Below, in pieces: positions 1 through 64,000 of a DNA stretch of 64,000 bases (the stretch's first letter is position 1; each line of letters begins with the position of its first letter). This stretch comes from Thermodesulfobacteriota bacterium (GTDB lineage Bacteria; Desulfobacterota_D; UBA1144; Nemesobacterales; Mycalebacteriaceae), in assembly GCA_965226585.1 (NCBI GenBank), contig OZ245366.1, positions 1,312,001-1,376,000 on the forward strand, written 5' to 3'. A program made the translations under genes and the position numbers. The notes beneath the pieces were generated by a model that was not told where the DNA came from, made no database searches, and saw nothing but the letters and a program-made list of their open reading frames with translations.

Positions 1-789
1 GATTTGCGTTTGATAGTCCGCAGGGCGGTTGAAAACGATGACAAAATAAAGGGCGCGGAGATTGCCCCGGACGCGCTGGATTTGATGGTTTCTCTCTGCG
101 GCGGAGACGCGAGGGCTCTTCTCAACGGGCTTGAAACCGCAGTTTCAATATGCGCGGGAAGCAAGGTTGACGCGCAAACCGTAAAGGATGTTTATCAGAA
201 AGGCGTGCGTTACGACAAGGGCGGCGATGAGCACTACAACACGATTTCCGCGTTCATAAAAAGCGTTCGCGCAAGCGACCCGGACGCGGCGCTTCATTAT
301 CTCGCCCGTATGCTTGACGCCGGTGAGGAGCCGCTTTTCATAGCGAGGCGGCTGATAGTTCTTGCGTCTGAAGACATAGGAAACGCAGAGCCCTACGCGC
401 TGACGCTTGCAACCGATTGTTTTACGGCGGTGAATTACATCGGAATGCCTGAGGCGCGGATTGTGCTTGCGCAAACGGCGACATACTTGGCGAGTTGTCC
501 GCGAAGCAATGCGGCGTATTCCGGTTTGCGAAAGGCGGAGGCGGATGTAAAGAAGTTTCCGGGTTTGGATATTCCCATGCACATCCGCAACGCGCCCACC
601 CGTTTGATGAAAGACATGGGTTACGGCAAGGGGTATCAGTATCCGCACGATGAGAAAGACGCCTTTGCCGGACAGGAAAACCTGCCCGAAAAGATAAAAG
701 ACAAAATCTACTACAAACCCTCCGAAAGAGGCCGCGAAGCCGCGCTTAAAAAGTATCTTGAAGAGAAATGGAAGAAACGGAGGAAGTGA
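1..789 (+). CDS. rarA: Replication-associated recombination protein A (RarA/MgsA AAA+ ATPase), 5'-truncated by window edge
   Basis: Contains GDAR, YDKGGDEHYNTISAFIKSVRASDPDAA, ARRLIVLASEDIGNA and HIRNAPT..MKDMGYGKGYQYPHD, typical of the MgsA C-terminal region. Confidence 0.93.
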   Translation, partial: DLRLIVRRAVENDDKIKGAEIAPDALDLMVSLCGGDARALLNGLETAVSICAGSKVDAQTVKDVYQKGVRYDKGGDEHYNTISAFIKSVRASDPDAALHYLARMLDAGEEPLFIARRLIVLASEDIGNAEPYALTLATDCFTAVNYIGMPEARIVLAQTATYLASCPRSNAAYSGLRKAEADVKKFPGLDIPMHIRNAPTRLMKDMGYGKGYQYPHDEKDAFAGQENLPEKIKDKIYYKPSERGREAALKKYLEEKWKKRRK

Positions 790-805
790 AGAGTTGCCCC
801 TCGCC

Positions 806-973
806 CGTCATTCCTTGCCCTCGCCCGTCATTCCTGCGAAAGCAGGAATCCAGTATTAGTTAACCAGTTGAATACTGGATTCCGTGTCAGGCACGGAATG
901 ACGGAATAGAGTCCATGACGAAAAAAAGACAGGCACGGAATGACGGAAAGAAGACAAGCAACGGAATGACGGG
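806..973. repeat. CGTC-tagged palindromic doublet (full 78-bp unit 826-903) with duplicated left end and stuttered right ends
   Basis: CGTCATTCCTGCGAAAGCAGGAATCCAGTATT-AGTTAACCAGTTG-AATACTGGATTCCGTGTCAGGCACGGAATGACG; extra CCCGTCATTCCT upstream and extra CACGGAATGACGG copies downstream. Confidence 0.95.
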
Positions 974-984
974 GAATAAAGGTG

Positions 985-1008
985 TATAATCCCACGAGTA
1001 AAAGGGAG
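985..1008 (+). promoter_or_regulatory. Putative -10 box (TATAAT, 985-990) and Shine-Dalgarno (AGGGAG, 1003-1008) of prfB
   Basis: Consensus TATAAT followed by an SD-like motif upstream of ATG 1019; no clear -35. Confidence 0.45.
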
Positions 1009-1018
1009 ACACTTTCAA

Positions 1019-2123
1019 ATGAAAGACACCGAAACGCAAGACCTTCAGTCCCTCGGCGCGCGTATTGAATCCATCAGAGGTTTTCTTTGACCTGCCGGGC
1101 AAAGAGAAACGAATCGCCGAAATAGACGACATATCTAACGGCGCGGATTTCTGGGACGACCGGGAAAAAGCGCAGACAGTTCTATCCGAGCGGTCTTCGC
1201 TTAAACAAAAGATTGACGAATGGAACGAACTCTGCAAAGGGCTTGAAGAAGCCCAAACCATTGCCGAACTCTGCGGCGAACAAACAGACAGCGAACTTGA
1301 AGCGGAACTCACCGCCACACTCACATCACTCACGGAAAAGATTGAGCGCGTTGAGTTCAAAAGAATGCTCGGCGGAGAAGATGACTCCAAAGGGGCGATT
1401 GTGGAAATAAACGCGGGCGCGGGAGGAACCGAAGCGCAAGACTGGGCGGATATGCTTTACAGAATGTATCTGCGGTATTGCGACAGAAACGGCTTTTCCG
1501 TGAACGTGCTTAACTGCCAGGACGGAGACGAAGCGGGAATAAAAAGCGCGACCATAATCGTTTCAGGCGACCATGCGTACGGCTACCTTAAAGGCGAAAG
1601 CGGCGTTCACCGCCTTGTGAGAATCTCCCCGTTTGATTCAAACAAAAGACGGCACACATCTTTCGCGTCTGTCTTTATCGCCCCGGAAATAGACGACTCG
1701 GTTGAGGTGGTTGTGGATGACAAAGATTTGAGGGTTGACACCTTCAGAGCCGGAGGCAAAGGCGGACAGCACGTGAACAAAACAGATTCCGCCGTCCGCA
1801 TAACGCACATTCCCACGGGAACGGTTGTGAGTTGCCAGAACGAAAGGTCTCAACACCAGAACAGAATGAGCGCGATGAAGGTTTTGAAAGCGCGCCTGTA
1901 TAAAATAGAGACGGAGAAAAAACGCGAAAAACTGACCGATCTCTCATCGTCAAAAAAAGACATAGGATGGGGAAGCCAGATAAGGTCTTATGTTATGCAT
2001 CCGTACAGAATGGCGAAAGACCACAGAACCGGTTTTGAGCAGAGCGATGTGATTGCCGTGCTTGACGGGGAGATTGAGGAGTTCATAAAGAGTTATCTTA
2101 CTTCCGGGGAGACAGCGCAATGA
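1019..2123 (+). CDS. prfB: Peptide chain release factor 2, translated via programmed +1 frameshift at CTT TGA C (1085-1091)
   Basis: ATG 1019 reads MKDTETQDLQSLGARIESIRGFL then CTT-TGA-C with internal SD AGAGGT (1076-1081); the +1 frame continues DLPGKEKRI... with the SPF tripeptide (RISPFDS) and GGQ motif. Confidence 0.96.
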
Positions 2124-3007
2124 GCAAAGGAAAGAAAGTCCGCAAAATAGGAATTGTGGGGCTGAAAAGCAAAAAAGAAGTCAGGAAGATGACAGCCTTT
2201 CTGTGCGCCCTGCTTGAAAAATCAGGCATAGAGCCGGTTGTGGAAAGCACTTTGGGCGAAGCGTCCGGTGTTTCGCAACTTGCCGAAGCAAAAGAGATTC
2301 CAACTCTCGCAGACATGGTTTTCTCTCTCGGCGGAGACGGCACTTTCCTCAGCGCGGTGCGTTTGCTCAGCGGAAGTTCAATTCCGGTGCTTGGAATAAA
2401 CCTCGGCGGTTTGGGTTTTCTTGCGGAATGCAAGGTTGACGAGGCGGAAAAAATGCTGAAAAAAATCGCATCGGGCGATTACAGGGTGGAGAGGAGAGAT
2501 ATGTTCGCCGTTCGTGTTGAGGAGAAGGGAAAAACCGTATGGGAGGGCGAAGCGTTGAACGAAGTTGTTGTGAACTGCGGCAAGGCGACCCGCATTATAG
2601 ACCTTGAACTCCACATAGACGGCTCTCACATAACCACCTTTAAGGCGGACGGCATAATATGCTCAACGCCGACCGGCTCAACGGGGTATTCGCTTTCTGC
2701 GGGAGGTCCCGTTGTGTATCCCACGCTTCCGCTTGCCGTGATAACCCCGATATGCCCGCACACGCTTGCGAACCGTCCGCTTGTGGTTTCAAACGAGAAT
2801 GAGATTCGTTTCCGCACTCCCGCTTCGGCTCCCGATGAAAAACTCACCGCCACCGTTGACGGGCAGATGGAGACTCCGTTGAAGCTCCGTCAGGAGGTTG
2901 TGGTAACAAAATCCGGCAGTTCGGTAAATCTTGTGAAATCGCCGTTTGTTGATTACTTCTCAATTTTGAAAACAAAACTGATGTGGGCGACAAGGAATAA
3001 GGGTTAA
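2120..3007 (+). CDS. nadK: NAD(+) kinase
   Basis: GGDGTFL, GINLGGLGFL, NE and DGIICSTPTGSTGYSLSAGGP motifs; overlaps prfB stop (ATGA). Confidence 0.95.
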   Translation: MSKGKKVRKIGIVGLKSKKEVRKMTAFLCALLEKSGIEPVVESTLGEASGVSQLAEAKEIPTLADMVFSLGGDGTFLSAVRLLSGSSIPVLGINLGGLGFLAECKVDEAEKMLKKIASGDYRVERRDMFAVRVEEKGKTVWEGEALNEVVVNCGKATRIIDLELHIDGSHITTFKADGIICSTPTGSTGYSLSAGGPVVYPTLPLAVITPICPHTLANRPLVVSNENEIRFRTPASAPDEKLTATVDGQMETPLKLRQEVVVTKSGSSVNLVKSPFVDYFSILKTKLMWATRNKG

Positions 3008-3037
3008 GTTTCCCGCCTTCCGTGCCTGACACTTCCC

Positions 3038-3115
3038 CGTCATTCCGTGCTTGACACGGAATCCAGTATTCAACTGGTTAACTAATACTGGATTCCTGCT
3101 TCCGCAGGAATGACG
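3038..3115. repeat. CGTC palindromic doublet, full 78-bp unit in reverse orientation, between convergent genes
   Basis: CGTCATTCCGTGCTTGACACGGAATCCAGTATT-CAACTGGTTAACT-AATACTGGATTCCTGCTTCCGCAGGAATGACG. Confidence 0.95.
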
Positions 3116-3223
3116 GAGGGGGCAAAGAATGACGTTAGGGGCTACTTTATCGGCAGATAAAAGAAAACCTCTGATGGATTCAATATGTGCGATGGGGGAC
3201 TAAAGGTTTTGCGTTTCGGTCTC

Positions 3224-3514
3224 TCATTTTCCGTAGTGAAGAATGATTTTCTGTTCTTTAAGTAGTTTTTCTATCTTTTTGGGTAATTCCTCTATGGAAT
3301 TGAACTTTATTGGCTTTTTCAGTGGGTCTATGCCGTGAGACTTGTTTTTTGGTGTGTTGACTGTTCCTGCTGCCCAAGCATGTTTTGGATCTATATGGCC
3401 CTTAGTCGGCGCAATGCCATCAGTCCACAAACTAACGGTAATTTTAATCATCTTCTGACCGCTTCCTGCTTTTACAGAAGATGTCGAAATCTTTTTAGTT
3501 GATTTTTTTTGCAT
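3224..3514 (-). CDS. Hypothetical basic protein (96 aa)
   Basis: ATG preceded by a purine-rich GGAGGAAAG SD-like stretch; Lys-rich; lies in an AT-richer islet. Confidence 0.7.
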   Translation of the reverse strand: MQKKSTKKISTSSVKAGSGQKMIKITVSLWTDGIAPTKGHIDPKHAWAAGTVNTPKNKSHGIDPLKKPIKFNSIEELPKKIEKLLKEQKIILHYGK

Positions 3515-3551
3515 TTTCTTTCCTCCTTAACGGGAATAAGCGTAATCGCTT

Positions 3552-4379
3552 TTACTCTCTCTCCCAACTCCAAGTTTGTTTGCAATTCCCGCAGCTGGCT
3601 ACTGTAATTGAGGCATATTCAGTAGGCAACCAATTAAATACAGTGCCACCACCTGTTGCTCTACTGCTCTCTTTAGTTCTGACCTGTCCCTTTGTCTGGC
3701 AGTGCGGACAAATAACCTCAGAGGCAACTTCACCATGCTGTTTCGCTACTTTCTGCTTAGCAGTCAACGGCTTCTGTTCTAAGAGATGGGGGAAGTAGAG
3801 AATCATAATGACAAAGGAAACTATCAACAATATAAAAATCAAACCTAACAAAGTGTTTATGAGGAAAACAAGCGTGACTAATAATAGTAGAGCGAGTGCC
3901 ACGAGAACAATTTCTTTCTTTAGTGGTACATGCCGATTTTTTGACAATTTTTCTGACCTTTGGTGGAGTCTGCGATAATCTACCTTTGGAACTTTCATCT
4001 TCCATTTTGCTTCCAGTAAATCATGTGTTCCGCCGTGAATATCAACCACTTCCCAACCTTGTTTGATTAACTTTCGCCCATAGCGAGAGTTATAAATACG
4101 ACCCATAATCGTCCAATAGAGCACAAGAGCAACAAGAAGGGGAAAGGCAAATACTAAACTGTCTTCGCCTTTAAGCAAAAAAACATTTTTCAATAGAACT
4201 CTTATTGAAACGACAGATAAAAAAAACGTTATGACCCAGCCAAGAGTGTAGATTAAAAAGCCAACCCAATCTCTCCTCAACAAAGGGACTAAAGAGCCCG
4301 CGAAAAGCATTGTCCATGAATATCCGGCGGATACTACCCTTTCCTGCTCCCGTTCCTTATGTTCCCAAACTATTTTCAC
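3552..4379 (-). CDS. Hypothetical multi-pass membrane protein: DUF2628-like N-terminus and C-terminal Zn-ribbon
   Basis: GYSWTMLFAGSLVPLLRRDW...IYNSRYGRKLIKQGW resembles DUF2628-type membrane domains; several hydrophobic helices; CPHC...CGNC at the C-terminus. Confidence 0.7.
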   Translation of the reverse strand: MKIVWEHKEREQERVVSAGYSWTMLFAGSLVPLLRRDWVGFLIYTLGWVITFFLSVVSIRVLLKNVFLLKGEDSLVFAFPLLVALVLYWTIMGRIYNSRYGRKLIKQGWEVVDIHGGTHDLLEAKWKMKVPKVDYRRLHQRSEKLSKNRHVPLKKEIVLVALALLLLVTLVFLINTLLGLIFILLIVSFVIMILYFPHLLEQKPLTAKQKVAKQHGEVASEVICPHCQTKGQVRTKESSRATGGGTVFNWLPTEYASITVASCGNCKQTWSWERE

Positions 4380-4418
4380 TTTCTCACAGGTTTCTCAAAG
4401 GTTATCTCAGCCACCAAA

Positions 4419-4484
4419 GTCATTCCGTGCCTGACACGGAATCCAGTATTCAACTGGTTAATTAATACTGGATTCCTGCTTCCG
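4419..4484. repeat. Truncated CGTC palindromic doublet (reverse orientation)
   Basis: GTCATTCCGTGCCTGACACGGAATCCAGTATTCAACTGGTTAATTAATACTGGATTCCTGCTTCCG, ending mid arm A. Confidence 0.9.
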
Positions 4485-4493
4485 GCAACAACC

Positions 4494-4820
4494 CTACTCC
4501 CCTTTTGGAGCCGTTGCCTGCACATACCGCAGTCTCAAACTGTAAAGCACATCGTCTATCAGGTTTTGTTCCTCATCTGACAGGTTGCCCTTTGTCTTGT
4601 CTTGCAGGATTTCAAGAATATCCACCGTGTGTTTTGCGGCGGGGATGTTGATTTCTCTCTGTTTTGTATTCGGGTCGGGAATGTCTCCCAGATGCATAAT
4701 TGCCGAAGCGTTTAGCGAGAGAACAAAATTGGAAAAATCCATCTTCATCTCTCCGCTTTGCGGTTTCCTCTGCTCCGCCTCCGCGCCTTCGGTTTCCACT
4801 TTCTTCTCTTCTTCACTCAT
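4494..4820 (-). CDS. DUF1844 domain protein
   Basis: F..FVLSL...A.MHLG..PDP......N...A...VDILE.L..KTKGNL...E...I...LY.LR..YV pattern. Confidence 0.85.
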   Translation of the reverse strand: MSEEEKKVETEGAEAEQRKPQSGEMKMDFSNFVLSLNASAIMHLGDIPDPNTKQREINIPAAKHTVDILEILQDKTKGNLSDEEQNLIDDVLYSLRLRYVQATAPKGE

Positions 4821-5886
4821 CTCCGCCTCCGTTTTCCAACTGCCTCAAAACCTCATCCGCAACCTTCATAAACGCCTGCGCCGCAGAGCAGTCGGGTTTG
4901 AACTCAACCACCGGAACGCCGCTGTCTCCGCACTTTCTCACCTCAGGGTCAATCGGAATCTCACCGAGAAACGGAACGTCAAACTTTTCCGCCATCGCCT
5001 TTCCGCCGCCCCTGCCGAAAATGTCTATCGCCTCGCCGCCCGGCACATCCAGATAACTCATGTTCTCAACTATCCCCATTACCGGAATGTTCAGTTTTTC
5101 AAACATCAAAATCCCGCGCCGCACATCTATAAGCGAAACCTCTTGCGGAGTTGTTACGATAACCCCGCCGTTCAGCGGAGCCGTTTGCGCTATGGAAAGT
5201 TGCGCGTCTCCGGTGCCGGGGGGAAGGTCTATCACAAGGTAATCGGTGTTTTTCCACTCAACATCTTCAACAAACTGCTTTACGGCTCCGTGAACCATCG
5301 GTCCCCGCCATATGACGGTTTCCTCCTCTTTTATAAGGTAGCCGATTGACATTATTTTCAGCCCGTATTTCTCTATCGGAAGCATTTTGCGCTGGGGTGT
5401 GGCGACCGGTTTTTCGCCCTGCGTTCCGGTCATCATCGGCGCGCTTGGTCCCCAAATATCCGCGTCCATAAGCCCCACATTTTGTCTTTTTTTCGCGATT
5501 GCCACCGCGAGATTTACCGCCACTGTGGATTTGCCCACGCCGCCTTTTCCGCTTGCCACCGCAACGTAGTGTTTGATGTCCGGCAGTTTTGACTGCGCCG
5601 CCTGTCCCTGTTCGGGAGCGCCGCGTGCGGCGGACGGCTCTCTTGTCTCCGTAACGATTGAAACCCCTTCAACTCCGGGCGTTTCAAGAACAGCGGTTCT
5701 GACTGATTCCTCTATTTGTTTCTGAATTGCCGCGTCCGGTTTGGGAAAAACAAGGGAGATTTTCACGCCCGAATTGTCGTCCACATCTACGCTTTTTACA
5801 ATTCCGAATGACACAATATCCCTTGTAAAACCGGGATACTTCACTTGTTTTAAACGTCTTGAAACGGTTTCAGGGGTAAGACCCAT
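4813..5886 (-). CDS. apbC: Mrp/ApbC (NBP35-family) Fe-S cluster carrier ATPase with N-terminal DUF59-like domain
   Basis: ASGKGGVGKST deviant Walker A, DADIWGPS, WRGPM, DLPPGTGDAQL, VTTPQ, GIVENMS motifs. Confidence 0.92.
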   Translation of the reverse strand: MGLTPETVSRRLKQVKYPGFTRDIVSFGIVKSVDVDDNSGVKISLVFPKPDAAIQKQIEESVRTAVLETPGVEGVSIVTETREPSAARGAPEQGQAAQSKLPDIKHYVAVASGKGGVGKSTVAVNLAVAIAKKRQNVGLMDADIWGPSAPMMTGTQGEKPVATPQRKMLPIEKYGLKIMSIGYLIKEEETVIWRGPMVHGAVKQFVEDVEWKNTDYLVIDLPPGTGDAQLSIAQTAPLNGGVIVTTPQEVSLIDVRRGILMFEKLNIPVMGIVENMSYLDVPGGEAIDIFGRGGGKAMAEKFDVPFLGEIPIDPEVRKCGDSGVPVVEFKPDCSAAQAFMKVADEVLRQLENGGGDE

Positions 5887-5896
5887 GGCTTGAAAG

Positions 5897-6307
5897 TTAC
5901 CCCACTCCGAGTTTGCTTTTGGCTTCCGGGCTCATCATGCCGGGGTTCCACGGCGGATCCCAGACGACTTGCACAATCACGTTCCTTGCCCCTATCGCTT
6001 TCAACGCTTCTTCCGCCTGCCCCGATATGTGCGCGCCCATTGAGCATCCGGGGGTTGTGAGTGTCATTTTCAGCCCCACATCACTGCCTGAAATTTGAAC
6101 ATCGTAGATAAGACCGAGGTCAACAATGCTTACGGGAAGTTCGGGGTCGTTCACGCCTTTCAACGCTTCAAAAACCGACTCTTCGGTAAGTTCAACCGCG
6201 CCGCCGGGTTCTTTTTTCTCGAATTTTTTGAGTTCAACCTGCGGTTTTTCCGCATCTGCGCCGGAAGGGGAATCGGGCTGAATAGTTATAATTTTTTTCA
6301 TCGCCAT
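5897..6307 (-). CDS. Metal-sulfur cluster assembly factor (DUF59/MIP18/SufT-like)
   Basis: V.DPELPVSIVDLGLIY, MTLTTPGC and VWDPPWNPGMMS motifs; start moved to ATG 6307 because a promoter overlaps the longer GTG start. Confidence 0.88.
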   Translation of the reverse strand: MAMKKIITIQPDSPSGADAEKPQVELKKFEKKEPGGAVELTEESVFEALKGVNDPELPVSIVDLGLIYDVQISGSDVGLKMTLTTPGCSMGAHISGQAEEALKAIGARNVIVQVVWDPPWNPGMMSPEAKSKLGVG

Positions 6308-6316
6308 TGGATGACG

Positions 6317-6345
6317 ATTGTAGCCACTGCTCCCCTTGTTGTCAA
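6317..6345 (-). promoter_or_regulatory. Sigma70-type promoter for the DUF59-apbC-DUF1844 operon
   Basis: Minus strand TTGACA-N17-TACAAT ending ~10 nt before ATG 6307. Confidence 0.7.
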
Positions 6346-6408
6346 AGCGCGGACGCACTTGAATAATGGCTCGCGGGGCGGATAATTAGCCGTGCGAATT
6401 CTTGCGGA

Positions 6409-6687
6409 ATGGCGCGATTTTATGAACGATACCACCAAAAAAACGGAGAGCGGCAGGCGGGTGCCGGTTTGAAGGTGGAGGCTGGAAATGATGTTTGTGA
6501 ATGTGGAAACCGTCTTGGTTCGCCGCTTGTTTCGCCGAAGTCCAAATACACGACTTTCGGTTGGTTTCTTGTATCAATGGGAATAAGCCACCCGCCGGTA
6601 AAGGTGGTTTTCACTTGCGACAATTGCGGGAAAGAGTTCAAAACGATTACGGATAAGAAGCTTTTGAGAGAGCATATTTACAGATAG
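6409..6687 (+). CDS. Small hypothetical Zn-binding protein (true start may be downstream, ~6469-6475)
   Basis: CECG ... CDNCG cysteine pairs flanking a short hydrophobic stretch. Confidence 0.6.
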   Translation: MARFYERYHQKNGERQAGAGLKVEAGNDVCECGNRLGSPLVSPKSKYTTFGWFLVSMGISHPPVKVVFTCDNCGKEFKTITDKKLLREHIYR

Positions 6688-6697
6688 AGGGAGTGGG

Positions 6698-6885
6698 TGC
6701 GGAAGCAGGAATCCAGTATTGGTTTAGCCCAGTTGAATACTGGATTCCGTGTCAGGCACGGAATGACGGGAAGGAGAAAAGGCGCGGAATGACACACTTC
6801 CCCGTCATTCCTGCGGAAGCAGGAATCCAGTATTGGTTAGCCCAGTTGAATACTGGATTCCGTGTCAAGCACGGAATGACGGGAT
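6698..6885. repeat. CGTC palindrome mini-array (one left-truncated unit plus full unit 6803-6881) abutting the stop of autotransporter 1
   Basis: Direct sequence match to the 78-80 bp unit. Confidence 0.93.
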
Positions 6886-6888
6886 GGG

Positions 6889-9800
6889 TCAAAAACTGTA
6901 ATTAACCCCGCCTCTGAACTGTTGCACAAAAGTATCAAAACTCGTGCTCATTCCGCCGTCATAGTCAATCCTCACACTCAGTTCCCGCAAAGGAGCATAA
7001 GGCGTGTATTCAAAACCTGCGCCGTAGTTGAACATTATCCGGTCCTGCCCGCCGCTTCGGGGAACATTACCGTCAGCAAGAGTCGCCTCAAGGTCGGCTT
7101 CAGGGTTCAAGACGTGTATATCCGCCCCCACGCGAATTCTCATATTTACCGTCTCACTCAAAGGTGAACGCGCTTCAAATGACGGACTTACATATACCAA
7201 TATCTCGCTTGTGTCTTTTACTTTGAAAGCGTCAGCTATTGCCTCAGGAGTGTTTGTTAAGGAAGTCTCATCAAACGCCCCCGCTGTTACATAAGACGCT
7301 CCAATCTCTATACGGGGAAATAATGCAAAACTCCCCGACAAAAACGGCATTGCCGCGCCAAGCGCGCCGCCGAATACTGTCGCGTTTGTATCCGCAGAGT
7401 AACGGTTATCTCCCGCAGTGCGGGTTGATTCCCAACTCGTAGAAACATACTGAAACCTGCCGTCAACCATATATCTGTCCACTATTGTGGAGGCAAAAAT
7501 GCCGCCCATAAATCTTGTTGCCTCTCCGCTTGCGTCTGCCCTGCCTTCATCAGTCAGCACATCCATATCAAGGTTTGAGATTTCATAACCGCCTGCCACC
7601 GAAACAAGAATGCTGTTAAACGGCGCGGATACGCCGCCGGTGAAGGTATAGACATCTTCGTCATAGTTAATCGCTGAAGAATAGCGGGTGTACCTTCCGC
7701 CCGATGTTGCCCACACGCAACCAGTCCAGAAATCTCCGTCTATCTCATCACTTGCCGCAGAGCCGTAACCGCAACCGCTTGAAAGTTTTGTGGCAAAACT
7801 CCTGTCTGCGCGGTAAGCGGACTGGATGAGAGAATCATAGATATCCAAACTGGCATCTTTCAGCGACATTGCTGTCAAAAACAGGTTGCCGTCTCCATCT
7901 GTCTGAACACTTCCCCTTTCGCCTATTTCCGCGTTTAGACGCTCTACAACCTCTTGCCTTTCTTCGCCGTCCGGCAAGTCGTCCGCTTCAAAAATTGTGT
8001 ACTCCGTTATATGCGTTCCGGGAACATCAACTCTGACTCTGAAACCTTCAATATCTTCCGCGCTTATCGTGCCTTCAAGGTTTATAAGCGGTTTGCCTGT
8101 CATCTCTTCAGGGTCTGCCGAGACAACAAGGGTTGAATTCGCGCCGAAGGTTATTTTGTCCAAGCCGTTAAAACCGCCCGCGCCGGCAAGAACTATTGTG
8201 CCTTCATTTATGAAATGGTCATCGCCTTCGCCAAAGTTAATGGTTGCCCGTTCCGGCTCCCGCTCAGGCGTGGCGGATGAAAGACGGAAACGGTTGCCGC
8301 CTCCTTCAGACGGGGTTGACTGCGCCCCGTGCGCCGGAGCCGACTGCGAGGATGGCGGGGGTGATGATGATGGCGGAAGCCCCGTAACGGTGTCAGAACT
8401 ATCGTGTATGACCGACCCCGCGCCGTTTATTGTGCCTCTGTTTTGGAAAATATCCGAGCCGGATCCCGTGTCAAAAGAGGTGATAATTGTGATAGTTCCC
8501 GTGTCTTCGTTATAGACTTCGTCATCGTCAGCGCCCATGCTGGCGTTTCCGATGAATGTGCCTTCGTTTGTGAAAATGTCATCGCCGTCTCCCGTGTCAA
8601 AAGAGCCGATAATTGTGAGAAGTCCCGTGTCTTTGTTGGTAAATGTGTCTCCGACATCGCTCAGAGTTACTTTTCCGACTATCGTTCCCCAGTTGTCAAG
8701 TCCAACGTCATTGTTGTCCCACTCGTCTCCCACCTGCAAGGCGATTACGTTGTTCGCGGGGGTAACTATGCAGTTGCGGTTCTCATCTATCACACCGCCG
8801 CACAGAAGAGCGCCCTCAAAAATCCGCAGCAAACTCTGATAACGGGCATACGAGCCGCTTCTCAAAGATACCGCCACAGAGTTCATCCCGGACGCAGACA
8901 CATTCGCGCCGTTGTACATATGGAGTTCCGCCTCGCTTTCGCCAACATTCGGGTCATCATCTTTCTCTTCAATCAGGATGGTTGTGCTGTCCGCTCCGGT
9001 TGTGTACACATCTGCGGCGTTTACGTTCACGACGCCAATCCTGTCATACGAATTAATATTTACCGCCACACTCCGCGCGCCGTTTGTGAATACACGCGCC
9101 CCGCTGTCAATCGAAATGGTTGATCCGAATCCGTAGAACCCGTCCACCACCGCCATTGCGTGGCTGTCATTGGCTGTTGTGTACACTTGCGACCCGCCGG
9201 ACACTCTTGTGTAGGTAACTCCCACCCTGCCTCCGATAAGTATCGCGTTGCTTTTCGCGCCGTTCGCGAACACTCTGGAATTGCCGTGAACCACAATATT
9301 TCCAAATGCCTCCGTTTCTATGAATATGCCGTTGCCCGTTTTTGTGGTGAACACGCTTGATGACTGGTTGACAATTACTTGCAGTTCATCGTTGAACCCG
9401 CCGTCAATACTGTTCGCATAGATTGCGACGCTTCCCGCGCCGTTTGCCCACACATGAGACTGATTACCGACAGTTATGAACTGGCTCCTCAAAATAGCAT
9501 TGCCATAGACTGAGCGCGCGCCGTCTCCTTCCGTCCACACTTGCGACTTGTCGTTAATCGTAATGTTGGAGTGCTGTGCCGCGCGGGAGTTCATGAATAT
9601 CGCGCCCGTTCTCGCGCCGTTTGCCCACACTTTTGAGCCGTTTGTAACTGTCCACTCCGTACTCCGGCTCCGGTCGCCCCCGGAATGCGCTTGCGACACC
9701 GCCGTTGCTCTGCTTTGTCCTGTTGACCACATATTTGAGCCGTTGATTTCAATTCCCATAAACCGGTGGGATTCTGCCAACAGCGCGCTTCCGTCTTGTC

Positions 9801-12800
9801 CCGTTGCCCAAACATTTGAGCCGTTGGCAACCGAAACATAAGAATCGCTTGTTAAGGATGTTGTTGTTTTCGTTCTTATGCCGCTTCCGCCTCTGCCCGT
9901 AGTTCTGATGTTTGAACCGCTGACGACAACATTGCCTCCTCCCGCTCCAAGCATATTCATAAAGACTGCCGAGGAACGTGCAGGCGTGGAAGTTCGTGTG
10001 GAGTTTTCAAAGATGTCTGAATCGCTAATTTCCACATAAGCTCTGCCGGCCGTTGTCCGCGCCCTGATGGCGTTTGAGTCCCGTGTTGCGTCCGTCCATA
10101 TCTTTGAGGAATTGACCTTCACAACAATCGCGTTGTCTCCGGTTTCCGTGTTTGACGAGAAGGCGAAAATTGCCGAACTTGCGGTTTCATTTGCCCATAT
10201 ATTTGAGCCGTTGATGCTGACCGCAACACTGCCGCCTCCGGCATTGGCGACAACCGCATTTGACCTGCCTCCGCCCGCCCATATATCCGAGCCGTTTATC
10301 TCAATGTCTATATTCTCGCTGTCGCCCCCGCTGCTGATATGAGCGGCGTTCACGTCTTCGGCTACCGACGCTCTGCCCGCGCCTATTTGCGAGTTGTGAA
10401 TGGCAACAAACATTGCCGCAGGGGTCGCCGTTTCCGCCCACAGCGCGTTTGCTCTCGCGCCGTTTGCCCGCACCTTCAGGTTGCGGAGTTCAATATCCGG
10501 GCTGTCTGTCCTGACAGTGTTAACGCTGTCACCGGCAGACCATATTTCCATCGTCTCGCCTTCCGCCGCGCTGATTGAGAGCGAGCCGCCGCCGCTTTCA
10601 GACCATATTGCCGAACTGCCCGCGCCGTTTGCCCAAATCTTTGAGGAAACCCCCGTATCGTAGGAAACATCGCCGCCCGCGCTGCTTTTCAAGACAATCG
10701 TGTTGCCGTCCGCGCCTTGCGTCCAAGCCCGTTTCGCGTTGAAGTAGTTGTTGATTTCCACAGCCGCGCCCGTCTGGTGGTCAAGCGAAAACACCGTTCC
10801 CCTCAAGCCTTCTGTCGATACTTCATTCTGGTTTCTGATATTCATTCGGAATGTCCGCACGGTGTCGTCAATCATGTTTGCCGCGCCGCCGCTTGTCACC
10901 GTTGTCGCGAACACGGTCGCGTCATCCTCTCCCATGCGGAAAGATGTGTTTGTGGAATCAACAGATATCCGCGTGCCGGAACTGTCCGTTAATTTGAAAA
11001 ACTCTCCCGTTGAGTTTGCCAGTATGACAGCCGAGTTGTGCAGTTGAACGCCTATGTCGCCTCTTTGCGCGTTGAGGGTGAACGCCGCGCTGTCTGCGCC
11101 GTTGACCAAAATGGTAACGCCGTTGAAGTTCGCCTGAATCTTGTTGCCGCCGCCCTTAACCTGAATTGTCTCTCCGCCGAAAGCGGTTGAGTTATCACCC
11201 TCCGTCCAAACGGTTGAGTCGTGTACATCCATAAAAGATGTGCCGCCCGCTTCGGTGATAAGGAACAACGGCGCCGAGTTTGCCCCGTTTGCCCATACTT
11301 TTGACCCTCTCACTTCTATGTCGGTTTTTCCGTATAAGTATGTGTAGCCGTTGACGGCAACTGAATTATGTCCTTCAGTCCATACATCCGAGGCGGTTAC
11401 GGTTACAAGCCCGTTGCCCGTTTCACTTTCGCTGAAAGCGTTAATTGCCGCCGAATGGCTTCCGTTTGCCCAAACTTTTGATTTGTCCAGATTTACAATC
11501 GCGTGTCCTTCCCTGCCAGCATCAATGTCCTCAACGGTTTGCACGGCTACGCCGGATGAGTTATCTCCTTCCGCCCAAATGTTCACGCGGACGGCGTTCA
11601 CAATTCCATTCCCGCCTTCAAGCGCGGCAACATAGACGGCGTTGGACTCATTGCCGCCGGTTGATATGTCCATAACGCTCAAATCTACAAATGTGCGTCC
11701 TCCCGGTATTGCCGGGGTTCCGGGGTTTGTGCAGTACACTTCTCTCCCGTTCGGAAATACAACGCAGAGATATCGCCATCCGTCTATCGCCGGAACACCC
11801 CCGCCGTCTTGAATGGCAACCGAGAGTCCGGTGGAGTTGCGCCCGCTTGTCCGTATGTTTGAACTTGTGAAACTTGCATTGGCGTGTCCTCTGAATTGAG
11901 AGTGCACGATAACCGCCGTTGAATCCGCGCCCGCTGTTGTAATGTCTGTGCCGTTTATTTCCGCAGAGGCAAGTGAGATGCCCCTTGACGCTCTTATCTC
12001 AAGCCCCGTTGAAAAGCGTTTTGCCGTCCGCACGGTTGAATCGTCAATGCCTACAAATACCACCGAGTTTGTGCCTGAACTGTTCGGTAATTTTGTGGCG
12101 TCCGCATAAATTGCCTTGGAACTTATTTCGTTTGCCCACACATCGGAGTCTTTCACAAAGAGAGCCGCATTTCCGCCCAGATCTGCGGTTACGGTAATTG
12201 CCGTTGATATTGTGTCTTCCGTCCACACATTCGCCCCTGTCGCGTTCACTGTGGCGTTTGCCCCGCCGTATGAGGTTACGTTTATGCCGCGTGAGCGGCT
12301 TCCCCATGCGGAGATATTTGAGCCGCTGATGTTTATGGCGGCGTTTCCAAAAAATGCGTCTGCGGAAATCGCACTCGCGCCAAGTCCGCCCGCCCGTATA
12401 TTCGCGCTCACCGCATTTATAAGCAGTTCCACGCCCGCCTCGTAAGACGATATCGCGGTTGACACGCTTCCGTTAGCCCACACGCTCGCCCCGTTCACAT
12501 CAACCGTAATTTCAGTTGTGTCCGCCGTCCGCTTTTCCGCCTTGATTGCCGCGCCGCCGTCTCCTGAATGAATCCAAACATTCGCCCCGCCGGACACTTC
12601 CACCGTTTCCGCGACTATTGTTACACCTCCCACTCCGTTAGCCCACACATCCGAGCCGTTGACTGTTGCCGTTGTCGCAAGCACGGTTACGCCGTTTGAG
12701 TTGTTAGTCCAAACTTTCGCCCCGCCCACAATATCCACCGTTGTTGCCACCGTGATTACCGCGCCTGTGTTGATTGCCCCTTCCGCCCAAACTTCAGAGT

Positions 12801-15800
12801 TGTTGATTGTCGCAGATGTCGCTTTTATGGCGTTGCTGTCTGATATGCCGTTAGTCCAAACTTTTGCCTCGTTGCTTATCATCACGGTTTCCGCCGTGAT
12901 GGTTTCGCTTGTGTTGCCTTCCGTCCACACATTCGCGCCGTTGACTGTTACCGTTACCGCCCTCACCGCGTTGCTTGTGTCGCCGTTTGCCCACACATTC
13001 GCGCCGTTCCATATATTTGCGGTTGTCGCCCTGATTGCATCGCTTGTCGCGCCTTCCGTCCATATATCCGAGCCGTTTGCCGTTACCGTTTCCGCTGACA
13101 CCGCGTTACTCGCGGCTCCGTTTGCCCACACTTTCAAGTCGTGAACGGTTGCCGAGCCGCCGGATAAAGAAGAAGCGTTTATGGTTGAACCGCCCGCGCC
13201 GATTGTCCAAATCTCTCCCATTCCGTCTTCAGAAACGATGGTTACAGTTTCCGAAGTTCCCGCCTCAACCGCCGCTGAGCCATCGCCGTTTGCCCAAACC
13301 TTTCCGCCGCCGCTCACATTGACCGTTGCCGCAATTATCGTGTCGCTTGTGTTGTCTTCCGTCCAAATCTGCGCGCCGTTGACTGTTGCCGTTGCGGTGA
13401 AAATCGCGCGGGCTTGCTGTCCGTTTGCAAACACTTTTAAGTCATGAACCGTTACGCTTGTTGCCGCGTTCACGGTTGAAGCCCCGATACCGCTTGACCA
13501 AATTTCTCCCATCCCGTCTTCAGAAACGATGGTTACAGTTTCCGAAGTTCCGGCGCGAACCGCCGAGGAAGAGGGTCCCGTCTCGCCAACCCAAATTTTT
13601 CCGCCGCCCGAAACGTTGACCGTCTGCGCGGTTACCGCGTTGCTTGTCGCGCCGTTGCTCCAAACCTGCGCGCCGTTGTAGATGTTCACATCTGTCGCGT
13701 CAATGGCTGTGCTTCTTTCTTTGTCAGCCCACACACTCGCGCCGCCGTCAACTGTTGCCGTTGCCGCCGAAACCGTCCGGCTTGCCGCGCCGTTAGACCA
13801 TACTTTCAAACCGTCATTGATATAAGCCGCCGCCGTTGCTTTCACCGTTGAAACGCCGTCAACTGTTGTCCAAACCTCTCCGTCTCCGTCTGCTGATATG
13901 ATGTTGACCGTTCCCGAACCGCCCGCAGAAACCGCCGAACTGTCCGCGCCTTCCGCCCAAACCTTTCCGCCGCCCGATACATTCACCGTGCCCGCAACTA
14001 CCGAGTTGCTTGCCGAGCCGTTTGCCCACACTTTCGCGCCGTTCCAGATGTTTGCGGTTGTCGCGTCAATGGTTCTGCCGCCTTGTCCTTCACTCCATAC
14101 TTGAGTGCCTGTGCCGTTGACTGTCGCGCTTGCCGCCTTAACTGTGTTGCTGTCTGAGCCGTTTGCCCACACTTTCAAGCCGTCATTGATGTAAGCCGCC
14201 GTTGTTGCTTTTACCGTTGAAACGCCGCCAACTGTTGTCCAAATCTCTCCGTCTCCGTCTTCAGAGACGATGTTGACCGTTCCCGAAGTTCCCGCAGAAA
14301 CGGCTGAACTTCTCACGCCGTTTGTCCAAACTTTTCCGTCTTTTGAAATATTTGCCGTTTCCGCGACTATCGCGTTACTGCCCGTGCCGTTAGCCCAAAC
14401 CTTCGCGCCGTTCCAGATGTTCACGGTTGGCGCGACTATGGTGTCGGATGAGCCGCCTTCCGTTGTCCAGACATCCGTGTTGTTGACTGTCGCGCTTGTT
14501 CCCGCCGTAACCGCCCGGCTTGCCGCGCCGTTTGCCCAAACTTTCACGCCGTCATTGATGTAAGCCGCAGTTGCCGCTGTTACTGTTGAAACTCCGGAGA
14601 TTGTCCAAATCTCTCCCGTTCCGTCTTCAGAGATGATATTTGCCGTTCCCGAAGTTCCCGAAGAGACGGCTGAACTTCCCGCGCCGTTTGCCCATACCTT
14701 GCCACCGTTTGAAACGTTCAAAGTTTCAGCGACTACCGTGTTGCTTGTTACGCCGTTAGACCACACTTTCGCGCCGTTCCAGATGTTTGCCGTGCCTGTT
14801 GCGATTATGGTGTCGCTTGTGTCTCCGTTTGACCACACTTCCGTTGCTGAGCCGTTGATTGTTACGGTTGCCGCCGTAACCGCCTGACTTCCCGCGCCGT
14901 TAGACCATACTTTCAAGCCGTGAATGCCTGCCGTTGTTGTTGCCTTTACCGTTGAACTTTCCGAAGCGTTAGACCACACTTCTCCCTTTCCGTCTTCTGA
15001 TACGACCGTAACCCCTCCGCCGGTTTTCGCTGAAATTGCCGAACTTCCGGAAGCGTTAGACCACACTTTCGCGTCATTTGAAAAGTTGACTGTTTCCGCA
15101 ACTATGGAGTTGCTTGTGTTGCCTTCCGTCCAGACTTCAGAGCCGTTGACCACAACAGTTGTTGCTGAAATGGCGTTGGCTGTCGCTCCGGTAGCCCGCA
15201 CTTTTGAACCATTCCACACATTCACCGCGCCAGTTGTTGTTGAGATTGTGGCGGCTCCCGTTTTGTTCGTCCACACATCCGCGCCGCTGACATCAACATC
15301 ACCAGTCGCCAAAATCGCGTAGTTCGAACCGTTGCCGCCAATATCTGCGTCCACAACATTCACCGTTGACGCATTAATTGCCGCAAATCCGCCGTTCGTC
15401 CAGACGGAAAGACCGTCCGCTTCTCCCGCCACTACTGACAGGGTTCCCGTGCCCGTGGTTGACGCTTCAATGGCAATACTTCCGGCTTTATCCGCAAAGA
15501 TAGCCGAACCGCCGTTTCCGCCTATGTTTATGTCTCCGCTTGTGGATGTTGCTATGACGCCGTTTCCACCTTCAGTGGATCCGCCGCCTCTTCCATAAAC
15601 GACTCCGTTCGCGAGAGCGAGGTCAATGTTTCCGCTAACCGTGTTGGCTATGATGCCGTCTTTACCAACTATGCAGGAAACGGCGTTCGCAATTGTTATG
15701 TCTATGTTTCCCGCGCCTCCCGTGTCTGCCGCCAAGCCGTGAGAGTCTCCCACGGATGAGGCGAAGATTGCCGCGCCGTTTATAAGTTCAACTGTTATGT

Positions 15801-16548
15801 CTCCGCCGCCTGTGGATGTGAGTGTCGCGCCTCTTGTGTCTCTAACTGTGTATTCCTTGCCTGTGCCGCTTCTGGCTCCATACAGGTGGATTGCCGAATA
15901 CATCCCCTCAAATGAAAGTTCAATATCTCCGCCTGCTGTGTTTGCTATAAGACCGTTTGTGCCTTGCCTGTCTGAAACGATTATTCCCTGATTGGAGAAG
16001 TCCGCGACCACGTTTCCGCTTGTGGATGTTGCTATAATCCCGTTTCCGCCGGTTCCCCCGATTTTAACTCTTGAGGTGTTGTGAACGCCTATATTCACAT
16101 CGCCCGTTCCGGCTGTGATGGTAGCAGGGTTGTTAGGAGCGTCTGGGTCGGTTTCCCCGATTCTAACTCTTGAGGTGCTGATGGTAACAACGTTTCCGCC
16201 GGTTCCGTTTTTGGCGGTAAAAGAGCCGTCATCGGTTTGGAAGGCAGCGGCAGTCGCGCCGCCGATAACTATTGTATCTCCGCCCGTTTGGGTTGTTGCG
16301 ACATTTGCACCGTAAGAGGTAAGGGTGGCAGACCCTCTGGCGGATTTGACTGTAACAGCGGGAACATCCGTAACCACGGAACGCGCGCCGCCTGAGATGT
16401 TAAGCGCGGCGTCTGTTGCGGAAGTACAGTCAATTGCGGTTGCGGCAACCGGTGTTACATCGCCGCAACTCGTTTGCGCATGGGAGTTTTGCGGCGCAAA
16501 AGCAAATAAAATTGCGAACAGAAAGGTGATGGTTAATTTTCTGTGCAT
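6889..16548 (-). CDS. Autotransporter/adhesin 1 (3219 aa), repeat passenger, barrel type A
   Basis: Sec signal peptide (..SHA|Q), ~22-25 aa G/A/T/N/S-rich repeats with W(A/T/S)(N/E)G, C-terminal amphipathic beta strands ending ...FRGGVNYSF. Confidence 0.88.
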   Translation of the reverse strand: MHRKLTITFLFAILFAFAPQNSHAQTSCGDVTPVAATAIDCTSATDAALNISGGARSVVTDVPAVTVKSARGSATLTSYGANVATTQTGGDTIVIGGATAAAFQTDDGSFTAKNGTGGNVVTISTSRVRIGETDPDAPNNPATITAGTGDVNIGVHNTSRVKIGGTGGNGIIATSTSGNVVADFSNQGIIVSDRQGTNGLIANTAGGDIELSFEGMYSAIHLYGARSGTGKEYTVRDTRGATLTSTGGGDITVELINGAAIFASSVGDSHGLAADTGGAGNIDITIANAVSCIVGKDGIIANTVSGNIDLALANGVVYGRGGGSTEGGNGVIATSTSGDINIGGNGGSAIFADKAGSIAIEASTTGTGTLSVVAGEADGLSVWTNGGFAAINASTVNVVDADIGGNGSNYAILATGDVDVSGADVWTNKTGAATISTTTGAVNVWNGSKVRATGATANAISATTVVVNGSEVWTEGNTSNSIVAETVNFSNDAKVWSNASGSSAISAKTGGGVTVVSEDGKGEVWSNASESSTVKATTTAGIHGLKVWSNGAGSQAVTAATVTINGSATEVWSNGDTSDTIIATGTANIWNGAKVWSNGVTSNTVVAETLNVSNGGKVWANGAGSSAVSSGTSGTANIISEDGTGEIWTISGVSTVTAATAAYINDGVKVWANGAASRAVTAGTSATVNNTDVWTTEGGSSDTIVAPTVNIWNGAKVWANGTGSNAIVAETANISKDGKVWTNGVRSSAVSAGTSGTVNIVSEDGDGEIWTTVGGVSTVKATTAAYINDGLKVWANGSDSNTVKAASATVNGTGTQVWSEGQGGRTIDATTANIWNGAKVWANGSASNSVVAGTVNVSGGGKVWAEGADSSAVSAGGSGTVNIISADGDGEVWTTVDGVSTVKATAAAYINDGLKVWSNGAASRTVSAATATVDGGASVWADKERSTAIDATDVNIYNGAQVWSNGATSNAVTAQTVNVSGGGKIWVGETGPSSSAVRAGTSETVTIVSEDGMGEIWSSGIGASTVNAATSVTVHDLKVFANGQQARAIFTATATVNGAQIWTEDNTSDTIIAATVNVSGGGKVWANGDGSAAVEAGTSETVTIVSEDGMGEIWTIGAGGSTINASSLSGGSATVHDLKVWANGAASNAVSAETVTANGSDIWTEGATSDAIRATTANIWNGANVWANGDTSNAVRAVTVTVNGANVWTEGNTSETITAETVMISNEAKVWTNGISDSNAIKATSATINNSEVWAEGAINTGAVITVATTVDIVGGAKVWTNNSNGVTVLATTATVNGSDVWANGVGGVTIVAETVEVSGGANVWIHSGDGGAAIKAEKRTADTTEITVDVNGASVWANGSVSTAISSYEAGVELLINAVSANIRAGGLGASAISADAFFGNAAINISGSNISAWGSRSRGINVTSYGGANATVNATGANVWTEDTISTAITVTADLGGNAALFVKDSDVWANEISSKAIYADATKLPNSSGTNSVVFVGIDDSTVRTAKRFSTGLEIRASRGISLASAEINGTDITTAGADSTAVIVHSQFRGHANASFTSSNIRTSGRNSTGLSVAIQDGGGVPAIDGWRYLCVVFPNGREVYCTNPGTPAIPGGRTFVDLSVMDISTGGNESNAVYVAALEGGNGIVNAVRVNIWAEGDNSSGVAVQTVEDIDAGREGHAIVNLDKSKVWANGSHSAAINAFSESETGNGLVTVTASDVWTEGHNSVAVNGYTYLYGKTDIEVRGSKVWANGANSAPLFLITEAGGTSFMDVHDSTVWTEGDNSTAFGGETIQVKGGGNKIQANFNGVTILVNGADSAAFTLNAQRGDIGVQLHNSAVILANSTGEFFKLTDSSGTRISVDSTNTSFRMGEDDATVFATTVTSGGAANMIDDTVRTFRMNIRNQNEVSTEGLRGTVFSLDHQTGAAVEINNYFNAKRAWTQGADGNTIVLKSSAGGDVSYDTGVSSKIWANGAGSSAIWSESGGGSLSISAAEGETMEIWSAGDSVNTVRTDSPDIELRNLKVRANGARANALWAETATPAAMFVAIHNSQIGAGRASVAEDVNAAHISSGGDSENIDIEINGSDIWAGGGRSNAVVANAGGGSVAVSINGSNIWANETASSAIFAFSSNTETGDNAIVVKVNSSKIWTDATRDSNAIRARTTAGRAYVEISDSDIFENSTRTSTPARSSAVFMNMLGAGGGNVVVSGSNIRTTGRGGSGIRTKTTTSLTSDSYVSVANGSNVWATGQDGSALLAESHRFMGIEINGSNMWSTGQSRATAVSQAHSGGDRSRSTEWTVTNGSKVWANGARTGAIFMNSRAAQHSNITINDKSQVWTEGDGARSVYGNAILRSQFITVGNQSHVWANGAGSVAIYANSIDGGFNDELQVIVNQSSSVFTTKTGNGIFIETEAFGNIVVHGNSRVFANGAKSNAILIGGRVGVTYTRVSGGSQVYTTANDSHAMAVVDGFYGFGSTISIDSGARVFTNGARSVAVNINSYDRIGVVNVNAADVYTTGADSTTILIEEKDDDPNVGESEAELHMYNGANVSASGMNSVAVSLRSGSYARYQSLLRIFEGALLCGGVIDENRNCIVTPANNVIALQVGDEWDNNDVGLDNWGTIVGKVTLSDVGDTFTNKDTGLLTIIGSFDTGDGDDIFTNEGTFIGNASMGADDDEVYNEDTGTITIITSFDTGSGSDIFQNRGTINGAGSVIHDSSDTVTGLPPSSSPPPSSQSAPAHGAQSTPSEGGGNRFRLSSATPEREPERATINFGEGDDHFINEGTIVLAGAGGFNGLDKITFGANSTLVVSADPEEMTGKPLINLEGTISAEDIEGFRVRVDVPGTHITEYTIFEADDLPDGEERQEVVERLNAEIGERGSVQTDGDGNLFLTAMSLKDASLDIYDSLIQSAYRADRSFATKLSSGCGYGSAASDEIDGDFWTGCVWATSGGRYTRYSSAINYDEDVYTFTGGVSAPFNSILVSVAGGYEISNLDMDVLTDEGRADASGEATRFMGGIFASTIVDRYMVDGRFQYVSTSWESTRTAGDNRYSADTNATVFGGALGAAMPFLSGSFALFPRIEIGASYVTAGAFDETSLTNTPEAIADAFKVKDTSEILVYVSPSFEARSPLSETVNMRIRVGADIHVLNPEADLEATLADGNVPRSGGQDRIMFNYGAGFEYTPYAPLRELSVRIDYDGGMSTSFDTFVQQFRGGVNYSF

Positions 16549-16628
16549 AAGGGTTCCCGTATTAGGGATAATTCAACAGCAAAACTCGGCGTTGTTAGAC
16601 CGGTTATGGCGCGGGATTATACCCATAC

Positions 16629-16656
16629 AGACTATATTGTTGGGGTTTTCTGTCAA
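16629..16656 (-). promoter_or_regulatory. Putative sigma70 promoter of autotransporter 1
   Basis: Minus strand TTGACA-N16-TAGTCT about 80 nt upstream of the ATG. Confidence 0.5.
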
Positions 16657-16688
16657 ATGGGGAGAGGGGTAGAAAAGGGGTTTTTTTC

Positions 16689-16721
16689 CGTCATTCCGTG
16701 CTTGACACGGAATCCGGTATT
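16689..16721. repeat. Solo arm B of the CGTC palindrome overlapping the stop codon of autotransporter 2
   Basis: CGTCATTCCGTGCTTGACACGGAATCCGGTATT; last 2 nt are part of the TAA. Confidence 0.88.
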
Positions 16722-19700
16722 AAAACGCTAATCCAACTCTCGCGCTAAACACCTGCGTTAGCGTATCCAGCCCCGGCGTTACTCCGCCGTCATAGTCAAT
16801 CCGCACATTAAAACCCTTATACGGCAACACAAACTCAGCCCCGGCGCCGTAATTAACCATTATCCTCTCAAGCGAACCGGTTACCTTGAACAAATCTCCG
16901 CCGCTTGTCCTCGCGCTCCACTGCGTTTCAGGGTCTGTAATGTGCGCGTCCGCTCCCAAACTCATCCAGATATTTACCGTCTCTCCCGCAGGAACATACG
17001 CCGTTACGGACGGGCTTATAACCAAATATGTCTTCCCCGCCCCGCCAACGGTAAGGGCGGAATCTTCCAAAGCCGTCTCGCGGAAACCGTCAGCGGATAC
17101 CTTTGTAACTCCCGCCTCAACTCTGGGGACAACCATAAACACACCGCCGGGAAATATCGGCATCTCCCCGCCCACAGCCGCAGACCATGTGGCTACATCC
17201 GTTTCCGCCCCGTGCTTCCCGTTATCGCCTCTTATCAGACTTTCCCCCCTTAACGCCGCAGATTCCCATGTCGCTCTGGCAAACTGCGTTCTCACATCCG
17301 TGATAATTCCGCTCCAAAACTCACTCGCCACCGAAATACCCGCCATAAACCTCTCGCCGCCCGCGCTTGTGTCTGCTCCGGCGTCAAAGTCCGATGTCTC
17401 ATATCCCGCCGCAACCGATACGATGGATTTTCCGGCAGGCACGGTAAAACCGCCCGTGAATACGTGGGCATCTTCACTGTATTCGGAAGTGGCGGTGTGC
17501 CGCGTGAATCTGCCGTCCGCCGCCGCCCACAGACAGCCGCCCCGCAGGTCTTGCGTTTCCGTCTCATCGCCGCCGCCGTAGCAACCGCCGCGCAGTTTTT
17601 CTGAAAATGCGTTGTCCGCGTAGTAGGCGGATTGAATCATGGCGTCATAGTTTCTCAGGTAATCGTATGGACGGAGGTTGGAAAGGGTAATGAAGATGTT
17701 GCCGATTTCATCCATCCGGGCAGACGCATTCCGTTCAAGCCCATCGCTTACTATGTTGAAAATTGCCTGTCTTTCATCTTCGCTGTCCACCAGAATTTCT
17801 TCCCTGAATAACAGAAACTCTCCCGAAAGTCTCTCAGGGTTGGCAAATCTTGCGCTGAAACCTTCAATGTCCGCCTCAGCTATCTCGTCTTCAACGTTTA
17901 TGAGCGATCTGCCCACCATCTCGACAGGGTCTGCGGTTATAAGAAGGAGTGAGTTTTCGCCGAAGGTTATTTTCTCCAAACCCGCAAAGCCCTCGCCTCC
18001 GATAACCATTGTGCCGTTGTTTATGAAATAGTCATCGCCGCCGCCAAAGTTTATTGGTATCCCCGTGCCGTTTATTATGCCGTCATTTCTGAAAGTGTCT
18101 TCGCCGGTTCCCGTGTCAAAAGAGCCGGCCATTGTGATAACTCCCGTGTCTTTGTTGGTAATTCTGTCGTGGTAATCGCTCAGTTTCACATCTCCGACTA
18201 TCGTTCCCGCGTTTTCCAGAATGGAGTGGTAGTCTGCGGGGTCGTCATCCGCATTTCCGTCATCCCTTATCCGCACCGCCGCCGCGCCCGCCGCGCCGGT
18301 TATAAGACAGTTGCGTCCCGCGTCTATCACACCTGAGCACACAAGGCCGTCTTCAAAAACTTTCATAATGGTTTTGTAATATGCCGCTCTGCCGCTTCTC
18401 AAAAATACCGCCGTAGAGTTCTGTCCGTCTGCCGATACATTCGCGCCGCCGGATATGTAGAGTTCCATCTTGCCCCCGCCGGAACTCCTTGCTCTTTCCG
18501 CAAGCATTATGGCCGCGCTGTCCACTCCGGTTGCATAGACACCCGCGCCGCCTGATATGTTCGCAATGGCGTCTCTGTTATATGCGTTGATATTTATAGC
18601 CGCGCTTCTCGCGCCGTTAGAGAAAACACGCGAACCGCCGTCAACATAAACGTATGACCTCGCGCCGGCAAAACCGTCTGTTATTGCTATTGCGTTGCTG
18701 TCTGCTCCGGTTGTGTACACTTGCGACCTTCCGGACACTCTCATGTGGGAATCCCCGATTCCGAAGCCAATAAATATCGCGTTGCTTTTCGCGCCGTTTG
18801 TCCAAACTCTGGAACCGTCGTGAACCACTATGTTGGCGAATGCCTCCGTATCTACGGCTATGGCGTTGCTCATTTCGTCTGTGGTGAAAACCCTTGACGA
18901 GCCGTTGACAATCACCCGCGCGAAATCGTCAATTCCGCCGTCCGCGCTGTTTGCGTAGATTGCCGTGCTTCCCGCGCCGTTTGCCCACACACGGGAATGA
19001 CTGTGGACTTCTATGTATTGATTTCTTTCAGATGCGTTTCCGTAGATTGAGTATGCCGAGTCTCCCTCCGTCCACACTTCCGACCCGCCGGAAATGATAA
19101 TGCCCGACCCCGGCGCTCTTTGAGAGTTCATGTATATCGCGCCCGTTCCCGCGCCGTTTGCCCAAACCTTTGAGCCGTTTGCAACCACCCACTCCGCTCG
19201 CGCCCCCGTCCAGCTTCCCGCGCTGTGATGCGAGTTTGACTCAGCCGCCGCTCTGCCTTCTCCAACAGACCACACATTTGAGCCGCTGATTGTAATTCCT
19301 ATAAATCTGTGCGAGTTCACGAAAATCGCGCTTCCTTCCGTGCCGTTTGCCCACACATTTGAGCCGTTGGCAATCGTAAGAGTTGTGTCCTGTCTTATGG
19401 CTCCCGCGCTCTCCGCCCTTATGGTTTTGCTGTTAATTCCTCCCGACCAGATGTTTGAACCGCTTGCGACAAAACCAATTCCTCCCTGTCCGGTTGAGTT
19501 CATCATCACCGCCGCAGAACGCGCCTGAAAAGAGAGTCTGGAATCTTCAAAGACGGTGGAGTCTCGTATTTCCACATAGATTTTGCCGGCGCCCGTTGTT
19601 TGCGCCCTGATGACGTTTGAGTCTCGTCCCGCGTTTTGCCCTGACCAAACCCTTGACGATTGGACCTTCACAACAACCGCGTTGGTTCCGGAGTCTGAGT

Positions 19701-20544
19701 TTGCGGAGGTGGCGAAGATTGCCGAACTTGCAGACTGGTTTGCCCATATCTCAGAGCCTTTGACATCAACCGCAACACTGCCGGTTCCGGGGTTGGCGGC
19801 AATCGCGCTTGAGTTAGTTCCGTCCGTCCATATTTTTGAGCCGTTTATTTCAATGTTTATATTTTCGCTGTCGCCCGCGCTGGTGATATGAACGGTGTTC
19901 AACCATCTGCTGAATACCGGCTTGCCCGCGCCCAGTTGAGAGTTGTGAATGGCAACGGATATTGGCGAGGGTGTTGCCGTTTCCACCCACAGCGCGCCCG
20001 CTCTGTTGCCGCTTGCCCGCGCTTTCAGGTTGCGGAGTTCAACATCCGGGCTGTCTGTTCTGATAGTGTTGACGCCCGGTTGAGAAGTCCATATTTCCAT
20101 TGTTTCGCCATCCGCCGCGCTGACAGAGAGCGAGCCACCGCCGCTTTCAGACCATATAGCCGAACTGCCCGCGCCGTTAGCCCATATTTTTGATGAGATT
20201 CCTGCGCGGTAGGAAACGCCGCCGCCCGCGCTTTTCAAGACAACCGTGTTGCTTTGCGCGCCGTTAGTCCAGATATCTGTGGCGTTAATGGTTAGAAGCA
20301 GGTTAGCGGTTTGATTTTCGTTGGAAGCGTTAACGGCGGTTGACTGGCTTCCGTTTGCCCACACTTTCAAGTTGGCGAGTGTGGTTGTTGCCGTTGCGTT
20401 GAATGTTGAGACGCTGTTATCCACCGTCCACAATTCTCCGTCTTTTGAGAAAGCCGCAACATCTATTGACTGTGCGTAAGAGGGAGGCGGTGAGAAAGCA
20501 AACAGGATTCCGAGTATGGAAAGCAGGGTTAGGGTTTTACGCAT
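16720..20544 (-). CDS. Autotransporter/adhesin 2 (1274 aa), barrel type C
   Basis: Signal peptide (..SYA|Q), WANG-type repeats, C-terminus ...FSARVGLAF. Confidence 0.87.
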   Translation of the reverse strand: MRKTLTLLSILGILFAFSPPPSYAQSIDVAAFSKDGELWTVDNSVSTFNATATTTLANLKVWANGSQSTAVNASNENQTANLLLTINATDIWTNGAQSNTVVLKSAGGGVSYRAGISSKIWANGAGSSAIWSESGGGSLSVSAADGETMEIWTSQPGVNTIRTDSPDVELRNLKARASGNRAGALWVETATPSPISVAIHNSQLGAGKPVFSRWLNTVHITSAGDSENINIEINGSKIWTDGTNSSAIAANPGTGSVAVDVKGSEIWANQSASSAIFATSANSDSGTNAVVVKVQSSRVWSGQNAGRDSNVIRAQTTGAGKIYVEIRDSTVFEDSRLSFQARSAAVMMNSTGQGGIGFVASGSNIWSGGINSKTIRAESAGAIRQDTTLTIANGSNVWANGTEGSAIFVNSHRFIGITISGSNVWSVGEGRAAAESNSHHSAGSWTGARAEWVVANGSKVWANGAGTGAIYMNSQRAPGSGIIISGGSEVWTEGDSAYSIYGNASERNQYIEVHSHSRVWANGAGSTAIYANSADGGIDDFARVIVNGSSRVFTTDEMSNAIAVDTEAFANIVVHDGSRVWTNGAKSNAIFIGFGIGDSHMRVSGRSQVYTTGADSNAIAITDGFAGARSYVYVDGGSRVFSNGARSAAININAYNRDAIANISGGAGVYATGVDSAAIMLAERARSSGGGKMELYISGGANVSADGQNSTAVFLRSGRAAYYKTIMKVFEDGLVCSGVIDAGRNCLITGAAGAAAVRIRDDGNADDDPADYHSILENAGTIVGDVKLSDYHDRITNKDTGVITMAGSFDTGTGEDTFRNDGIINGTGIPINFGGGDDYFINNGTMVIGGEGFAGLEKITFGENSLLLITADPVEMVGRSLINVEDEIAEADIEGFSARFANPERLSGEFLLFREEILVDSEDERQAIFNIVSDGLERNASARMDEIGNIFITLSNLRPYDYLRNYDAMIQSAYYADNAFSEKLRGGCYGGGDETETQDLRGGCLWAAADGRFTRHTATSEYSEDAHVFTGGFTVPAGKSIVSVAAGYETSDFDAGADTSAGGERFMAGISVASEFWSGIITDVRTQFARATWESAALRGESLIRGDNGKHGAETDVATWSAAVGGEMPIFPGGVFMVVPRVEAGVTKVSADGFRETALEDSALTVGGAGKTYLVISPSVTAYVPAGETVNIWMSLGADAHITDPETQWSARTSGGDLFKVTGSLERIMVNYGAGAEFVLPYKGFNVRIDYDGGVTPGLDTLTQVFSARVGLAF

Positions 20545-20617
20545 AACGGCACGGTGAGGTGTCTTGATTTGGTGAAGTATATTTGCGTAGAGGGTAGATG
20601 TCCACTAAGACGGGGCA

Positions 20618-20643
20618 GGTGTCCAATAAAGGTGTCCAATAAA
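20618..20643. repeat. 13-bp tandem direct repeat GGTGTCCAATAAA x2 upstream of autotransporter 2
   Basis: Exact duplication; a degenerate third copy (GATGTCCACTAAG) near 20597-20609. Confidence 0.75.
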
Positions 20644-20658
20644 ACGGAATGCCTTCCC

Positions 20659-21260
20659 CGTCATTCCGTTGCCTTTCCCGTCATTCCTGCGAAAGCAGGA
20701 ATCCAGTATTGGTTAACCAGTTGAATACTGGATTCCGTGTCAAGCACGGAATGACGGGATGGGGAAAAACACGGAATGACACACTTTCCCGTCATTCCTG
20801 CGGAAGCAGGAATCCAGTATTGATTAACCAGTTGAATACTGGATTCCGTGTCAAGCACGGAATGACGGGATGGGGAAAAAAGCACGGAATGACACACTTT
20901 CCCGTCATTCCTGCGGAAGCAGGAATCCAGTATTGGTTAACCAGTTGAATACTGGATTCCGTGTCAAGCACGGAATGACGGGATGGGGAAAAAAGCACGG
21001 AATGACACACTTTCCCGTCATTCCTGCGGAAGCAGGAATCCAGTATTGGTTAACCAGTTGAATACTGGATTCCGTGTCAGGCACGGAATGACGGGAAGGG
21101 GAAAAAGCGCGGAATGACACACTTTCCCGTCATTCCTGCGAAAGCAGGAATCCAGTATTGGTTAACCAGTTGAATACTGGATTCCGTGTCAGGCACGGAA
21201 TGACGGAAAGGGGAAAAGGCACGGAATGACGGGAGTGTAGAAGCGTCATTCCGTTGCCTC
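20659..21260. repeat. Tandem array of five 78-bp CGTC palindromic doublets (period 111-113 bp), left of the GIY-YIG gene
   Basis: Units start at 20679, 20790, 20903, 21016, 21128, joined by a conserved GG(A/T)GGGGAAAA(A)GCACGGAATGACACACTTTCC-like linker. Confidence 0.95.
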
Positions 21261-21263
21261 CTC

Positions 21264-21648
21264 CGTCATTCCTGCGAAAGCAGGAATCCAGTATTATTTA
21301 ACCCGATGGACAAAAATCCCGCAGTCTACATAATGGCGAGCAAGCGAAACGGAACACTTTACACAGGTGTAACCAGCAACCTGCCCGCCCGCGCTTGGGA
21401 GCATAAGAACAGCGCGACAGAAGGTTTTACAGACAAATACAGTGTCCACCTGCTTGTGTACTTTGAAGTGCACGAGGATATGAATTCAGCAATTGAACGC
21501 GAGAAGCAGATAAAGCAATGGAAACGCCAATGGAAATTGGAACTTATAGAGAAAGACAACCCTGAATGGAAAGATTTGTATGAGGATATTGTTTGAGTAG
21601 GGGTTTCGCCAGTTGAATACTGGATTCCGTGTCAGGCACGGAATGACG
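21264..21648 (+). mobile_element. Candidate autonomous palindrome element: arm A + GIY-YIG gene + arm B
   Basis: Arm A at 21264-21295, gene at 21306-21596, arm B at 21616-21648; the gene occupies the place of the 13-bp spacer of ordinary units; mobility is inferred. Confidence 0.6.
21306..21596 (+). CDS. Small GIY-YIG nuclease (96 aa; UPF0213/YhbQ-like stand-alone family)
   Basis: AVYIM...LYTGVT..L..R..EH...A..REKQIK.W.R.WK..LIE..NP.W.DL; expected catalytic Y8, Y19, R29, H33, E66 present. Confidence 0.92.
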   Translation: MDKNPAVYIMASKRNGTLYTGVTSNLPARAWEHKNSATEGFTDKYSVHLLVYFEVHEDMNSAIEREKQIKQWKRQWKLELIEKDNPEWKDLYEDIV

Positions 21649-22333
21649 GGAAGGGGAAAAGGCACGGAATGACACACTTTCCCGTCATTCCTGCGGAAGC
21701 AGGAATCCAGTATTGGTTAACCAGTTGAATACTGGATTCCGTGTCAGGCACGGAATGACGGGATGGGGAAAAAGGCACGGAATGACGGGAGTGGAGAAGC
21801 GTCATTCCGTTGCCTCCTCCGTCATTCCTGCGGAAGCAGGAATCCAGTATTGGTTAGCCAGCTGAATACTGGATTCCGTGTCAGGCACGGAATGACGGGA
21901 AGGGGAAAAGGCACGGAATGACACTCTTTCCCGTCATTCCTGCGGAAGCAGGAATCCAGTATTAGTTAGCCAGTTGAATACTGGATTCCGTGTCAGGCAC
22001 GGAATGACGGGAAGGGGAAGAAGGCACGGAATGACACTCTTTCCCGTCATTCCTGCGAAAGCAGGAATCCAGTATTAGTTAACCAGTTGAATACTGGATT
22101 CCGTGTCAGGCACGGAATGACGGGAAGGAGAAAAGGCACGGAATGACACACTTCCCCGTCATTCCTGCGGAAGCAGGAATCCAGTATTGGTTAGCCAGTT
22201 GAATACTGGATTCCGTGTCAGGCACGGAATGACGGAAAGGGGAAAAAGGCACGGAATGACGGAAAAAAAACAATCAACGGAATGACGGAATGGTGGAAAG
22301 CACGGAATGACGGGAAGGGGAAAAGGCACGGAA
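21649..22333. repeat. Tandem array of five 78-bp CGTC doublets right of the GIY-YIG gene, ending in stuttered GGAATGACGG ends
   Basis: Units start at 21683, 21820, 21932, 22045, 22157; several partial right ends at ~22250-22333. Confidence 0.95.
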
Positions 22334-22342
22334 TTACAGGTC

Positions 22343-25300
22343 TTAAAACCTGTAATTAACTCCGCCTCTGAACTGTTGCACAAAAGTATCAACCGAAGAA
22401 CTAACCCCGCCGCCATATTCAACACTCACATTAAACTTCTCATAAGGGCTGTATTCAAAACCCGCCCCGTAGGTGAACATCACCCTGTCCATTGTGCCGT
22501 CAACGGGAACATTATCCCTCTCAAGCCTTCCTTCAATCTCAGATTCAGGGTTAAGCACTTGTATATCCGCCCCTGTTCTTATCCACATATTTATTGTCTC
22601 ATTGAGAGGACTCCGCGCCTCTATTGACGGACTCACGTACACAAGCAACTCGCTTATCTCATCTACCCCAAAGGCATCCATCGCCGCATCCGCCGCACCT
22701 GTTCCTGTTGTAAGCGAAGTCTCATTAAACTTATCCGCCGTTATTTGAGATGCTCCAACCGCCACACGGGGGAAGAAAGCGAACTCTCCCATTAAGAACG
22801 GTCTTGCCGCGCCTATCTCGCCGCCGAATACCGTTGCGTCCACATCCGCCGAGTAACTGTTACCCGCCGTTCTGGTCGCTTCCCAACTCGTTGACCCGTA
22901 ACGCAGGTTGCCGTCAAGCACAAACTCATCAACCAACGCCTCGGCAAATATACCGCCCATGAACCTTGTTGCATCTCCGCTTGCTTTGCCCAGTCCTCTC
23001 GTGTCCGCCGCAGTCTCTGTTTCTGAACTCGCGTCTATGTCCGATATCTCATATCCGCCCGCGATAGAAACAAGCACTCCGCTAAATGGCGCGGAAAAAC
23101 CGCCGGTGAAGGAATAAACATCCTCGTCATATTGTATCGCCGATGTGTGCCTTGTGTATCTTCCGCCCGATGTTGCCCATACGCATCCGCCAGTCCAAAA
23201 CTCTCCTTCTATCTCATCACTCGCCGCTCCGCTGATTCCGCATCCTCTTGCCAACTTGTCAGCAAAGTTTCTGTCTGAACGGTAGGCGGACTGTATCAAT
23301 GCGTCATATACATCCAAACTTGTGTCTTTGTGCGATGTTGCTCTTAAAAACAGGTTGCCGTTTTCGTCTGTCTCAACAGTTATTCTTTCGCCGATTTCCG
23401 CGCTCAGGCGGTCTGCAACTTCCTGCCTTTCTTCGCCTTCCGGCAGGGCTTCCGCTTCAAAAATTGTGTATTCCGTTACATGCGCGCCGGGAACTTCAAC
23501 TTCAACATTGAAACCCTCAACATCTTCGGCGGTTATCGTCCCCTCAAGGTCTATCAGCGGGTCGCCCGCAACGCTTTCAGGGTCTGCCGTGATAACAAGG
23601 GTTGAGTTTGCGCCGAAAGATATCTTCTCAAGCCCGTTAATCGTTTCCCCGCCACTTATTACCAAAGTTCCGTTGACTGTCAGAGTGTCTCCATCGCTAT
23701 CTCCAAAGTTCAGAGAACCGCCGCCCGATTTCTCCGGCTCCGTTTCCACAAACTCAGCGGTTCCCGCAGAACCGAGACGGAAACGCCCGTCTCCGCCGGA
23801 TGATGCGGAACGCCTGCTGCTGGTGGTAATATTCGTGCCTTCATACGTTCCGCCTGCGGCTATGGTAACACTTGCGCCGCCCACAACAGCAGATGTGTCT
23901 ATGTCGCCATACACCTTGCCGGTGGCGTTAATCGTAACTATTCTGTTATCGTAACCAAGGGTTCCTGACCACCCCTTCGCGCCCGCAGACATTTTTATCG
24001 CCTTGCCGCCCGTTACGTTCACGGTTCCGTCCACCCAAACAAAAGCCCCGCCGTTTGCCGTGCTCGCGGAAATCCCGATTCCCGAAGTCGCACCCGCCGC
24101 CCCTTTCGCGTACACCGCCGAACCTTCATCAATAATTACATTTGCATATCCGGTATCAGCCCTCGCTATTATCGCCTTCCCGCCGGTTCCGCTCGCGTTC
24201 ACAAGCGTTCTGCCTCCTAATCTTACTGTCGCCTCTATGTCATGCACACTTACGGCAGATGCCCCTGTTTGGGGGTTCGTCCTCGGCGCGCCGGTTGTTG
24301 TGGCGTTCAGCCCTTCAGCCTGTCCGCCCGGGAGGCTGATAACATGTGTAACATCCGAACTTGACGAATGATAAGAGTTGACAGTCGCGTCCGCCCCGGC
24401 CGATTCTGCCACGGCATACTTGCTTTGGGTTCCGTTTGCGTAACGCACTGCGGGAGTTCCTCCGCTTGGTGTGCGGAAAATAATATCCACCCGGGCATTT
24501 GCGCTGCTTGAGGATGCGTGGGCGGCGGTACTGCGGTTGTCGCCGTTCACGAATAAAATGCCGCTCGTCTCAATACTTGCGTTTCCGCCTGCGCTAGCCC
24601 GTATCGCCGTGCTTCCAATGCCCTCCGTATAGACAGCCGTGCTGTGACTTGCCTGTCTGATTAAAACATTTCCCGACCCGCTCACTCCGTACAGGGCGTG
24701 GCTTTGCTTCTGCACCGCCCACACTTTTGCCTGTCCTGAAACGGTAATGGCAACATCTCCGCTTCCGCTTGATACGCCACTAAACGCGGATGACCTGTCA
24801 GGGATGACTGACAGCCGAGAATCTCCGCTCATTGAAAAAGATATATCTCCGTTTCTCGTCTCCGCGACAATTGCGTCTGCAAGGAAATGACCGCGCATAG
24901 CTACCTGAGAGGTGCCGCCAAGCGCAATATTTATGTCTCCGTCCGCGCTGTTCGCGTGTATGGCTCTGGCGGCGGTTCCGTATTGCGGGAATCCGGCTAT
25001 CACCTGCGCGCCGCCCTGCAAACTGACGGTTGTGGAGCCGTTGCGGGTTTGCAGTCTGACGGTATTGGTATTCGACTGCCCTGAGGAAACATACGCCGAA
25101 TCCGGATTCTCTAACGGCGCGTCTGCCGCCGCCGCCGCGCCGTTGACATAAAGCCCTATGGCACCGTCCACCGATGTCGCTTTTATGGTGTCGCCACTCC
25201 CGCCGGTAACGACTCGCGACTTGTCGGAAATGATTATTTTTGTTTCTCCGTTACCCACTTGCGACACGACACCGCTTCCTACCGCCTCTATACGGGAATC

Positions 25301-28300
25301 GCCAACCAGAGTAATTTCCGTTCTTTCTGTTGAGCCGCTTGCGTCAACACTCAGCACGGAGGCTCCGCTTGTTTCTGTGGCGATGCTGGAGTTTGCAAGA
25401 TAGACCCTAACTCCAAGTTCAGTTCCCTGTGTTCCCGCTACGTATGAAGAGCTTACGTGAACCGCGCTTCCCGCTCCGGCGACCGCCGTCAGCGGAGAAT
25501 TGACTATATCAAGCGTTGCCGTGCCTTTGTCAGCCCGAACCTGCGCGGCGCGTCCGCCGGCGGATTTAATAGTTGAGCTGTTGACGATGACATGCACGCC
25601 TCCAACCACTCTTGTTCCCACAGCCGAAATTCCGCTTGACCCCGCAACCGCCATGACGGTTGAATCATTCACCGCCAAAACTACCGCCGGCAAGTCCGCT
25701 GTTCCGCCGGGGCCCGCTCCGGCGTCAACGGCGTCAACGGCATTTGCTCCCGCGCCGTTTAACGCGATAAACGAGTCGATTACATTCACTGCTCCAACAA
25801 TTCCTCCAACCGCCGGGTTGCCCGCGTGCGCCGACCATACCTTGGACCCGCTTATGTGCACAGTCGCCCCTTTGACGGCTGTGCCCGTGCCTGATGTGCC
25901 CGTTGCCCAAACCTCCGAGCCGTTAGTTATGCTCACGCCGCCAGCCGTGGTGATGCCTTCTCTTACCGCCCACACCTTTGAGCCGTTAACGGTTACATCT
26001 CCGCCGGTCTGGATTTTGATGGCATTGCCGGCCGCGCCGTTTGCGCCAACTACCGCGCCGTTGACCACATTCACCGCGCTACCCGTTTGAATCGTGATTG
26101 ACTCGGCGCCTTCGCTCCAAACGCTGACGCCGTTTAAGTCAAAACCCTCACTGAAAGAAGTGATGACAAAGGTTCCCGCGCCGTTAGACCAAACTTTTGA
26201 GCCGTCTGTTATGGTCAGCGATGTCCTTCCCGTTTCGGGAATTACAGGGTTCACGGGGCTGTCTCCCGTTGACCACACATTTGAGCCGCTTATGCTGATG
26301 TCTGCTCCTGTTATCGCGCTTTTTGCCGCTCCATGCGTCCAAACGTTTGACCCGTTAAACACTTTCACCGTTCCGGTTGCCACAATTCCGCCGCCGCCGG
26401 TCGCGCTGTTTGCCCCCGCAGTCGCGCCGCTCAGAAGTACGTCTTGCGCCGTAATCGCGTTGCTGTCCGCTCCTTCAGCCCACACAGACGCGCCGTTGAG
26501 TGTTACGGTTCCGGTTGCGGTTGTGGCAAGGGCGTCTGTTGTCGCGCCGTTAGCCCACAGCTTTATGCCGTGAATTGTTACTTCCGTTGTTATTCCCGCA
26601 GTTGAAGCACTGTCTGCCGTTGTCCAAACTTCTCCCGCTCCGTCTCTTGATTCAATGGTGAGCGTTCCCGAAGTCGCATTAATCGCAGAACTGCTCGCGC
26701 CTTCCGCCCAAACCTTTGAGCCGCCGTAAATTTCGAATAATGAGGCAACCACAACCGCGTTGCTGTTATCGCCTTCCGTCCAAATTTGCGAACCGCTTCT
26801 GATTGTCGCGTTTTCGGTTACGGCAAGGGCGTTTGTTGTCGCGCCGTTTGCCCACACTTTTGCTTGCCGAATAAATGCTCTGTCCGCCCTCAGGGTTAAA
26901 GCCCCATCACCGGTTGTCCAAATCTCTCCCGTTCCGGCAATGGCAAGCCCTCCGCCGCTTCCCGCGGAAACCGCCCGACTTCCCGCGCCGTTTGCCCAGA
27001 CCTTGCCGCCGGCGGTAATTATTAGTGAGTTGGCGATAATCGTGTTGGCGTTATTGCCTTCCGTCCAAACTTCCGAGGAGTACACTCTCGCGGAATCCGA
27101 AACTACCGCATCAGACCTGAAGCCGCCCGTCCACACCTTGACGCTGTTCTGAATGCCCACAGTTGTTGCCTTTATCGCGTTACTGATTGGGCCGTTTGCC
27201 CACACATTCGCGCCGTTCCAAATATTGACGGTTGGCGCAAGGATGGTGTTGGATTGGCCGCCTATTGTCCACACATTCGCGCCAATGACTGTTACGGGTG
27301 CTGATGTTGCCTTAACTGCGTTGCTTCTCGAGCCGTTTGCCCACACATTTGCGCCGTTCCAAATATTGACAAGTGCCGCAACGATAGTTTCGGAACCTTG
27401 GCCGCCTATTGTCCACACATTCGCGCCATTGACTGTTACGACAGCTCCCGCCGTAACCGCCTGACTTCTCGAGCCGTTTGCCCAAACTTTCAGGTCATTG
27501 ATGACCGCCGTTCTTACCGCTTTCACTGCTACAGTCGAGGATCCTTTAACCCATATCTCTCCCGTTCCGTCTTCAGATTCTATGGTAACCGAGTCCGAAC
27601 TTCCCGAAACAACGGCGATTCCGCTGGATGAGCTTGCCCAAACCTTTCCACCGCTTGAAACATTCACCGTGTCCGAGACTATCGTGTTGGAGTTAAAGCG
27701 GTTTCCCGTCCAAACTTCCGAGTTATCGACCAGCACGGCTGTAGCCAAAATCGCGTCGCTTCTGGCTCCGTCACTCCAAACCTTCGCGCCGTTCCAAAGG
27801 CTCACAGTTTTTGCCTGTATCGTACCGGCGTCTGATTTGTTAGACCATATTTGCGCCGATGAGACCTTTAAGGCGTCCGTTGATATGACTGCCAGTTTGC
27901 CGTCGCTCGTCCATATATCAAGTTCTGATATTAGCGCGCCGTCCGGTGTGGCGCTGATAATGTTGACGGCGTAACTGTTAAAGCTGAGTGAGTAGATTTC
28001 GCCCGCTGAGGCGTTGCCGGAGATGGTAACGCTTCCGCTGTTGGTTTGAACCGCCAGAGCCGCCCCCCCGCCTGCGGAGTATCTTTCCAGCGCGATTTTT
28101 GAATTGTTGCCCACCCAAACGGTGGTGGATGTGTTCACGCCTTTGAATTCAACGGTATTCACGCCATTGCCGCCTGACACGCTAATGTCGCCTGAGGTAA
28201 CAAGCATATTGTCTGTTATTACCGCGGCTATATTTCCCCGTTCTATATTTACGCTAATCACCGTGCTTTCGTCTGAGTTTATAACGTCCGGTTCTCCGTC

Positions 28301-28756
28301 TCTTGAGCGGATATCCAAATCAAGGTTTGTAATGGTACTGGTGTTTGTAATGATACCGGTGTTTGTGTTTGGGTCTCTTACGTAGGTAATTGGGTCTCTT
28401 GCGTAGGTAATGTTGAAATTAATTCCGTCTCCTCCGATTAGCGGAACGGGTTTTGTGCCTTCAATGATGAAGGGGCGGATAGTCTTTGTGGTGGATGAAA
28501 TAACCCCGCGTGTGCGACTTTTAAATATGACTTTTACAGGGGTAGTCACCTCCGGAGACGTGAAGGTTGTCGTTGAGGAATCTGTCGCGGGAAAAATTGT
28601 GGAAATTATCACCACGGAAGGATCGTTCGTGGTTACGTAACTTGTGTTGGAATAAAATGTATTGGAATAAGATACTGTCTGGGAATAAGATACGCCCGGC
28701 ACGATGAGGGTGCATAAAAGAGCAAAAAGAACGAGTGCGAACGAGCGTTTACGCAT
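22343..28756 (-). CDS. Autotransporter/adhesin 3 (2137 aa), barrel type B
   Basis: Signal peptide (..SYS|Q), repeat passenger, C-terminus ...FRGGVNYRF. Confidence 0.87.
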   Translation of the reverse strand: MRKRSFALVLFALLCTLIVPGVSYSQTVSYSNTFYSNTSYVTTNDPSVVIISTIFPATDSSTTTFTSPEVTTPVKVIFKSRTRGVISSTTKTIRPFIIEGTKPVPLIGGDGINFNITYARDPITYVRDPNTNTGIITNTSTITNLDLDIRSRDGEPDVINSDESTVISVNIERGNIAAVITDNMLVTSGDISVSGGNGVNTVEFKGVNTSTTVWVGNNSKIALERYSAGGGAALAVQTNSGSVTISGNASAGEIYSLSFNSYAVNIISATPDGALISELDIWTSDGKLAVISTDALKVSSAQIWSNKSDAGTIQAKTVSLWNGAKVWSDGARSDAILATAVLVDNSEVWTGNRFNSNTIVSDTVNVSSGGKVWASSSSGIAVVSGSSDSVTIESEDGTGEIWVKGSSTVAVKAVRTAVINDLKVWANGSRSQAVTAGAVVTVNGANVWTIGGQGSETIVAALVNIWNGANVWANGSRSNAVKATSAPVTVIGANVWTIGGQSNTILAPTVNIWNGANVWANGPISNAIKATTVGIQNSVKVWTGGFRSDAVVSDSARVYSSEVWTEGNNANTIIANSLIITAGGKVWANGAGSRAVSAGSGGGLAIAGTGEIWTTGDGALTLRADRAFIRQAKVWANGATTNALAVTENATIRSGSQIWTEGDNSNAVVVASLFEIYGGSKVWAEGASSSAINATSGTLTIESRDGAGEVWTTADSASTAGITTEVTIHGIKLWANGATTDALATTATGTVTLNGASVWAEGADSNAITAQDVLLSGATAGANSATGGGGIVATGTVKVFNGSNVWTHGAAKSAITGADISISGSNVWSTGDSPVNPVIPETGRTSLTITDGSKVWSNGAGTFVITSFSEGFDLNGVSVWSEGAESITIQTGSAVNVVNGAVVGANGAAGNAIKIQTGGDVTVNGSKVWAVREGITTAGGVSITNGSEVWATGTSGTGTAVKGATVHISGSKVWSAHAGNPAVGGIVGAVNVIDSFIALNGAGANAVDAVDAGAGPGGTADLPAVVLAVNDSTVMAVAGSSGISAVGTRVVGGVHVIVNSSTIKSAGGRAAQVRADKGTATLDIVNSPLTAVAGAGSAVHVSSSYVAGTQGTELGVRVYLANSSIATETSGASVLSVDASGSTERTEITLVGDSRIEAVGSGVVSQVGNGETKIIISDKSRVVTGGSGDTIKATSVDGAIGLYVNGAAAAADAPLENPDSAYVSSGQSNTNTVRLQTRNGSTTVSLQGGAQVIAGFPQYGTAARAIHANSADGDINIALGGTSQVAMRGHFLADAIVAETRNGDISFSMSGDSRLSVIPDRSSAFSGVSSGSGDVAITVSGQAKVWAVQKQSHALYGVSGSGNVLIRQASHSTAVYTEGIGSTAIRASAGGNASIETSGILFVNGDNRSTAAHASSSSANARVDIIFRTPSGGTPAVRYANGTQSKYAVAESAGADATVNSYHSSSSDVTHVISLPGGQAEGLNATTTGAPRTNPQTGASAVSVHDIEATVRLGGRTLVNASGTGGKAIIARADTGYANVIIDEGSAVYAKGAAGATSGIGISASTANGGAFVWVDGTVNVTGGKAIKMSAGAKGWSGTLGYDNRIVTINATGKVYGDIDTSAVVGGASVTIAAGGTYEGTNITTSSRRSASSGGDGRFRLGSAGTAEFVETEPEKSGGGSLNFGDSDGDTLTVNGTLVISGGETINGLEKISFGANSTLVITADPESVAGDPLIDLEGTITAEDVEGFNVEVEVPGAHVTEYTIFEAEALPEGEERQEVADRLSAEIGERITVETDENGNLFLRATSHKDTSLDVYDALIQSAYRSDRNFADKLARGCGISGAASDEIEGEFWTGGCVWATSGGRYTRHTSAIQYDEDVYSFTGGFSAPFSGVLVSIAGGYEISDIDASSETETAADTRGLGKASGDATRFMGGIFAEALVDEFVLDGNLRYGSTSWEATRTAGNSYSADVDATVFGGEIGAARPFLMGEFAFFPRVAVGASQITADKFNETSLTTGTGAADAAMDAFGVDEISELLVYVSPSIEARSPLNETINMWIRTGADIQVLNPESEIEGRLERDNVPVDGTMDRVMFTYGAGFEYSPYEKFNVSVEYGGGVSSSVDTFVQQFRGGVNYRF

Positions 28757-28782
28757 TGATAAAAACTCAGAACTACGGGGTA

Positions 28783-31700
28783 TTAGAACCTGTAATTAAC
28801 TCCGCCCCTGAACTGTTGAATAAAAGTATCCACCGAAGAACTAAACCCGCCGCCATACTCAACACTCACATTAAACTTCTCGTAAGGGCTGTATTCTAAA
28901 CCCGCCCCGTAGGTGAACATCACCCTGTCCATTGTGCCGTCCACGGGAACATTATCCCTCTCAAGCCTTCCCTCAATCTCCGACTCAGGGTTAAGCACCT
29001 GTATATCCGCCCCTGTTTTTATCCACATGTTTATCGTCTCATTGAGAGGAGTCCGCGCCTCTATTGACGGACTCACATACACAAGAAACTCACTTATCTC
29101 ATCTACCCCAAAAGCGTCCATCGCCGCGTCTGCGTCCAAAGTGTTGTCTGCGTTTCTCGCAAGCGAAGTCTCATTAAACTTATCCGCCGTTATTTGCGAT
29201 GCTCCAACCGCCACACGGGGGAAGAGAGCAAACTCTCCCATTAAAAACGGCCTTGACGCGCCTATCTCACCGCCAAATACCGTTGCGTCCACATCCGCCC
29301 GGTAACTGTTGCCCGCCGTTCTTGTCGCTTCCCAACTCGTTGACCCGTAACGCAGGTTGCCGTCAAGAACAAACTCATCAACCAACGCCTCGGCAAATAT
29401 GCCGCCCATGAACCTTGTTGCGTCTCCGCTTGCTTTGCCCAGTCCTCTTGTGTCCGCCGCAGTCTCTGTTTCCGAACTCGCGTCTATGTTTGATACCTCA
29501 TATCCGCCCGCGATGGAAACAAGCACTCCGCTGAACGGGGCTGATACTCCGCCGGTGAAGGAATAAACATCCTCGTCATACTCTATCGCCGATGTGTGCC
29601 TTGTGTATCTTCCGCCCGATGTTGCCCATACACATCCGCCAGTCCAAAACTCTCCGGAAATCTCATCACTCGCCGCTCCGCTGATTCCGCATCCTCGCGC
29701 CAACTTGTCGGCAAAGTTTCTGTCTGAACGATAGGCGGACTGTATCAGCGCGTCATATACATCCAAACTTGTGTCTTTGTGCGATGTTGCTCTTAAAAGC
29801 AGGTTGCCGTTTTCGTCTGTCTCAACACTTACCCTTTCGCCGGTTTCCGCGCTCAGGCGGTCTGCAAACTCTTGCATTTCCTCGCCTTCGGGCAGGTCAT
29901 CCGCTTCAAAAATTGTGTACTCCGTTACATGCGCGCCGGGAACTTCAACTTCAACATTGAAACCCTCAACATCAGAGGCGGTTATCGTCCCCTCAAGGTT
30001 TATCAGCGGGTCGCCCGCCACGCTTTCAGGGTCTGCCGTGATAACAAGAGTCGCGCCTTCGCCGAACTTTATACTCTCAAGCCCGGTAAATCCGTCCGCG
30101 CCCTCAATCACTGTTGTGCCGTTGCTTATGAAGCGGTCATTACCGCCTTCGCCAAAGTCTATGCTCGCTTGAGTGTCCGCAGGAGCGGGGTCTATTGCAG
30201 AAAGACTGAAACGCGCCCCGCCGCCTGATGCCGGTGAAGATTGCGCCCCGGATGAAAGACGGAAACGTCCGGTTCCGCCGGCAGACGGAGTGGTTTCCGC
30301 ATTCTCTAACATGAAAGAACCCACAGTAAGCGTTGAACCCGTTTCAGTCGTAACGGTGTCTCCATCGCCCGCGCCGAGGTCAAGATTGCCCGTAAGCGTA
30401 AATGTGGAACCGCTCTTAATGGTAATCTCGTCATCACCGCCTCCGGTGTCTCCCGAACCCGTGAAATCTCCCTCGTTGTCGAAGGTATCCGCGCCATCGG
30501 CAAGTTCTATTCTGCCGGTTATGTTGCCGTCTGCGTGGGTTGTTATAGTTATCCCCGCAGTGCTTTCGGAATCAATTGAAAAGTGAACCGCGTTCACAGC
30601 CGCCGTCTCCGTGCAGGCTGTGCCTGAAAGCACACCGCCGCAAACTATCGCGCCATTTCCAACTTGAAGTTGCTGACCAAGCGTTGCCGCGACTATCTTT
30701 ACCGTGTTTCCGCCCGAACTGTTTGACCACACTCTCGCGTCTTCAAGGTTAATACCCGAAAGCCATGTGTAGATGGCTGAAGATGAAAGCCCCTCAGCCC
30801 ATACTTCCGCCTTTACTCCAGCCGGTGCGGAGAGCTCAACTGTCGTTGGGGTGCCCAGATCTTCCGGCGGGAATGTAATACGCTGTCCCCTGTCGGAAGA
30901 GTTATGGGAAGAGCGAGGGACAGAGGAAGAGGAAGCTGCGGCAACCCTTCTTATGCTTATGGTGGCGGTGTCTGCGCCGTTTGACCATATCTGCGCTCCG
31001 GTTTCAAGCGAAACCAGTCCGCTTACCGTCTCTATCCTGACAGCGCCGGACTCAGTCCCTTCAGACCAAACCTGTTTCGGGTCAAAGTAAGTGCCCACTG
31101 CCGCCGGGTTGGTTGAAGAATGCGTGAAGTCAAAGGCAACCGCGTTGTCTCCGGTTGTCCAAACCTTGTTTATCTCTGTTATCCCTATGTTGGATTTGCC
31201 TGAAATCGTAAAGTCTCTAATTTTTACTGTCGCGCTTGATGTTTCAACACTTGCTGAGAACAGAGGTCCGGTTACGGAATCTCCCGACCTGAACGATGAG
31301 TTGGTTGATGTAACGGTTATGTCGTCATCTGAACCTGCTATTTTGAGTATCTCGCCGTCTTGAGAGTTGATGCCGACCACCGAGTTGTGAACCGTAAGTC
31401 CCACGGCGGAGCCCGCGCTCGCCGTCAAATCAAACACCACAGAGTTTTCGCCCTCCACCCAAACTTCCGCTCCGTCGTCTATGTTGATGGCAATGGGACC
31501 CCCTGCCGAGTCTGCTTCAAACACAGTGGAATTGGCTCCGTTTGTCCATGCCTGTGATGCGTTAAACCACGTAACGGTTGACACTTTTACCGCCGAAGAG
31601 TTGATTCCGGTTGTCCAAACCTGTCCGCCGCCGGAAGCATTCAAAATTGCTGAAACTATCGCGTTGCTTGACGCTCCGCCGCTCCACACTTTCGCGCCAT

Positions 31701-34700
31701 TGACTGTTACGGCGGTTGTTGCCGTAACCGCATTGCTTGTGTCGCCGTTAGCCCAAACATTCGCGCCGTTCCAAATGTTCACAGTCGGAGCAACGATGGT
31801 GTCGGTTGCGCCGCCTTCCGTCCAGACCTGAGTGTCCGTGCTGTTGACTGTTGCGGCTGTTGTCGCCGAAACCGCCTGACTTCCCGCGCCGTTTGCCCAC
31901 ACTTTTACGCCGTCATTGATATATGCCGTTGTTCCTTTTACTGTCGGAACGCCGTCAACTGTTGTCCAAACCTCTCCCGTTGCGTCATCCGCCACTACGT
32001 TGACCGTTCCCGAAGCTCCCGCAGAAACCGCAGAACTGCCCGTGCCTTCCGCCCAAACCTTTCCTTCGTTTGAAACATTCAAAGTTGCCGTAACTATAGA
32101 ACTGCTTGTCGCCCCGTTGCTCCACACTTTCGCGCCATTGACTGTTACGGAGGTTGTTGCCGTAACTGTGTTGCTTGTTACGCCGTTTGACCAAACATCT
32201 GCGCCGTTCCAAATGCTGACAGTTGGCGCAACTATGGTGTCGGTTGTGTTGCCTTCCGTCCAGACCTGAGTGCCCGTACTGTTGACTGTTGCTGTTGTTC
32301 TCGCCGAAACCGCCTGACTTCCCGCGCCGTTTGCCCACACTTTCACACCGTCATTGATAAATGCCGATGATGCGTCTTTTACTGTTGAAACGCCGTCAAC
32401 TGTTGTCCAAACCTGTCCGTCTCCGTCTGCTGATACGATGTTGGCATTTATTCTGCTTCTCGCCGCAACCGCCGAACTTGTCGCGCCTTCCGCCCAAACC
32501 TTTCCACCGCCGGAAATATTCAAAGTTGCGGCAACTATCGTGTTGCTTGTCGCGCCGTTGCTCCACACATTCGCGTTATTGACTGTTACGGTGGTTGTTG
32601 CCCTAACCGCGTTACTTGTTACGCCGTTTGACCACACATTCGCGCCGTTCCAAATATTGGTACGCGAAGCCGATACGGCGTCGCTTGTGTCGCCTTCCGC
32701 CCAGACCTGAGTGCCTGTGCCGTTGACTGTTGCTGCTACAGACGGTAGTGCTGACGTCGTTACCGACGCAACCGCCGCACTGCCCGCGCCGTTTGCCCAC
32801 ACTTTCACGCCGTCATTAATAAATACCTCTGCTCCTTCTACTGTGTGAACTCCGCCAACCGTTGTCCAAACCTGTCCCGTTGCGTCATCCGCCACTATGT
32901 TGACCGTTCCCGAAGTTCCCGCAGCAACCGCCCCGCTTTCCGTGCCTACCGCCCAAACCTTTCCTTCATTTGAAACATTCAAAGTTGCCGTAACTACCGT
33001 GTTGCTTGATGCTCCGTTGCTCCAAACCTGCGCGTCATTAACTGTTACGGTTGTTGCCGCAACCGCTCTGCTTGTTACGCCGTTTGCCCAAACATCTGCT
33101 TTGTTCCAGATATTGACGGTTGTCGCAAGGATGGTGTCGGCTGTGCCGCCTTCGCTTGTCCAGACTTGGGTGCCCATGCCGTTGACTGTTGCCGTTGTCG
33201 CCGCAACCGCCTGACTTCCCGCTCCGTTTGCCCAAACTTTTACGCCGTCATTGATATGTGCCGTTGTCGCTTTTACTGTCGGAACGCCGCCAACCGTTGT
33301 CCAAACCTGTCCCGTTGCGTCATCCGCCACTATGTTGACCGTCCCTGAAGTTCCCGCAGAAACCGCAGAACTTGTCGTGCCTTCCGCCCAAACCTTTCCT
33401 TCATTTGAAACATTCAAAGTTTCCGTAACTATAGAGTTGCTTGTCGCCCCGTTGCTCCACACTTTCGCGTTATTAACTGTTACAGAAGTTGTTGCCGTAA
33501 CCGCATTGCTTGTTACGCCGTTTGCCCATACATCTGCGCCGTTCCAAATGCTGACAGTTGGAGCAACGATGGTGTCGGTTGTGTTGCCTTCCGTCCAGAC
33601 CTGAGTGTCTGTACTGTTGACTGTTGCCGTTGTCGCCGCAACCGCCTGACTTTCCGCTCCGTTTGCCCATACTTTTACGCCGTCATTGATATATGCCGTT
33701 GTCGCTTTTACTGTTGAAACGCCGCCAACCGTTGTCCAAACCTGTCCCGTTGCGTCATCCGCCACTATGTTGACCGTCCCTGAAGTTCCCGCAGAAACCG
33801 CAGAACTTGTCGCGCCTTCCGCCCAAACCTTTCCTTCATTTGAAACATTCAAAGTTTCCGTAACTATAGAGTTGCTTGTCGCTCCGTTGCTCCACACTTT
33901 CGCGCCATTGACTGTTACGGTTGTTGCCGTAACTGTGTTGCTTGTTACGCCGTTTGCCCAAACATCTGCTTCGTTCCAAATGTTCACAGTTGTCGCAACT
34001 ATGGTGTCGGCTGTGCCGCCTTCGCTTGTCCAGACCTGAGTGCCCGTGCCGTTGACTGTTGCCGTTGTCGCCGAAGCCGCCTGACTTCCCGCTCCATTTG
34101 CCCACACTTTCACGCCGTCATTGATATATGCCGTTGTCGCTTTTACTGTCGGAACGCCGCCAACCGTTGTCCAAACCTGTCCCGTTGCGTCATCCGCCAC
34201 TATGTTGACCGTTCCCGAAGCTCCCGCAGAAACCGCAGAACTTGTCGCGCCTTCCGCCCAAACCTTTCCTTCGTTTGAAACATTCAAAGTTGCCGTAACT
34301 ACCGTGTTGCTTGTCGCTCCGTTGCTCCACACTTTCGCGCCATTGACTGTTACGGAGGTTGTTGCCGTAACTGCGTTGCTTGTTACGCCGTTTGCCCAAA
34401 CATCTGCGCCGTTCCAAATGTTCACAGTTGGCGCAACGATGGTGTCGGTTGTGTTGCCTTCCGTCCAGACCTGAGTGTCCGTACTGTTGACTGTTGCCGT
34501 TGTTCTCGCCGCAACCGCCTGACTTCCCGCTCCGTTTGCCCACACTTTCACGCCGTCATTGATATATGCTAATGATGCTCCTCCTACTGTTGAAACACCG
34601 TTAACTGTTGTCCAAACCTGTCCGTCTCCGTCTGCTGATACGATGTTGGCCGTTATGCTACCTCTCGCATAAACCGCAGAACTGCCCGTGCCTTCCGCCC

Positions 34701-36990
34701 AAACCTTTCCACCGCCGGAAATATTCAAAGTTGTCGTAATTACCGTGTTGCTTGTCGCCCCGTTGCTCCACACATTCGCGTCATTAACTGTTACGGTGGC
34801 TGTTGCCCTAACCGCATTGCTTGTGTCGCCGTTAGCCCAAACATTCGCGCCGTTCCAAATGTTGACGGTTGACGCCCCGGAGATGGTGACGGTTGTGTCG
34901 CCTTCCGTCCAGACCTGAGTGCCTGCGCCGTTGACTGTTGCTGTTGTTACCTCAACCGCCCGAGTTCTCGCCCCGTTTGCCCAAACTTTCACACCGTCAT
35001 TGATATACGCCGTTGTCGCTACTACTGTCGGAAAGCCGCCAACCGCCCAAACCTCTCCCGTTGCGTCATCCGCCACTATGTTGACCGTTCCCGAACTTCC
35101 CGCAGAAACCGCCGCACTGCCCGTGCCGTTTGCCCAAACCTTTCCCTGGTTTGAAACATTCAAAGTTTCTGTAACTACCGTGTTGCTTGTCGCTCCGCTG
35201 CTCCACACTTTCGCGCCATTGACTGTTACGGTTGTTGCCTTAACCGCATTGCTTGTCGCGCCGTTTGACCAAACATTCGCTTCGTTCCAAATGTTCACAG
35301 TTGTCGCAACTATGGTGTCGGCTGTGCCGCCTTCGCTTGTCCAGACTTGGGTGCCCATGCCGTTGACTGTTGCTGTTGTCGCCGAAACCGCCTGACTTCC
35401 CGCTCCGTTTGCCCAAACTTTTACGCCGTCATTGATATATGCCGTTGTCGCTTTTACTGTTGAAGCGCCGCCAACCGTTGTCCAAACCTCTCCCGTTGCG
35501 TCATCCGCCACTATGTTGACCGTTCCTGAATCTCCCGCAGAAACCGCAGAACTTCCCGCGCCGTTTGCCCAAACCTTTCCACCGTTTGAAACATTCAAAG
35601 TTTCCGTAACTATAGAGTTGCTTGTGTCGCCTTCCGTCCACACTTCAGAGCCGTTGACCACAACAGTTGTTGCTGAAATGGCGTTGGCTGTCGCTCCGGT
35701 AGCCCGCACTTTTGAGGCGTTCCACACATTCACCGCGCCAGTTGTTGAGATTGTGGTGGCTTCCGTTTTGTTCGTCCATACATCCGCGCCGCTGACATCA
35801 ACATCACCGGTCGCCAAAATCGCGAAATCCGAACCATTGCCGCCGACATCTGCGCCCACAATATTCACCGTTGACGCATTAATTGCCGCAAATCCGCCTT
35901 CCGTCCAGACGGAAAGACCGTCCGCTTCTCCCGCCACTACTGACAGGGTTCCCGTGGTTGAAGCTTCAATGGCAATACTTCCGGCTCCATCCGCAAAGAT
36001 AACTGAACCGCCGTTTCCGCCTATGTTTATGTCTCCGCCGCTTGTGGATGTTGCTATAATGCCGTTCCCGCCTGTGAGGGTTGAGCCTTTTCCGCCTCTT
36101 CCATAGACGACTCCGTTCGTGAGAGCGAGGTCAATGTTTCCGCTAACCGTGTTGGCTATGATGCCGTCTTTACCAAGTATGCAGGCGGTGTCGTTCATAA
36201 GTACCATGCTTATGGATCCCGTGCCTGCGGTGGATGCCGCCAAGCCGTAAGACTCTCCCACGGATGAGGCGATTATTGCCGCGCTGTCTATAAGTTCAAC
36301 TGTTATGTCTCCGCTTGCGGATGTGAGTGTCGCGCCTCTGGTGTCTTCAACTGTGTCTTCCTTGCCTGTGCCGCTTCTGGCTCCATACAGGTGGATTGCC
36401 GAATATATCCCGCTAAATGAAAGTTCAATATCTCCGCCTACTGTGTTTGCTATAAGACCGTTTGTGCCTTGTTTGTCTGAAACGATTATTCCCTGATTGG
36501 AGAAGTCCGCGACCACTTTTCCGCCTGTGGATGTTGCTATAATGCCGTTTCCGCCGGTTCCCCCGATTTTAACTTCTGTGACGTTGTGAATGTCTATATC
36601 CACATTGCCCGTTCCGGCTGTGATGGTAACAACGTTTCCATCGCTTCCGCCTTTGGTGGTGGACGACTTATCATCGGTTCGGAAGGTAGCGTCAATCGCG
36701 CCGCCGATAACTACTGTGTCTCCACCTGTTTGGGTTGTTGTGATAGTTGAGTTGTAAGAGGTAAGGGTGGCAGACCCTGTGGTGGAGTTGACTGTAACAA
36801 CGGGGTTGTCCGTAACAGAGTCAGGCACCCCGCCTGAGATGTTAAGCGCGGCGTCTCCTGTTGTGGAGGTACAATCAAACGCGGTTGCGGTTGTTGGGGT
36901 TACATCGCCGCAATCTGTTTGTGCATAAGCGGGCGGCGCAAAAGCAAATAGAACTGCGAACATAGAGATGATGGTTAATTTTCTGTGCAT
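28783..36990 (-). CDS. Autotransporter/adhesin 4 (2735 aa), barrel type B, with ~145-aa higher-order tandem repeats
   Basis: Signal peptide (..AYA|Q), repeats, C-terminus ...FRGGVNYRF; 26 bp from the next gene's start. Confidence 0.88.
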   Translation of the reverse strand: MHRKLTIISMFAVLFAFAPPAYAQTDCGDVTPTTATAFDCTSTTGDAALNISGGVPDSVTDNPVVTVNSTTGSATLTSYNSTITTTQTGGDTVVIGGAIDATFRTDDKSSTTKGGSDGNVVTITAGTGNVDIDIHNVTEVKIGGTGGNGIIATSTGGKVVADFSNQGIIVSDKQGTNGLIANTVGGDIELSFSGIYSAIHLYGARSGTGKEDTVEDTRGATLTSASGDITVELIDSAAIIASSVGESYGLAASTAGTGSISMVLMNDTACILGKDGIIANTVSGNIDLALTNGVVYGRGGKGSTLTGGNGIIATSTSGGDINIGGNGGSVIFADGAGSIAIEASTTGTLSVVAGEADGLSVWTEGGFAAINASTVNIVGADVGGNGSDFAILATGDVDVSGADVWTNKTEATTISTTGAVNVWNASKVRATGATANAISATTVVVNGSEVWTEGDTSNSIVTETLNVSNGGKVWANGAGSSAVSAGDSGTVNIVADDATGEVWTTVGGASTVKATTAYINDGVKVWANGAGSQAVSATTATVNGMGTQVWTSEGGTADTIVATTVNIWNEANVWSNGATSNAVKATTVTVNGAKVWSSGATSNTVVTETLNVSNQGKVWANGTGSAAVSAGSSGTVNIVADDATGEVWAVGGFPTVVATTAYINDGVKVWANGARTRAVEVTTATVNGAGTQVWTEGDTTVTISGASTVNIWNGANVWANGDTSNAVRATATVTVNDANVWSNGATSNTVITTTLNISGGGKVWAEGTGSSAVYARGSITANIVSADGDGQVWTTVNGVSTVGGASLAYINDGVKVWANGAGSQAVAARTTATVNSTDTQVWTEGNTTDTIVAPTVNIWNGADVWANGVTSNAVTATTSVTVNGAKVWSNGATSNTVVTATLNVSNEGKVWAEGATSSAVSAGASGTVNIVADDATGQVWTTVGGVPTVKATTAYINDGVKVWANGAGSQAASATTATVNGTGTQVWTSEGGTADTIVATTVNIWNEADVWANGVTSNTVTATTVTVNGAKVWSNGATSNSIVTETLNVSNEGKVWAEGATSSAVSAGTSGTVNIVADDATGQVWTTVGGVSTVKATTAYINDGVKVWANGAESQAVAATTATVNSTDTQVWTEGNTTDTIVAPTVSIWNGADVWANGVTSNAVTATTSVTVNNAKVWSNGATSNSIVTETLNVSNEGKVWAEGTTSSAVSAGTSGTVNIVADDATGQVWTTVGGVPTVKATTAHINDGVKVWANGAGSQAVAATTATVNGMGTQVWTSEGGTADTILATTVNIWNKADVWANGVTSRAVAATTVTVNDAQVWSNGASSNTVVTATLNVSNEGKVWAVGTESGAVAAGTSGTVNIVADDATGQVWTTVGGVHTVEGAEVFINDGVKVWANGAGSAAVASVTTSALPSVAATVNGTGTQVWAEGDTSDAVSASRTNIWNGANVWSNGVTSNAVRATTTVTVNNANVWSNGATSNTIVAATLNISGGGKVWAEGATSSAVAARSRINANIVSADGDGQVWTTVDGVSTVKDASSAFINDGVKVWANGAGSQAVSARTTATVNSTGTQVWTEGNTTDTIVAPTVSIWNGADVWSNGVTSNTVTATTSVTVNGAKVWSNGATSSSIVTATLNVSNEGKVWAEGTGSSAVSAGASGTVNVVADDATGEVWTTVDGVPTVKGTTAYINDGVKVWANGAGSQAVSATTAATVNSTDTQVWTEGGATDTIVAPTVNIWNGANVWANGDTSNAVTATTAVTVNGAKVWSGGASSNAIVSAILNASGGGQVWTTGINSSAVKVSTVTWFNASQAWTNGANSTVFEADSAGGPIAINIDDGAEVWVEGENSVVFDLTASAGSAVGLTVHNSVVGINSQDGEILKIAGSDDDITVTSTNSSFRSGDSVTGPLFSASVETSSATVKIRDFTISGKSNIGITEINKVWTTGDNAVAFDFTHSSTNPAAVGTYFDPKQVWSEGTESGAVRIETVSGLVSLETGAQIWSNGADTATISIRRVAAASSSSVPRSSHNSSDRGQRITFPPEDLGTPTTVELSAPAGVKAEVWAEGLSSSAIYTWLSGINLEDARVWSNSSGGNTVKIVAATLGQQLQVGNGAIVCGGVLSGTACTETAAVNAVHFSIDSESTAGITITTHADGNITGRIELADGADTFDNEGDFTGSGDTGGGDDEITIKSGSTFTLTGNLDLGAGDGDTVTTETGSTLTVGSFMLENAETTPSAGGTGRFRLSSGAQSSPASGGGARFSLSAIDPAPADTQASIDFGEGGNDRFISNGTTVIEGADGFTGLESIKFGEGATLVITADPESVAGDPLINLEGTITASDVEGFNVEVEVPGAHVTEYTIFEADDLPEGEEMQEFADRLSAETGERVSVETDENGNLLLRATSHKDTSLDVYDALIQSAYRSDRNFADKLARGCGISGAASDEISGEFWTGGCVWATSGGRYTRHTSAIEYDEDVYSFTGGVSAPFSGVLVSIAGGYEVSNIDASSETETAADTRGLGKASGDATRFMGGIFAEALVDEFVLDGNLRYGSTSWEATRTAGNSYRADVDATVFGGEIGASRPFLMGEFALFPRVAVGASQITADKFNETSLARNADNTLDADAAMDAFGVDEISEFLVYVSPSIEARTPLNETINMWIKTGADIQVLNPESEIEGRLERDNVPVDGTMDRVMFTYGAGLEYSPYEKFNVSVEYGGGFSSSVDTFIQQFRGGVNYRF
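31700..35620 (-). repeat. Intragenic tandem repeat, period ~435-438 bp, roughly nine imperfect copies
   Basis: Block NIVADDATG(E/Q)VWTTVGGV.TVKATTAYINDGVKVWANGAGSQAV recurs; matching antisense ORFs start at 33251, 33686, 34121 (435 bp apart); boundaries approximate. Confidence 0.85.
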
Positions 36991-37036
36991 AAGGGTTCCC
37001 CTCGGAGGGTTAAATTGGATTGACTAATCTTCGGAA

Positions 37037-37065
37037 AAGATATAGTTCAACGGAAGTTGTGTCAA
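37037..37065 (-). promoter_or_regulatory. Putative sigma70 promoter for autotransporters 4-3
   Basis: Minus strand TTGACA-N17-TATCTT; paralogous to the region upstream of autotransporter 7. Confidence 0.65.
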
Positions 37066-37096
37066 GAGTTGAAAAGGGAGACAGGAAAAAAATTTT

Positions 37097-38117
37097 TCAT
37101 TCCTGCGGAGGCAGGAATCCGGCATTGGTTTAGCCGGTTGAATACCAGTTGAATACTGGATTCCGTGTCAGGCACGGAATGACGGGAGGGGGAAAAAGGC
37201 ACGGAATGGCACACTTTCCCGTCATTCCTGCGGAAGCAGGAATCCAGTATTGGTTAGCCAGCTGAATACTGGATTCCGTGTCAGGCACGGAATGACGGGA
37301 TGGGGAAAAAGGCACGGAATGGCACACTTTCCCGTCATTCCTGCGAAAGCAGGAATCCAGTATTGGTTTAGCCATGTTGAATACTGGATTCCGTGTCAGG
37401 CACGGAATGACGGAAAGGAAAAAAGGCGCGGAATGACACACTTTCCCGTCATTCCTGCGAAAGCAGGAATCCAGTATTGGTTAGCCAGTTGAATACTGGA
37501 TTCCGTGTCAAGCACGGAATGACGGGATGGGGAAAAAGGCACGGAATGGCACACTTTCCCGTCATTCCTGCGGAAGCAGGAATCCAGTATTGGTTTAGCC
37601 CAGTTGAATACTGGATTCCGTGTCAGGCACGGAATGACGGGATGGGGAAAAAGGCACGGAATGACACACTTTCCCGTCATTCCTGCGGAAGCAGGAATCC
37701 AGTATTGGTTAGCCAACTGAATACTGGATTCCGTGTCAGGCACGGAATGACGGGAGGGGAAAAAGGCACGGAATGACACACTTTCCCGTCATTCCTGCGG
37801 AAGCAGGAATCCAGTATTGGTTAGCCAGCTGAATACTGGATTCCGTGTCAGGCACGGAATGACGGGATGGGGAAAAAGGCACGGAATGGCACTTCCCCGT
37901 CATTCCTGCGGAAGCAGGAATCCAGTATTGGTTAACCAGTTGAATACTGGATTCCGTGTCAGGCACGGAATGACGGGATGGGGAAAAAGGCACGGAATGG
38001 CACACTTTCCCGTCATTCCTGCGGAAGCAGGAATCCAGTATTGGTTAACCAGTTGAATACTGGATTCCGTGTCAAGCACGGAATGACGGAAAGGAAAAAA
38101 AGGCACGGAATGACGGG
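37097..38117. repeat. Tandem array of eight full CGTC doublets plus one degenerate leading unit
   Basis: Full units start at 37220, 37333, 37447, 37560, 37675, 37787, 37898, 38011; spacers 13-15 bp. Confidence 0.95.
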
Positions 38118-38122
38118 ATGGG

Positions 38123-41100
38123 TCAAAAACTGTAATTAACCCCGCCTCTGAACTCTTGCACAAAAGTATCAAAACTCGCGCTCATTCCGCCATCGTAATC
38201 AATCCTTACACTCAATTCCCGCAGAGGAGCATAAGGCGTGTATTCAAAACCCGCGCCGTAGTTGAACATTATCCGGTCCTGCCCGCCGCTTCGGGGAACA
38301 TTACCGTCAGCAAGAGTCGCCTCAAGTTCCGCCTCAGGGTTCAAGATGTGTATGTCCGCACCTGCGCGAATTCTCATATTTACCGTCTCACTCAAAGGCG
38401 AACGCGCCTCAAATGACGGACTTACATATACCAGTATCTCGCTTGTGTCTTTTACTTTGAAAGCGTCAGCTATTGCCTCAGGAGTGTTTGTTAAGGAAGT
38501 CTCATCAAACGCCCCCGCTGTTACATAAGACGCTCCAATCTCTATACGGGGAAACAACGCAAAAGTGCCGGACAAAAACGGCATTGCCGCGCCAAGCGCG
38601 CCGCCGAATACTGTTGCGTTTGTGTCCGCAGTGTAACGGTTATCTCCCGCAGTGCGGGTTGATTCCCAACTCGTAGAAACATACTGAAACCTGCCGTCAA
38701 CCATGTATCTGTCCACTATTGTGGAAGCGAAAATGCCGCCCATAAATCTTGTTGCCTCTCCGCTTGCGTCTGCTCTGCCTTCATCAGTCATCACATCCAT
38801 ATCAAGGTTTGATATTTCATAACCGCCAGCCACCGAAACAAGAATGCTGTTAAACGGCGCGGAAACGCCGCCGGTGAAGGTATAGACATCTTCGTCATAG
38901 TTAATCGCTGAAGAATAACGTGTGTACCTTCCGCCCGATGTTGCCCACACGCAACCAGTCCAGAAATCTCCGTCTATTTCATCACTTGCCGCAGAGCCGT
39001 AACCGCAACCGCTTGAAAGTTTTGTGGCAAAACTCCTGTCTGCGCGGTAAGCGGATTGTATGAGAGAATCATAAATATCTAAACTGGCATCTTTCAGCGA
39101 CATTGCCGTCAGGAAAAGGTTGCCGTCTCCATCAGTCTGAACACTTCCCCTTTCGCCTATTCCCGCATTCAGACGCTCTACAACTTCCTGCCTTTCTTCG
39201 CCTTCGGGCAGGTCGTCCGCTTCAAAAATTGTGTATTCCGTTATATGCGCTCCGGGAACATCAACTTCAACATTGAAACCTTTTACATCTTCCGCAGTTA
39301 TCTCGCCTTCAATATCTATGAGCGGTTTGCCTGTCATCTCTTCGGGGTCTGCCAAGACAACAAGGGTTGAATTTTCTCCAAAGGTTATTTTTTCCAGTCC
39401 CGCAAATCCGCCTGTGTCTTGAATTACGATTGTGCCTTCGTTTATGAAATGGTCATCGCCATCGCCAAAGTTAATGGTTGCCCGTTCCGGCTCCCGCTCA
39501 GGCGCGGCGGCGGATAGGCGGAAGCGGCTGTCGCCGCTTGCTGACCCCTCCCCCGTCATTCCTGCCTCCCCCGTCATTCCTGCGGAAGCAGGAATCCAGT
39601 ATTGGTTAGCCAGTTGAATACTGGATTCCGTGTCAGGCACGGAATGACGGGAGGGCGCGGAATGACGGGAAGGGGAGGATGCGGAATGACGGGAAGGCGC
39701 GGACGAATGACGGGCGGGCGTAGAAAGCCCCTCAACTTCGTCATCGTCACCGTATATGACCATACCCGCGCCGTTTATTATGCCGGAGTTCTCGACAATA
39801 TCATCGCCGTCTCCCGTGTCAAAATCGCCGGTAAGCGTCATAACTCCCGTTTCTTCGTTGTAGAGTTCGTCATTGCCATCGCCCATGGTGCCGCTTCCGG
39901 TGAATATGCCTCTGTTCTCGAAAAAGTCATCGCCGTCTCCCATGTCAAAAGAGCCGCCGGTAGTTGTGATAACTCCCGATTCTTTGTTGCTAACAATATC
40001 GTGAGAATCGCTCAGTTGAATATTTCCGACTATCGTTCCCATATTGTTCAGAGTAGCGTGTAAGTCCTTCCTACCTAAACTGCTCCCGTCATCGTCTAAA
40101 CGCAAGGCATCCACCCTGTTCGCGGCTGTAACCACACACTCGTTACGAAATTCCACGCCGCCGCACAAAAGACCGCCCTCATAAATTTCCACAACAGTTC
40201 CCTGATAAGACGAACTGCCGCTTCTCAAATATGCCGCCACAGAGTTCATCCCGGAGGCATACACACTCGCGCTTCTGTGGATGTAGAGTGTTGCATTGCC
40301 CGTGCCGCTGGAAGATTCTCCCTTGGAAAGCAGGATGGTTGTGCTGTCCGCTCCGGTTGTGTACACACGCGATTCGGCTATGTTCGCAACAGAAGCTCTC
40401 TTGGGCGCGTTAATATTCACCGCCACACTGTTCACACCATTTGTGAACACACCAGACGAACTGCTAATAGAAACAGTTGAGTTCGCGCTTTCCGCGCTCC
40501 CTTCCCCTATCCATATCGCGTGGCTGTCATTTGCCGCCGTGTACACCCGCGCCCCGGCGGATACTTGTATGTAGGAATCCCCGGTAGTGCTGTTAAAAGA
40601 TATGGCGTTGCTTTCCGCCCCGTTCGCAAACACTCTGGAAAAATCGTGAACCGTTATATGTCCAACCGCCTCCGTATCTACGATTATGGCACTGCCCGCT
40701 TTTGTGGTGAACACGGTTGATGACTGGTTGACTATTATTTGCGTTTTATCGTTGTTTATTCTGTCGTCAAGGTAGCTCAAATAAGGACGCTCTTCCAGAC
40801 CGTTTGCGTAGATTGCCGCGCTTCCCGCGCCGTTTGCCCACACATGAGACTGATTACCGACAGTTATAAGTTGGTCTCTGCTACTAACATTGCCGTAGAT
40901 TGTGCGCGACCCGTCTCCCTGCGACCACACGTTTGAGCCGTTGATTTCAATTCCCACAAACCGGTGGGAATCCCCCCACAGCGCGCGTCCGTCTTGCCCC
41001 GTTGCCCAAACCCTTGAGCCGTTGGCAATCACAATATAAGAATCGGTTGTTAATGATGATGTTGTCTTTGTCCTTATGCCGTATCCGTCTCTGCCCGTAG

Positions 41101-41986
41101 TTTTGATGTTTGAACCGCTGACAACAACATTGCCTCCTCCCGCTCCCAGCATATTCATAAAGACTGCCGATGAACGTGTAGGCGAGGTAGTTCGTGTGGA
41201 ATTTTCAAAGATGTCTGAATCGCTAATTTCCACATAGGTTCTGCCAGCCCCCGTTGTCCGCGTCCTGATGGTGTTTGAGTCCCGGCTTGAACTTCGTTCG
41301 CCAGTCCACATTTTTGACGAGCTGACCTTCAAGGTAATCGCGTTGGCTCCGGCGTCTGAGTTTGACGAGAAGGCAAAAATTGCCGAACTGTCGGACTTTC
41401 CCGCCCATATTGTTGAGCCGTTTATGCTGACCGCAACACTGCCGCCTCCGGCATTGGCAACAACCGCGTTTGAGTCCGCCCCGTCCGCCCATATATGCGA
41501 GCCGTTTATTTCAATGTCTATATTCTCGCTGTCGCCCGCGCTGCTGAAATGAGCGATGTTCGCATATCTGGGTACTATGCGCGCGCCTATTTGCGAGTTG
41601 TGAATGGCAACAGACATTGCCGCAGGGGTCGCCGTTTCCGCCCACACCGCGCCCGCTCTCTGTCCGCCGTTTGCCCACACATTCAGGTTGCGGAGTTCAA
41701 GCGCGGGGCTGTCTGTCCTGATAGTGTTGACACTGCCGCCAACAGACCATATTTCCATCGTCTCGCCTTCCGCCGCGAGGATTGAGAGTTTGTCGGCGCC
41801 TTCAGACCATATTGCCGAACTGCTCGCCCCGCTTGCCCATATTTTTGAGGGACCCCGCACGATGAAAGAAACATTGCCGCCCGTGCTTTCCAAGCCAATC
41901 GTTATGCTTTGCGCGTAAGAGTCGCCCGGCGCGGGGAGGGCGAAAAGAAGAGCCAACAGAATAATGGCGATTGATTTTTTAGGCAT
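38123..41986 (-). CDS. Autotransporter/adhesin 5 (~1287 aa), barrel type A, with in-frame palindrome insertion
   Basis: Start taken at MPKKSIAIILL (signal peptide ..SYA|Q); C-terminal region nearly identical to autotransporters 1 and 8. Confidence 0.86.
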   Translation of the reverse strand: MPKKSIAIILLALLFALPAPGDSYAQSITIGLESTGGNVSFIVRGPSKIWASGASSSAIWSEGADKLSILAAEGETMEIWSVGGSVNTIRTDSPALELRNLNVWANGGQRAGAVWAETATPAAMSVAIHNSQIGARIVPRYANIAHFSSAGDSENIDIEINGSHIWADGADSNAVVANAGGGSVAVSINGSTIWAGKSDSSAIFAFSSNSDAGANAITLKVSSSKMWTGERSSSRDSNTIRTRTTGAGRTYVEISDSDIFENSTRTTSPTRSSAVFMNMLGAGGGNVVVSGSNIKTTGRDGYGIRTKTTSSLTTDSYIVIANGSRVWATGQDGRALWGDSHRFVGIEINGSNVWSQGDGSRTIYGNVSSRDQLITVGNQSHVWANGAGSAAIYANGLEERPYLSYLDDRINNDKTQIIVNQSSTVFTTKAGSAIIVDTEAVGHITVHDFSRVFANGAESNAISFNSTTGDSYIQVSAGARVYTAANDSHAIWIGEGSAESANSTVSISSSSGVFTNGVNSVAVNINAPKRASVANIAESRVYTTGADSTTILLSKGESSSGTGNATLYIHRSASVYASGMNSVAAYLRSGSSSYQGTVVEIYEGGLLCGGVEFRNECVVTAANRVDALRLDDDGSSLGRKDLHATLNNMGTIVGNIQLSDSHDIVSNKESGVITTTGGSFDMGDGDDFFENRGIFTGSGTMGDGNDELYNEETGVMTLTGDFDTGDGDDIVENSGIINGAGMVIYGDDDEVEGLSTPARHSSAPSRHSASSPSRHSAPSRHSVPDTESSIQLANQYWIPASAGMTGEAGMTGEGSASGDSRFRLSAAAPEREPERATINFGDGDDHFINEGTIVIQDTGGFAGLEKITFGENSTLVVLADPEEMTGKPLIDIEGEITAEDVKGFNVEVDVPGAHITEYTIFEADDLPEGEERQEVVERLNAGIGERGSVQTDGDGNLFLTAMSLKDASLDIYDSLIQSAYRADRSFATKLSSGCGYGSAASDEIDGDFWTGCVWATSGGRYTRYSSAINYDEDVYTFTGGVSAPFNSILVSVAGGYEISNLDMDVMTDEGRADASGEATRFMGGIFASTIVDRYMVDGRFQYVSTSWESTRTAGDNRYTADTNATVFGGALGAAMPFLSGTFALFPRIEIGASYVTAGAFDETSLTNTPEAIADAFKVKDTSEILVYVSPSFEARSPLSETVNMRIRAGADIHILNPEAELEATLADGNVPRSGGQDRIMFNYGAGFEYTPYAPLRELSVRIDYDGGMSASFDTFVQEFRGGVNYSF
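39552..39714. repeat. In-frame CGTC doublet (39572-39649) with stuttered ends inside autotransporter 5
   Basis: Translates on the minus strand as ...SRHSAPSRHSVPDTESSIQLANQYWIPASAGMTGEAGMTG... Confidence 0.95.
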
Positions 41987-42016
41987 TTTTTCAGTTGGCG
42001 CACAATGTTTTTTGTC

Positions 42017-42057
42017 CGTCATTCCAATACTGGATTCCTGCTTCCGCAGGAATGACG
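42017..42057. repeat. Internally deleted CGTC doublet (reverse orientation) between autotransporters 6 and 5
   Basis: CGTCATTCC fused directly to AATACTGGATTCCTGCTTCCGCAGGAATGACG. Confidence 0.88.
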
Positions 42058-42084
42058 GGAAAAGGCAATGGAATGACAGGGCAC

Positions 42085-45000
42085 CTAAAACGCCAATCCA
42101 AATCTTGCGCTGAACCTTTGTGTCAATGTATCAAGCCCCGCGCCAACACCTCCGCCATACTCAACCCGCAAACTGACACCGCTTCCGGGCGTAACCTCAA
42201 GCCCCGCGCCGTATTTAACCATCACCCGCTCAAAATTGCCGTCAGCAAAAACAGGGTCGGGGTCTGCGGGGGTGCTTTCGGGGGAACCGCCGCTCCACTT
42301 TGTTTCAGGGTCTGTAATGTGCGCTTCCGCTCCCAAACTCATCCAAATATTTACCGAATCCCCCGCCGGAGCATACGCCTTTACGGACGGGCTTATGACT
42401 AAATATGTCTCCCCCGCCTTGTCAACCGAAATGGCGGAATCTCCCGCGCTTTTCTCACCGAAACTGTCAGCAGACACCCGTGTAACCGCCGCTTCAACTC
42501 TGGGGACAACCATAAACACGCCGCCGGGAACAATCGGCATTTCCGCCCCCACAGCCGCAGACCATGTTGATATGTCGGTTTTCGCGTTGTAGAAAGCGGA
42601 CGACCTTACCGCAGTTGACTCCCATACCGCTTTGGCAAACTGCGTTCTCGCGTCCGTAATAATTCCGTCCCAAATCTCACCCGCCACCGCGATACCCGCC
42701 ATAAACCGCTCGGCAACGGCGTTTGTGTCCGCCCCGATTTCAAAATCCGATGTCTCATATCCCGCCGCTATTGAAATGGCGGACTTTCCGGAGGGTATTG
42801 TGAAACCGCCTGAAAATACATAAGCGTCTTCGCCGTATTTGGCGTTGTCTGCGTTTTGGCGTGTGTATCTGCCGTCTGTGTCCGCCCACACACAGCCGCC
42901 GCTCAAGTCCTGAGTTTCCGCCCCGCCGCCGCCGTAGCAACCGCCGCGCAGTTTTTCAGAGAAGGCATTGTCCGCATAATAGGCGGATTGCAGTATCGCG
43001 TCATAGTTTCGCAGGTAATCCATGTGTTCCCGTGTTACAAGGGTGATGAATATATTGCCGTCCGCAGACATCCGGGCGTTTTCGCCTTCGCCGAGCCCTT
43101 CTCTTATCATGCCGAGAATGGCTTGCCTTTCCGCTTCGCCATCGGGAATGGCGTTTTCGCTGAACATGGCGAATTCGGCGGAATGTCTTGCGGGGTTGTC
43201 AAACTCTATGCTTATGCCTTTTATGTCTTCCGCCGTTATCTCGCCTTCAAGGTTGATGAGGGGTTTGTCGTTCATTTCCCCGGGGCTTGCGGAGACAACA
43301 AGGGTTGAGTTTTCGCCGAAAGTTATTGTGTCCAGTCCGTTAAAGCCGCCCGCGCTTGTGATGGTTATTGTGCCGTTGTTTATAAAGTGGTCTGTGCCGG
43401 AGCCGAAGTCTATACCCGTGGTTGGCGCGGGTGGAGGCGAGGCGGAAAGGCGGAAACGGCTGTCGCCGCTTGCTGACGGGGTAATACTGGATTCCGTGTC
43501 AGGCACGGAATGACGGGAGGGGGAGGATGCGGATGCGATACGCATGGAGCCGCCGCCGTCTCCCTCTGTTGATACCGTGCCTCCAAGTATTTGCGAGCTG
43601 TCATAGGTTACGCTCGCGCCGTCTTTGTTGACGAAAGTGTCATCACCGGCTCCCATGTCAAAATCTCCGGTGAGGGTGAAGGTTCCTTTGTTTTCAACTC
43701 TGTCATCGCCGCCGCCGGTTGTGCCGCTTCCGGTGAATGTGCCGTTGTTGTAGAAAACATCGCGGGTTTCTGAAAGCGAAATTTTCCCCACGATACTGCC
43801 GCCGGTGGATCTGGTTGTTATCTTTGTGCTGGCGGTCGCCCCGTCTGCCGTCTCAAAACGCACGGCGTACACATCCGCGCCGCCCTCGGTGCAGGTTGCT
43901 CCCGCAAATACGCCGCCGCACACGGTCGCGTCTCTGGCAACGGTTAGAGCCATTGAGCCGTTGATGTTTTTGAAAGACACCGCCGAACTGTTTGAGCCGT
44001 TCACCCACGCCTTTGAGCCGGCCGAGGCTAACTCAAAATCCACATATCCGTCCACATCCGCTTTCACCGCCGTGCTGTTCGCCTCCTCAGCCCAGAAAGT
44101 TGATACGCCGTTTGATATAAAGATTATGTTTGTCCCCTCAATCGCGGAAAACGCCGCGCTGTTCACGCCCTTTGTGAAAATCTCAGAAACAGCCGGGACC
44201 CCGTCCGCTTGAGTGAGGGAAATCAGAGTCGTGCTGTTCACGCCGCCAGTTACAAGCGGAACCTCATCTGTTTGGGAGTAGGAAATCAGAATCGCGCTGT
44301 TCACGCCGTTAATCCCAATCGCCGTGCTGTCCGCCCCTTCCGTCCACACCTTCGCGCCACTTACAGCCGCCGTCAGTGTCAACCCCGAAACCGAAATCGC
44401 CGTGCTGTTCGCGCCGTTCGTGAAAACGGACGAACCCATATACATAGCCCCTTCACCGCCGATGGACATACGCACCGCCGTGCTGTTTGCCCCTTCCGTG
44501 TAAATGCTTGAGTTTTGACTGAGAGTCGCGCTTACAAAACTGCCGAATTCCGAAGATGAGACCGAAACTGCCGTGCTGTCCGCGCCGTTTGTGAAAACCG
44601 TTCCGCCGTACCAAATGTCCACTCTTGCCGTTCCGCTATCCGTTTCCGCCAGAATCGCCGCCCCGTTATCCCCGTCTGTCCACACAGTCGCGTAGTCCGG
44701 GAAAAACCGCCAAAAAAGCCCCTGCCCGTCTATGGGGAAGTTTATTACAACTTGCGCGTTTCCTTCACCAGACCGCGCCTTTGCCGCCGAACTGTCCGCG
44801 CCGTTTGCCCATACTTCGGCGGTAACGGTGTAACCGAGAATATTGATGAACGCGTTTTCGTCCCCCGCCACATCAATAGTCGCGGTGTTATCGCCTTCCG
44901 ACCACACTGTTGCGAATGTGCTGACAATCGCATTGGCATCTCCCGCGTCCGCCCTTGCGTGGATAACGGGGGAGTTGGGCGCGTTTGTCCACACCTGCCC

Positions 45001-47829
45001 CACAGAACCGCTGAGCGTTATGTTTCCCCGCGCGCTTTTTGCCCTTATTGCGGGGCTGTTATCGCCGTCCGTCCAAATGCTGATTCCAAAGGATATTTCT
45101 ATGTCTCCCGATACGCTGTTTGCCGTTATTATCGGGCTGTCCGCTCCGTTTGCAGATGCGATTGCGGCGTTTATGAATATGTCTCCGCTTCCGCTGTTTG
45201 CCACTATCGCGGAGGTGCCCGCGCCATTTGCCCGGACTTCGCCGCTGCTAATGAGGTCGCCAAATCTGCTTGTTTCAGCAAGAATGTCCAGAACAGTTTT
45301 GCCGCTTCCGCCTTCCAGAGAGATGGCTCTGCCGCCGGGTGTGTCCGCCCGGACGATGGCGTTATCAATCTGAACGGTTATGCCGCCGCTTTGCGATCTT
45401 GCCTCAATCGCTGAACTTCCCGCGCCGTTTGCCCACACACTCGCGCCGTCATTGATATAGACCGTTGTTCCTTTTACTGTTGAAGAGCTGTCACCTGTTG
45501 TCCAAACCTGTCCACCGCCGGAAATATTCAAAGTTGCCGTAACTATCGCGCTGCTTGTCGCCCCGTTGCTCCACACTTTCGCGCCATTGACTGTTACGGA
45601 GGTTGTTGCCGTAACTGTGTTGCTTGTGTCGCCGCTAGACCACACATTCGCGCCGTTCCAGATATTGACAACCGGAGCCACTACGGTGTCGCTTGTGCCG
45701 CCTTCCGTCCAGACTTGAGTGTTTGTACTGTTGACTTCTGCTCTTATTCTCGCAGTAACCACCTGACTTCCCGCTCCGTTTGCCCAAACTTTCACGCCGT
45801 CATTGATATATGCCAGTGCTCCGTCTTTTACTGTTTGAACGCCGCCAACTGTTGTCCAAACCTCTCCGTCGCCATCCGCTGATGTGATGTTGGCAATTAT
45901 TCTGCTTCTCGCCGCAACCGCCGAACTGCCCGCGCCTTCCGCCCAAACCTTTCCACCGCCGGAAATATTCAAAGTTTCCATAACTATTGCGTTGCTTGTA
46001 GCGCCGTTGCTCCAGACATTCGCGCCATTGACTGTTACGAAGGTTATTGCCCTAATCGCGTTGCTTGTGTCGCCGTTAGCCCAAACATTCGCGCCGTTCC
46101 AAATATTGGCAATCTGACCACCATCTATGGTGGTTCCTGTGTCGCCTTCCGTCCAGACCTGAGTGCCTGTGCCGTTGACTGTTGCTGCTACAGCCGGTAC
46201 TCCTGGCATCGTTATCACCGCAACCGCCAAACTTCCCGCGCCGTTTGCCCACACTTTCACGCCGTCATTAATAAGTACCTCTGTTCCTTCTACTGTGTGA
46301 ACTCCGGTGAGCGTTGTCCAAACCTGTCCCGTTGCGTCATCCGCCACTATGTTGACCGTTCCCGAAACTCCCGCAGAAAGCGCCTGACTTCTCGCGCCGT
46401 TTGCCCAAACTTTTCCACCGCCGGAAACATTCAAAGTTTCCGTAACTATAGAGTTGCTTGTGTCGCCTTCCGTCCACACTTCAGAGCCGTTGACCACAAC
46501 AGTTGTTGCTGAAATGGCGTTGGCTGTCGCTCCGGTAGCACGCACTTTTGAGGCGTTCCACACATTCACCGCGCCAGTTGTTGCTGAGATTGTGGCGGCT
46601 CCCGTTTTGTTCGTCCACACATCCGCGCCGCTGACATCAACATCACCGGTCGCCAAAATCGCGAAATCCGAATCATTGCCGCCAATATCTGCGCCCACAA
46701 CATTCACCGTTGACGCATTAATTGCCGCAAATCCGCCTTCCGTCCAGACGGAAAGACCGTTATCTTCTCCCGCCACTACTGACAGGATTCCCGTGGTTGA
46801 CGCTTCAATGGCAATACTTCCGGCTTCATCCGCCCACAAAACTGAACCGCCGTTTCCGCCTATGTTTATGTCTCCGCCGCTTGTGGATGTTGCTATAATG
46901 CCGTTTCCACCTTCACGGGTCTCGCCCTTTCCGCCTCTCCCATAGACGACTCCGTTTGCGAGAGCGAGGTCAATATTTCCGCTAACCGTGTTGGCTATGA
47001 TGCCGTCTTTACCGACTATACAGGAGACGGCGTTCGCAACTGTTATGTCTATGCCTGCCGAACCTCCCGTTTCTGCCGCCAAACCGTAAGAGGCTCCCAC
47101 GGATGAGGCGATTATTGCCGCGCTGTCTGTAATTTCAACTGTTATGGCGCCGCTTGTGGATGTGAGTGTCGCGCCTCTTGTGTCTGAAAGTTCGTCCCGC
47201 TTTGCCCTATAGGTAATCATGTGAATGAACGTATTTTCGCCTGCAAGCGTAAGGTCAATGCTTCCGCTTGTTGTGTTTGCTATAAGGCCGTTCGTGCCGT
47301 TTTGATCTGAAAGGAGTAATCCGCCAGTGGATAAGTTCACGTTCACGCTTCCGCTTGCGGATGTTGCTATAATGCCGTTTCCGCCGGTTCCCCCGATTTT
47401 AACTCTTGAGATGTTGTGAATGTCTATATCCACATCGCCCGTTCCGGCTGTGATGGTAACAACGTTTCCATCGCTTCCGCTTTTGGTGGTGTACGACTCA
47501 TCATCGGTTCGGAAGGTAGCGTCAGTCGCGCCGCCGATAACTACTGTGTCTCCGCCTGTTTGGGTTGTTGTAACATTTGCACCGTAAGAGGTAAGGGTGG
47601 CAGACCCTGCGGTGGAGTTGACTGTAACAACGGGGTTGTTCGTAACCACGGAAGGCACACCTGCTGAGATGTTAAGCGCGGCGTCTTCTGTTGCGGAGGT
47701 ACAATCAATTGCGGTTGCGGTTGCCGGGTTCACATCGCCGCAACTCGTTTGCGCATGGGAGTCTTGCGGCGCAAAAGCAAATAGAATTGCGAACAAAAAG
47801 ATGAGGGTTAGTTTTCTATTATTGGGCAT
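42085..47829 (-). CDS. Autotransporter/adhesin 6 (1914 aa), barrel type C
   Basis: Signal peptide (..SHA|Q); N-terminus paralogous to 1/4/7; C-terminus ...FSARFGLAF paralogous to 2. Confidence 0.87.
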   Translation of the reverse strand: MPNNRKLTLIFLFAILFAFAPQDSHAQTSCGDVNPATATAIDCTSATEDAALNISAGVPSVVTNNPVVTVNSTAGSATLTSYGANVTTTQTGGDTVVIGGATDATFRTDDESYTTKSGSDGNVVTITAGTGDVDIDIHNISRVKIGGTGGNGIIATSASGSVNVNLSTGGLLLSDQNGTNGLIANTTSGSIDLTLAGENTFIHMITYRAKRDELSDTRGATLTSTSGAITVEITDSAAIIASSVGASYGLAAETGGSAGIDITVANAVSCIVGKDGIIANTVSGNIDLALANGVVYGRGGKGETREGGNGIIATSTSGGDINIGGNGGSVLWADEAGSIAIEASTTGILSVVAGEDNGLSVWTEGGFAAINASTVNVVGADIGGNDSDFAILATGDVDVSGADVWTNKTGAATISATTGAVNVWNASKVRATGATANAISATTVVVNGSEVWTEGDTSNSIVTETLNVSGGGKVWANGARSQALSAGVSGTVNIVADDATGQVWTTLTGVHTVEGTEVLINDGVKVWANGAGSLAVAVITMPGVPAVAATVNGTGTQVWTEGDTGTTIDGGQIANIWNGANVWANGDTSNAIRAITFVTVNGANVWSNGATSNAIVMETLNISGGGKVWAEGAGSSAVAARSRIIANITSADGDGEVWTTVGGVQTVKDGALAYINDGVKVWANGAGSQVVTARIRAEVNSTNTQVWTEGGTSDTVVAPVVNIWNGANVWSSGDTSNTVTATTSVTVNGAKVWSNGATSSAIVTATLNISGGGQVWTTGDSSSTVKGTTVYINDGASVWANGAGSSAIEARSQSGGITVQIDNAIVRADTPGGRAISLEGGSGKTVLDILAETSRFGDLISSGEVRANGAGTSAIVANSGSGDIFINAAIASANGADSPIITANSVSGDIEISFGISIWTDGDNSPAIRAKSARGNITLSGSVGQVWTNAPNSPVIHARADAGDANAIVSTFATVWSEGDNTATIDVAGDENAFINILGYTVTAEVWANGADSSAAKARSGEGNAQVVINFPIDGQGLFWRFFPDYATVWTDGDNGAAILAETDSGTARVDIWYGGTVFTNGADSTAVSVSSSEFGSFVSATLSQNSSIYTEGANSTAVRMSIGGEGAMYMGSSVFTNGANSTAISVSGLTLTAAVSGAKVWTEGADSTAIGINGVNSAILISYSQTDEVPLVTGGVNSTTLISLTQADGVPAVSEIFTKGVNSAAFSAIEGTNIIFISNGVSTFWAEEANSTAVKADVDGYVDFELASAGSKAWVNGSNSSAVSFKNINGSMALTVARDATVCGGVFAGATCTEGGADVYAVRFETADGATASTKITTRSTGGSIVGKISLSETRDVFYNNGTFTGSGTTGGGDDRVENKGTFTLTGDFDMGAGDDTFVNKDGASVTYDSSQILGGTVSTEGDGGGSMRIASASSPSRHSVPDTESSITPSASGDSRFRLSASPPPAPTTGIDFGSGTDHFINNGTITITSAGGFNGLDTITFGENSTLVVSASPGEMNDKPLINLEGEITAEDIKGISIEFDNPARHSAEFAMFSENAIPDGEAERQAILGMIREGLGEGENARMSADGNIFITLVTREHMDYLRNYDAILQSAYYADNAFSEKLRGGCYGGGGAETQDLSGGCVWADTDGRYTRQNADNAKYGEDAYVFSGGFTIPSGKSAISIAAGYETSDFEIGADTNAVAERFMAGIAVAGEIWDGIITDARTQFAKAVWESTAVRSSAFYNAKTDISTWSAAVGAEMPIVPGGVFMVVPRVEAAVTRVSADSFGEKSAGDSAISVDKAGETYLVISPSVKAYAPAGDSVNIWMSLGAEAHITDPETKWSGGSPESTPADPDPVFADGNFERVMVKYGAGLEVTPGSGVSLRVEYGGGVGAGLDTLTQRFSARFGLAF
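43483..43515. repeat. In-frame solo arm B inside autotransporter 6
   Basis: AATACTGGATTCCGTGTCAGGCACGGAATGACG, encoding RHSVPDTESSI. Confidence 0.92.
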
Positions 47830-47841
47830 AACTTGGAGTTG

Positions 47842-50800
47842 TTAGAACGCCACGTTAAGCCTGCCGGTTACGGCGTGGGTAACTGTGTCAAATCCCGCGC
47901 TCGCGCCGCCATCGTAGTTCAGGGTGAAGGTTACGCTCTCAGTAGGTGTTATCTCCGCGCCGGCTCCTACTTTTATGTTTATCCGCTCAAGTGTGCCGGT
48001 TGTGTTCACAGGCTCGTCATCACCTATTGTCGCCTTAATGTCTGACTCAGGGTTGAGTATGTGCGCGTCAACTCCAAGAGTCGCGCTCAAAGTCAATGTG
48101 TCGTTAGAGGAGTAAAGCGCGCTGACTGACGGAGTCGCGTATATGAGAATGTCGTCAAACTGATTTACGGTTAGTTTGTTGTCCTCTTCACCAGTGTTTG
48201 TTGTGTCAGTACCTTGACCAAGGAAGCTTTCCACAAACTGTTCCGTCTCAATGTATGTTATGCCCGTCTCAATCCTCGGTATGACCGTGAACTCACCGTA
48301 ATCAAACGACATCTCCGCTCCGGCGGCTCCGCCGTAGGTTCTCGCGTCTGTTTTCGCGCCAAATCTGCCGTCAAACCTGCTGTCGTCGTTGGGGTCAGTA
48401 GGGGTGGTGTTGACATCAATCGTCTTCATATCCGTTCTTGAAGAAGACCAGTCGCCCTGAGCGAACTCAAACCGTCCGTCTATCTGAACCTTTTCAAATA
48501 TCGTTTTGGAAGCGAACAGTCCGAACATGAACCTTTCAAAGTCCGCATCCGCAACTCCGCCGCTGTTTTCTTCAGTTACGTCAAACGATGACGCCTCGTA
48601 TCCAAATCCGAGAGATGTCGCTATACCCGCAAACGGCATTGAAACACCGCCAACAAATGAGTAGGCAGTCTCGTCAAACTCAAAGTCCGGCGAGTGGCGG
48701 GTGAACCTTCCGCCGGAAAGCGCCCATACGCATCCGCCGCTCACAACTCCCTCTCCGTCAACAGACGCTCCGCCGCCGCATCCTTTACGCAGATGAGAAC
48801 CAAAGTATCTGTCTGAGTAGTACGCAGACTGAATAAGGGCGTCATATACCTGCAAGTTCAATTCGTTATTCGCGGCAAGTGTGACAAACCCATTTTCATC
48901 CGCTCCCAACCGCTCATAAATCTCAGCCGGATTCTCAGGCAGGTCTTCAGAGGCGAAAATCACGTATTCGCCGTGATTCAGCCCGGCTCCGAGTCTGATG
49001 TTAAAGTCTTCGGGAAGGTCCTCGGCGGTTATTGTGCCTTCAATGTCTATAAGCGGTTTGTCCGCCATCTCGCCGGAACTCGCCGAGACAACAAGAGTCG
49101 CGCCTTCGCCGAACTTTATACTCTCAAGCCCGGTAAATCCGTCCGCGCCCTCAATCACTGTTGTGCCGTTGCTTATGAAGCGGTCATTACCGCCTTCGCC
49201 AAAGTCTATGCTCGCGTGTGTGTCCTCAGAAGCGGGGTCTATTGCAGAAAGACTGAAACGCGCCCCGCCGCCTGATGCCGGTGAAGATTGCGCCCCGGAT
49301 GAAAGACGGAAACGTCCGGTTCCGCCGGCAGACGGAGTGGTTTCCGCATTCTCAAACATGAAAGAACCCACAGTAAGCGTTGAACCCGTTTCAGTCGTAA
49401 CGGTGTCTCCATCGCCCGCGCCGAGGTCAAGGTTGCCCGTAAGCGTGAATGTGGAACCGCTCTTAATGGTAATCGTGTCGTTACCGCCTCCGGTGTCTCC
49501 CGAACCCGTGAAATCTCCCTCGTTGATGAAGGTATCCGCGCCACCGGCAAGTTGTATTCTGCCGGTTATGTTGCCGTCTGAGTGGGTTGTTATTCCTATC
49601 CCCGCAGTGCTTCCGGAATCAATTGAAAAGTGAACCGCATTCACAGCCGCCGTCTCCGTGCAGGTTGTGCCTGAAAGCACACCGCCGCAAACTATCGCGC
49701 CATTTCCAACTTGAAGTTGCTGATCAAGCGCTGCCGCGACTATCTTTACCGTGTTTCCGCCCGAACTGTTTGACCACACTCTCGCATCTTCAAGAACAAG
49801 ACCCGAAAGCCATGTGTGGATGGCTGAAGATGAAAGCCCCTCAGCCCATACTTGCGCCGTTTCTCCGTCCGGTGCGGAGAACTTAACTTCCGTTGGGGCG
49901 CCCACATCTACCGTCGGGAATCCGGAGAAATGCTGTATCCTGTTGGAAGAGTCATGGGAAGAAGAGCGAGGGACAGAAGAGGAAGCCGCGGCAACCCTTC
50001 TTACGCTTATGGTGGCGGTGTCTGAGCCGTTTGACCATATCTGCGCTCCGGTTTCAAGCGAAACCTCTCCGCTTACCGTCTCTATCCTGATAGCGCCGGA
50101 ATCAACCCCTTCAGACCAAACCTGTCTTGGGTCAAAGTAAGTGCCCACTGCCGCCGGGTCGGCTGAAGAATGCGCGAAGTCAAAGGCAACCGCGTTTTCT
50201 CCGGTTGTCCAAACCCTGTCTATCTCTGTTATCCCTATGTTGGATTTGCCTGAAATCGTAAAGTCTCTAATTTTTACTGTCGCGTCTGATGTTTCAACAC
50301 TTGCTGAGAACAGAGGTCCAGTTACGGAATCTCCCGACCTGAACGATGAGTTGGTTGATGTAACGGTTATGTCGTCATCTGAACCTGCTATTTTGAGTAT
50401 CTCGCCGTCTTGAGAATTGATGCCGACCACCGAGTTGTGAACCGCAAGTTCCACGCCGTAGCCCGCGCCCGCCGTCAAATCAAACACCACAGAGTTGTCG
50501 CCCTCCACCCAAACTTCCGTTCCGTTGTCTATGTTGATGACAATGGGACCCTCTCCCGCGTCTGCTTCAAACACAGTGGAATTGGCTCCGTTTGTCCACG
50601 CCTGTGATGCGTCAAACCGCGTAATTGCCGTTGAAAACTGAGTTTCGGTATTTTCCCCGTCAACGGTTGACAGTTTTACCGCCGAAGAGTTGGCTCCGGT
50701 TGTCCAAATTGCGGCTCCCTCTCTCACACTCAGGGTTGAAATGCCGCCGTCCATTGTTGAAACATCAGCCGCTACGGAGTTGAGTCCGCGGGCAGAAACA

Positions 50801-53800
50801 TTCGCGCCGTTCACCACTTCCGCAGAAGTTACACCGCTGTCAACAACCAGACGGGTTTCGCCCAGTTCAATGCCGAAGAGAACTGATAACGTAGTTGAGT
50901 TTTCAATTTTTAAGTTGAAGGTGCCGTTGGCTTCAAGGTCAAACAAGTCGGTTCCGTTAAACCGCGCGAGACCTGTGATAGCATCCTCTCCGAGTGTCTC
51001 GCCCGCGTGTTCCGTGAGAAGGGAGATTGCCGCCGAGTTTACTCCCATGGCTGTAACATTTGAGCCGTTGACGCTCACAAACGGGCTTCCGCCCAGTTCG
51101 GCATGAGCGAATATGCCTTTAGAGTCGGCTCCCAGGGCAATTATGTCTGTTCCGTTTGCTATTTCCGCGCTCGCGTTTCCGCCGTTGTATGTTGCCACCT
51201 CAACCGCCGTGCCTTCGCCGAGCGTTACAGTTACCGTGGAACTGTTGATGTGCAGGTTGGTAATGCCTCTGTCCGCCGCGCGCGCGTCCGTCAGGTTTGC
51301 CACCAGAGACGCATTTGTCGCCCTCTTTGTGGCGGAAGCGTAGATTGCCGTTGCTCCCGCGCTGTTTGAAAACACATTTGAGTCTCTCACCGTCATGTCG
51401 GCAACTCCGCCGCTTTCGCTGTTCACGCTGATTGCCGTGGGGGAAAAGTCATCCGCGTCTCCCGCCCATACATTTGAGTCGGTAACGTTGACAGTGGAAA
51501 CACCGTTCCAGAAGGCGATTGTGCTGATGGCGATGGGGTTATATCCACTTGCCGCAGGAGTTGGCGTGTAGAACGCCGATACATTTGAAGACACCACATC
51601 CATTCCGATTGCTCCGTCAAGCGTATACGCAGAAATTGCCGCTGAGCCGTCTCCCGCGCTGTTAGTCCACACATTTGAACTGGCTATATCAATGTCAGCG
51701 GTTGTGCCCGCTTCGTAAAATGAAATTGTTGTCGCGCCGGGTCCGTTAGTCCAAACATCCGAGCCTCTCAAATTAAGGAGTATTTCCGTGCTGTCCGCAT
51801 CCAGTTGGACAAGGGCGATTGCCTCGCTGTCTCCCAAAGTTGTTTCAGCCCACAATTCCGTGCCGTTGCTGATATCCGCCGATTGCGTTTCAACCGTTAC
51901 GCTTCCCCCAAGGGATTGCGTCCATATTTTCGCGCCGTTGGCTTGCAGGAGTGGCGAGATAACCGCTCTGCCGCCCGCGCCGTTAGCCCACACCTGCGCA
52001 TCCGCCTCAACGGTTACCAGTTGGTCGCTCACTATCGCGGCGCTTATTTCGCCTTCTGTTGTAAAAGTTAAAAGCCCGTCACTCGCAAAGTCTGCCACGG
52101 TGCCGGTTACGTCCGCTTCCGCCCACACTTGAGTGCCCGCGCCGTTGACGGTTACGACTGTTGTAGCCCTAACCGCGTTGCTTGCCGCTCCGTTTGCCCA
52201 AACTTTCGCGCCGTTCCAAATGCTGATAGCTGCAGACGCTATGGTGTCGGTTGTGTTGCCTTCCGTCCAGACCTGAGTGTCCGTGCCGTTGACTGTCGCG
52301 CTTGATCCCGCAGAAACCGCCCGGCTTTCCGCGCCGTTTGCCCAAACTTTCACGCCGTCATTGATATATGCCGCTGTTGCTTTTACTGTTCGCGCGCCGC
52401 CGAGTGTTGTCCAAATCTGTCCCGTTGCGTCATCCGCCACGATGCTGACCGTTCCGGAAGCTCCCGCAGAAACCGCCGAACTGGTGCTCGCCCCGCTTGC
52501 CCAAACCTTTCCTTCGTTTGAAACATTCAAAGTTGCCGTAACTATTGCGTTGCTTGTCGCCCCGTTGCTCCAGACACTTGCGCCATTGACAGTTACAGAG
52601 GTTGTTGCCGAAGCCGCGTTGCTTGTCGCTCCGTTTGCCCAAACCTTCGCGCTGTTCCAGATAGTAACAGTCGGAGCCGTTATGGTGTCGGTTGTGTCGC
52701 CTTCCGTCCACACTTCAGTTTCCGCGCTGTTGACTGTTACGGTTGTTGCCGAAGCCGCCCGGCTTCCCGTGCCATTTGCCCAAACTTTCACGCCGTCATT
52801 AATATATGCCGTTGTCGCTTTTACTGTTGAAACGCCGCCAACTGTTGTCCAAACTTCTCCGCCGCCATCCACTGATATGATGTTGACCGTTGTTCCGTCT
52901 TTCGCCGCAACCGCCGAACTGTCCACTCCGTTTGCCCAAACCCTTCCGCCGCCCGAAACATTTACCGTTGCGGCAACTATCGTGTTGGCGTCAGATCCCT
53001 GCGTTGTCCAAACCTCAGAGTTGTCAACCAAAACGGTTGTCCCTTCAACCGCGTTGCTTGTTGAGCCGTTTGCCCAAACCTTCGCCCTGTTCCAGATGTT
53101 CACAGTTGGAGCCTTGATGGTGTCGGTTGTGTCGCCTTCCGTCCACACTTCAGTGCGAAAGCTGTTGACTGTTGCTATTGTTGTAGCCGAAACCGCCTGA
53201 CTTCCCGTGCCGTTTGCCCAAACTTTCACACCGTCATTAATATATGCCGTTGTCGCTTTTACTGTTTGAACGCCGCCAACCGTTGTCCAAACCTTTCCCG
53301 TTGCGTCATCCGCCACTATGTTGACCGTTCCCGAAACTCCCGCAGAAACCGCAGAACTGCCCGTGCCTTCCGCCCAAACCTTTCCTTCATTTGAAACATT
53401 CAAAGTTGCCGTAACTACCGTGTTGCTTGTCGCCCCGTTGCTCCACACTTTCGCGTTATTGACTGTTACGGAGGTTGTTGCCGTAACTGTGTTGCTTGTT
53501 ACGCCGTTTGCCCAAACATCTGCTTCGTTCCAAATGTTCACAGTTGGCGCAACGATGGTGTCGGTTGTGTTGCCTTCCGTCCAGACTTGGGTGTTTGTGC
53601 TATTGACTGTTGCTGTTGTTGTAGCCGAAACCGCCTGACTTCCCGCGCCGTTTGCCCACACTTTCACGCCGTCATTAATATATGCCGTTGCTCCTTTTAC
53701 TGTCTGAACGCCGCCAACTGTTGTCCAAACCTGTCCGTCTCCATCTGTTGATACGATGTTGACCGTTCCCGTTCTCGCCGCAACCGCCGAACTTGTCGTG

Positions 53801-56800
53801 CCGTTAGCCCAGACCTTTCCGCCGCCGGAAACATTCACCGTGCCTGCGACTATCGCGTTGCTTGCGGTTGCCGTTGTCTCCGTCCAAACTTCAGAGTTGT
53901 TGACTGCCACGGTTGCCGAGACAATCGCGTTGCTTGTTGCTCCGTTAGACCATATCTTGGATTCGTTGAAAATATCCGCATGACTGCCGGTTGCGTATAT
54001 TGTGCTTGCGCCCGCGCCTTGCGACCACACCTGCGAGCCGTTGACGGTTATCCCGCCTCCGCCCTGAGTTATGCTAATGGCTCTGCCGCTCACACCGTTA
54101 GACCAAACTTTCGCTTCGTTTTCTATAGCCACACTCGCGCCTAATGTTGTTTGAATTGCGCTGCTAACCGCGCCGCTTCTGCTTCCTTCTTCCCACACTT
54201 CCGCATTGTTGACTTTTATGGATGACCCGCTTCCGGTCGCGGCAAGGGTTTCGCTTCTTCCTCCGTTAGACCAAACTTTCGCTTCGTTTTCTACGAACAT
54301 CTCGCGGTTGTCTCTTACAAATATTGTTTGCGAGTCATCACTTAGCGTCCACACTTTCGTGCTACTGCCGTTGACTCTTACACTTGCGCCGCCGCGCCCT
54401 TGAATTGCTTTACTGCCTGAGCCGTTAGTCCACACTGAGCCGCCATACACATTCACTATGCCGCGACTGCCCGTCGCAACGATTGCGTCACCGGCAGGTC
54501 CCTCCGCCCAAACCTCTGTGCCGCTGCCGTTGACTGTTACGGTTCTGGCGTTAATGGTTTCCGTTGTTCCGCCGCCGTTAGACCAGACTTTTGAACTGCC
54601 GTACACACCAACTGTTCCTGCGGCTGAAATAATTGTCTGAGAGCCGCCGCCAATCGTCCACACACTTGACGCGCCGTTGACCGTTACGGCTGTTGCCGCC
54701 GCAACTGCGTTGCTTCCCGCGCCGTTTGCCCACACGCTTACGCCGTCATTAATATATGCCGTTGTTCCTTTTACTGTTGAAACGCCGCCAACCATTGTCC
54801 AAATCTCTCCGTCTCCGTCTCTTGATATGATGTTGACCGTTGTGCCGTCTTTCGCCGCAACCGCCGAACTGTCCACTCCGTTTGCCCAAACCTTTCCGCC
54901 GCCCGAAACATTTACCGTCGCGGCAACTATCGTGTTGGCGTCAATTCCCTGCGTTGTCCAAACCTCAGAGTTGTCAACCAAAACGGTTGTCCCTTCAACG
55001 GCGTTGCTTGTTGAGCCGTTTGCCCAAACCTTCGCTCTGTTCCAAATGTTCACAGTTGGAGCCTGTATCGTGTCGCTGTCGCTGCCTTCCGTCCACACTT
55101 GCGCGCCGTTGACTGTTGCCGTTGCCGCCGTAACCGCCTGACTTGCTGAGCCGTTTGCCCACACTTTCAGGTCGTTGATTTCCGCCGTTGTTGTTGCTTT
55201 TACTGTCGGAACTCCTCTGAGCGTTGTCCAAATCTCTCCCGTTCCGTCTGCTGATACGATGGTAACCCCTCCGCCCGTTTCCGCAGAAACCGCCGAACTG
55301 TCTGTGCCGCTTGCCCATACCTTGCCCAGATTTGAAACGTTGACTGTTGTGCCAACTATCGCGTTGCTTGTGGCTCCGTTAGCCCAAACGTGGGTGTCTG
55401 TGCCGTTGACTATAACGGTTGCCGCCTTTACCGTGTTGCTTGTCGCTCCGTTTGACCACACTTTCGCGCCGTTCCAGATGTTTGCCGTGCCTGTTGCAAC
55501 TATGGTGTTGCTTGTGTCGCCGTTTGCCCACACTTCCGCTGTGCCGTTGATTGTTACGGTTGCCGCCGTAACCGCCTGACTTGTTACGCCGTTAGACCAC
55601 ACTTTCAAGCCGTGAATGCCTGCCGTTGTTGTTGCCTTTACCGTTGAACTTCCCGAAGCGTTAGACCACACTTCTCCCTTCCCGTCTCTTGATACGACCG
55701 TAACCCCTCCGCCGGCTTTCGCTGAAATTGCCGAACTTCCGGAAGCGTTAGACCACACTTTCGCGTCATTTGAAGCGTTGACCGTGTCGGCAACTATAGA
55801 GTTGCTTGTGCCGCCCGTTGTCCACACTTCAGAGCCGTTGACCACAACAGTTGTTGCTGAAATGGCGTTGGCTGTCGCTCCGGTAGCCCGCACTTTTGAG
55901 GCGTTCCACACATTCGCGCCAGCTGCTGAGATTGTGGTGGCTCCCGTTTTGTTCGTCCACACATCCGCGCCGCTGACATCAACATCACCGGTCGCCAAAA
56001 TCGCGAAATCCGAACCGTTGCCGCCAATATCTGCGTCCACAACATTCACCGTTGACGCATTAATTGCCGCAAATCCGCCTTCCGTCCAGACGGAAAGACC
56101 GTTATCTTGTCCCGCCACTACTGACAGGGTTCCCGTGCCCGTGGTTGACGCTTCAATGGCAATACTTCCGGCTCCATCCGCCCACAAAACTGAACCGCCG
56201 TTTCCGCCTATGTTTATGTCTCCGCCGCTTGTGGATTTTGCTATAATGCCGTTCCCGCCTGTGGGGATTGAGCCTTTTCCGCCTCTTCCATAGACGATTC
56301 CGTTTGCGAGAGCAAGGTTAATATCTCCGATAGCCGTGCTGGCTATGATGCCGTCTTTACCAACTATGCAGGCGGTGTCGTTCGCAAGTACCATGCTTAT
56401 GGATCCCGTGCCTCCGGTGGTTGCCGCCAAGCCGTAAGAGTTTCCTACGGATGAGGCAACTATTGCCGCGCTGTTTGTAATTTCAACTGTTATGGCTCCG
56501 CCTGCGGATGTGAGTGTCGCGCCTCTTGTGTCTAAAAGTTCGTCCCGCCTTGTCGAGTCCCGCGTTGCCGCATTGATAACCATGTGGATGTACGATTTTT
56601 CGTCTGCAAGCGTAAAGTCAATATCTCCGCTTGTTGTGTTTGCTATCAGGCCGTTCGTGCCGCTTTGATCCGAAAAGATTAATCCCTTAGTGGAGATGTC
56701 CACGTCCACTTTTCCGACTGTGGATGTTGCTATAATGCCGTTTCCGCCGGTTCCCCCGATTTTAACTCTTGTGGTGTTGTGAATATCTACATTCACAACG

Positions 56801-57186
56801 CCCGTTCCGGCTGTGATGGTAGCAACGTTTCCATCGCTTCCGTTTTTGACGGTGAACGAGCCGTTATCGCCTCTGAAGGTAGCGTCAGTCGCGCCGCCGA
56901 TAACTACTGCGTCTCCGTCTGTCCGGGTTGTTGTGGTTGTTGCATTGGAAGAGGTAAGGTTGGCAGACCCTGTGGCGGAGTTGACTGTAACAACGGGACC
57001 ATCCGTAACCACGGAAGGCAAACCGTCTGTGATGTTAAGCGTGGCGTCTCCTGTTGTGGAAGTACAATCAATTGCGGTTGCGGTATCCGGGTTCACATCG
57101 CCGCAAGTCCTTTGCGCATGGGAGTTTTGCGGCGCAAAAGCAAATAGAATTGCGAACAGAGAGATAATGGTTAATTTTCTGTGCAT
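47842..57186 (-). CDS. Autotransporter/adhesin 7 (3114 aa), divergent barrel type D
   Basis: Signal peptide (..SHA|Q), repeats, C-terminus ...AVTGRLNVAF; 12 bp from the next gene's start. Confidence 0.87.
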   Translation of the reverse strand: MHRKLTIISLFAILFAFAPQNSHAQRTCGDVNPDTATAIDCTSTTGDATLNITDGLPSVVTDGPVVTVNSATGSANLTSSNATTTTTRTDGDAVVIGGATDATFRGDNGSFTVKNGSDGNVATITAGTGVVNVDIHNTTRVKIGGTGGNGIIATSTVGKVDVDISTKGLIFSDQSGTNGLIANTTSGDIDFTLADEKSYIHMVINAATRDSTRRDELLDTRGATLTSAGGAITVEITNSAAIVASSVGNSYGLAATTGGTGSISMVLANDTACIVGKDGIIASTAIGDINLALANGIVYGRGGKGSIPTGGNGIIAKSTSGGDINIGGNGGSVLWADGAGSIAIEASTTGTGTLSVVAGQDNGLSVWTEGGFAAINASTVNVVDADIGGNGSDFAILATGDVDVSGADVWTNKTGATTISAAGANVWNASKVRATGATANAISATTVVVNGSEVWTTGGTSNSIVADTVNASNDAKVWSNASGSSAISAKAGGGVTVVSRDGKGEVWSNASGSSTVKATTTAGIHGLKVWSNGVTSQAVTAATVTINGTAEVWANGDTSNTIVATGTANIWNGAKVWSNGATSNTVKAATVIVNGTDTHVWANGATSNAIVGTTVNVSNLGKVWASGTDSSAVSAETGGGVTIVSADGTGEIWTTLRGVPTVKATTTAEINDLKVWANGSASQAVTAATATVNGAQVWTEGSDSDTIQAPTVNIWNRAKVWANGSTSNAVEGTTVLVDNSEVWTTQGIDANTIVAATVNVSGGGKVWANGVDSSAVAAKDGTTVNIISRDGDGEIWTMVGGVSTVKGTTAYINDGVSVWANGAGSNAVAAATAVTVNGASSVWTIGGGSQTIISAAGTVGVYGSSKVWSNGGGTTETINARTVTVNGSGTEVWAEGPAGDAIVATGSRGIVNVYGGSVWTNGSGSKAIQGRGGASVRVNGSSTKVWTLSDDSQTIFVRDNREMFVENEAKVWSNGGRSETLAATGSGSSIKVNNAEVWEEGSRSGAVSSAIQTTLGASVAIENEAKVWSNGVSGRAISITQGGGGITVNGSQVWSQGAGASTIYATGSHADIFNESKIWSNGATSNAIVSATVAVNNSEVWTETTATASNAIVAGTVNVSGGGKVWANGTTSSAVAARTGTVNIVSTDGDGQVWTTVGGVQTVKGATAYINDGVKVWANGAGSQAVSATTTATVNSTNTQVWTEGNTTDTIVAPTVNIWNEADVWANGVTSNTVTATTSVTVNNAKVWSNGATSNTVVTATLNVSNEGKVWAEGTGSSAVSAGVSGTVNIVADDATGKVWTTVGGVQTVKATTAYINDGVKVWANGTGSQAVSATTIATVNSFRTEVWTEGDTTDTIKAPTVNIWNRAKVWANGSTSNAVEGTTVLVDNSEVWTTQGSDANTIVAATVNVSGGGRVWANGVDSSAVAAKDGTTVNIISVDGGGEVWTTVGGVSTVKATTAYINDGVKVWANGTGSRAASATTVTVNSAETEVWTEGDTTDTITAPTVTIWNSAKVWANGATSNAASATTSVTVNGASVWSNGATSNAIVTATLNVSNEGKVWASGASTSSAVSAGASGTVSIVADDATGQIWTTLGGARTVKATAAYINDGVKVWANGAESRAVSAGSSATVNGTDTQVWTEGNTTDTIASAAISIWNGAKVWANGAASNAVRATTVVTVNGAGTQVWAEADVTGTVADFASDGLLTFTTEGEISAAIVSDQLVTVEADAQVWANGAGGRAVISPLLQANGAKIWTQSLGGSVTVETQSADISNGTELWAETTLGDSEAIALVQLDADSTEILLNLRGSDVWTNGPGATTISFYEAGTTADIDIASSNVWTNSAGDGSAAISAYTLDGAIGMDVVSSNVSAFYTPTPAASGYNPIAISTIAFWNGVSTVNVTDSNVWAGDADDFSPTAISVNSESGGVADMTVRDSNVFSNSAGATAIYASATKRATNASLVANLTDARAADRGITNLHINSSTVTVTLGEGTAVEVATYNGGNASAEIANGTDIIALGADSKGIFAHAELGGSPFVSVNGSNVTAMGVNSAAISLLTEHAGETLGEDAITGLARFNGTDLFDLEANGTFNLKIENSTTLSVLFGIELGETRLVVDSGVTSAEVVNGANVSARGLNSVAADVSTMDGGISTLSVREGAAIWTTGANSSAVKLSTVDGENTETQFSTAITRFDASQAWTNGANSTVFEADAGEGPIVINIDNGTEVWVEGDNSVVFDLTAGAGYGVELAVHNSVVGINSQDGEILKIAGSDDDITVTSTNSSFRSGDSVTGPLFSASVETSDATVKIRDFTISGKSNIGITEIDRVWTTGENAVAFDFAHSSADPAAVGTYFDPRQVWSEGVDSGAIRIETVSGEVSLETGAQIWSNGSDTATISVRRVAAASSSVPRSSSHDSSNRIQHFSGFPTVDVGAPTEVKFSAPDGETAQVWAEGLSSSAIHTWLSGLVLEDARVWSNSSGGNTVKIVAAALDQQLQVGNGAIVCGGVLSGTTCTETAAVNAVHFSIDSGSTAGIGITTHSDGNITGRIQLAGGADTFINEGDFTGSGDTGGGNDTITIKSGSTFTLTGNLDLGAGDGDTVTTETGSTLTVGSFMFENAETTPSAGGTGRFRLSSGAQSSPASGGGARFSLSAIDPASEDTHASIDFGEGGNDRFISNGTTVIEGADGFTGLESIKFGEGATLVVSASSGEMADKPLIDIEGTITAEDLPEDFNIRLGAGLNHGEYVIFASEDLPENPAEIYERLGADENGFVTLAANNELNLQVYDALIQSAYYSDRYFGSHLRKGCGGGASVDGEGVVSGGCVWALSGGRFTRHSPDFEFDETAYSFVGGVSMPFAGIATSLGFGYEASSFDVTEENSGGVADADFERFMFGLFASKTIFEKVQIDGRFEFAQGDWSSSRTDMKTIDVNTTPTDPNDDSRFDGRFGAKTDARTYGGAAGAEMSFDYGEFTVIPRIETGITYIETEQFVESFLGQGTDTTNTGEEDNKLTVNQFDDILIYATPSVSALYSSNDTLTLSATLGVDAHILNPESDIKATIGDDEPVNTTGTLERINIKVGAGAEITPTESVTFTLNYDGGASAGFDTVTHAVTGRLNVAF

Positions 57187-57229
57187 TAAGGGTTCCCTAG
57201 AGGGGTAACTGGGTTAACTAATCTTGGAG

Positions 57230-57258
57230 AATGTATAGTTGAACGGGGGTTGTGTCAA
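57230..57258 (-). promoter_or_regulatory. Putative sigma70 promoter for autotransporters 7-6(-5)
   Basis: Minus strand TTGACA-N17-TACATT. Confidence 0.65.
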
Positions 57259-57290
57259 GAATTAAAAGGGGGGGGCAGGAAAAAATTTTC

Positions 57291-57866
57291 ACTCCTGCGG
57301 AGGCAAGAATCCGGTAGTTAGCCCAGTTGAATACTGGATTCCGTGTCAGGCACGGAATGACGGAAAGAAAAAAAGGCGCGGAATGGCACACTTTCCCGTC
57401 ATTCCTGCGAAAGCAGGAATCCAGTATTGGTTAGCCCAGTTGAATACTGGATTCCGTGTCAGGCACGGAATGACGGAAAGGAAAAAGGCACGGAATGACA
57501 CACTTTCCCGTCATTCCTGCGAAAGCAGGAATCCAGTATTGGTTAGCCCAGTTGAATACTGGATTCCGTGTCAGGCACGGAATGACGGGAAGGAAAAAGG
57601 CACGGAATGGCACACTTCCCCGTCATTCCTGCGGAAGCAGGAATCCAGTATTGGTTAGCCCAGCTGAATACTGGATTCCGTGTCAGGCACGGAATGACGG
57701 AAAGGGGAAAAAGGCACGGAATGACGGGAAGGAAAAAAGGCACGGAATGGCACACTTCCCCGTCATTCCTGCGGAAGCAGGAATCCAGTATTGGTTAGCC
57801 AGCTGAATACTGGATTCCGTGTCAGGCACGGAATGACGGAAAGGAAAAAAGGCGCGGAATGACGGG
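57291..57866. repeat. Tandem array of four full CGTC doublets plus one degenerate leading unit
   Basis: Full units start at 57397, 57509, 57621, 57761. Confidence 0.95.
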
Positions 57867-57872
57867 ATGGGG

Positions 57873-60800
57873 TCAAAAACTGTAATTAACCCCGCCTCTG
57901 AACTCTTGCACAAAAGTATCAAAACTCGCGCTCATTCCGCCATCGTAGTCAATCCTTACACTCAATTCACGCAAGGGAGCATAAGGCGTGTACTCAAAAC
58001 CCGCGCCGTAGTTGAACATTATCCTGTCCTGCCCGCCGCTTCGGGGAACATTACCGCCATCAAGGGTCGCCTCAAGTTCCGCCTCAGGGTTCAAGATGTG
58101 TATATCCGCCCCCACGCGAATTCTCATATTTACCGTCTCACTCAAAGGTGAACGCGCCTCAAATGAGGGGCTTACATATACCAGTATCTCACTTGTGTCT
58201 TTTACCTTGAAAGCATCAGCCCTTGCCTCAGGAGTGTTTGTTAAGGAAGTCTCATCAAACGCCCCCGCTGTTACATAAGACGCTCCAATCTCTATACGGG
58301 GAAACAACGCAAAACTCCCCGATAAAAACGGCATTGCCGCGCCAAGCGCGCCGCCGAATACTGTCGCGTTTGTATCCGCAGTGTATCTATTATCTCCCGC
58401 AGTGCGGGTTGACTCCCAACTTGTGGAAACATACTGAAACCTGCCGTCAACCATATATCTGTCAACTATTGTGGAGGCAAAAATGCCTCCCATAAATCTC
58501 GTTGCTTCTCCGCTTGCGTCTGCCCTGCCTTCATCGGTCATCACATCCATATCAAGGTTTGATATCTCATAACCGCCTGCCACCGAAACAAGAATGCTGT
58601 TAAACGGGGCTGATACTCCGCCGGTGAAGGTATAGACATCTTCATCATAGTTAATCGCTGAAGAATAACGTGTGTACCTTCCTCCCGATGTTGCCCATAC
58701 GCATCCAGTCCAGAAATCTCCGGCTATCTCATCACTTGCCGCAGAGCCGTAACCGCAACCGCTTGAAAGTTTTGTGGCAAAACTCCTGTCTGCGCGGTAA
58801 GCGGATTGTATGAGAGAATCATAAATATCCAGACTGGCGTCTTTCAGCGACATTGCCGTCAAAAACAGGTTGCCGTCTCCGTCTGTCTCAACACTCACTC
58901 TTTCACCCGCCGCCGCGCTCAGACGCTCTACAACTTCCTGCCTTTCTTCGCCTTCGGGCAGGTCGTCCGCTTCAAAAATTGTGTACTCGTTTATATGCGT
59001 TCCGGGAACATCAACCCTGACTCTAAAACCTTCAATATCTTCCGCAGTTATCTCGCCTTCAATATCTATGAGCGGTTTGTCATTCATTTCTTCAGGGTCT
59101 GCCGAGACAACAAGGGTTGAATTCGCGCCGAAAGTTATTTTGTCCAAGCCGTTAAAACCGCCCGCGCCGGCAAGAACTATTGTGCCTTCATTTATGAAAT
59201 GGTCATCGCCTTCGCCAAAGTTAATGGTTGCCCGTTCCGGCTCCCGTTCAGGCGTGGAAGAAAGACGGAAACGGCTGTCGCCGCTTGCTGACCCCTCCCC
59301 CGTCATTCCTGCCTCCCCCGTCATTCCTGCGGAAGCAGGAATCCAGTATTGATTAGCCAGTTGAATACTGGATTCCGTGTCAGGCACGGAATGACGGGAG
59401 GGCGCGGACGAATGACGGGAAGGGGAGGATGCGGAATGACGGGAGGGCGATGATTGCGCGCCTGAACTTGCCGGCGTAGGAGTAGTCGGTGTAGGCGTTA
59501 TCGTGTGCGTGTCATCGCCTGCTACTGTGCCGCCGTCCAAATTCACAAAAGTGTCATCACCGGCTCCCATGTCAAAATCTCCGGTGAGGGTGAAGGTTCC
59601 CCTGTTGTTCACTACGTCATCACCGGCTCCCATGCTGCCGCTTCCGGTGAATGAGCCGTTGTTTTCAAAAGTCTCCGCACGCCCGGAAGTCTGCAGAATT
59701 CCCGTTATGCTTCCCGCGTCCAAAGCAGTTCCCCCGGCGGTGGTTTCAGCCGCATGAGTTACAATCTTTATCACCCCTCCCGTACTGTCCGCCGCAATAT
59801 CGCCCGCCGCAATTGTTACCGCGTTTCCGGCGGTCGCGTTCACAACCGAACCCGCGCTCACATCAACCGTTACAGCTCCGGTGGTGGTGGAAACAGAAAT
59901 TGTATCGGCATCAGCCGCTACCGTGTGCGCGGCGGAAAACGGACGCATATAGACTTGCGCGTGTCCACTTGCGGTTGTCGCGATAATCGCCCTTCCACCC
60001 GCGCCGCCCGCTCTGACTGCGGCGCCGTCTCTTACATAGATAATGGATTGTCCCCCTCCGGTAACTCGCGCGTTAAGCCCGATTCCGCCCATGCCGTCTG
60101 CGGTTATCTCCCGCTTAATTCCCCCCGCATCATCCGCGCTTCCGTTACTCCATGCCGCGTTGATAATCGCGTGAGCATCCCGCGAGACGGCATCAACAAC
60201 CGTGCTTCCCACGCCGTTTGCGAATATGCTGTTTCCCGGACCCCCAAGCCAAATCTCTGAATTTTGCCTTAGTGAAACTGTTTCTATCACCTTACTGCCA
60301 TCGCCGTTTGCGAATATCGCGCCGTTTGCGTGAACAATCGTCTTCTGAGCGTCCGTGTTTGCAAAGACTGTTTTACTGCGGTCGCCGTCAGACCACACTT
60401 CCGCGCCTGACTCAACGACAAATGTCGTCGGTCTTCTGTTTCCCGACTGCATTCTTACAGTTGCGCTGTCCACGCCGTTTGTCCAGATTTTTGAGGTTCC
60501 CTCGGCACTGGCGCGCGCAGAGGCGTCTTTGGCGTGAACACGCAGACCTATGCTTGAATCCCCATGCGCGAACACCTGCGCGGAGCCTATAACCCGAACA
60601 TTCATATCTCCGTGCCTTTGGTTGATGTCGTGTCTGGCAAGGGGTCCCGGGTCGGAGGAAGCGAAAATGGCGTTACTGTTCCCCTCCGTTACTCCAACGC
60701 TTGCCGTGTCAGAGATTGTTATTATTGACGGGGCTTGGAGACCTATTGCCCTGATTGCCGTGCTTCCCGCGCCGTTTGCGCGCACTGTTGCCCTGCCGCG

Positions 60801-63290
60801 TATGTTGGCAATAACTCCATCCATGACATGTGGACTCACGGCTAACCCGCCCGCGTTAATGGCGTAACTGCCGTCTCCCACCGAAAAAATTTCTGCGTCA
60901 TCCTTGATGTCCAGAACCGTTTTTGTTGAACTCGCACCGCGTGTCGGGCTACTCGGGTTAAATCCCGCATTCGCTCTAATTGCGGTTGATGAATCGCCGT
61001 ATGAATACACTTTTGAGTGTCCGTTGATTATGATGGAAGGGGGTTTTTCAGCACCTTCCACCGATATCGCCGCGCTCCGGACGCCGCTGGAGTGGATTTG
61101 CGGGGAATCCCCACCTCTGCCGATATACATTCTAAGTGTTCCCTGAGTACCGCTTATAAAGTTGACCGCCGCGCTTCTGTCCCCTACTGAGAAAACTTCC
61201 ACGCTGTCATAAATTCTCAACTCCGCGGTTCCTGCCTGAGAGTTAATCCTAACCCCGCTTCCGTCCGCGCCGTTTGCCCACACTTTCGCGCTATCCATTA
61301 AGGTTATGAGTTGAAAGGTGGTGCCGCCTGAATCCATAAGCAGTCCTGTTCCCCCGCCGTTGGTGAAAACCCGGGAAGAGTCGAAAATACGAGCATTTAC
61401 CCACTTTGTTGATGTTCCGGCTCCGCGAACGCGCGCGGCATATCCACTGCCGAGTGTATAGACTTGCGAACTTCCTTGTATATCAAGGCGCGCCCTTGCT
61501 TTGCTGTAAATATCCAAGCCGTCTGTTCCCGCTCCGTCCGCCGTTACTTTTGCGGAGCCCTTCACATTGAACCAGATTTCCCCGTCGGTTGACCTTGTGT
61601 TGTCCACTAAAGCCGCAATTCCGCCGTCTCCGTTAGCGGAAAGCACCGATGAGCCGTCCAAGCTGACAACAATTTTGCCCTGTGACGGATTGATAAGAAG
61701 TCCGCGACCTCCGCTCCGTCCGCTTACTTCCGCGCTGCCGCTCATTTCAAATGTTTTTGTCCCGCCTGTGTCTTGACTCAAATCAACCGCGATTCCGCCG
61801 CCGTTTGCCGTTACCCGCGAGTCGCCTGAAACCACAACACGCCCCAATCCCCTGACTGCCGTGCCGGTCGCGCCTTGTGTCCACACCCGCGCCTTGCCTG
61901 AAATATCCACCCTTCCGGTTGTTGTTATCGCGTTGCTGTCTGCGCCGTTAGCCCATATTTTCGCGCCGCCTGAAACGGCTACTGTTCCAGTCGCCCTTAC
62001 GGTTGAAGCCTCATCTGCGGCTGTCCAAATCCCTCCCGTTTCGTCAAGTGTGATTGTTAAGGTTCCCGCAGTTTTGGCATTGATGGCGACACCGCCCCTG
62101 CCGTTGGCATAGATTACTGAACCGGTGTCTCCGGTGATGTTTATGTCGCCGTTTATTGATGTTGCATCAACACCTATCCCGGCTTGGTCAGCTATGGAAG
62201 TACTAATTCCGTAGGCTTCCGTATAGGCTGAATTCAGTTGACCTCTTCCCCTTCCCTCAATTAGCCCACTTGAGAGTGTAATATCAATATCTCCGTCAAC
62301 CGTGTTTGCTATAACTCCGTTTCTGCCGACTATGGTGGATACACCGTTCAACAAATTTATCTCTATGCTTCCGGCACCTCCGGTAACCGCCGCCAAACCG
62401 TAGGAGTCTCCCACGGATGAAGCCACGATTTCCGCCTGATCCGTCAGGTTGACCGTTATGTCGCCGCTTGCGCTTGTGGCTGTCGCGGCTTTGGTGTCAG
62501 ACGCCAAATCCCGCATTCCGCCCACATAAGAATAGATTCCCGAATAGATGCCCAAAAACGAAAGTTCAATGTCTCCGGCTTGCGTCTCCATCTCAATGCC
62601 TTTTGTCTCGCCCGCCACTCTAAAGTCGTAGTCATAAATCTCAACCTTCTCTACTTCAATCACTGTGCCGGTCAAAATATTATAAGGAACTTGCACGCCG
62701 TCTCTGATTGTAGAATGCTCATATATGGGTATAGGCAGTATGTCAGCCGCATCCGGCAGTGGGTACACCTCAATTCTGCTTTTTCCGCTGAACTCCGCCA
62801 CCGCTTTCCCGCTCTGGCTTGATATGTAAATGCCGTTGCCGGTGCCAACTCCGTCAATGTTAATAACTGAACCGTTGTGAATCCCCACCACCGCGTCTCC
62901 GGTGCCGGCTTTTACAACGGCAACGGTGCCTCTTCTTCCGTCTTTGTCTGCGCGCGCCGCGCCGTCAAGTATAAAGGTCGCGCCCCGCGCACCGCCAACA
63001 TCTATGGTGGAACCGCCGGTTGCGGTTGTTTTTATAACCGAGCCGGTTGCGGAAAAAGCGGCGTCCGCTCCCGCCGCTGTGGTGTTGACCGTAACGGCGG
63101 TTGCGTCTGTAACTTTAGTTGGTGAACCGTCTGTGATTGTTAATGTGGCATCTCCCGATGATTTGGTACAGGAAAGAGCGCCGCCCGCGGGCGTTACCGC
63201 GCCGCAGTCTGCCTGAGCATACGATTGATGGTGTGGTGTAAAAGCGAATAAAAGGGCGAGCAGAGAAAAGACTGTTAGTTGTTTGCGCAT
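57873..63290 (-). CDS. Autotransporter/adhesin 8 (1805 aa), barrel type A, with in-frame palindrome insertion
   Basis: Signal peptide (..SYA|Q), divergent passenger, C-terminus ...FRGGVNYSF. Confidence 0.87.
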   Translation of the reverse strand: MRKQLTVFSLLALLFAFTPHHQSYAQADCGAVTPAGGALSCTKSSGDATLTITDGSPTKVTDATAVTVNTTAAGADAAFSATGSVIKTTATGGSTIDVGGARGATFILDGAARADKDGRRGTVAVVKAGTGDAVVGIHNGSVINIDGVGTGNGIYISSQSGKAVAEFSGKSRIEVYPLPDAADILPIPIYEHSTIRDGVQVPYNILTGTVIEVEKVEIYDYDFRVAGETKGIEMETQAGDIELSFLGIYSGIYSYVGGMRDLASDTKAATATSASGDITVNLTDQAEIVASSVGDSYGLAAVTGGAGSIEINLLNGVSTIVGRNGVIANTVDGDIDITLSSGLIEGRGRGQLNSAYTEAYGISTSIADQAGIGVDATSINGDINITGDTGSVIYANGRGGVAINAKTAGTLTITLDETGGIWTAADEASTVRATGTVAVSGGAKIWANGADSNAITTTGRVDISGKARVWTQGATGTAVRGLGRVVVSGDSRVTANGGGIAVDLSQDTGGTKTFEMSGSAEVSGRSGGRGLLINPSQGKIVVSLDGSSVLSANGDGGIAALVDNTRSTDGEIWFNVKGSAKVTADGAGTDGLDIYSKARARLDIQGSSQVYTLGSGYAARVRGAGTSTKWVNARIFDSSRVFTNGGGTGLLMDSGGTTFQLITLMDSAKVWANGADGSGVRINSQAGTAELRIYDSVEVFSVGDRSAAVNFISGTQGTLRMYIGRGGDSPQIHSSGVRSAAISVEGAEKPPSIIINGHSKVYSYGDSSTAIRANAGFNPSSPTRGASSTKTVLDIKDDAEIFSVGDGSYAINAGGLAVSPHVMDGVIANIRGRATVRANGAGSTAIRAIGLQAPSIITISDTASVGVTEGNSNAIFASSDPGPLARHDINQRHGDMNVRVIGSAQVFAHGDSSIGLRVHAKDASARASAEGTSKIWTNGVDSATVRMQSGNRRPTTFVVESGAEVWSDGDRSKTVFANTDAQKTIVHANGAIFANGDGSKVIETVSLRQNSEIWLGGPGNSIFANGVGSTVVDAVSRDAHAIINAAWSNGSADDAGGIKREITADGMGGIGLNARVTGGGQSIIYVRDGAAVRAGGAGGRAIIATTASGHAQVYMRPFSAAHTVAADADTISVSTTTGAVTVDVSAGSVVNATAGNAVTIAAGDIAADSTGGVIKIVTHAAETTAGGTALDAGSITGILQTSGRAETFENNGSFTGSGSMGAGDDVVNNRGTFTLTGDFDMGAGDDTFVNLDGGTVAGDDTHTITPTPTTPTPASSGAQSSPSRHSASSPSRHSSAPSRHSVPDTESSIQLANQYWIPASAGMTGEAGMTGEGSASGDSRFRLSSTPEREPERATINFGEGDDHFINEGTIVLAGAGGFNGLDKITFGANSTLVVSADPEEMNDKPLIDIEGEITAEDIEGFRVRVDVPGTHINEYTIFEADDLPEGEERQEVVERLSAAAGERVSVETDGDGNLFLTAMSLKDASLDIYDSLIQSAYRADRSFATKLSSGCGYGSAASDEIAGDFWTGCVWATSGGRYTRYSSAINYDEDVYTFTGGVSAPFNSILVSVAGGYEISNLDMDVMTDEGRADASGEATRFMGGIFASTIVDRYMVDGRFQYVSTSWESTRTAGDNRYTADTNATVFGGALGAAMPFLSGSFALFPRIEIGASYVTAGAFDETSLTNTPEARADAFKVKDTSEILVYVSPSFEARSPLSETVNMRIRVGADIHILNPEAELEATLDGGNVPRSGGQDRIMFNYGAGFEYTPYAPLRELSVRIDYDGGMSASFDTFVQEFRGGVNYSF
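59301..59443. repeat. In-frame CGTC doublet (59319-59396) with stuttered ends inside autotransporter 8
   Basis: Encodes ...SRHSSAPSRHSVPDTESSIQLANQYWIPASAGMTGEAGMTG... Confidence 0.95.
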
Positions 63291-63359
63291 GGTTTATCTT
63301 GCGGGATTAAACTGTTTGGTTAGTTACGGCGGGAAATCTAAATGTAAATTGGCTTGTTT

Positions 63360-64000
63360 TCAACCAACCTTTTCTCCCGCCTCCACTTTCACCCCTCTGA
63401 GAAAATCCCCCGCAGGCATGGATTTTCTGCCTTCAAGTTGCAACTCCTCCACCTCAATCGCGCCTTCTCCGGCGGCAATAATCAGCCGGTCGCGGCAAAT
63501 GAGAACCTCTCCGGGCTTTCCGCTTCCGCCCGACAAAACGGCGCGCTTTATCTTTAGCATCTTTCCGCCCAAAACGGTGAACGCGCCGGGCCACGGAAAT
63601 GTTCCCCTTATCAAATTGCGTATCTCCTCAGGCGGTTTTGCCCAGTCTATCCTTCCGTCCTCTTTTTTCAGAACAGGGGCGTATGTCGCAAGCGAATCAT
63701 CTTGCGGCTCAGGGCGGGCGGTTCCGCTTTCCACGGATGAAAGAGTCTCAGCCATAAGCCGCGCCCCCTCTCCCGCAAGACGGCGCGCCAGTTGCTCAGA
63801 GTTTTCATCATCGCCAATCGCAACCTCTCTTTTCAGCAGAATATCGCCCGAATCCAGTTTGTCGTTTATCAGCATTGTTGTAACGCCGGTTTTCCTGTCG
63901 CCCGCCATCACGGCGCGGTTTATCGGAGACGCGCCCCGGTAGCGCGGAAGCAGAGAGGCGTGAAGGTTGATAAACCTTCCGGGCGCAGTCGCAAGAAGGT
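63360..64000 (-). CDS. fmt: Methionyl-tRNA formyltransferase, 5' part beyond window edge
   Basis: Reading upstream of the listed ORF gives FINLHASLLPRYRGASPINRAVMAGD, followed by LDSGDI, DGRIDW and PWPGA. Confidence 0.93.
   Translation of the reverse strand, partial: LLATAPGRFINLHASLLPRYRGASPINRAVMAGDRKTGVTTMLINDKLDSGDILLKREVAIGDDENSEQLARRLAGEGARLMAETLSSVESGTARPEPQDDSLATYAPVLKKEDGRIDWAKPPEEIRNLIRGTFPWPGAFTVLGGKMLKIKRAVLSGGSGKPGEVLICRDRLIIAAGEGAIEVEELQLEGRKSMPAGDFLRGVKVEAGEKVG

Follow-up and report, generated by a model that had tools for sequence, protein, structure and literature searches.

A putative Ssn-family GIY-YIG nuclease gene between inverted CGTC-tagged hairpins and its likely gene-less derivatives in a Thermodesulfobacteriota genome

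Introduction

Do the many gene-less hairpin pairs of a bacterial genome owe their spread to a nuclease whose gene is enclosed by two such hairpins? This question is raised by a locus in a 64,000-nucleotide stretch of a Thermodesulfobacteriota genome (the window, by which the whole stretch is meant), which is part of a single contig of 1,484,247 bp with a G+C content of 51.6%. An initial annotation regarded the locus as a candidate autonomous mobile element of a new type and held that no dedicated mobiliser was established for CGTC-tagged palindromes. This is true of the account of CGTC-tagged REPs by Di Nocera, De Gregorio and Rocco (2013, PMC3733652), in the available text of which a dedicated transposase is seemingly absent and no associated enzyme gene is described; head-to-head dimers with conserved spacers predominate among these repeats, and heterodimers exist. 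It has been superseded by Chenal et al. (2025, PMC11893778), in which small GIY-YIG genes with flanking inverted repeats (NTS/SRM) are described as the Ssn nuclease family, CDD cd10448. The association of gene and hairpins, for which the literature was to be checked, is thus already published.

According to Chenal et al. (2025, PMC11893778), the Neisseria NTS (CGTCATTCCCGCGMAVGCGGGAATCYRG) adjoins homologues of a single gene, ssnA, which encodes a GIY-YIG protein of 94 aa. At least one motif was found near 71% of ssnA homologues (tblastn E < 1e-10 over >75% of the query) and on both sides of 42%, and of the genomes holding more than 200 motifs, 81% had the gene. The hairpin was bound only as ssDNA by the enzymes of N. 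meningitidis, N. elongata, N. wadsworthii and Wolbachia, which cut a few bases upstream of it and left double-stranded DNA uncut. Cleavage depended most on the three bases before the palindrome and binding most on the C after it. In N. meningitidis, transforming DNA that carried the repeat was integrated about 5-fold less in the presence of SsnA, and membrane-protein genes have NTS clusters beside them. NTS-ssnA-NTS has the layout of an insertion sequence, and a likeness to IS200/IS605, RAYTs, REPs and BIMEs was offered as a hypothesis; the available text reports no joining activity for Ssn. In the literature searched, we found no demonstration that Ssn mobilises CGTC repeats and, likewise, no work on Ssn later than this paper. 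The present locus bears on the question left by it, namely the enzyme-driven spread of the repeats (PMC11893778).

Results

Organization of the locus

On direct reading of the sequence, the layout of arm, open reading frame and inverted arm was found to be exact, base for base, as first annotated (Table 1). The gap between arm A and the ATG is 10 nt long (ATTTAACCCG), and the stop codon is followed by the 19 nt of GTAGGGGTTTCGCCAGTTG (21597-21615) up to arm B. Counted from the hairpins proper, 18 nt separate the forward hairpin from the ATG, and 27 nt separate the stop from the reverse hairpin. The arms share their ends and differ in their interiors; arm B is a second hairpin type, which makes the unit a heterodimer. 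Each arm alone folds into an 8-bp hairpin of -7.8 kcal/mol (z -7.0 and -4.1; equalled in 0 of 200 shuffles), while the folding energy of a whole empty unit is -25 kcal/mol (z -7.4). The surrounding array holds 11-13 copies with a period of 111-113 or 136-137 bp, repeat detection having returned 11 copies of 110 nt and 13 copies of 65 nt.

Table 1. Features of the ssn locus and its neighbourhood, in positions of the window
Feature	Position	Strand	Description
1274-aa gene	16720..20544	-	Autotransporter beta-domain PF03797, E 5.7e-13; start faces the array
Tandem array of palindromic units	20650..22340 (approx.)		Between two autotransporter-type genes; one unit holds ssn
Arm A	21264-21295	+	32 nt, CGTCATTCCTGCGAAAGCAGGAATCCAGTATT; direct reading; NTS-like repeat
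Arm A fold	21264-21295	+	CGTC tag, 8-bp stem ATTCCTGC/GCAGGAAT, loop GAAA, tail CCAGTATT
Left spacer remnant ATTTAACC	21296..21303	+	Positions 1-8 of the empty-unit spacer pattern, xxTTAACC
Putative cargo absent from empty units	21304..21610	+	307 nt; limits may shift by 2 (CC on both sides); from comparison of filled and empty units
ssn gene	21306..21596	+	96-aa single-domain GIY-YIG nuclease; ATG at 21306, stop TGA 21594-21596
Right spacer remnant AGTTG	21611..21615	+	Final 5 nt of the empty-unit spacer
Arm B	21616-21648	-	33 nt, AATACTGGATTCCGTGTCAGGCACGGAATGACG; direct reading
Arm B fold, minus-strand reading	21616-21648	-	CGTC, 8-bp stem ATTCCGTG/CACGGAAT, loop CCTGA, tail CCAGTATT
Example empty unit	21682..21764	+	Arm A, spacer GGTTAACCAGTTG, arm B
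2137-aa surface-protein gene	22343..28756	-	C-terminus: outer-membrane beta-barrel PF13505, E 5.3e-8; array directly past the stop codon

The encoded protein and its family

The 96-aa protein matched the GIY-YIG family of Pfam (PF01541, E 7.8e-16, residues 6-78) and no other Pfam family. A search of NCBIfam returned no family and a search of the PDB no chain at E <= 0.01. Residues Y19, G21, R29, E32, H33 and E66 were invariant in an alignment of 15 homologues, and Y8 is present in the protein itself; Y8, Y19 and E66 would correspond, by an offset of 2, to Y6, Y17 and E64, which were mutated in the Ssn paper. With a homologue from Uruburuella suis (Neisseriaceae) the protein shares 62% identity, free of gaps, over 92 of its 96 residues (E 2e-46), and this homologue is marked 'ssnA homolog present' YES, on all four criteria, in Supplementary Data 4 of Chenal et al. 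(2025, PMC11893778). The length is in the range of single-domain GIY-YIG proteins of this kind (about 94-100 aa), and inverted hairpins were found 5' and 3' of both copies of the gene that the genome carries.

By eye, arm A equals the NTS at 26 of 28 positions; the remaining two pair with each other in the stem, where the change is compensated (C-G to T-A). Arm B differs from it in the inner stem and in the loop, which is 5 nt long. The degenerate SRM string, used as a regular expression as transcribed, gave 7 matches genome-wide against 2-14 in five shuffles and matched neither arm. Homology and layout are the grounds on which we file the locus as a putative member of the Ssn family, one whose arms miss the published SRM string as transcribed. 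Features of the RAYT/REPtron class were absent, as the protein is GIY-YIG only, without a HUH/Tyr transposase, and the tag is CGTC and not GTAG. Those of homing endonucleases were similarly absent, the protein having one domain in 96 aa and the site being intergenic and chromosomal.

Hairpins at homologous genes

To see how far the arrangement holds beyond this genome, the 80 best homologues were collected, one genome per species (57-70% identity). They came from Pseudomonadota, Syntrophaceae, Dehalococcoidia, Planctomycetes, Anaerolineae, cyanobacteria and candidate phyla; one with too short a flank was left out, leaving 79. A forward hairpin was located within about 135 nt upstream in 48 of the 79 and a reverse hairpin within 120 nt downstream in 58, with hairpins on at least one side in 67 and on both sides in 39. 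Control windows placed 700 nt further out contained a hairpin upstream once, downstream twice and on both sides in 0 of 66. The expectation of the initial annotation that homologues would be flanked by inverted CGTC hairpins was thereby borne out (both sides in 39 of 79 among the best 80, against 0 of 66 controls). In 42 loci with two hairpins, the upstream one ended a median of 20.5 nt ahead of the ATG and the downstream one began a median of 15 nt past the stop; such fixed short distances suggest that a gene between hairpins is the standard and ancestral layout. Within the window's own order, the flanking inverted repeat scored above the best of 100 shuffles at 12 of 21 loci. More distant proteins (45-56% identity) were accompanied by other hairpin types, all of which start with GTCAT.

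Arms from a single locus are more alike than arms from different loci (3.4 against 6.5 edits in 43 two-arm loci, permutation p 0.0002). Arm distance rose with protein distance over 77 loci (Mantel r 0.42, p 0.0005), which agrees with the co-variation of arm sequence and protein phylogeny that had been anticipated. As kin share both features, this points to co-inheritance and leaves co-adaptation unproven. The flanking on both sides (39 of 79 against 0 of 66) together with the co-variation supports the view that gene and hairpins belong together.

Filled and empty units

Genome-wide, 280 single hairpins were found with the pattern GTCATTCC-N8-14-GGAATCC and none with the reversed control pattern. 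Chance is excluded as their source because of this control and because the layout of a gene inside a unit recurs at a second locus. An empty unit was defined as an arm A core and an arm B core separated by 5-40 nt, with up to 2 mismatches. By this definition the genome has 142 empty units, distributed over 60 loci and split between the two strands as 73 and 69. Their commonest spacers were GGTTAACCAGTTG (18 units), AATTAACCAGTTG (13) and GGTTAGCCAGTTG (12), and the dominant 13-nt spacer pattern was xxTTA[AG]CCAGTTG. The 120 units of standard length differed on average at 4.0 of 78 positions (5.2%), almost wholly in five columns, namely spacer positions 1, 2 and 6 and one base in each hairpin loop. 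In 120 of 120 aligned units there was no variation in the stems, in the GTC that precedes the stem or in the C that follows it, and this GTC and C are the bases that PMC11893778 reports as the most critical for cutting and binding, respectively.

When the left flank of the gene (ATTTAACC) and its right flank (AGTTG) are joined over the common CC, ATTTAACCAGTTG is obtained, an exact fit to the 13-nt pattern xxTTAACCAGTTG. The resemblance between spacers and gene flanks noted at the outset is therefore real, since the joined flanks are the spacer pattern. In the same way, because the joined flanks give the empty spacer, an empty unit equals a filled unit minus 307 bases. Compared by eye, the arms of the filled units depart from the unit consensus in the two dimorphic loop columns and nowhere else. 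Genome-wide, no cargo other than ssn was found between A and B arms; the two ssn units are the only ones that carry any, and a further 10 A arms are orphans, having no B arm nearby. With common arms and a spacer of joined flanks, the pattern fits the earlier proposal that empty units are internal deletions, and it is likely, judging from this comparison, that they arose from the cassette by clean internal deletion. As with MITEs, the terminal inverted repeats recur in a longer, gene-bearing element, and the short copies look like internal deletions of it. Inspection by eye of 36 single units revealed no consistent target-site duplication of the MITE type, and the partner gene encodes a hydrolytic nuclease. 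Many of these single units were in paralogous contexts.

Five other Ssn-bearing genomes contained 9, 0, 2, 0 and 1 empty head-to-head pairs. Their spacers were unlike the gene flanks, and no empty pair with a flank-like spacer was found in any of the five. The commonest pair spacer thus corresponds to the genome's own ssn flanks in one of the six genomes compared, and the picture of deletion derivatives is not a general one, as pairs elsewhere are few and their spacers unlike.

A second cassette and signs of recent copying

The second ssn copy is situated 124 kb away (G000:C1:1209374-1209661, G000 being the present genome), between arms A and B in another array, and encodes an identical protein. 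From arm A through the gene to arm B the two cassettes differ at 2 bases; one change is synonymous in the gene, and the other falls within the arm B loop. Near-identity extends from the CGTC of arm A to the GTC of a half-hairpin, on the opposite strand, which lies 27 nt past arm B, and just beyond these limits the two arrays differ by indels. The neighbouring barrel genes of the two cassettes share 80% identity in DNA and 69% in protein (69% against 100% to one query). Given 2 differences between the cassettes and no more than 80% DNA identity between their neighbours, copying of the cassette from one array to the other took place after the neighbours had diverged. Gene conversion via the repeats, a nick-stimulated copy and true transposition would each give this pattern.

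Public sequencing runs were inspected as Logan contigs, three runs from one sample (X1-X3) and one from another (X4). The gene was recovered as a 368-nt contig in X1-X3; in X4 the repeats were covered and the gene was not. A joint of arm A to arm B across the gene, the sign of excision, was absent from the contigs of all four runs, which is weak evidence as contigs break at repeats. The contig joints listed for the four runs were among repeat units and ambiguous.

Distribution among relatives

Repeat copy number had been expected to track the gene. Among 41 genomes of the order, with a strong homologue called at E <= 1e-20, gene and pattern were found together in 11 and both were missing in 18, in keeping with that expectation; 6 genomes had only the gene and 6 only the pattern. 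The tracking is thus genuine but loose, which was also the case in Chenal et al. (2025). Six genomes of the genus were compared. The present genome holds 280 hairpins along with 2 genes; in G001, 13 of the 14 hairpins are at its two gene copies; and G003 has neither hairpins nor gene. The Ssn gene was not found in the hairpin-bearing genomes G002 (30 hairpins), G004 (30) and G005 (14), which are drafts of 10-60 contigs. At E <= 0.001, G004 and G005 gave no GIY-YIG match, and G002 gave only a weak one (E 5.4e-4, 35% identity). Units with the spacer of the present genome were found in none of the five others, and the burst was seen in this genome alone among the six searched. The pairs of G002, six or seven in number, have a spacer of another kind, 31 nt long.

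Surface-protein genes around the hairpins

Hairpins occur within 400 nt downstream of 20 of the 28 barrel-domain paralogues, and 160 of the 280 hairpins lie within 2 kb of the 3' end of a barrel paralogue, against 7.3% of random positions. In Neisseria, too, the repeats adjoin membrane-protein genes, and the clustering behind autotransporter genes follows that pattern. Units of the same array were closer to each other (2.25 differences) than units of different arrays (4.07). The genes for ComEC and DprA are present and intact, which makes the uptake of ssDNA genetically possible. Both genes are widespread, and their presence is no proof of competence.

Seven terminator-like hairpins were oriented with the reading of an autotransporter gene; on both strands there were 8 such sites against 2.4 expected from shuffles.

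Discussion

How the empty units may have spread

The account that we favour, and consider probable on the features described above, is that an Ssn cassette resides in a head-to-head pair of CGTC hairpins, that empty units arose from it by deletion, and that these were then duplicated and recombined under the stimulus of Ssn nicks. By analogy with the four homologues studied by Chenal et al. (2025), the predicted enzyme would bind the hairpins as ssDNA and nick a few bases 5' of the CGTC tag. Within the lineage the empty units likely multiplied through tandem duplication and through exchange between the paralogous autotransporter loci, by recombination or gene conversion; Ssn nicks where the units begin and end would be a likely stimulus of this multiplication rather than a step of a transposase. 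Nicks of this kind may also trim incoming or exposed single strands, as in Neisseria, and thereby modulate the recombination of surface-protein genes. Several points count against this account. The arms miss the SRM string as transcribed, and the empty pairs of five other Ssn-bearing genomes are few, with spacers unlike the gene flanks. Much of the spread of the units may be plain duplication of a gene family, given their paralogous contexts, and no Ssn gene was found in the hairpin-bearing G002, G004 and G005. That the two gene-bearing units are the masters, with all 142 empty units as their deletion offspring multiplied with the help of Ssn nicks, is a more specific claim, and we put it forward tentatively, as conceivable and rather doubtful.

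An explanation without a selfish element deserves to be weighed first, although we regard it as rather unlikely. Ssn and its hairpins would here be a domesticated host function which regulates recombination or transformation at surface loci, or the hairpins would act as terminators or mRNA stabilisers, and the arrays would have grown by slippage and unequal crossing-over alone. The presence of ComEC and DprA, the terminator-like hairpins oriented with autotransporter genes (seven, with 8 sites against 2.4 expected) and the closeness of units within an array (2.25 against 4.07 differences) are in its favour. So is the roughly 5-fold drop in integration caused by SsnA in N. meningitidis, where NTS clusters stand beside membrane-protein genes (PMC11893778); hairpins cluster at surface genes here too. 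Three observations are left unexplained by it: an empty spacer made of the gene's own flanks, the copying of the cassette between arrays with non-identical neighbours, and the patchy spread of near-identical cassettes across phyla.

The suggestion first made for the locus was that of a strictly autonomous 'REPtron', in which Ssn excises or copies hairpin pairs to new sites and the empty units are MITE-like passengers. Much of the evidence is compatible with it. The order of hairpin, gene and inverted hairpin is that of an insertion sequence, as PMC11893778 remarks, and the CGTC and GTC borders which limit the near-identity of the two cassettes are near the Ssn cut sites reported there. The cassettes differ by 2 bases and their array neighbours by 20%; the burst of 142 uniform units, the 120 aligned ones being only 5.2% apart on average, is confined to the genome with the matching cassette; and homologues of 57-70% identity in Pseudomonadota, Dehalococcoidia, Planctomycetes, candidate phyla and cyanobacteria speak for horizontal movement of the cassette. 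We nevertheless judge transposition of this kind to be improbable. GIY-YIG enzymes, to our knowledge, hydrolyse DNA without a covalent intermediate, and we know of no strand-transfer chemistry for a hydrolase of this type; for Ssn itself, no joining is reported in the text cited above. Where the hairpins are inverted, the two strands would each receive one cut, on opposite sides of the element, whereas IS200/IS605 elements cut one strand at both ends. At 36 single units neither a consistent target-site duplication nor a consistent target motif was apparent, no contig joined arm A to arm B across the gene (weak evidence, coming from contigs), and there are hairpin-bearing relatives in which no Ssn gene was found.

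Least probable is a selfish gene of the homing type, for which the hairpin pairs would be older and ssn a parasite of their spacer that copies itself into empty units by break repair; the two ssn copies do interrupt the spacer at exactly one and the same point (TTAACC / ... / CCAGTTG), each in its own array, just 2 of the 144 units contain the gene, and other GIY-YIG enzymes are homing endonucleases, but across phyla the gene comes with its own hairpins at a fixed short distance, which makes them part of the cassette, the protein has no DNA-binding domain beyond its 78-residue catalytic domain, and an active homing gene facing 142 empty targets would be expected to fill more than two. Double-stranded DNA, moreover, is left uncut by the characterised homologues (PMC11893778).

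The locus offers an unusually clean natural case for the question of repeat spread. It combines a small closed genome holding only two near-identical gene copies, one uniform family of 142 gene-less pairs whose spacer consists of the gene flanks, and close relatives without the cassette and without the burst. The pairing of Ssn with CGTC hairpins is already published, and the locus is a clean further example of it. What appears to be new here are the empty units as apparent clean internal deletions, the burst in a single genome (of six in the genus) and the clustering behind autotransporter genes. Recurrence of the Neisseria pattern in an unrelated host, behind a large family of autotransporter genes, suggests a general link between Ssn repeats and genes for variable surface proteins. 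If the reading of the two filled units as masters is true, the mobiliser long sought for CGTC-tagged REPs would be Ssn, with a nick-and-copy route unlike that of known transposases.

Comparison with known systems

The GIY-YIG catalytic domain and a selfish-looking, patchy distribution are shared with homing endonucleases of the I-TevI type. The present locus differs from them in having no DNA-binding domain and no intron or phage context, and the characterised Ssn relatives act on ssDNA only. REPINs and RAYTs (HUH, IS200/IS605-like) present another parallel, with a low-copy enzyme gene between inverted hairpins, many gene-less inverted pairs elsewhere in the genome and an enzyme which recognises its flanking hairpins as ssDNA. 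In chemistry they are unlike, a HUH/Tyr transesterase standing against a GIY-YIG hydrolase of unrelated fold, and their tag is GTAG instead of CGTC.

The matching repeat families are the CGTC-tagged REPs with 8-bp stems and 4- or 5-nt loops, which include Neisseria dRS3 and Rickettsia RPE-6 (PMC3733652). Both arms described here have the CGTC tag, an 8-bp stem starting with AT, a loop of 4-5 nt and a 3-nt tail, and they form head-to-head dimers (tags outside) with conserved spacers and two-type heterodimers, as reported for those families (PMC3733652). In the available text of that paper clusters are rare for CGTC repeats and no enzyme gene is described (PMC3733652), while here a gene is found inside the dimer and arrays reach up to 10 units.

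The nearest relative is the Ssn system with its NTS/SRM repeats. The present stem is ATTCCT...AGGAAT, a compensated change from ATTCCC...GGGAAT, and arm B is a second hairpin type. Most hairpins here are in uniform 78-nt head-to-head pairs in tandem arrays, with a spacer apparently derived from the gene flanks, and the host is a 1.48-Mb genome outside Neisseria. In common with that system, a single-domain GIY-YIG protein (96 aa here, 94 aa there) is encoded between inverted hairpins, the hairpin has the form CGTC, ATTCC... stem, loop, ...GGAAT and CCAG, and hundreds of hairpins per genome are clustered near membrane- or surface-protein genes.

Variation among the repeat units

The standard repeat unit, composed of arm A, a short spacer and the inverted arm B, was compared across the genome holding the window (G000). 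Among the 120 standard units found genome-wide, almost all variation is held in five columns, and the stems show no variation at all. Two of these columns, one in each hairpin loop, are dimorphic in nearly equal proportion, one giving GGAA in 63 units versus GAAA in 55, the other TCAAG in 72 versus TCAGG in 46. The invariance of the stems suggests strong homogenisation or selection. One lone unit lies between the two copies of an imperfect, roughly 27-nt direct repeat, cttgaagcggcaagagggatggagtag / cttgaagtggcaagggagacgaagtag, which could be a duplication made by insertion or an older tandem repeat.

Positions of the features described (G000, genome holding the window; C1, its contig; G001, another genome of the same genus)
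Feature	Location	Strand
Orphan A arm at barrel-gene 3' end	G000:C1:1189476	+
Orphan A arm at barrel-gene 3' end	G000:C1:1210498	+
Orphan A arm at barrel-gene 3' end	G000:C1:690232	-
Orphan A arm at barrel-gene 3' end	G000:C1:780651	-
Orphan A arm at barrel-gene 3' end	G000:C1:832941	-
Terminator-like hairpins of the array	window 20773-22165	-
Lone unit with direct repeat	G000:C1:316743	
Tandem repeats 5' of second ssn copy	G001 L003:2260-2800	
Other GIY-YIG domain	G000:C1:1307751-1307981	
Region compared with run X4	window 20634-22500	

Arms at gene ends and terminator-like hairpins

Inspection by eye placed five orphan A arms against the 3' ends of barrel genes. At these sites the repeat starts at the stop codon, and the TAA closing the barrel reading frame (...GVNYRF) is made in part from the first bases of the arm. 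In the window array, seven terminator-like hairpins were observed, one in each array period and with the same orientation as the autotransporter genes. Arm A, at its outer end, and the linker half-hairpin together form each of them, the sequence being GGAATGAC ... GTCATTCC with a T-rich run after it. Terminator-like sites on both strands total 8, against a shuffle expectation of 2.4.

The nuclease gene and its homologues

Public sequencing run X4, labelled sponge metagenome, differs from the other runs in sample and study. Its contigs cover the repeat units of the compared region at high summed depth, and at 90% likeness none falls there on ssn, the GIY-YIG nuclease gene. The source could be a relative possessing the repeats, with ssn diverged or absent.

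In G001, the entire ssn region is present twice, about 1.27 kb apart, each time together with the 3' end of the gene that precedes it. The five tandem repeats upstream of the second ssn copy have a period of 110 bp and contain arm A with about 64 nt of the ssn ORF start; they break past the L-Y-T codons of the second GIY-YIG motif and restart 8 nt 5' of the CGTC tag.

Homologues with 57-70% identity to the ssn protein (loci L022-L101) represent very distant phyla, their hosts including candidate-phylum bacteria with genomes below 1 Mb. On several contigs two copies lie within 2-3 kb of each other (L037/L044, L080/L094). The only other GIY-YIG domain of G000 lies within a 578-aa open frame, a candidate UvrC by its size.
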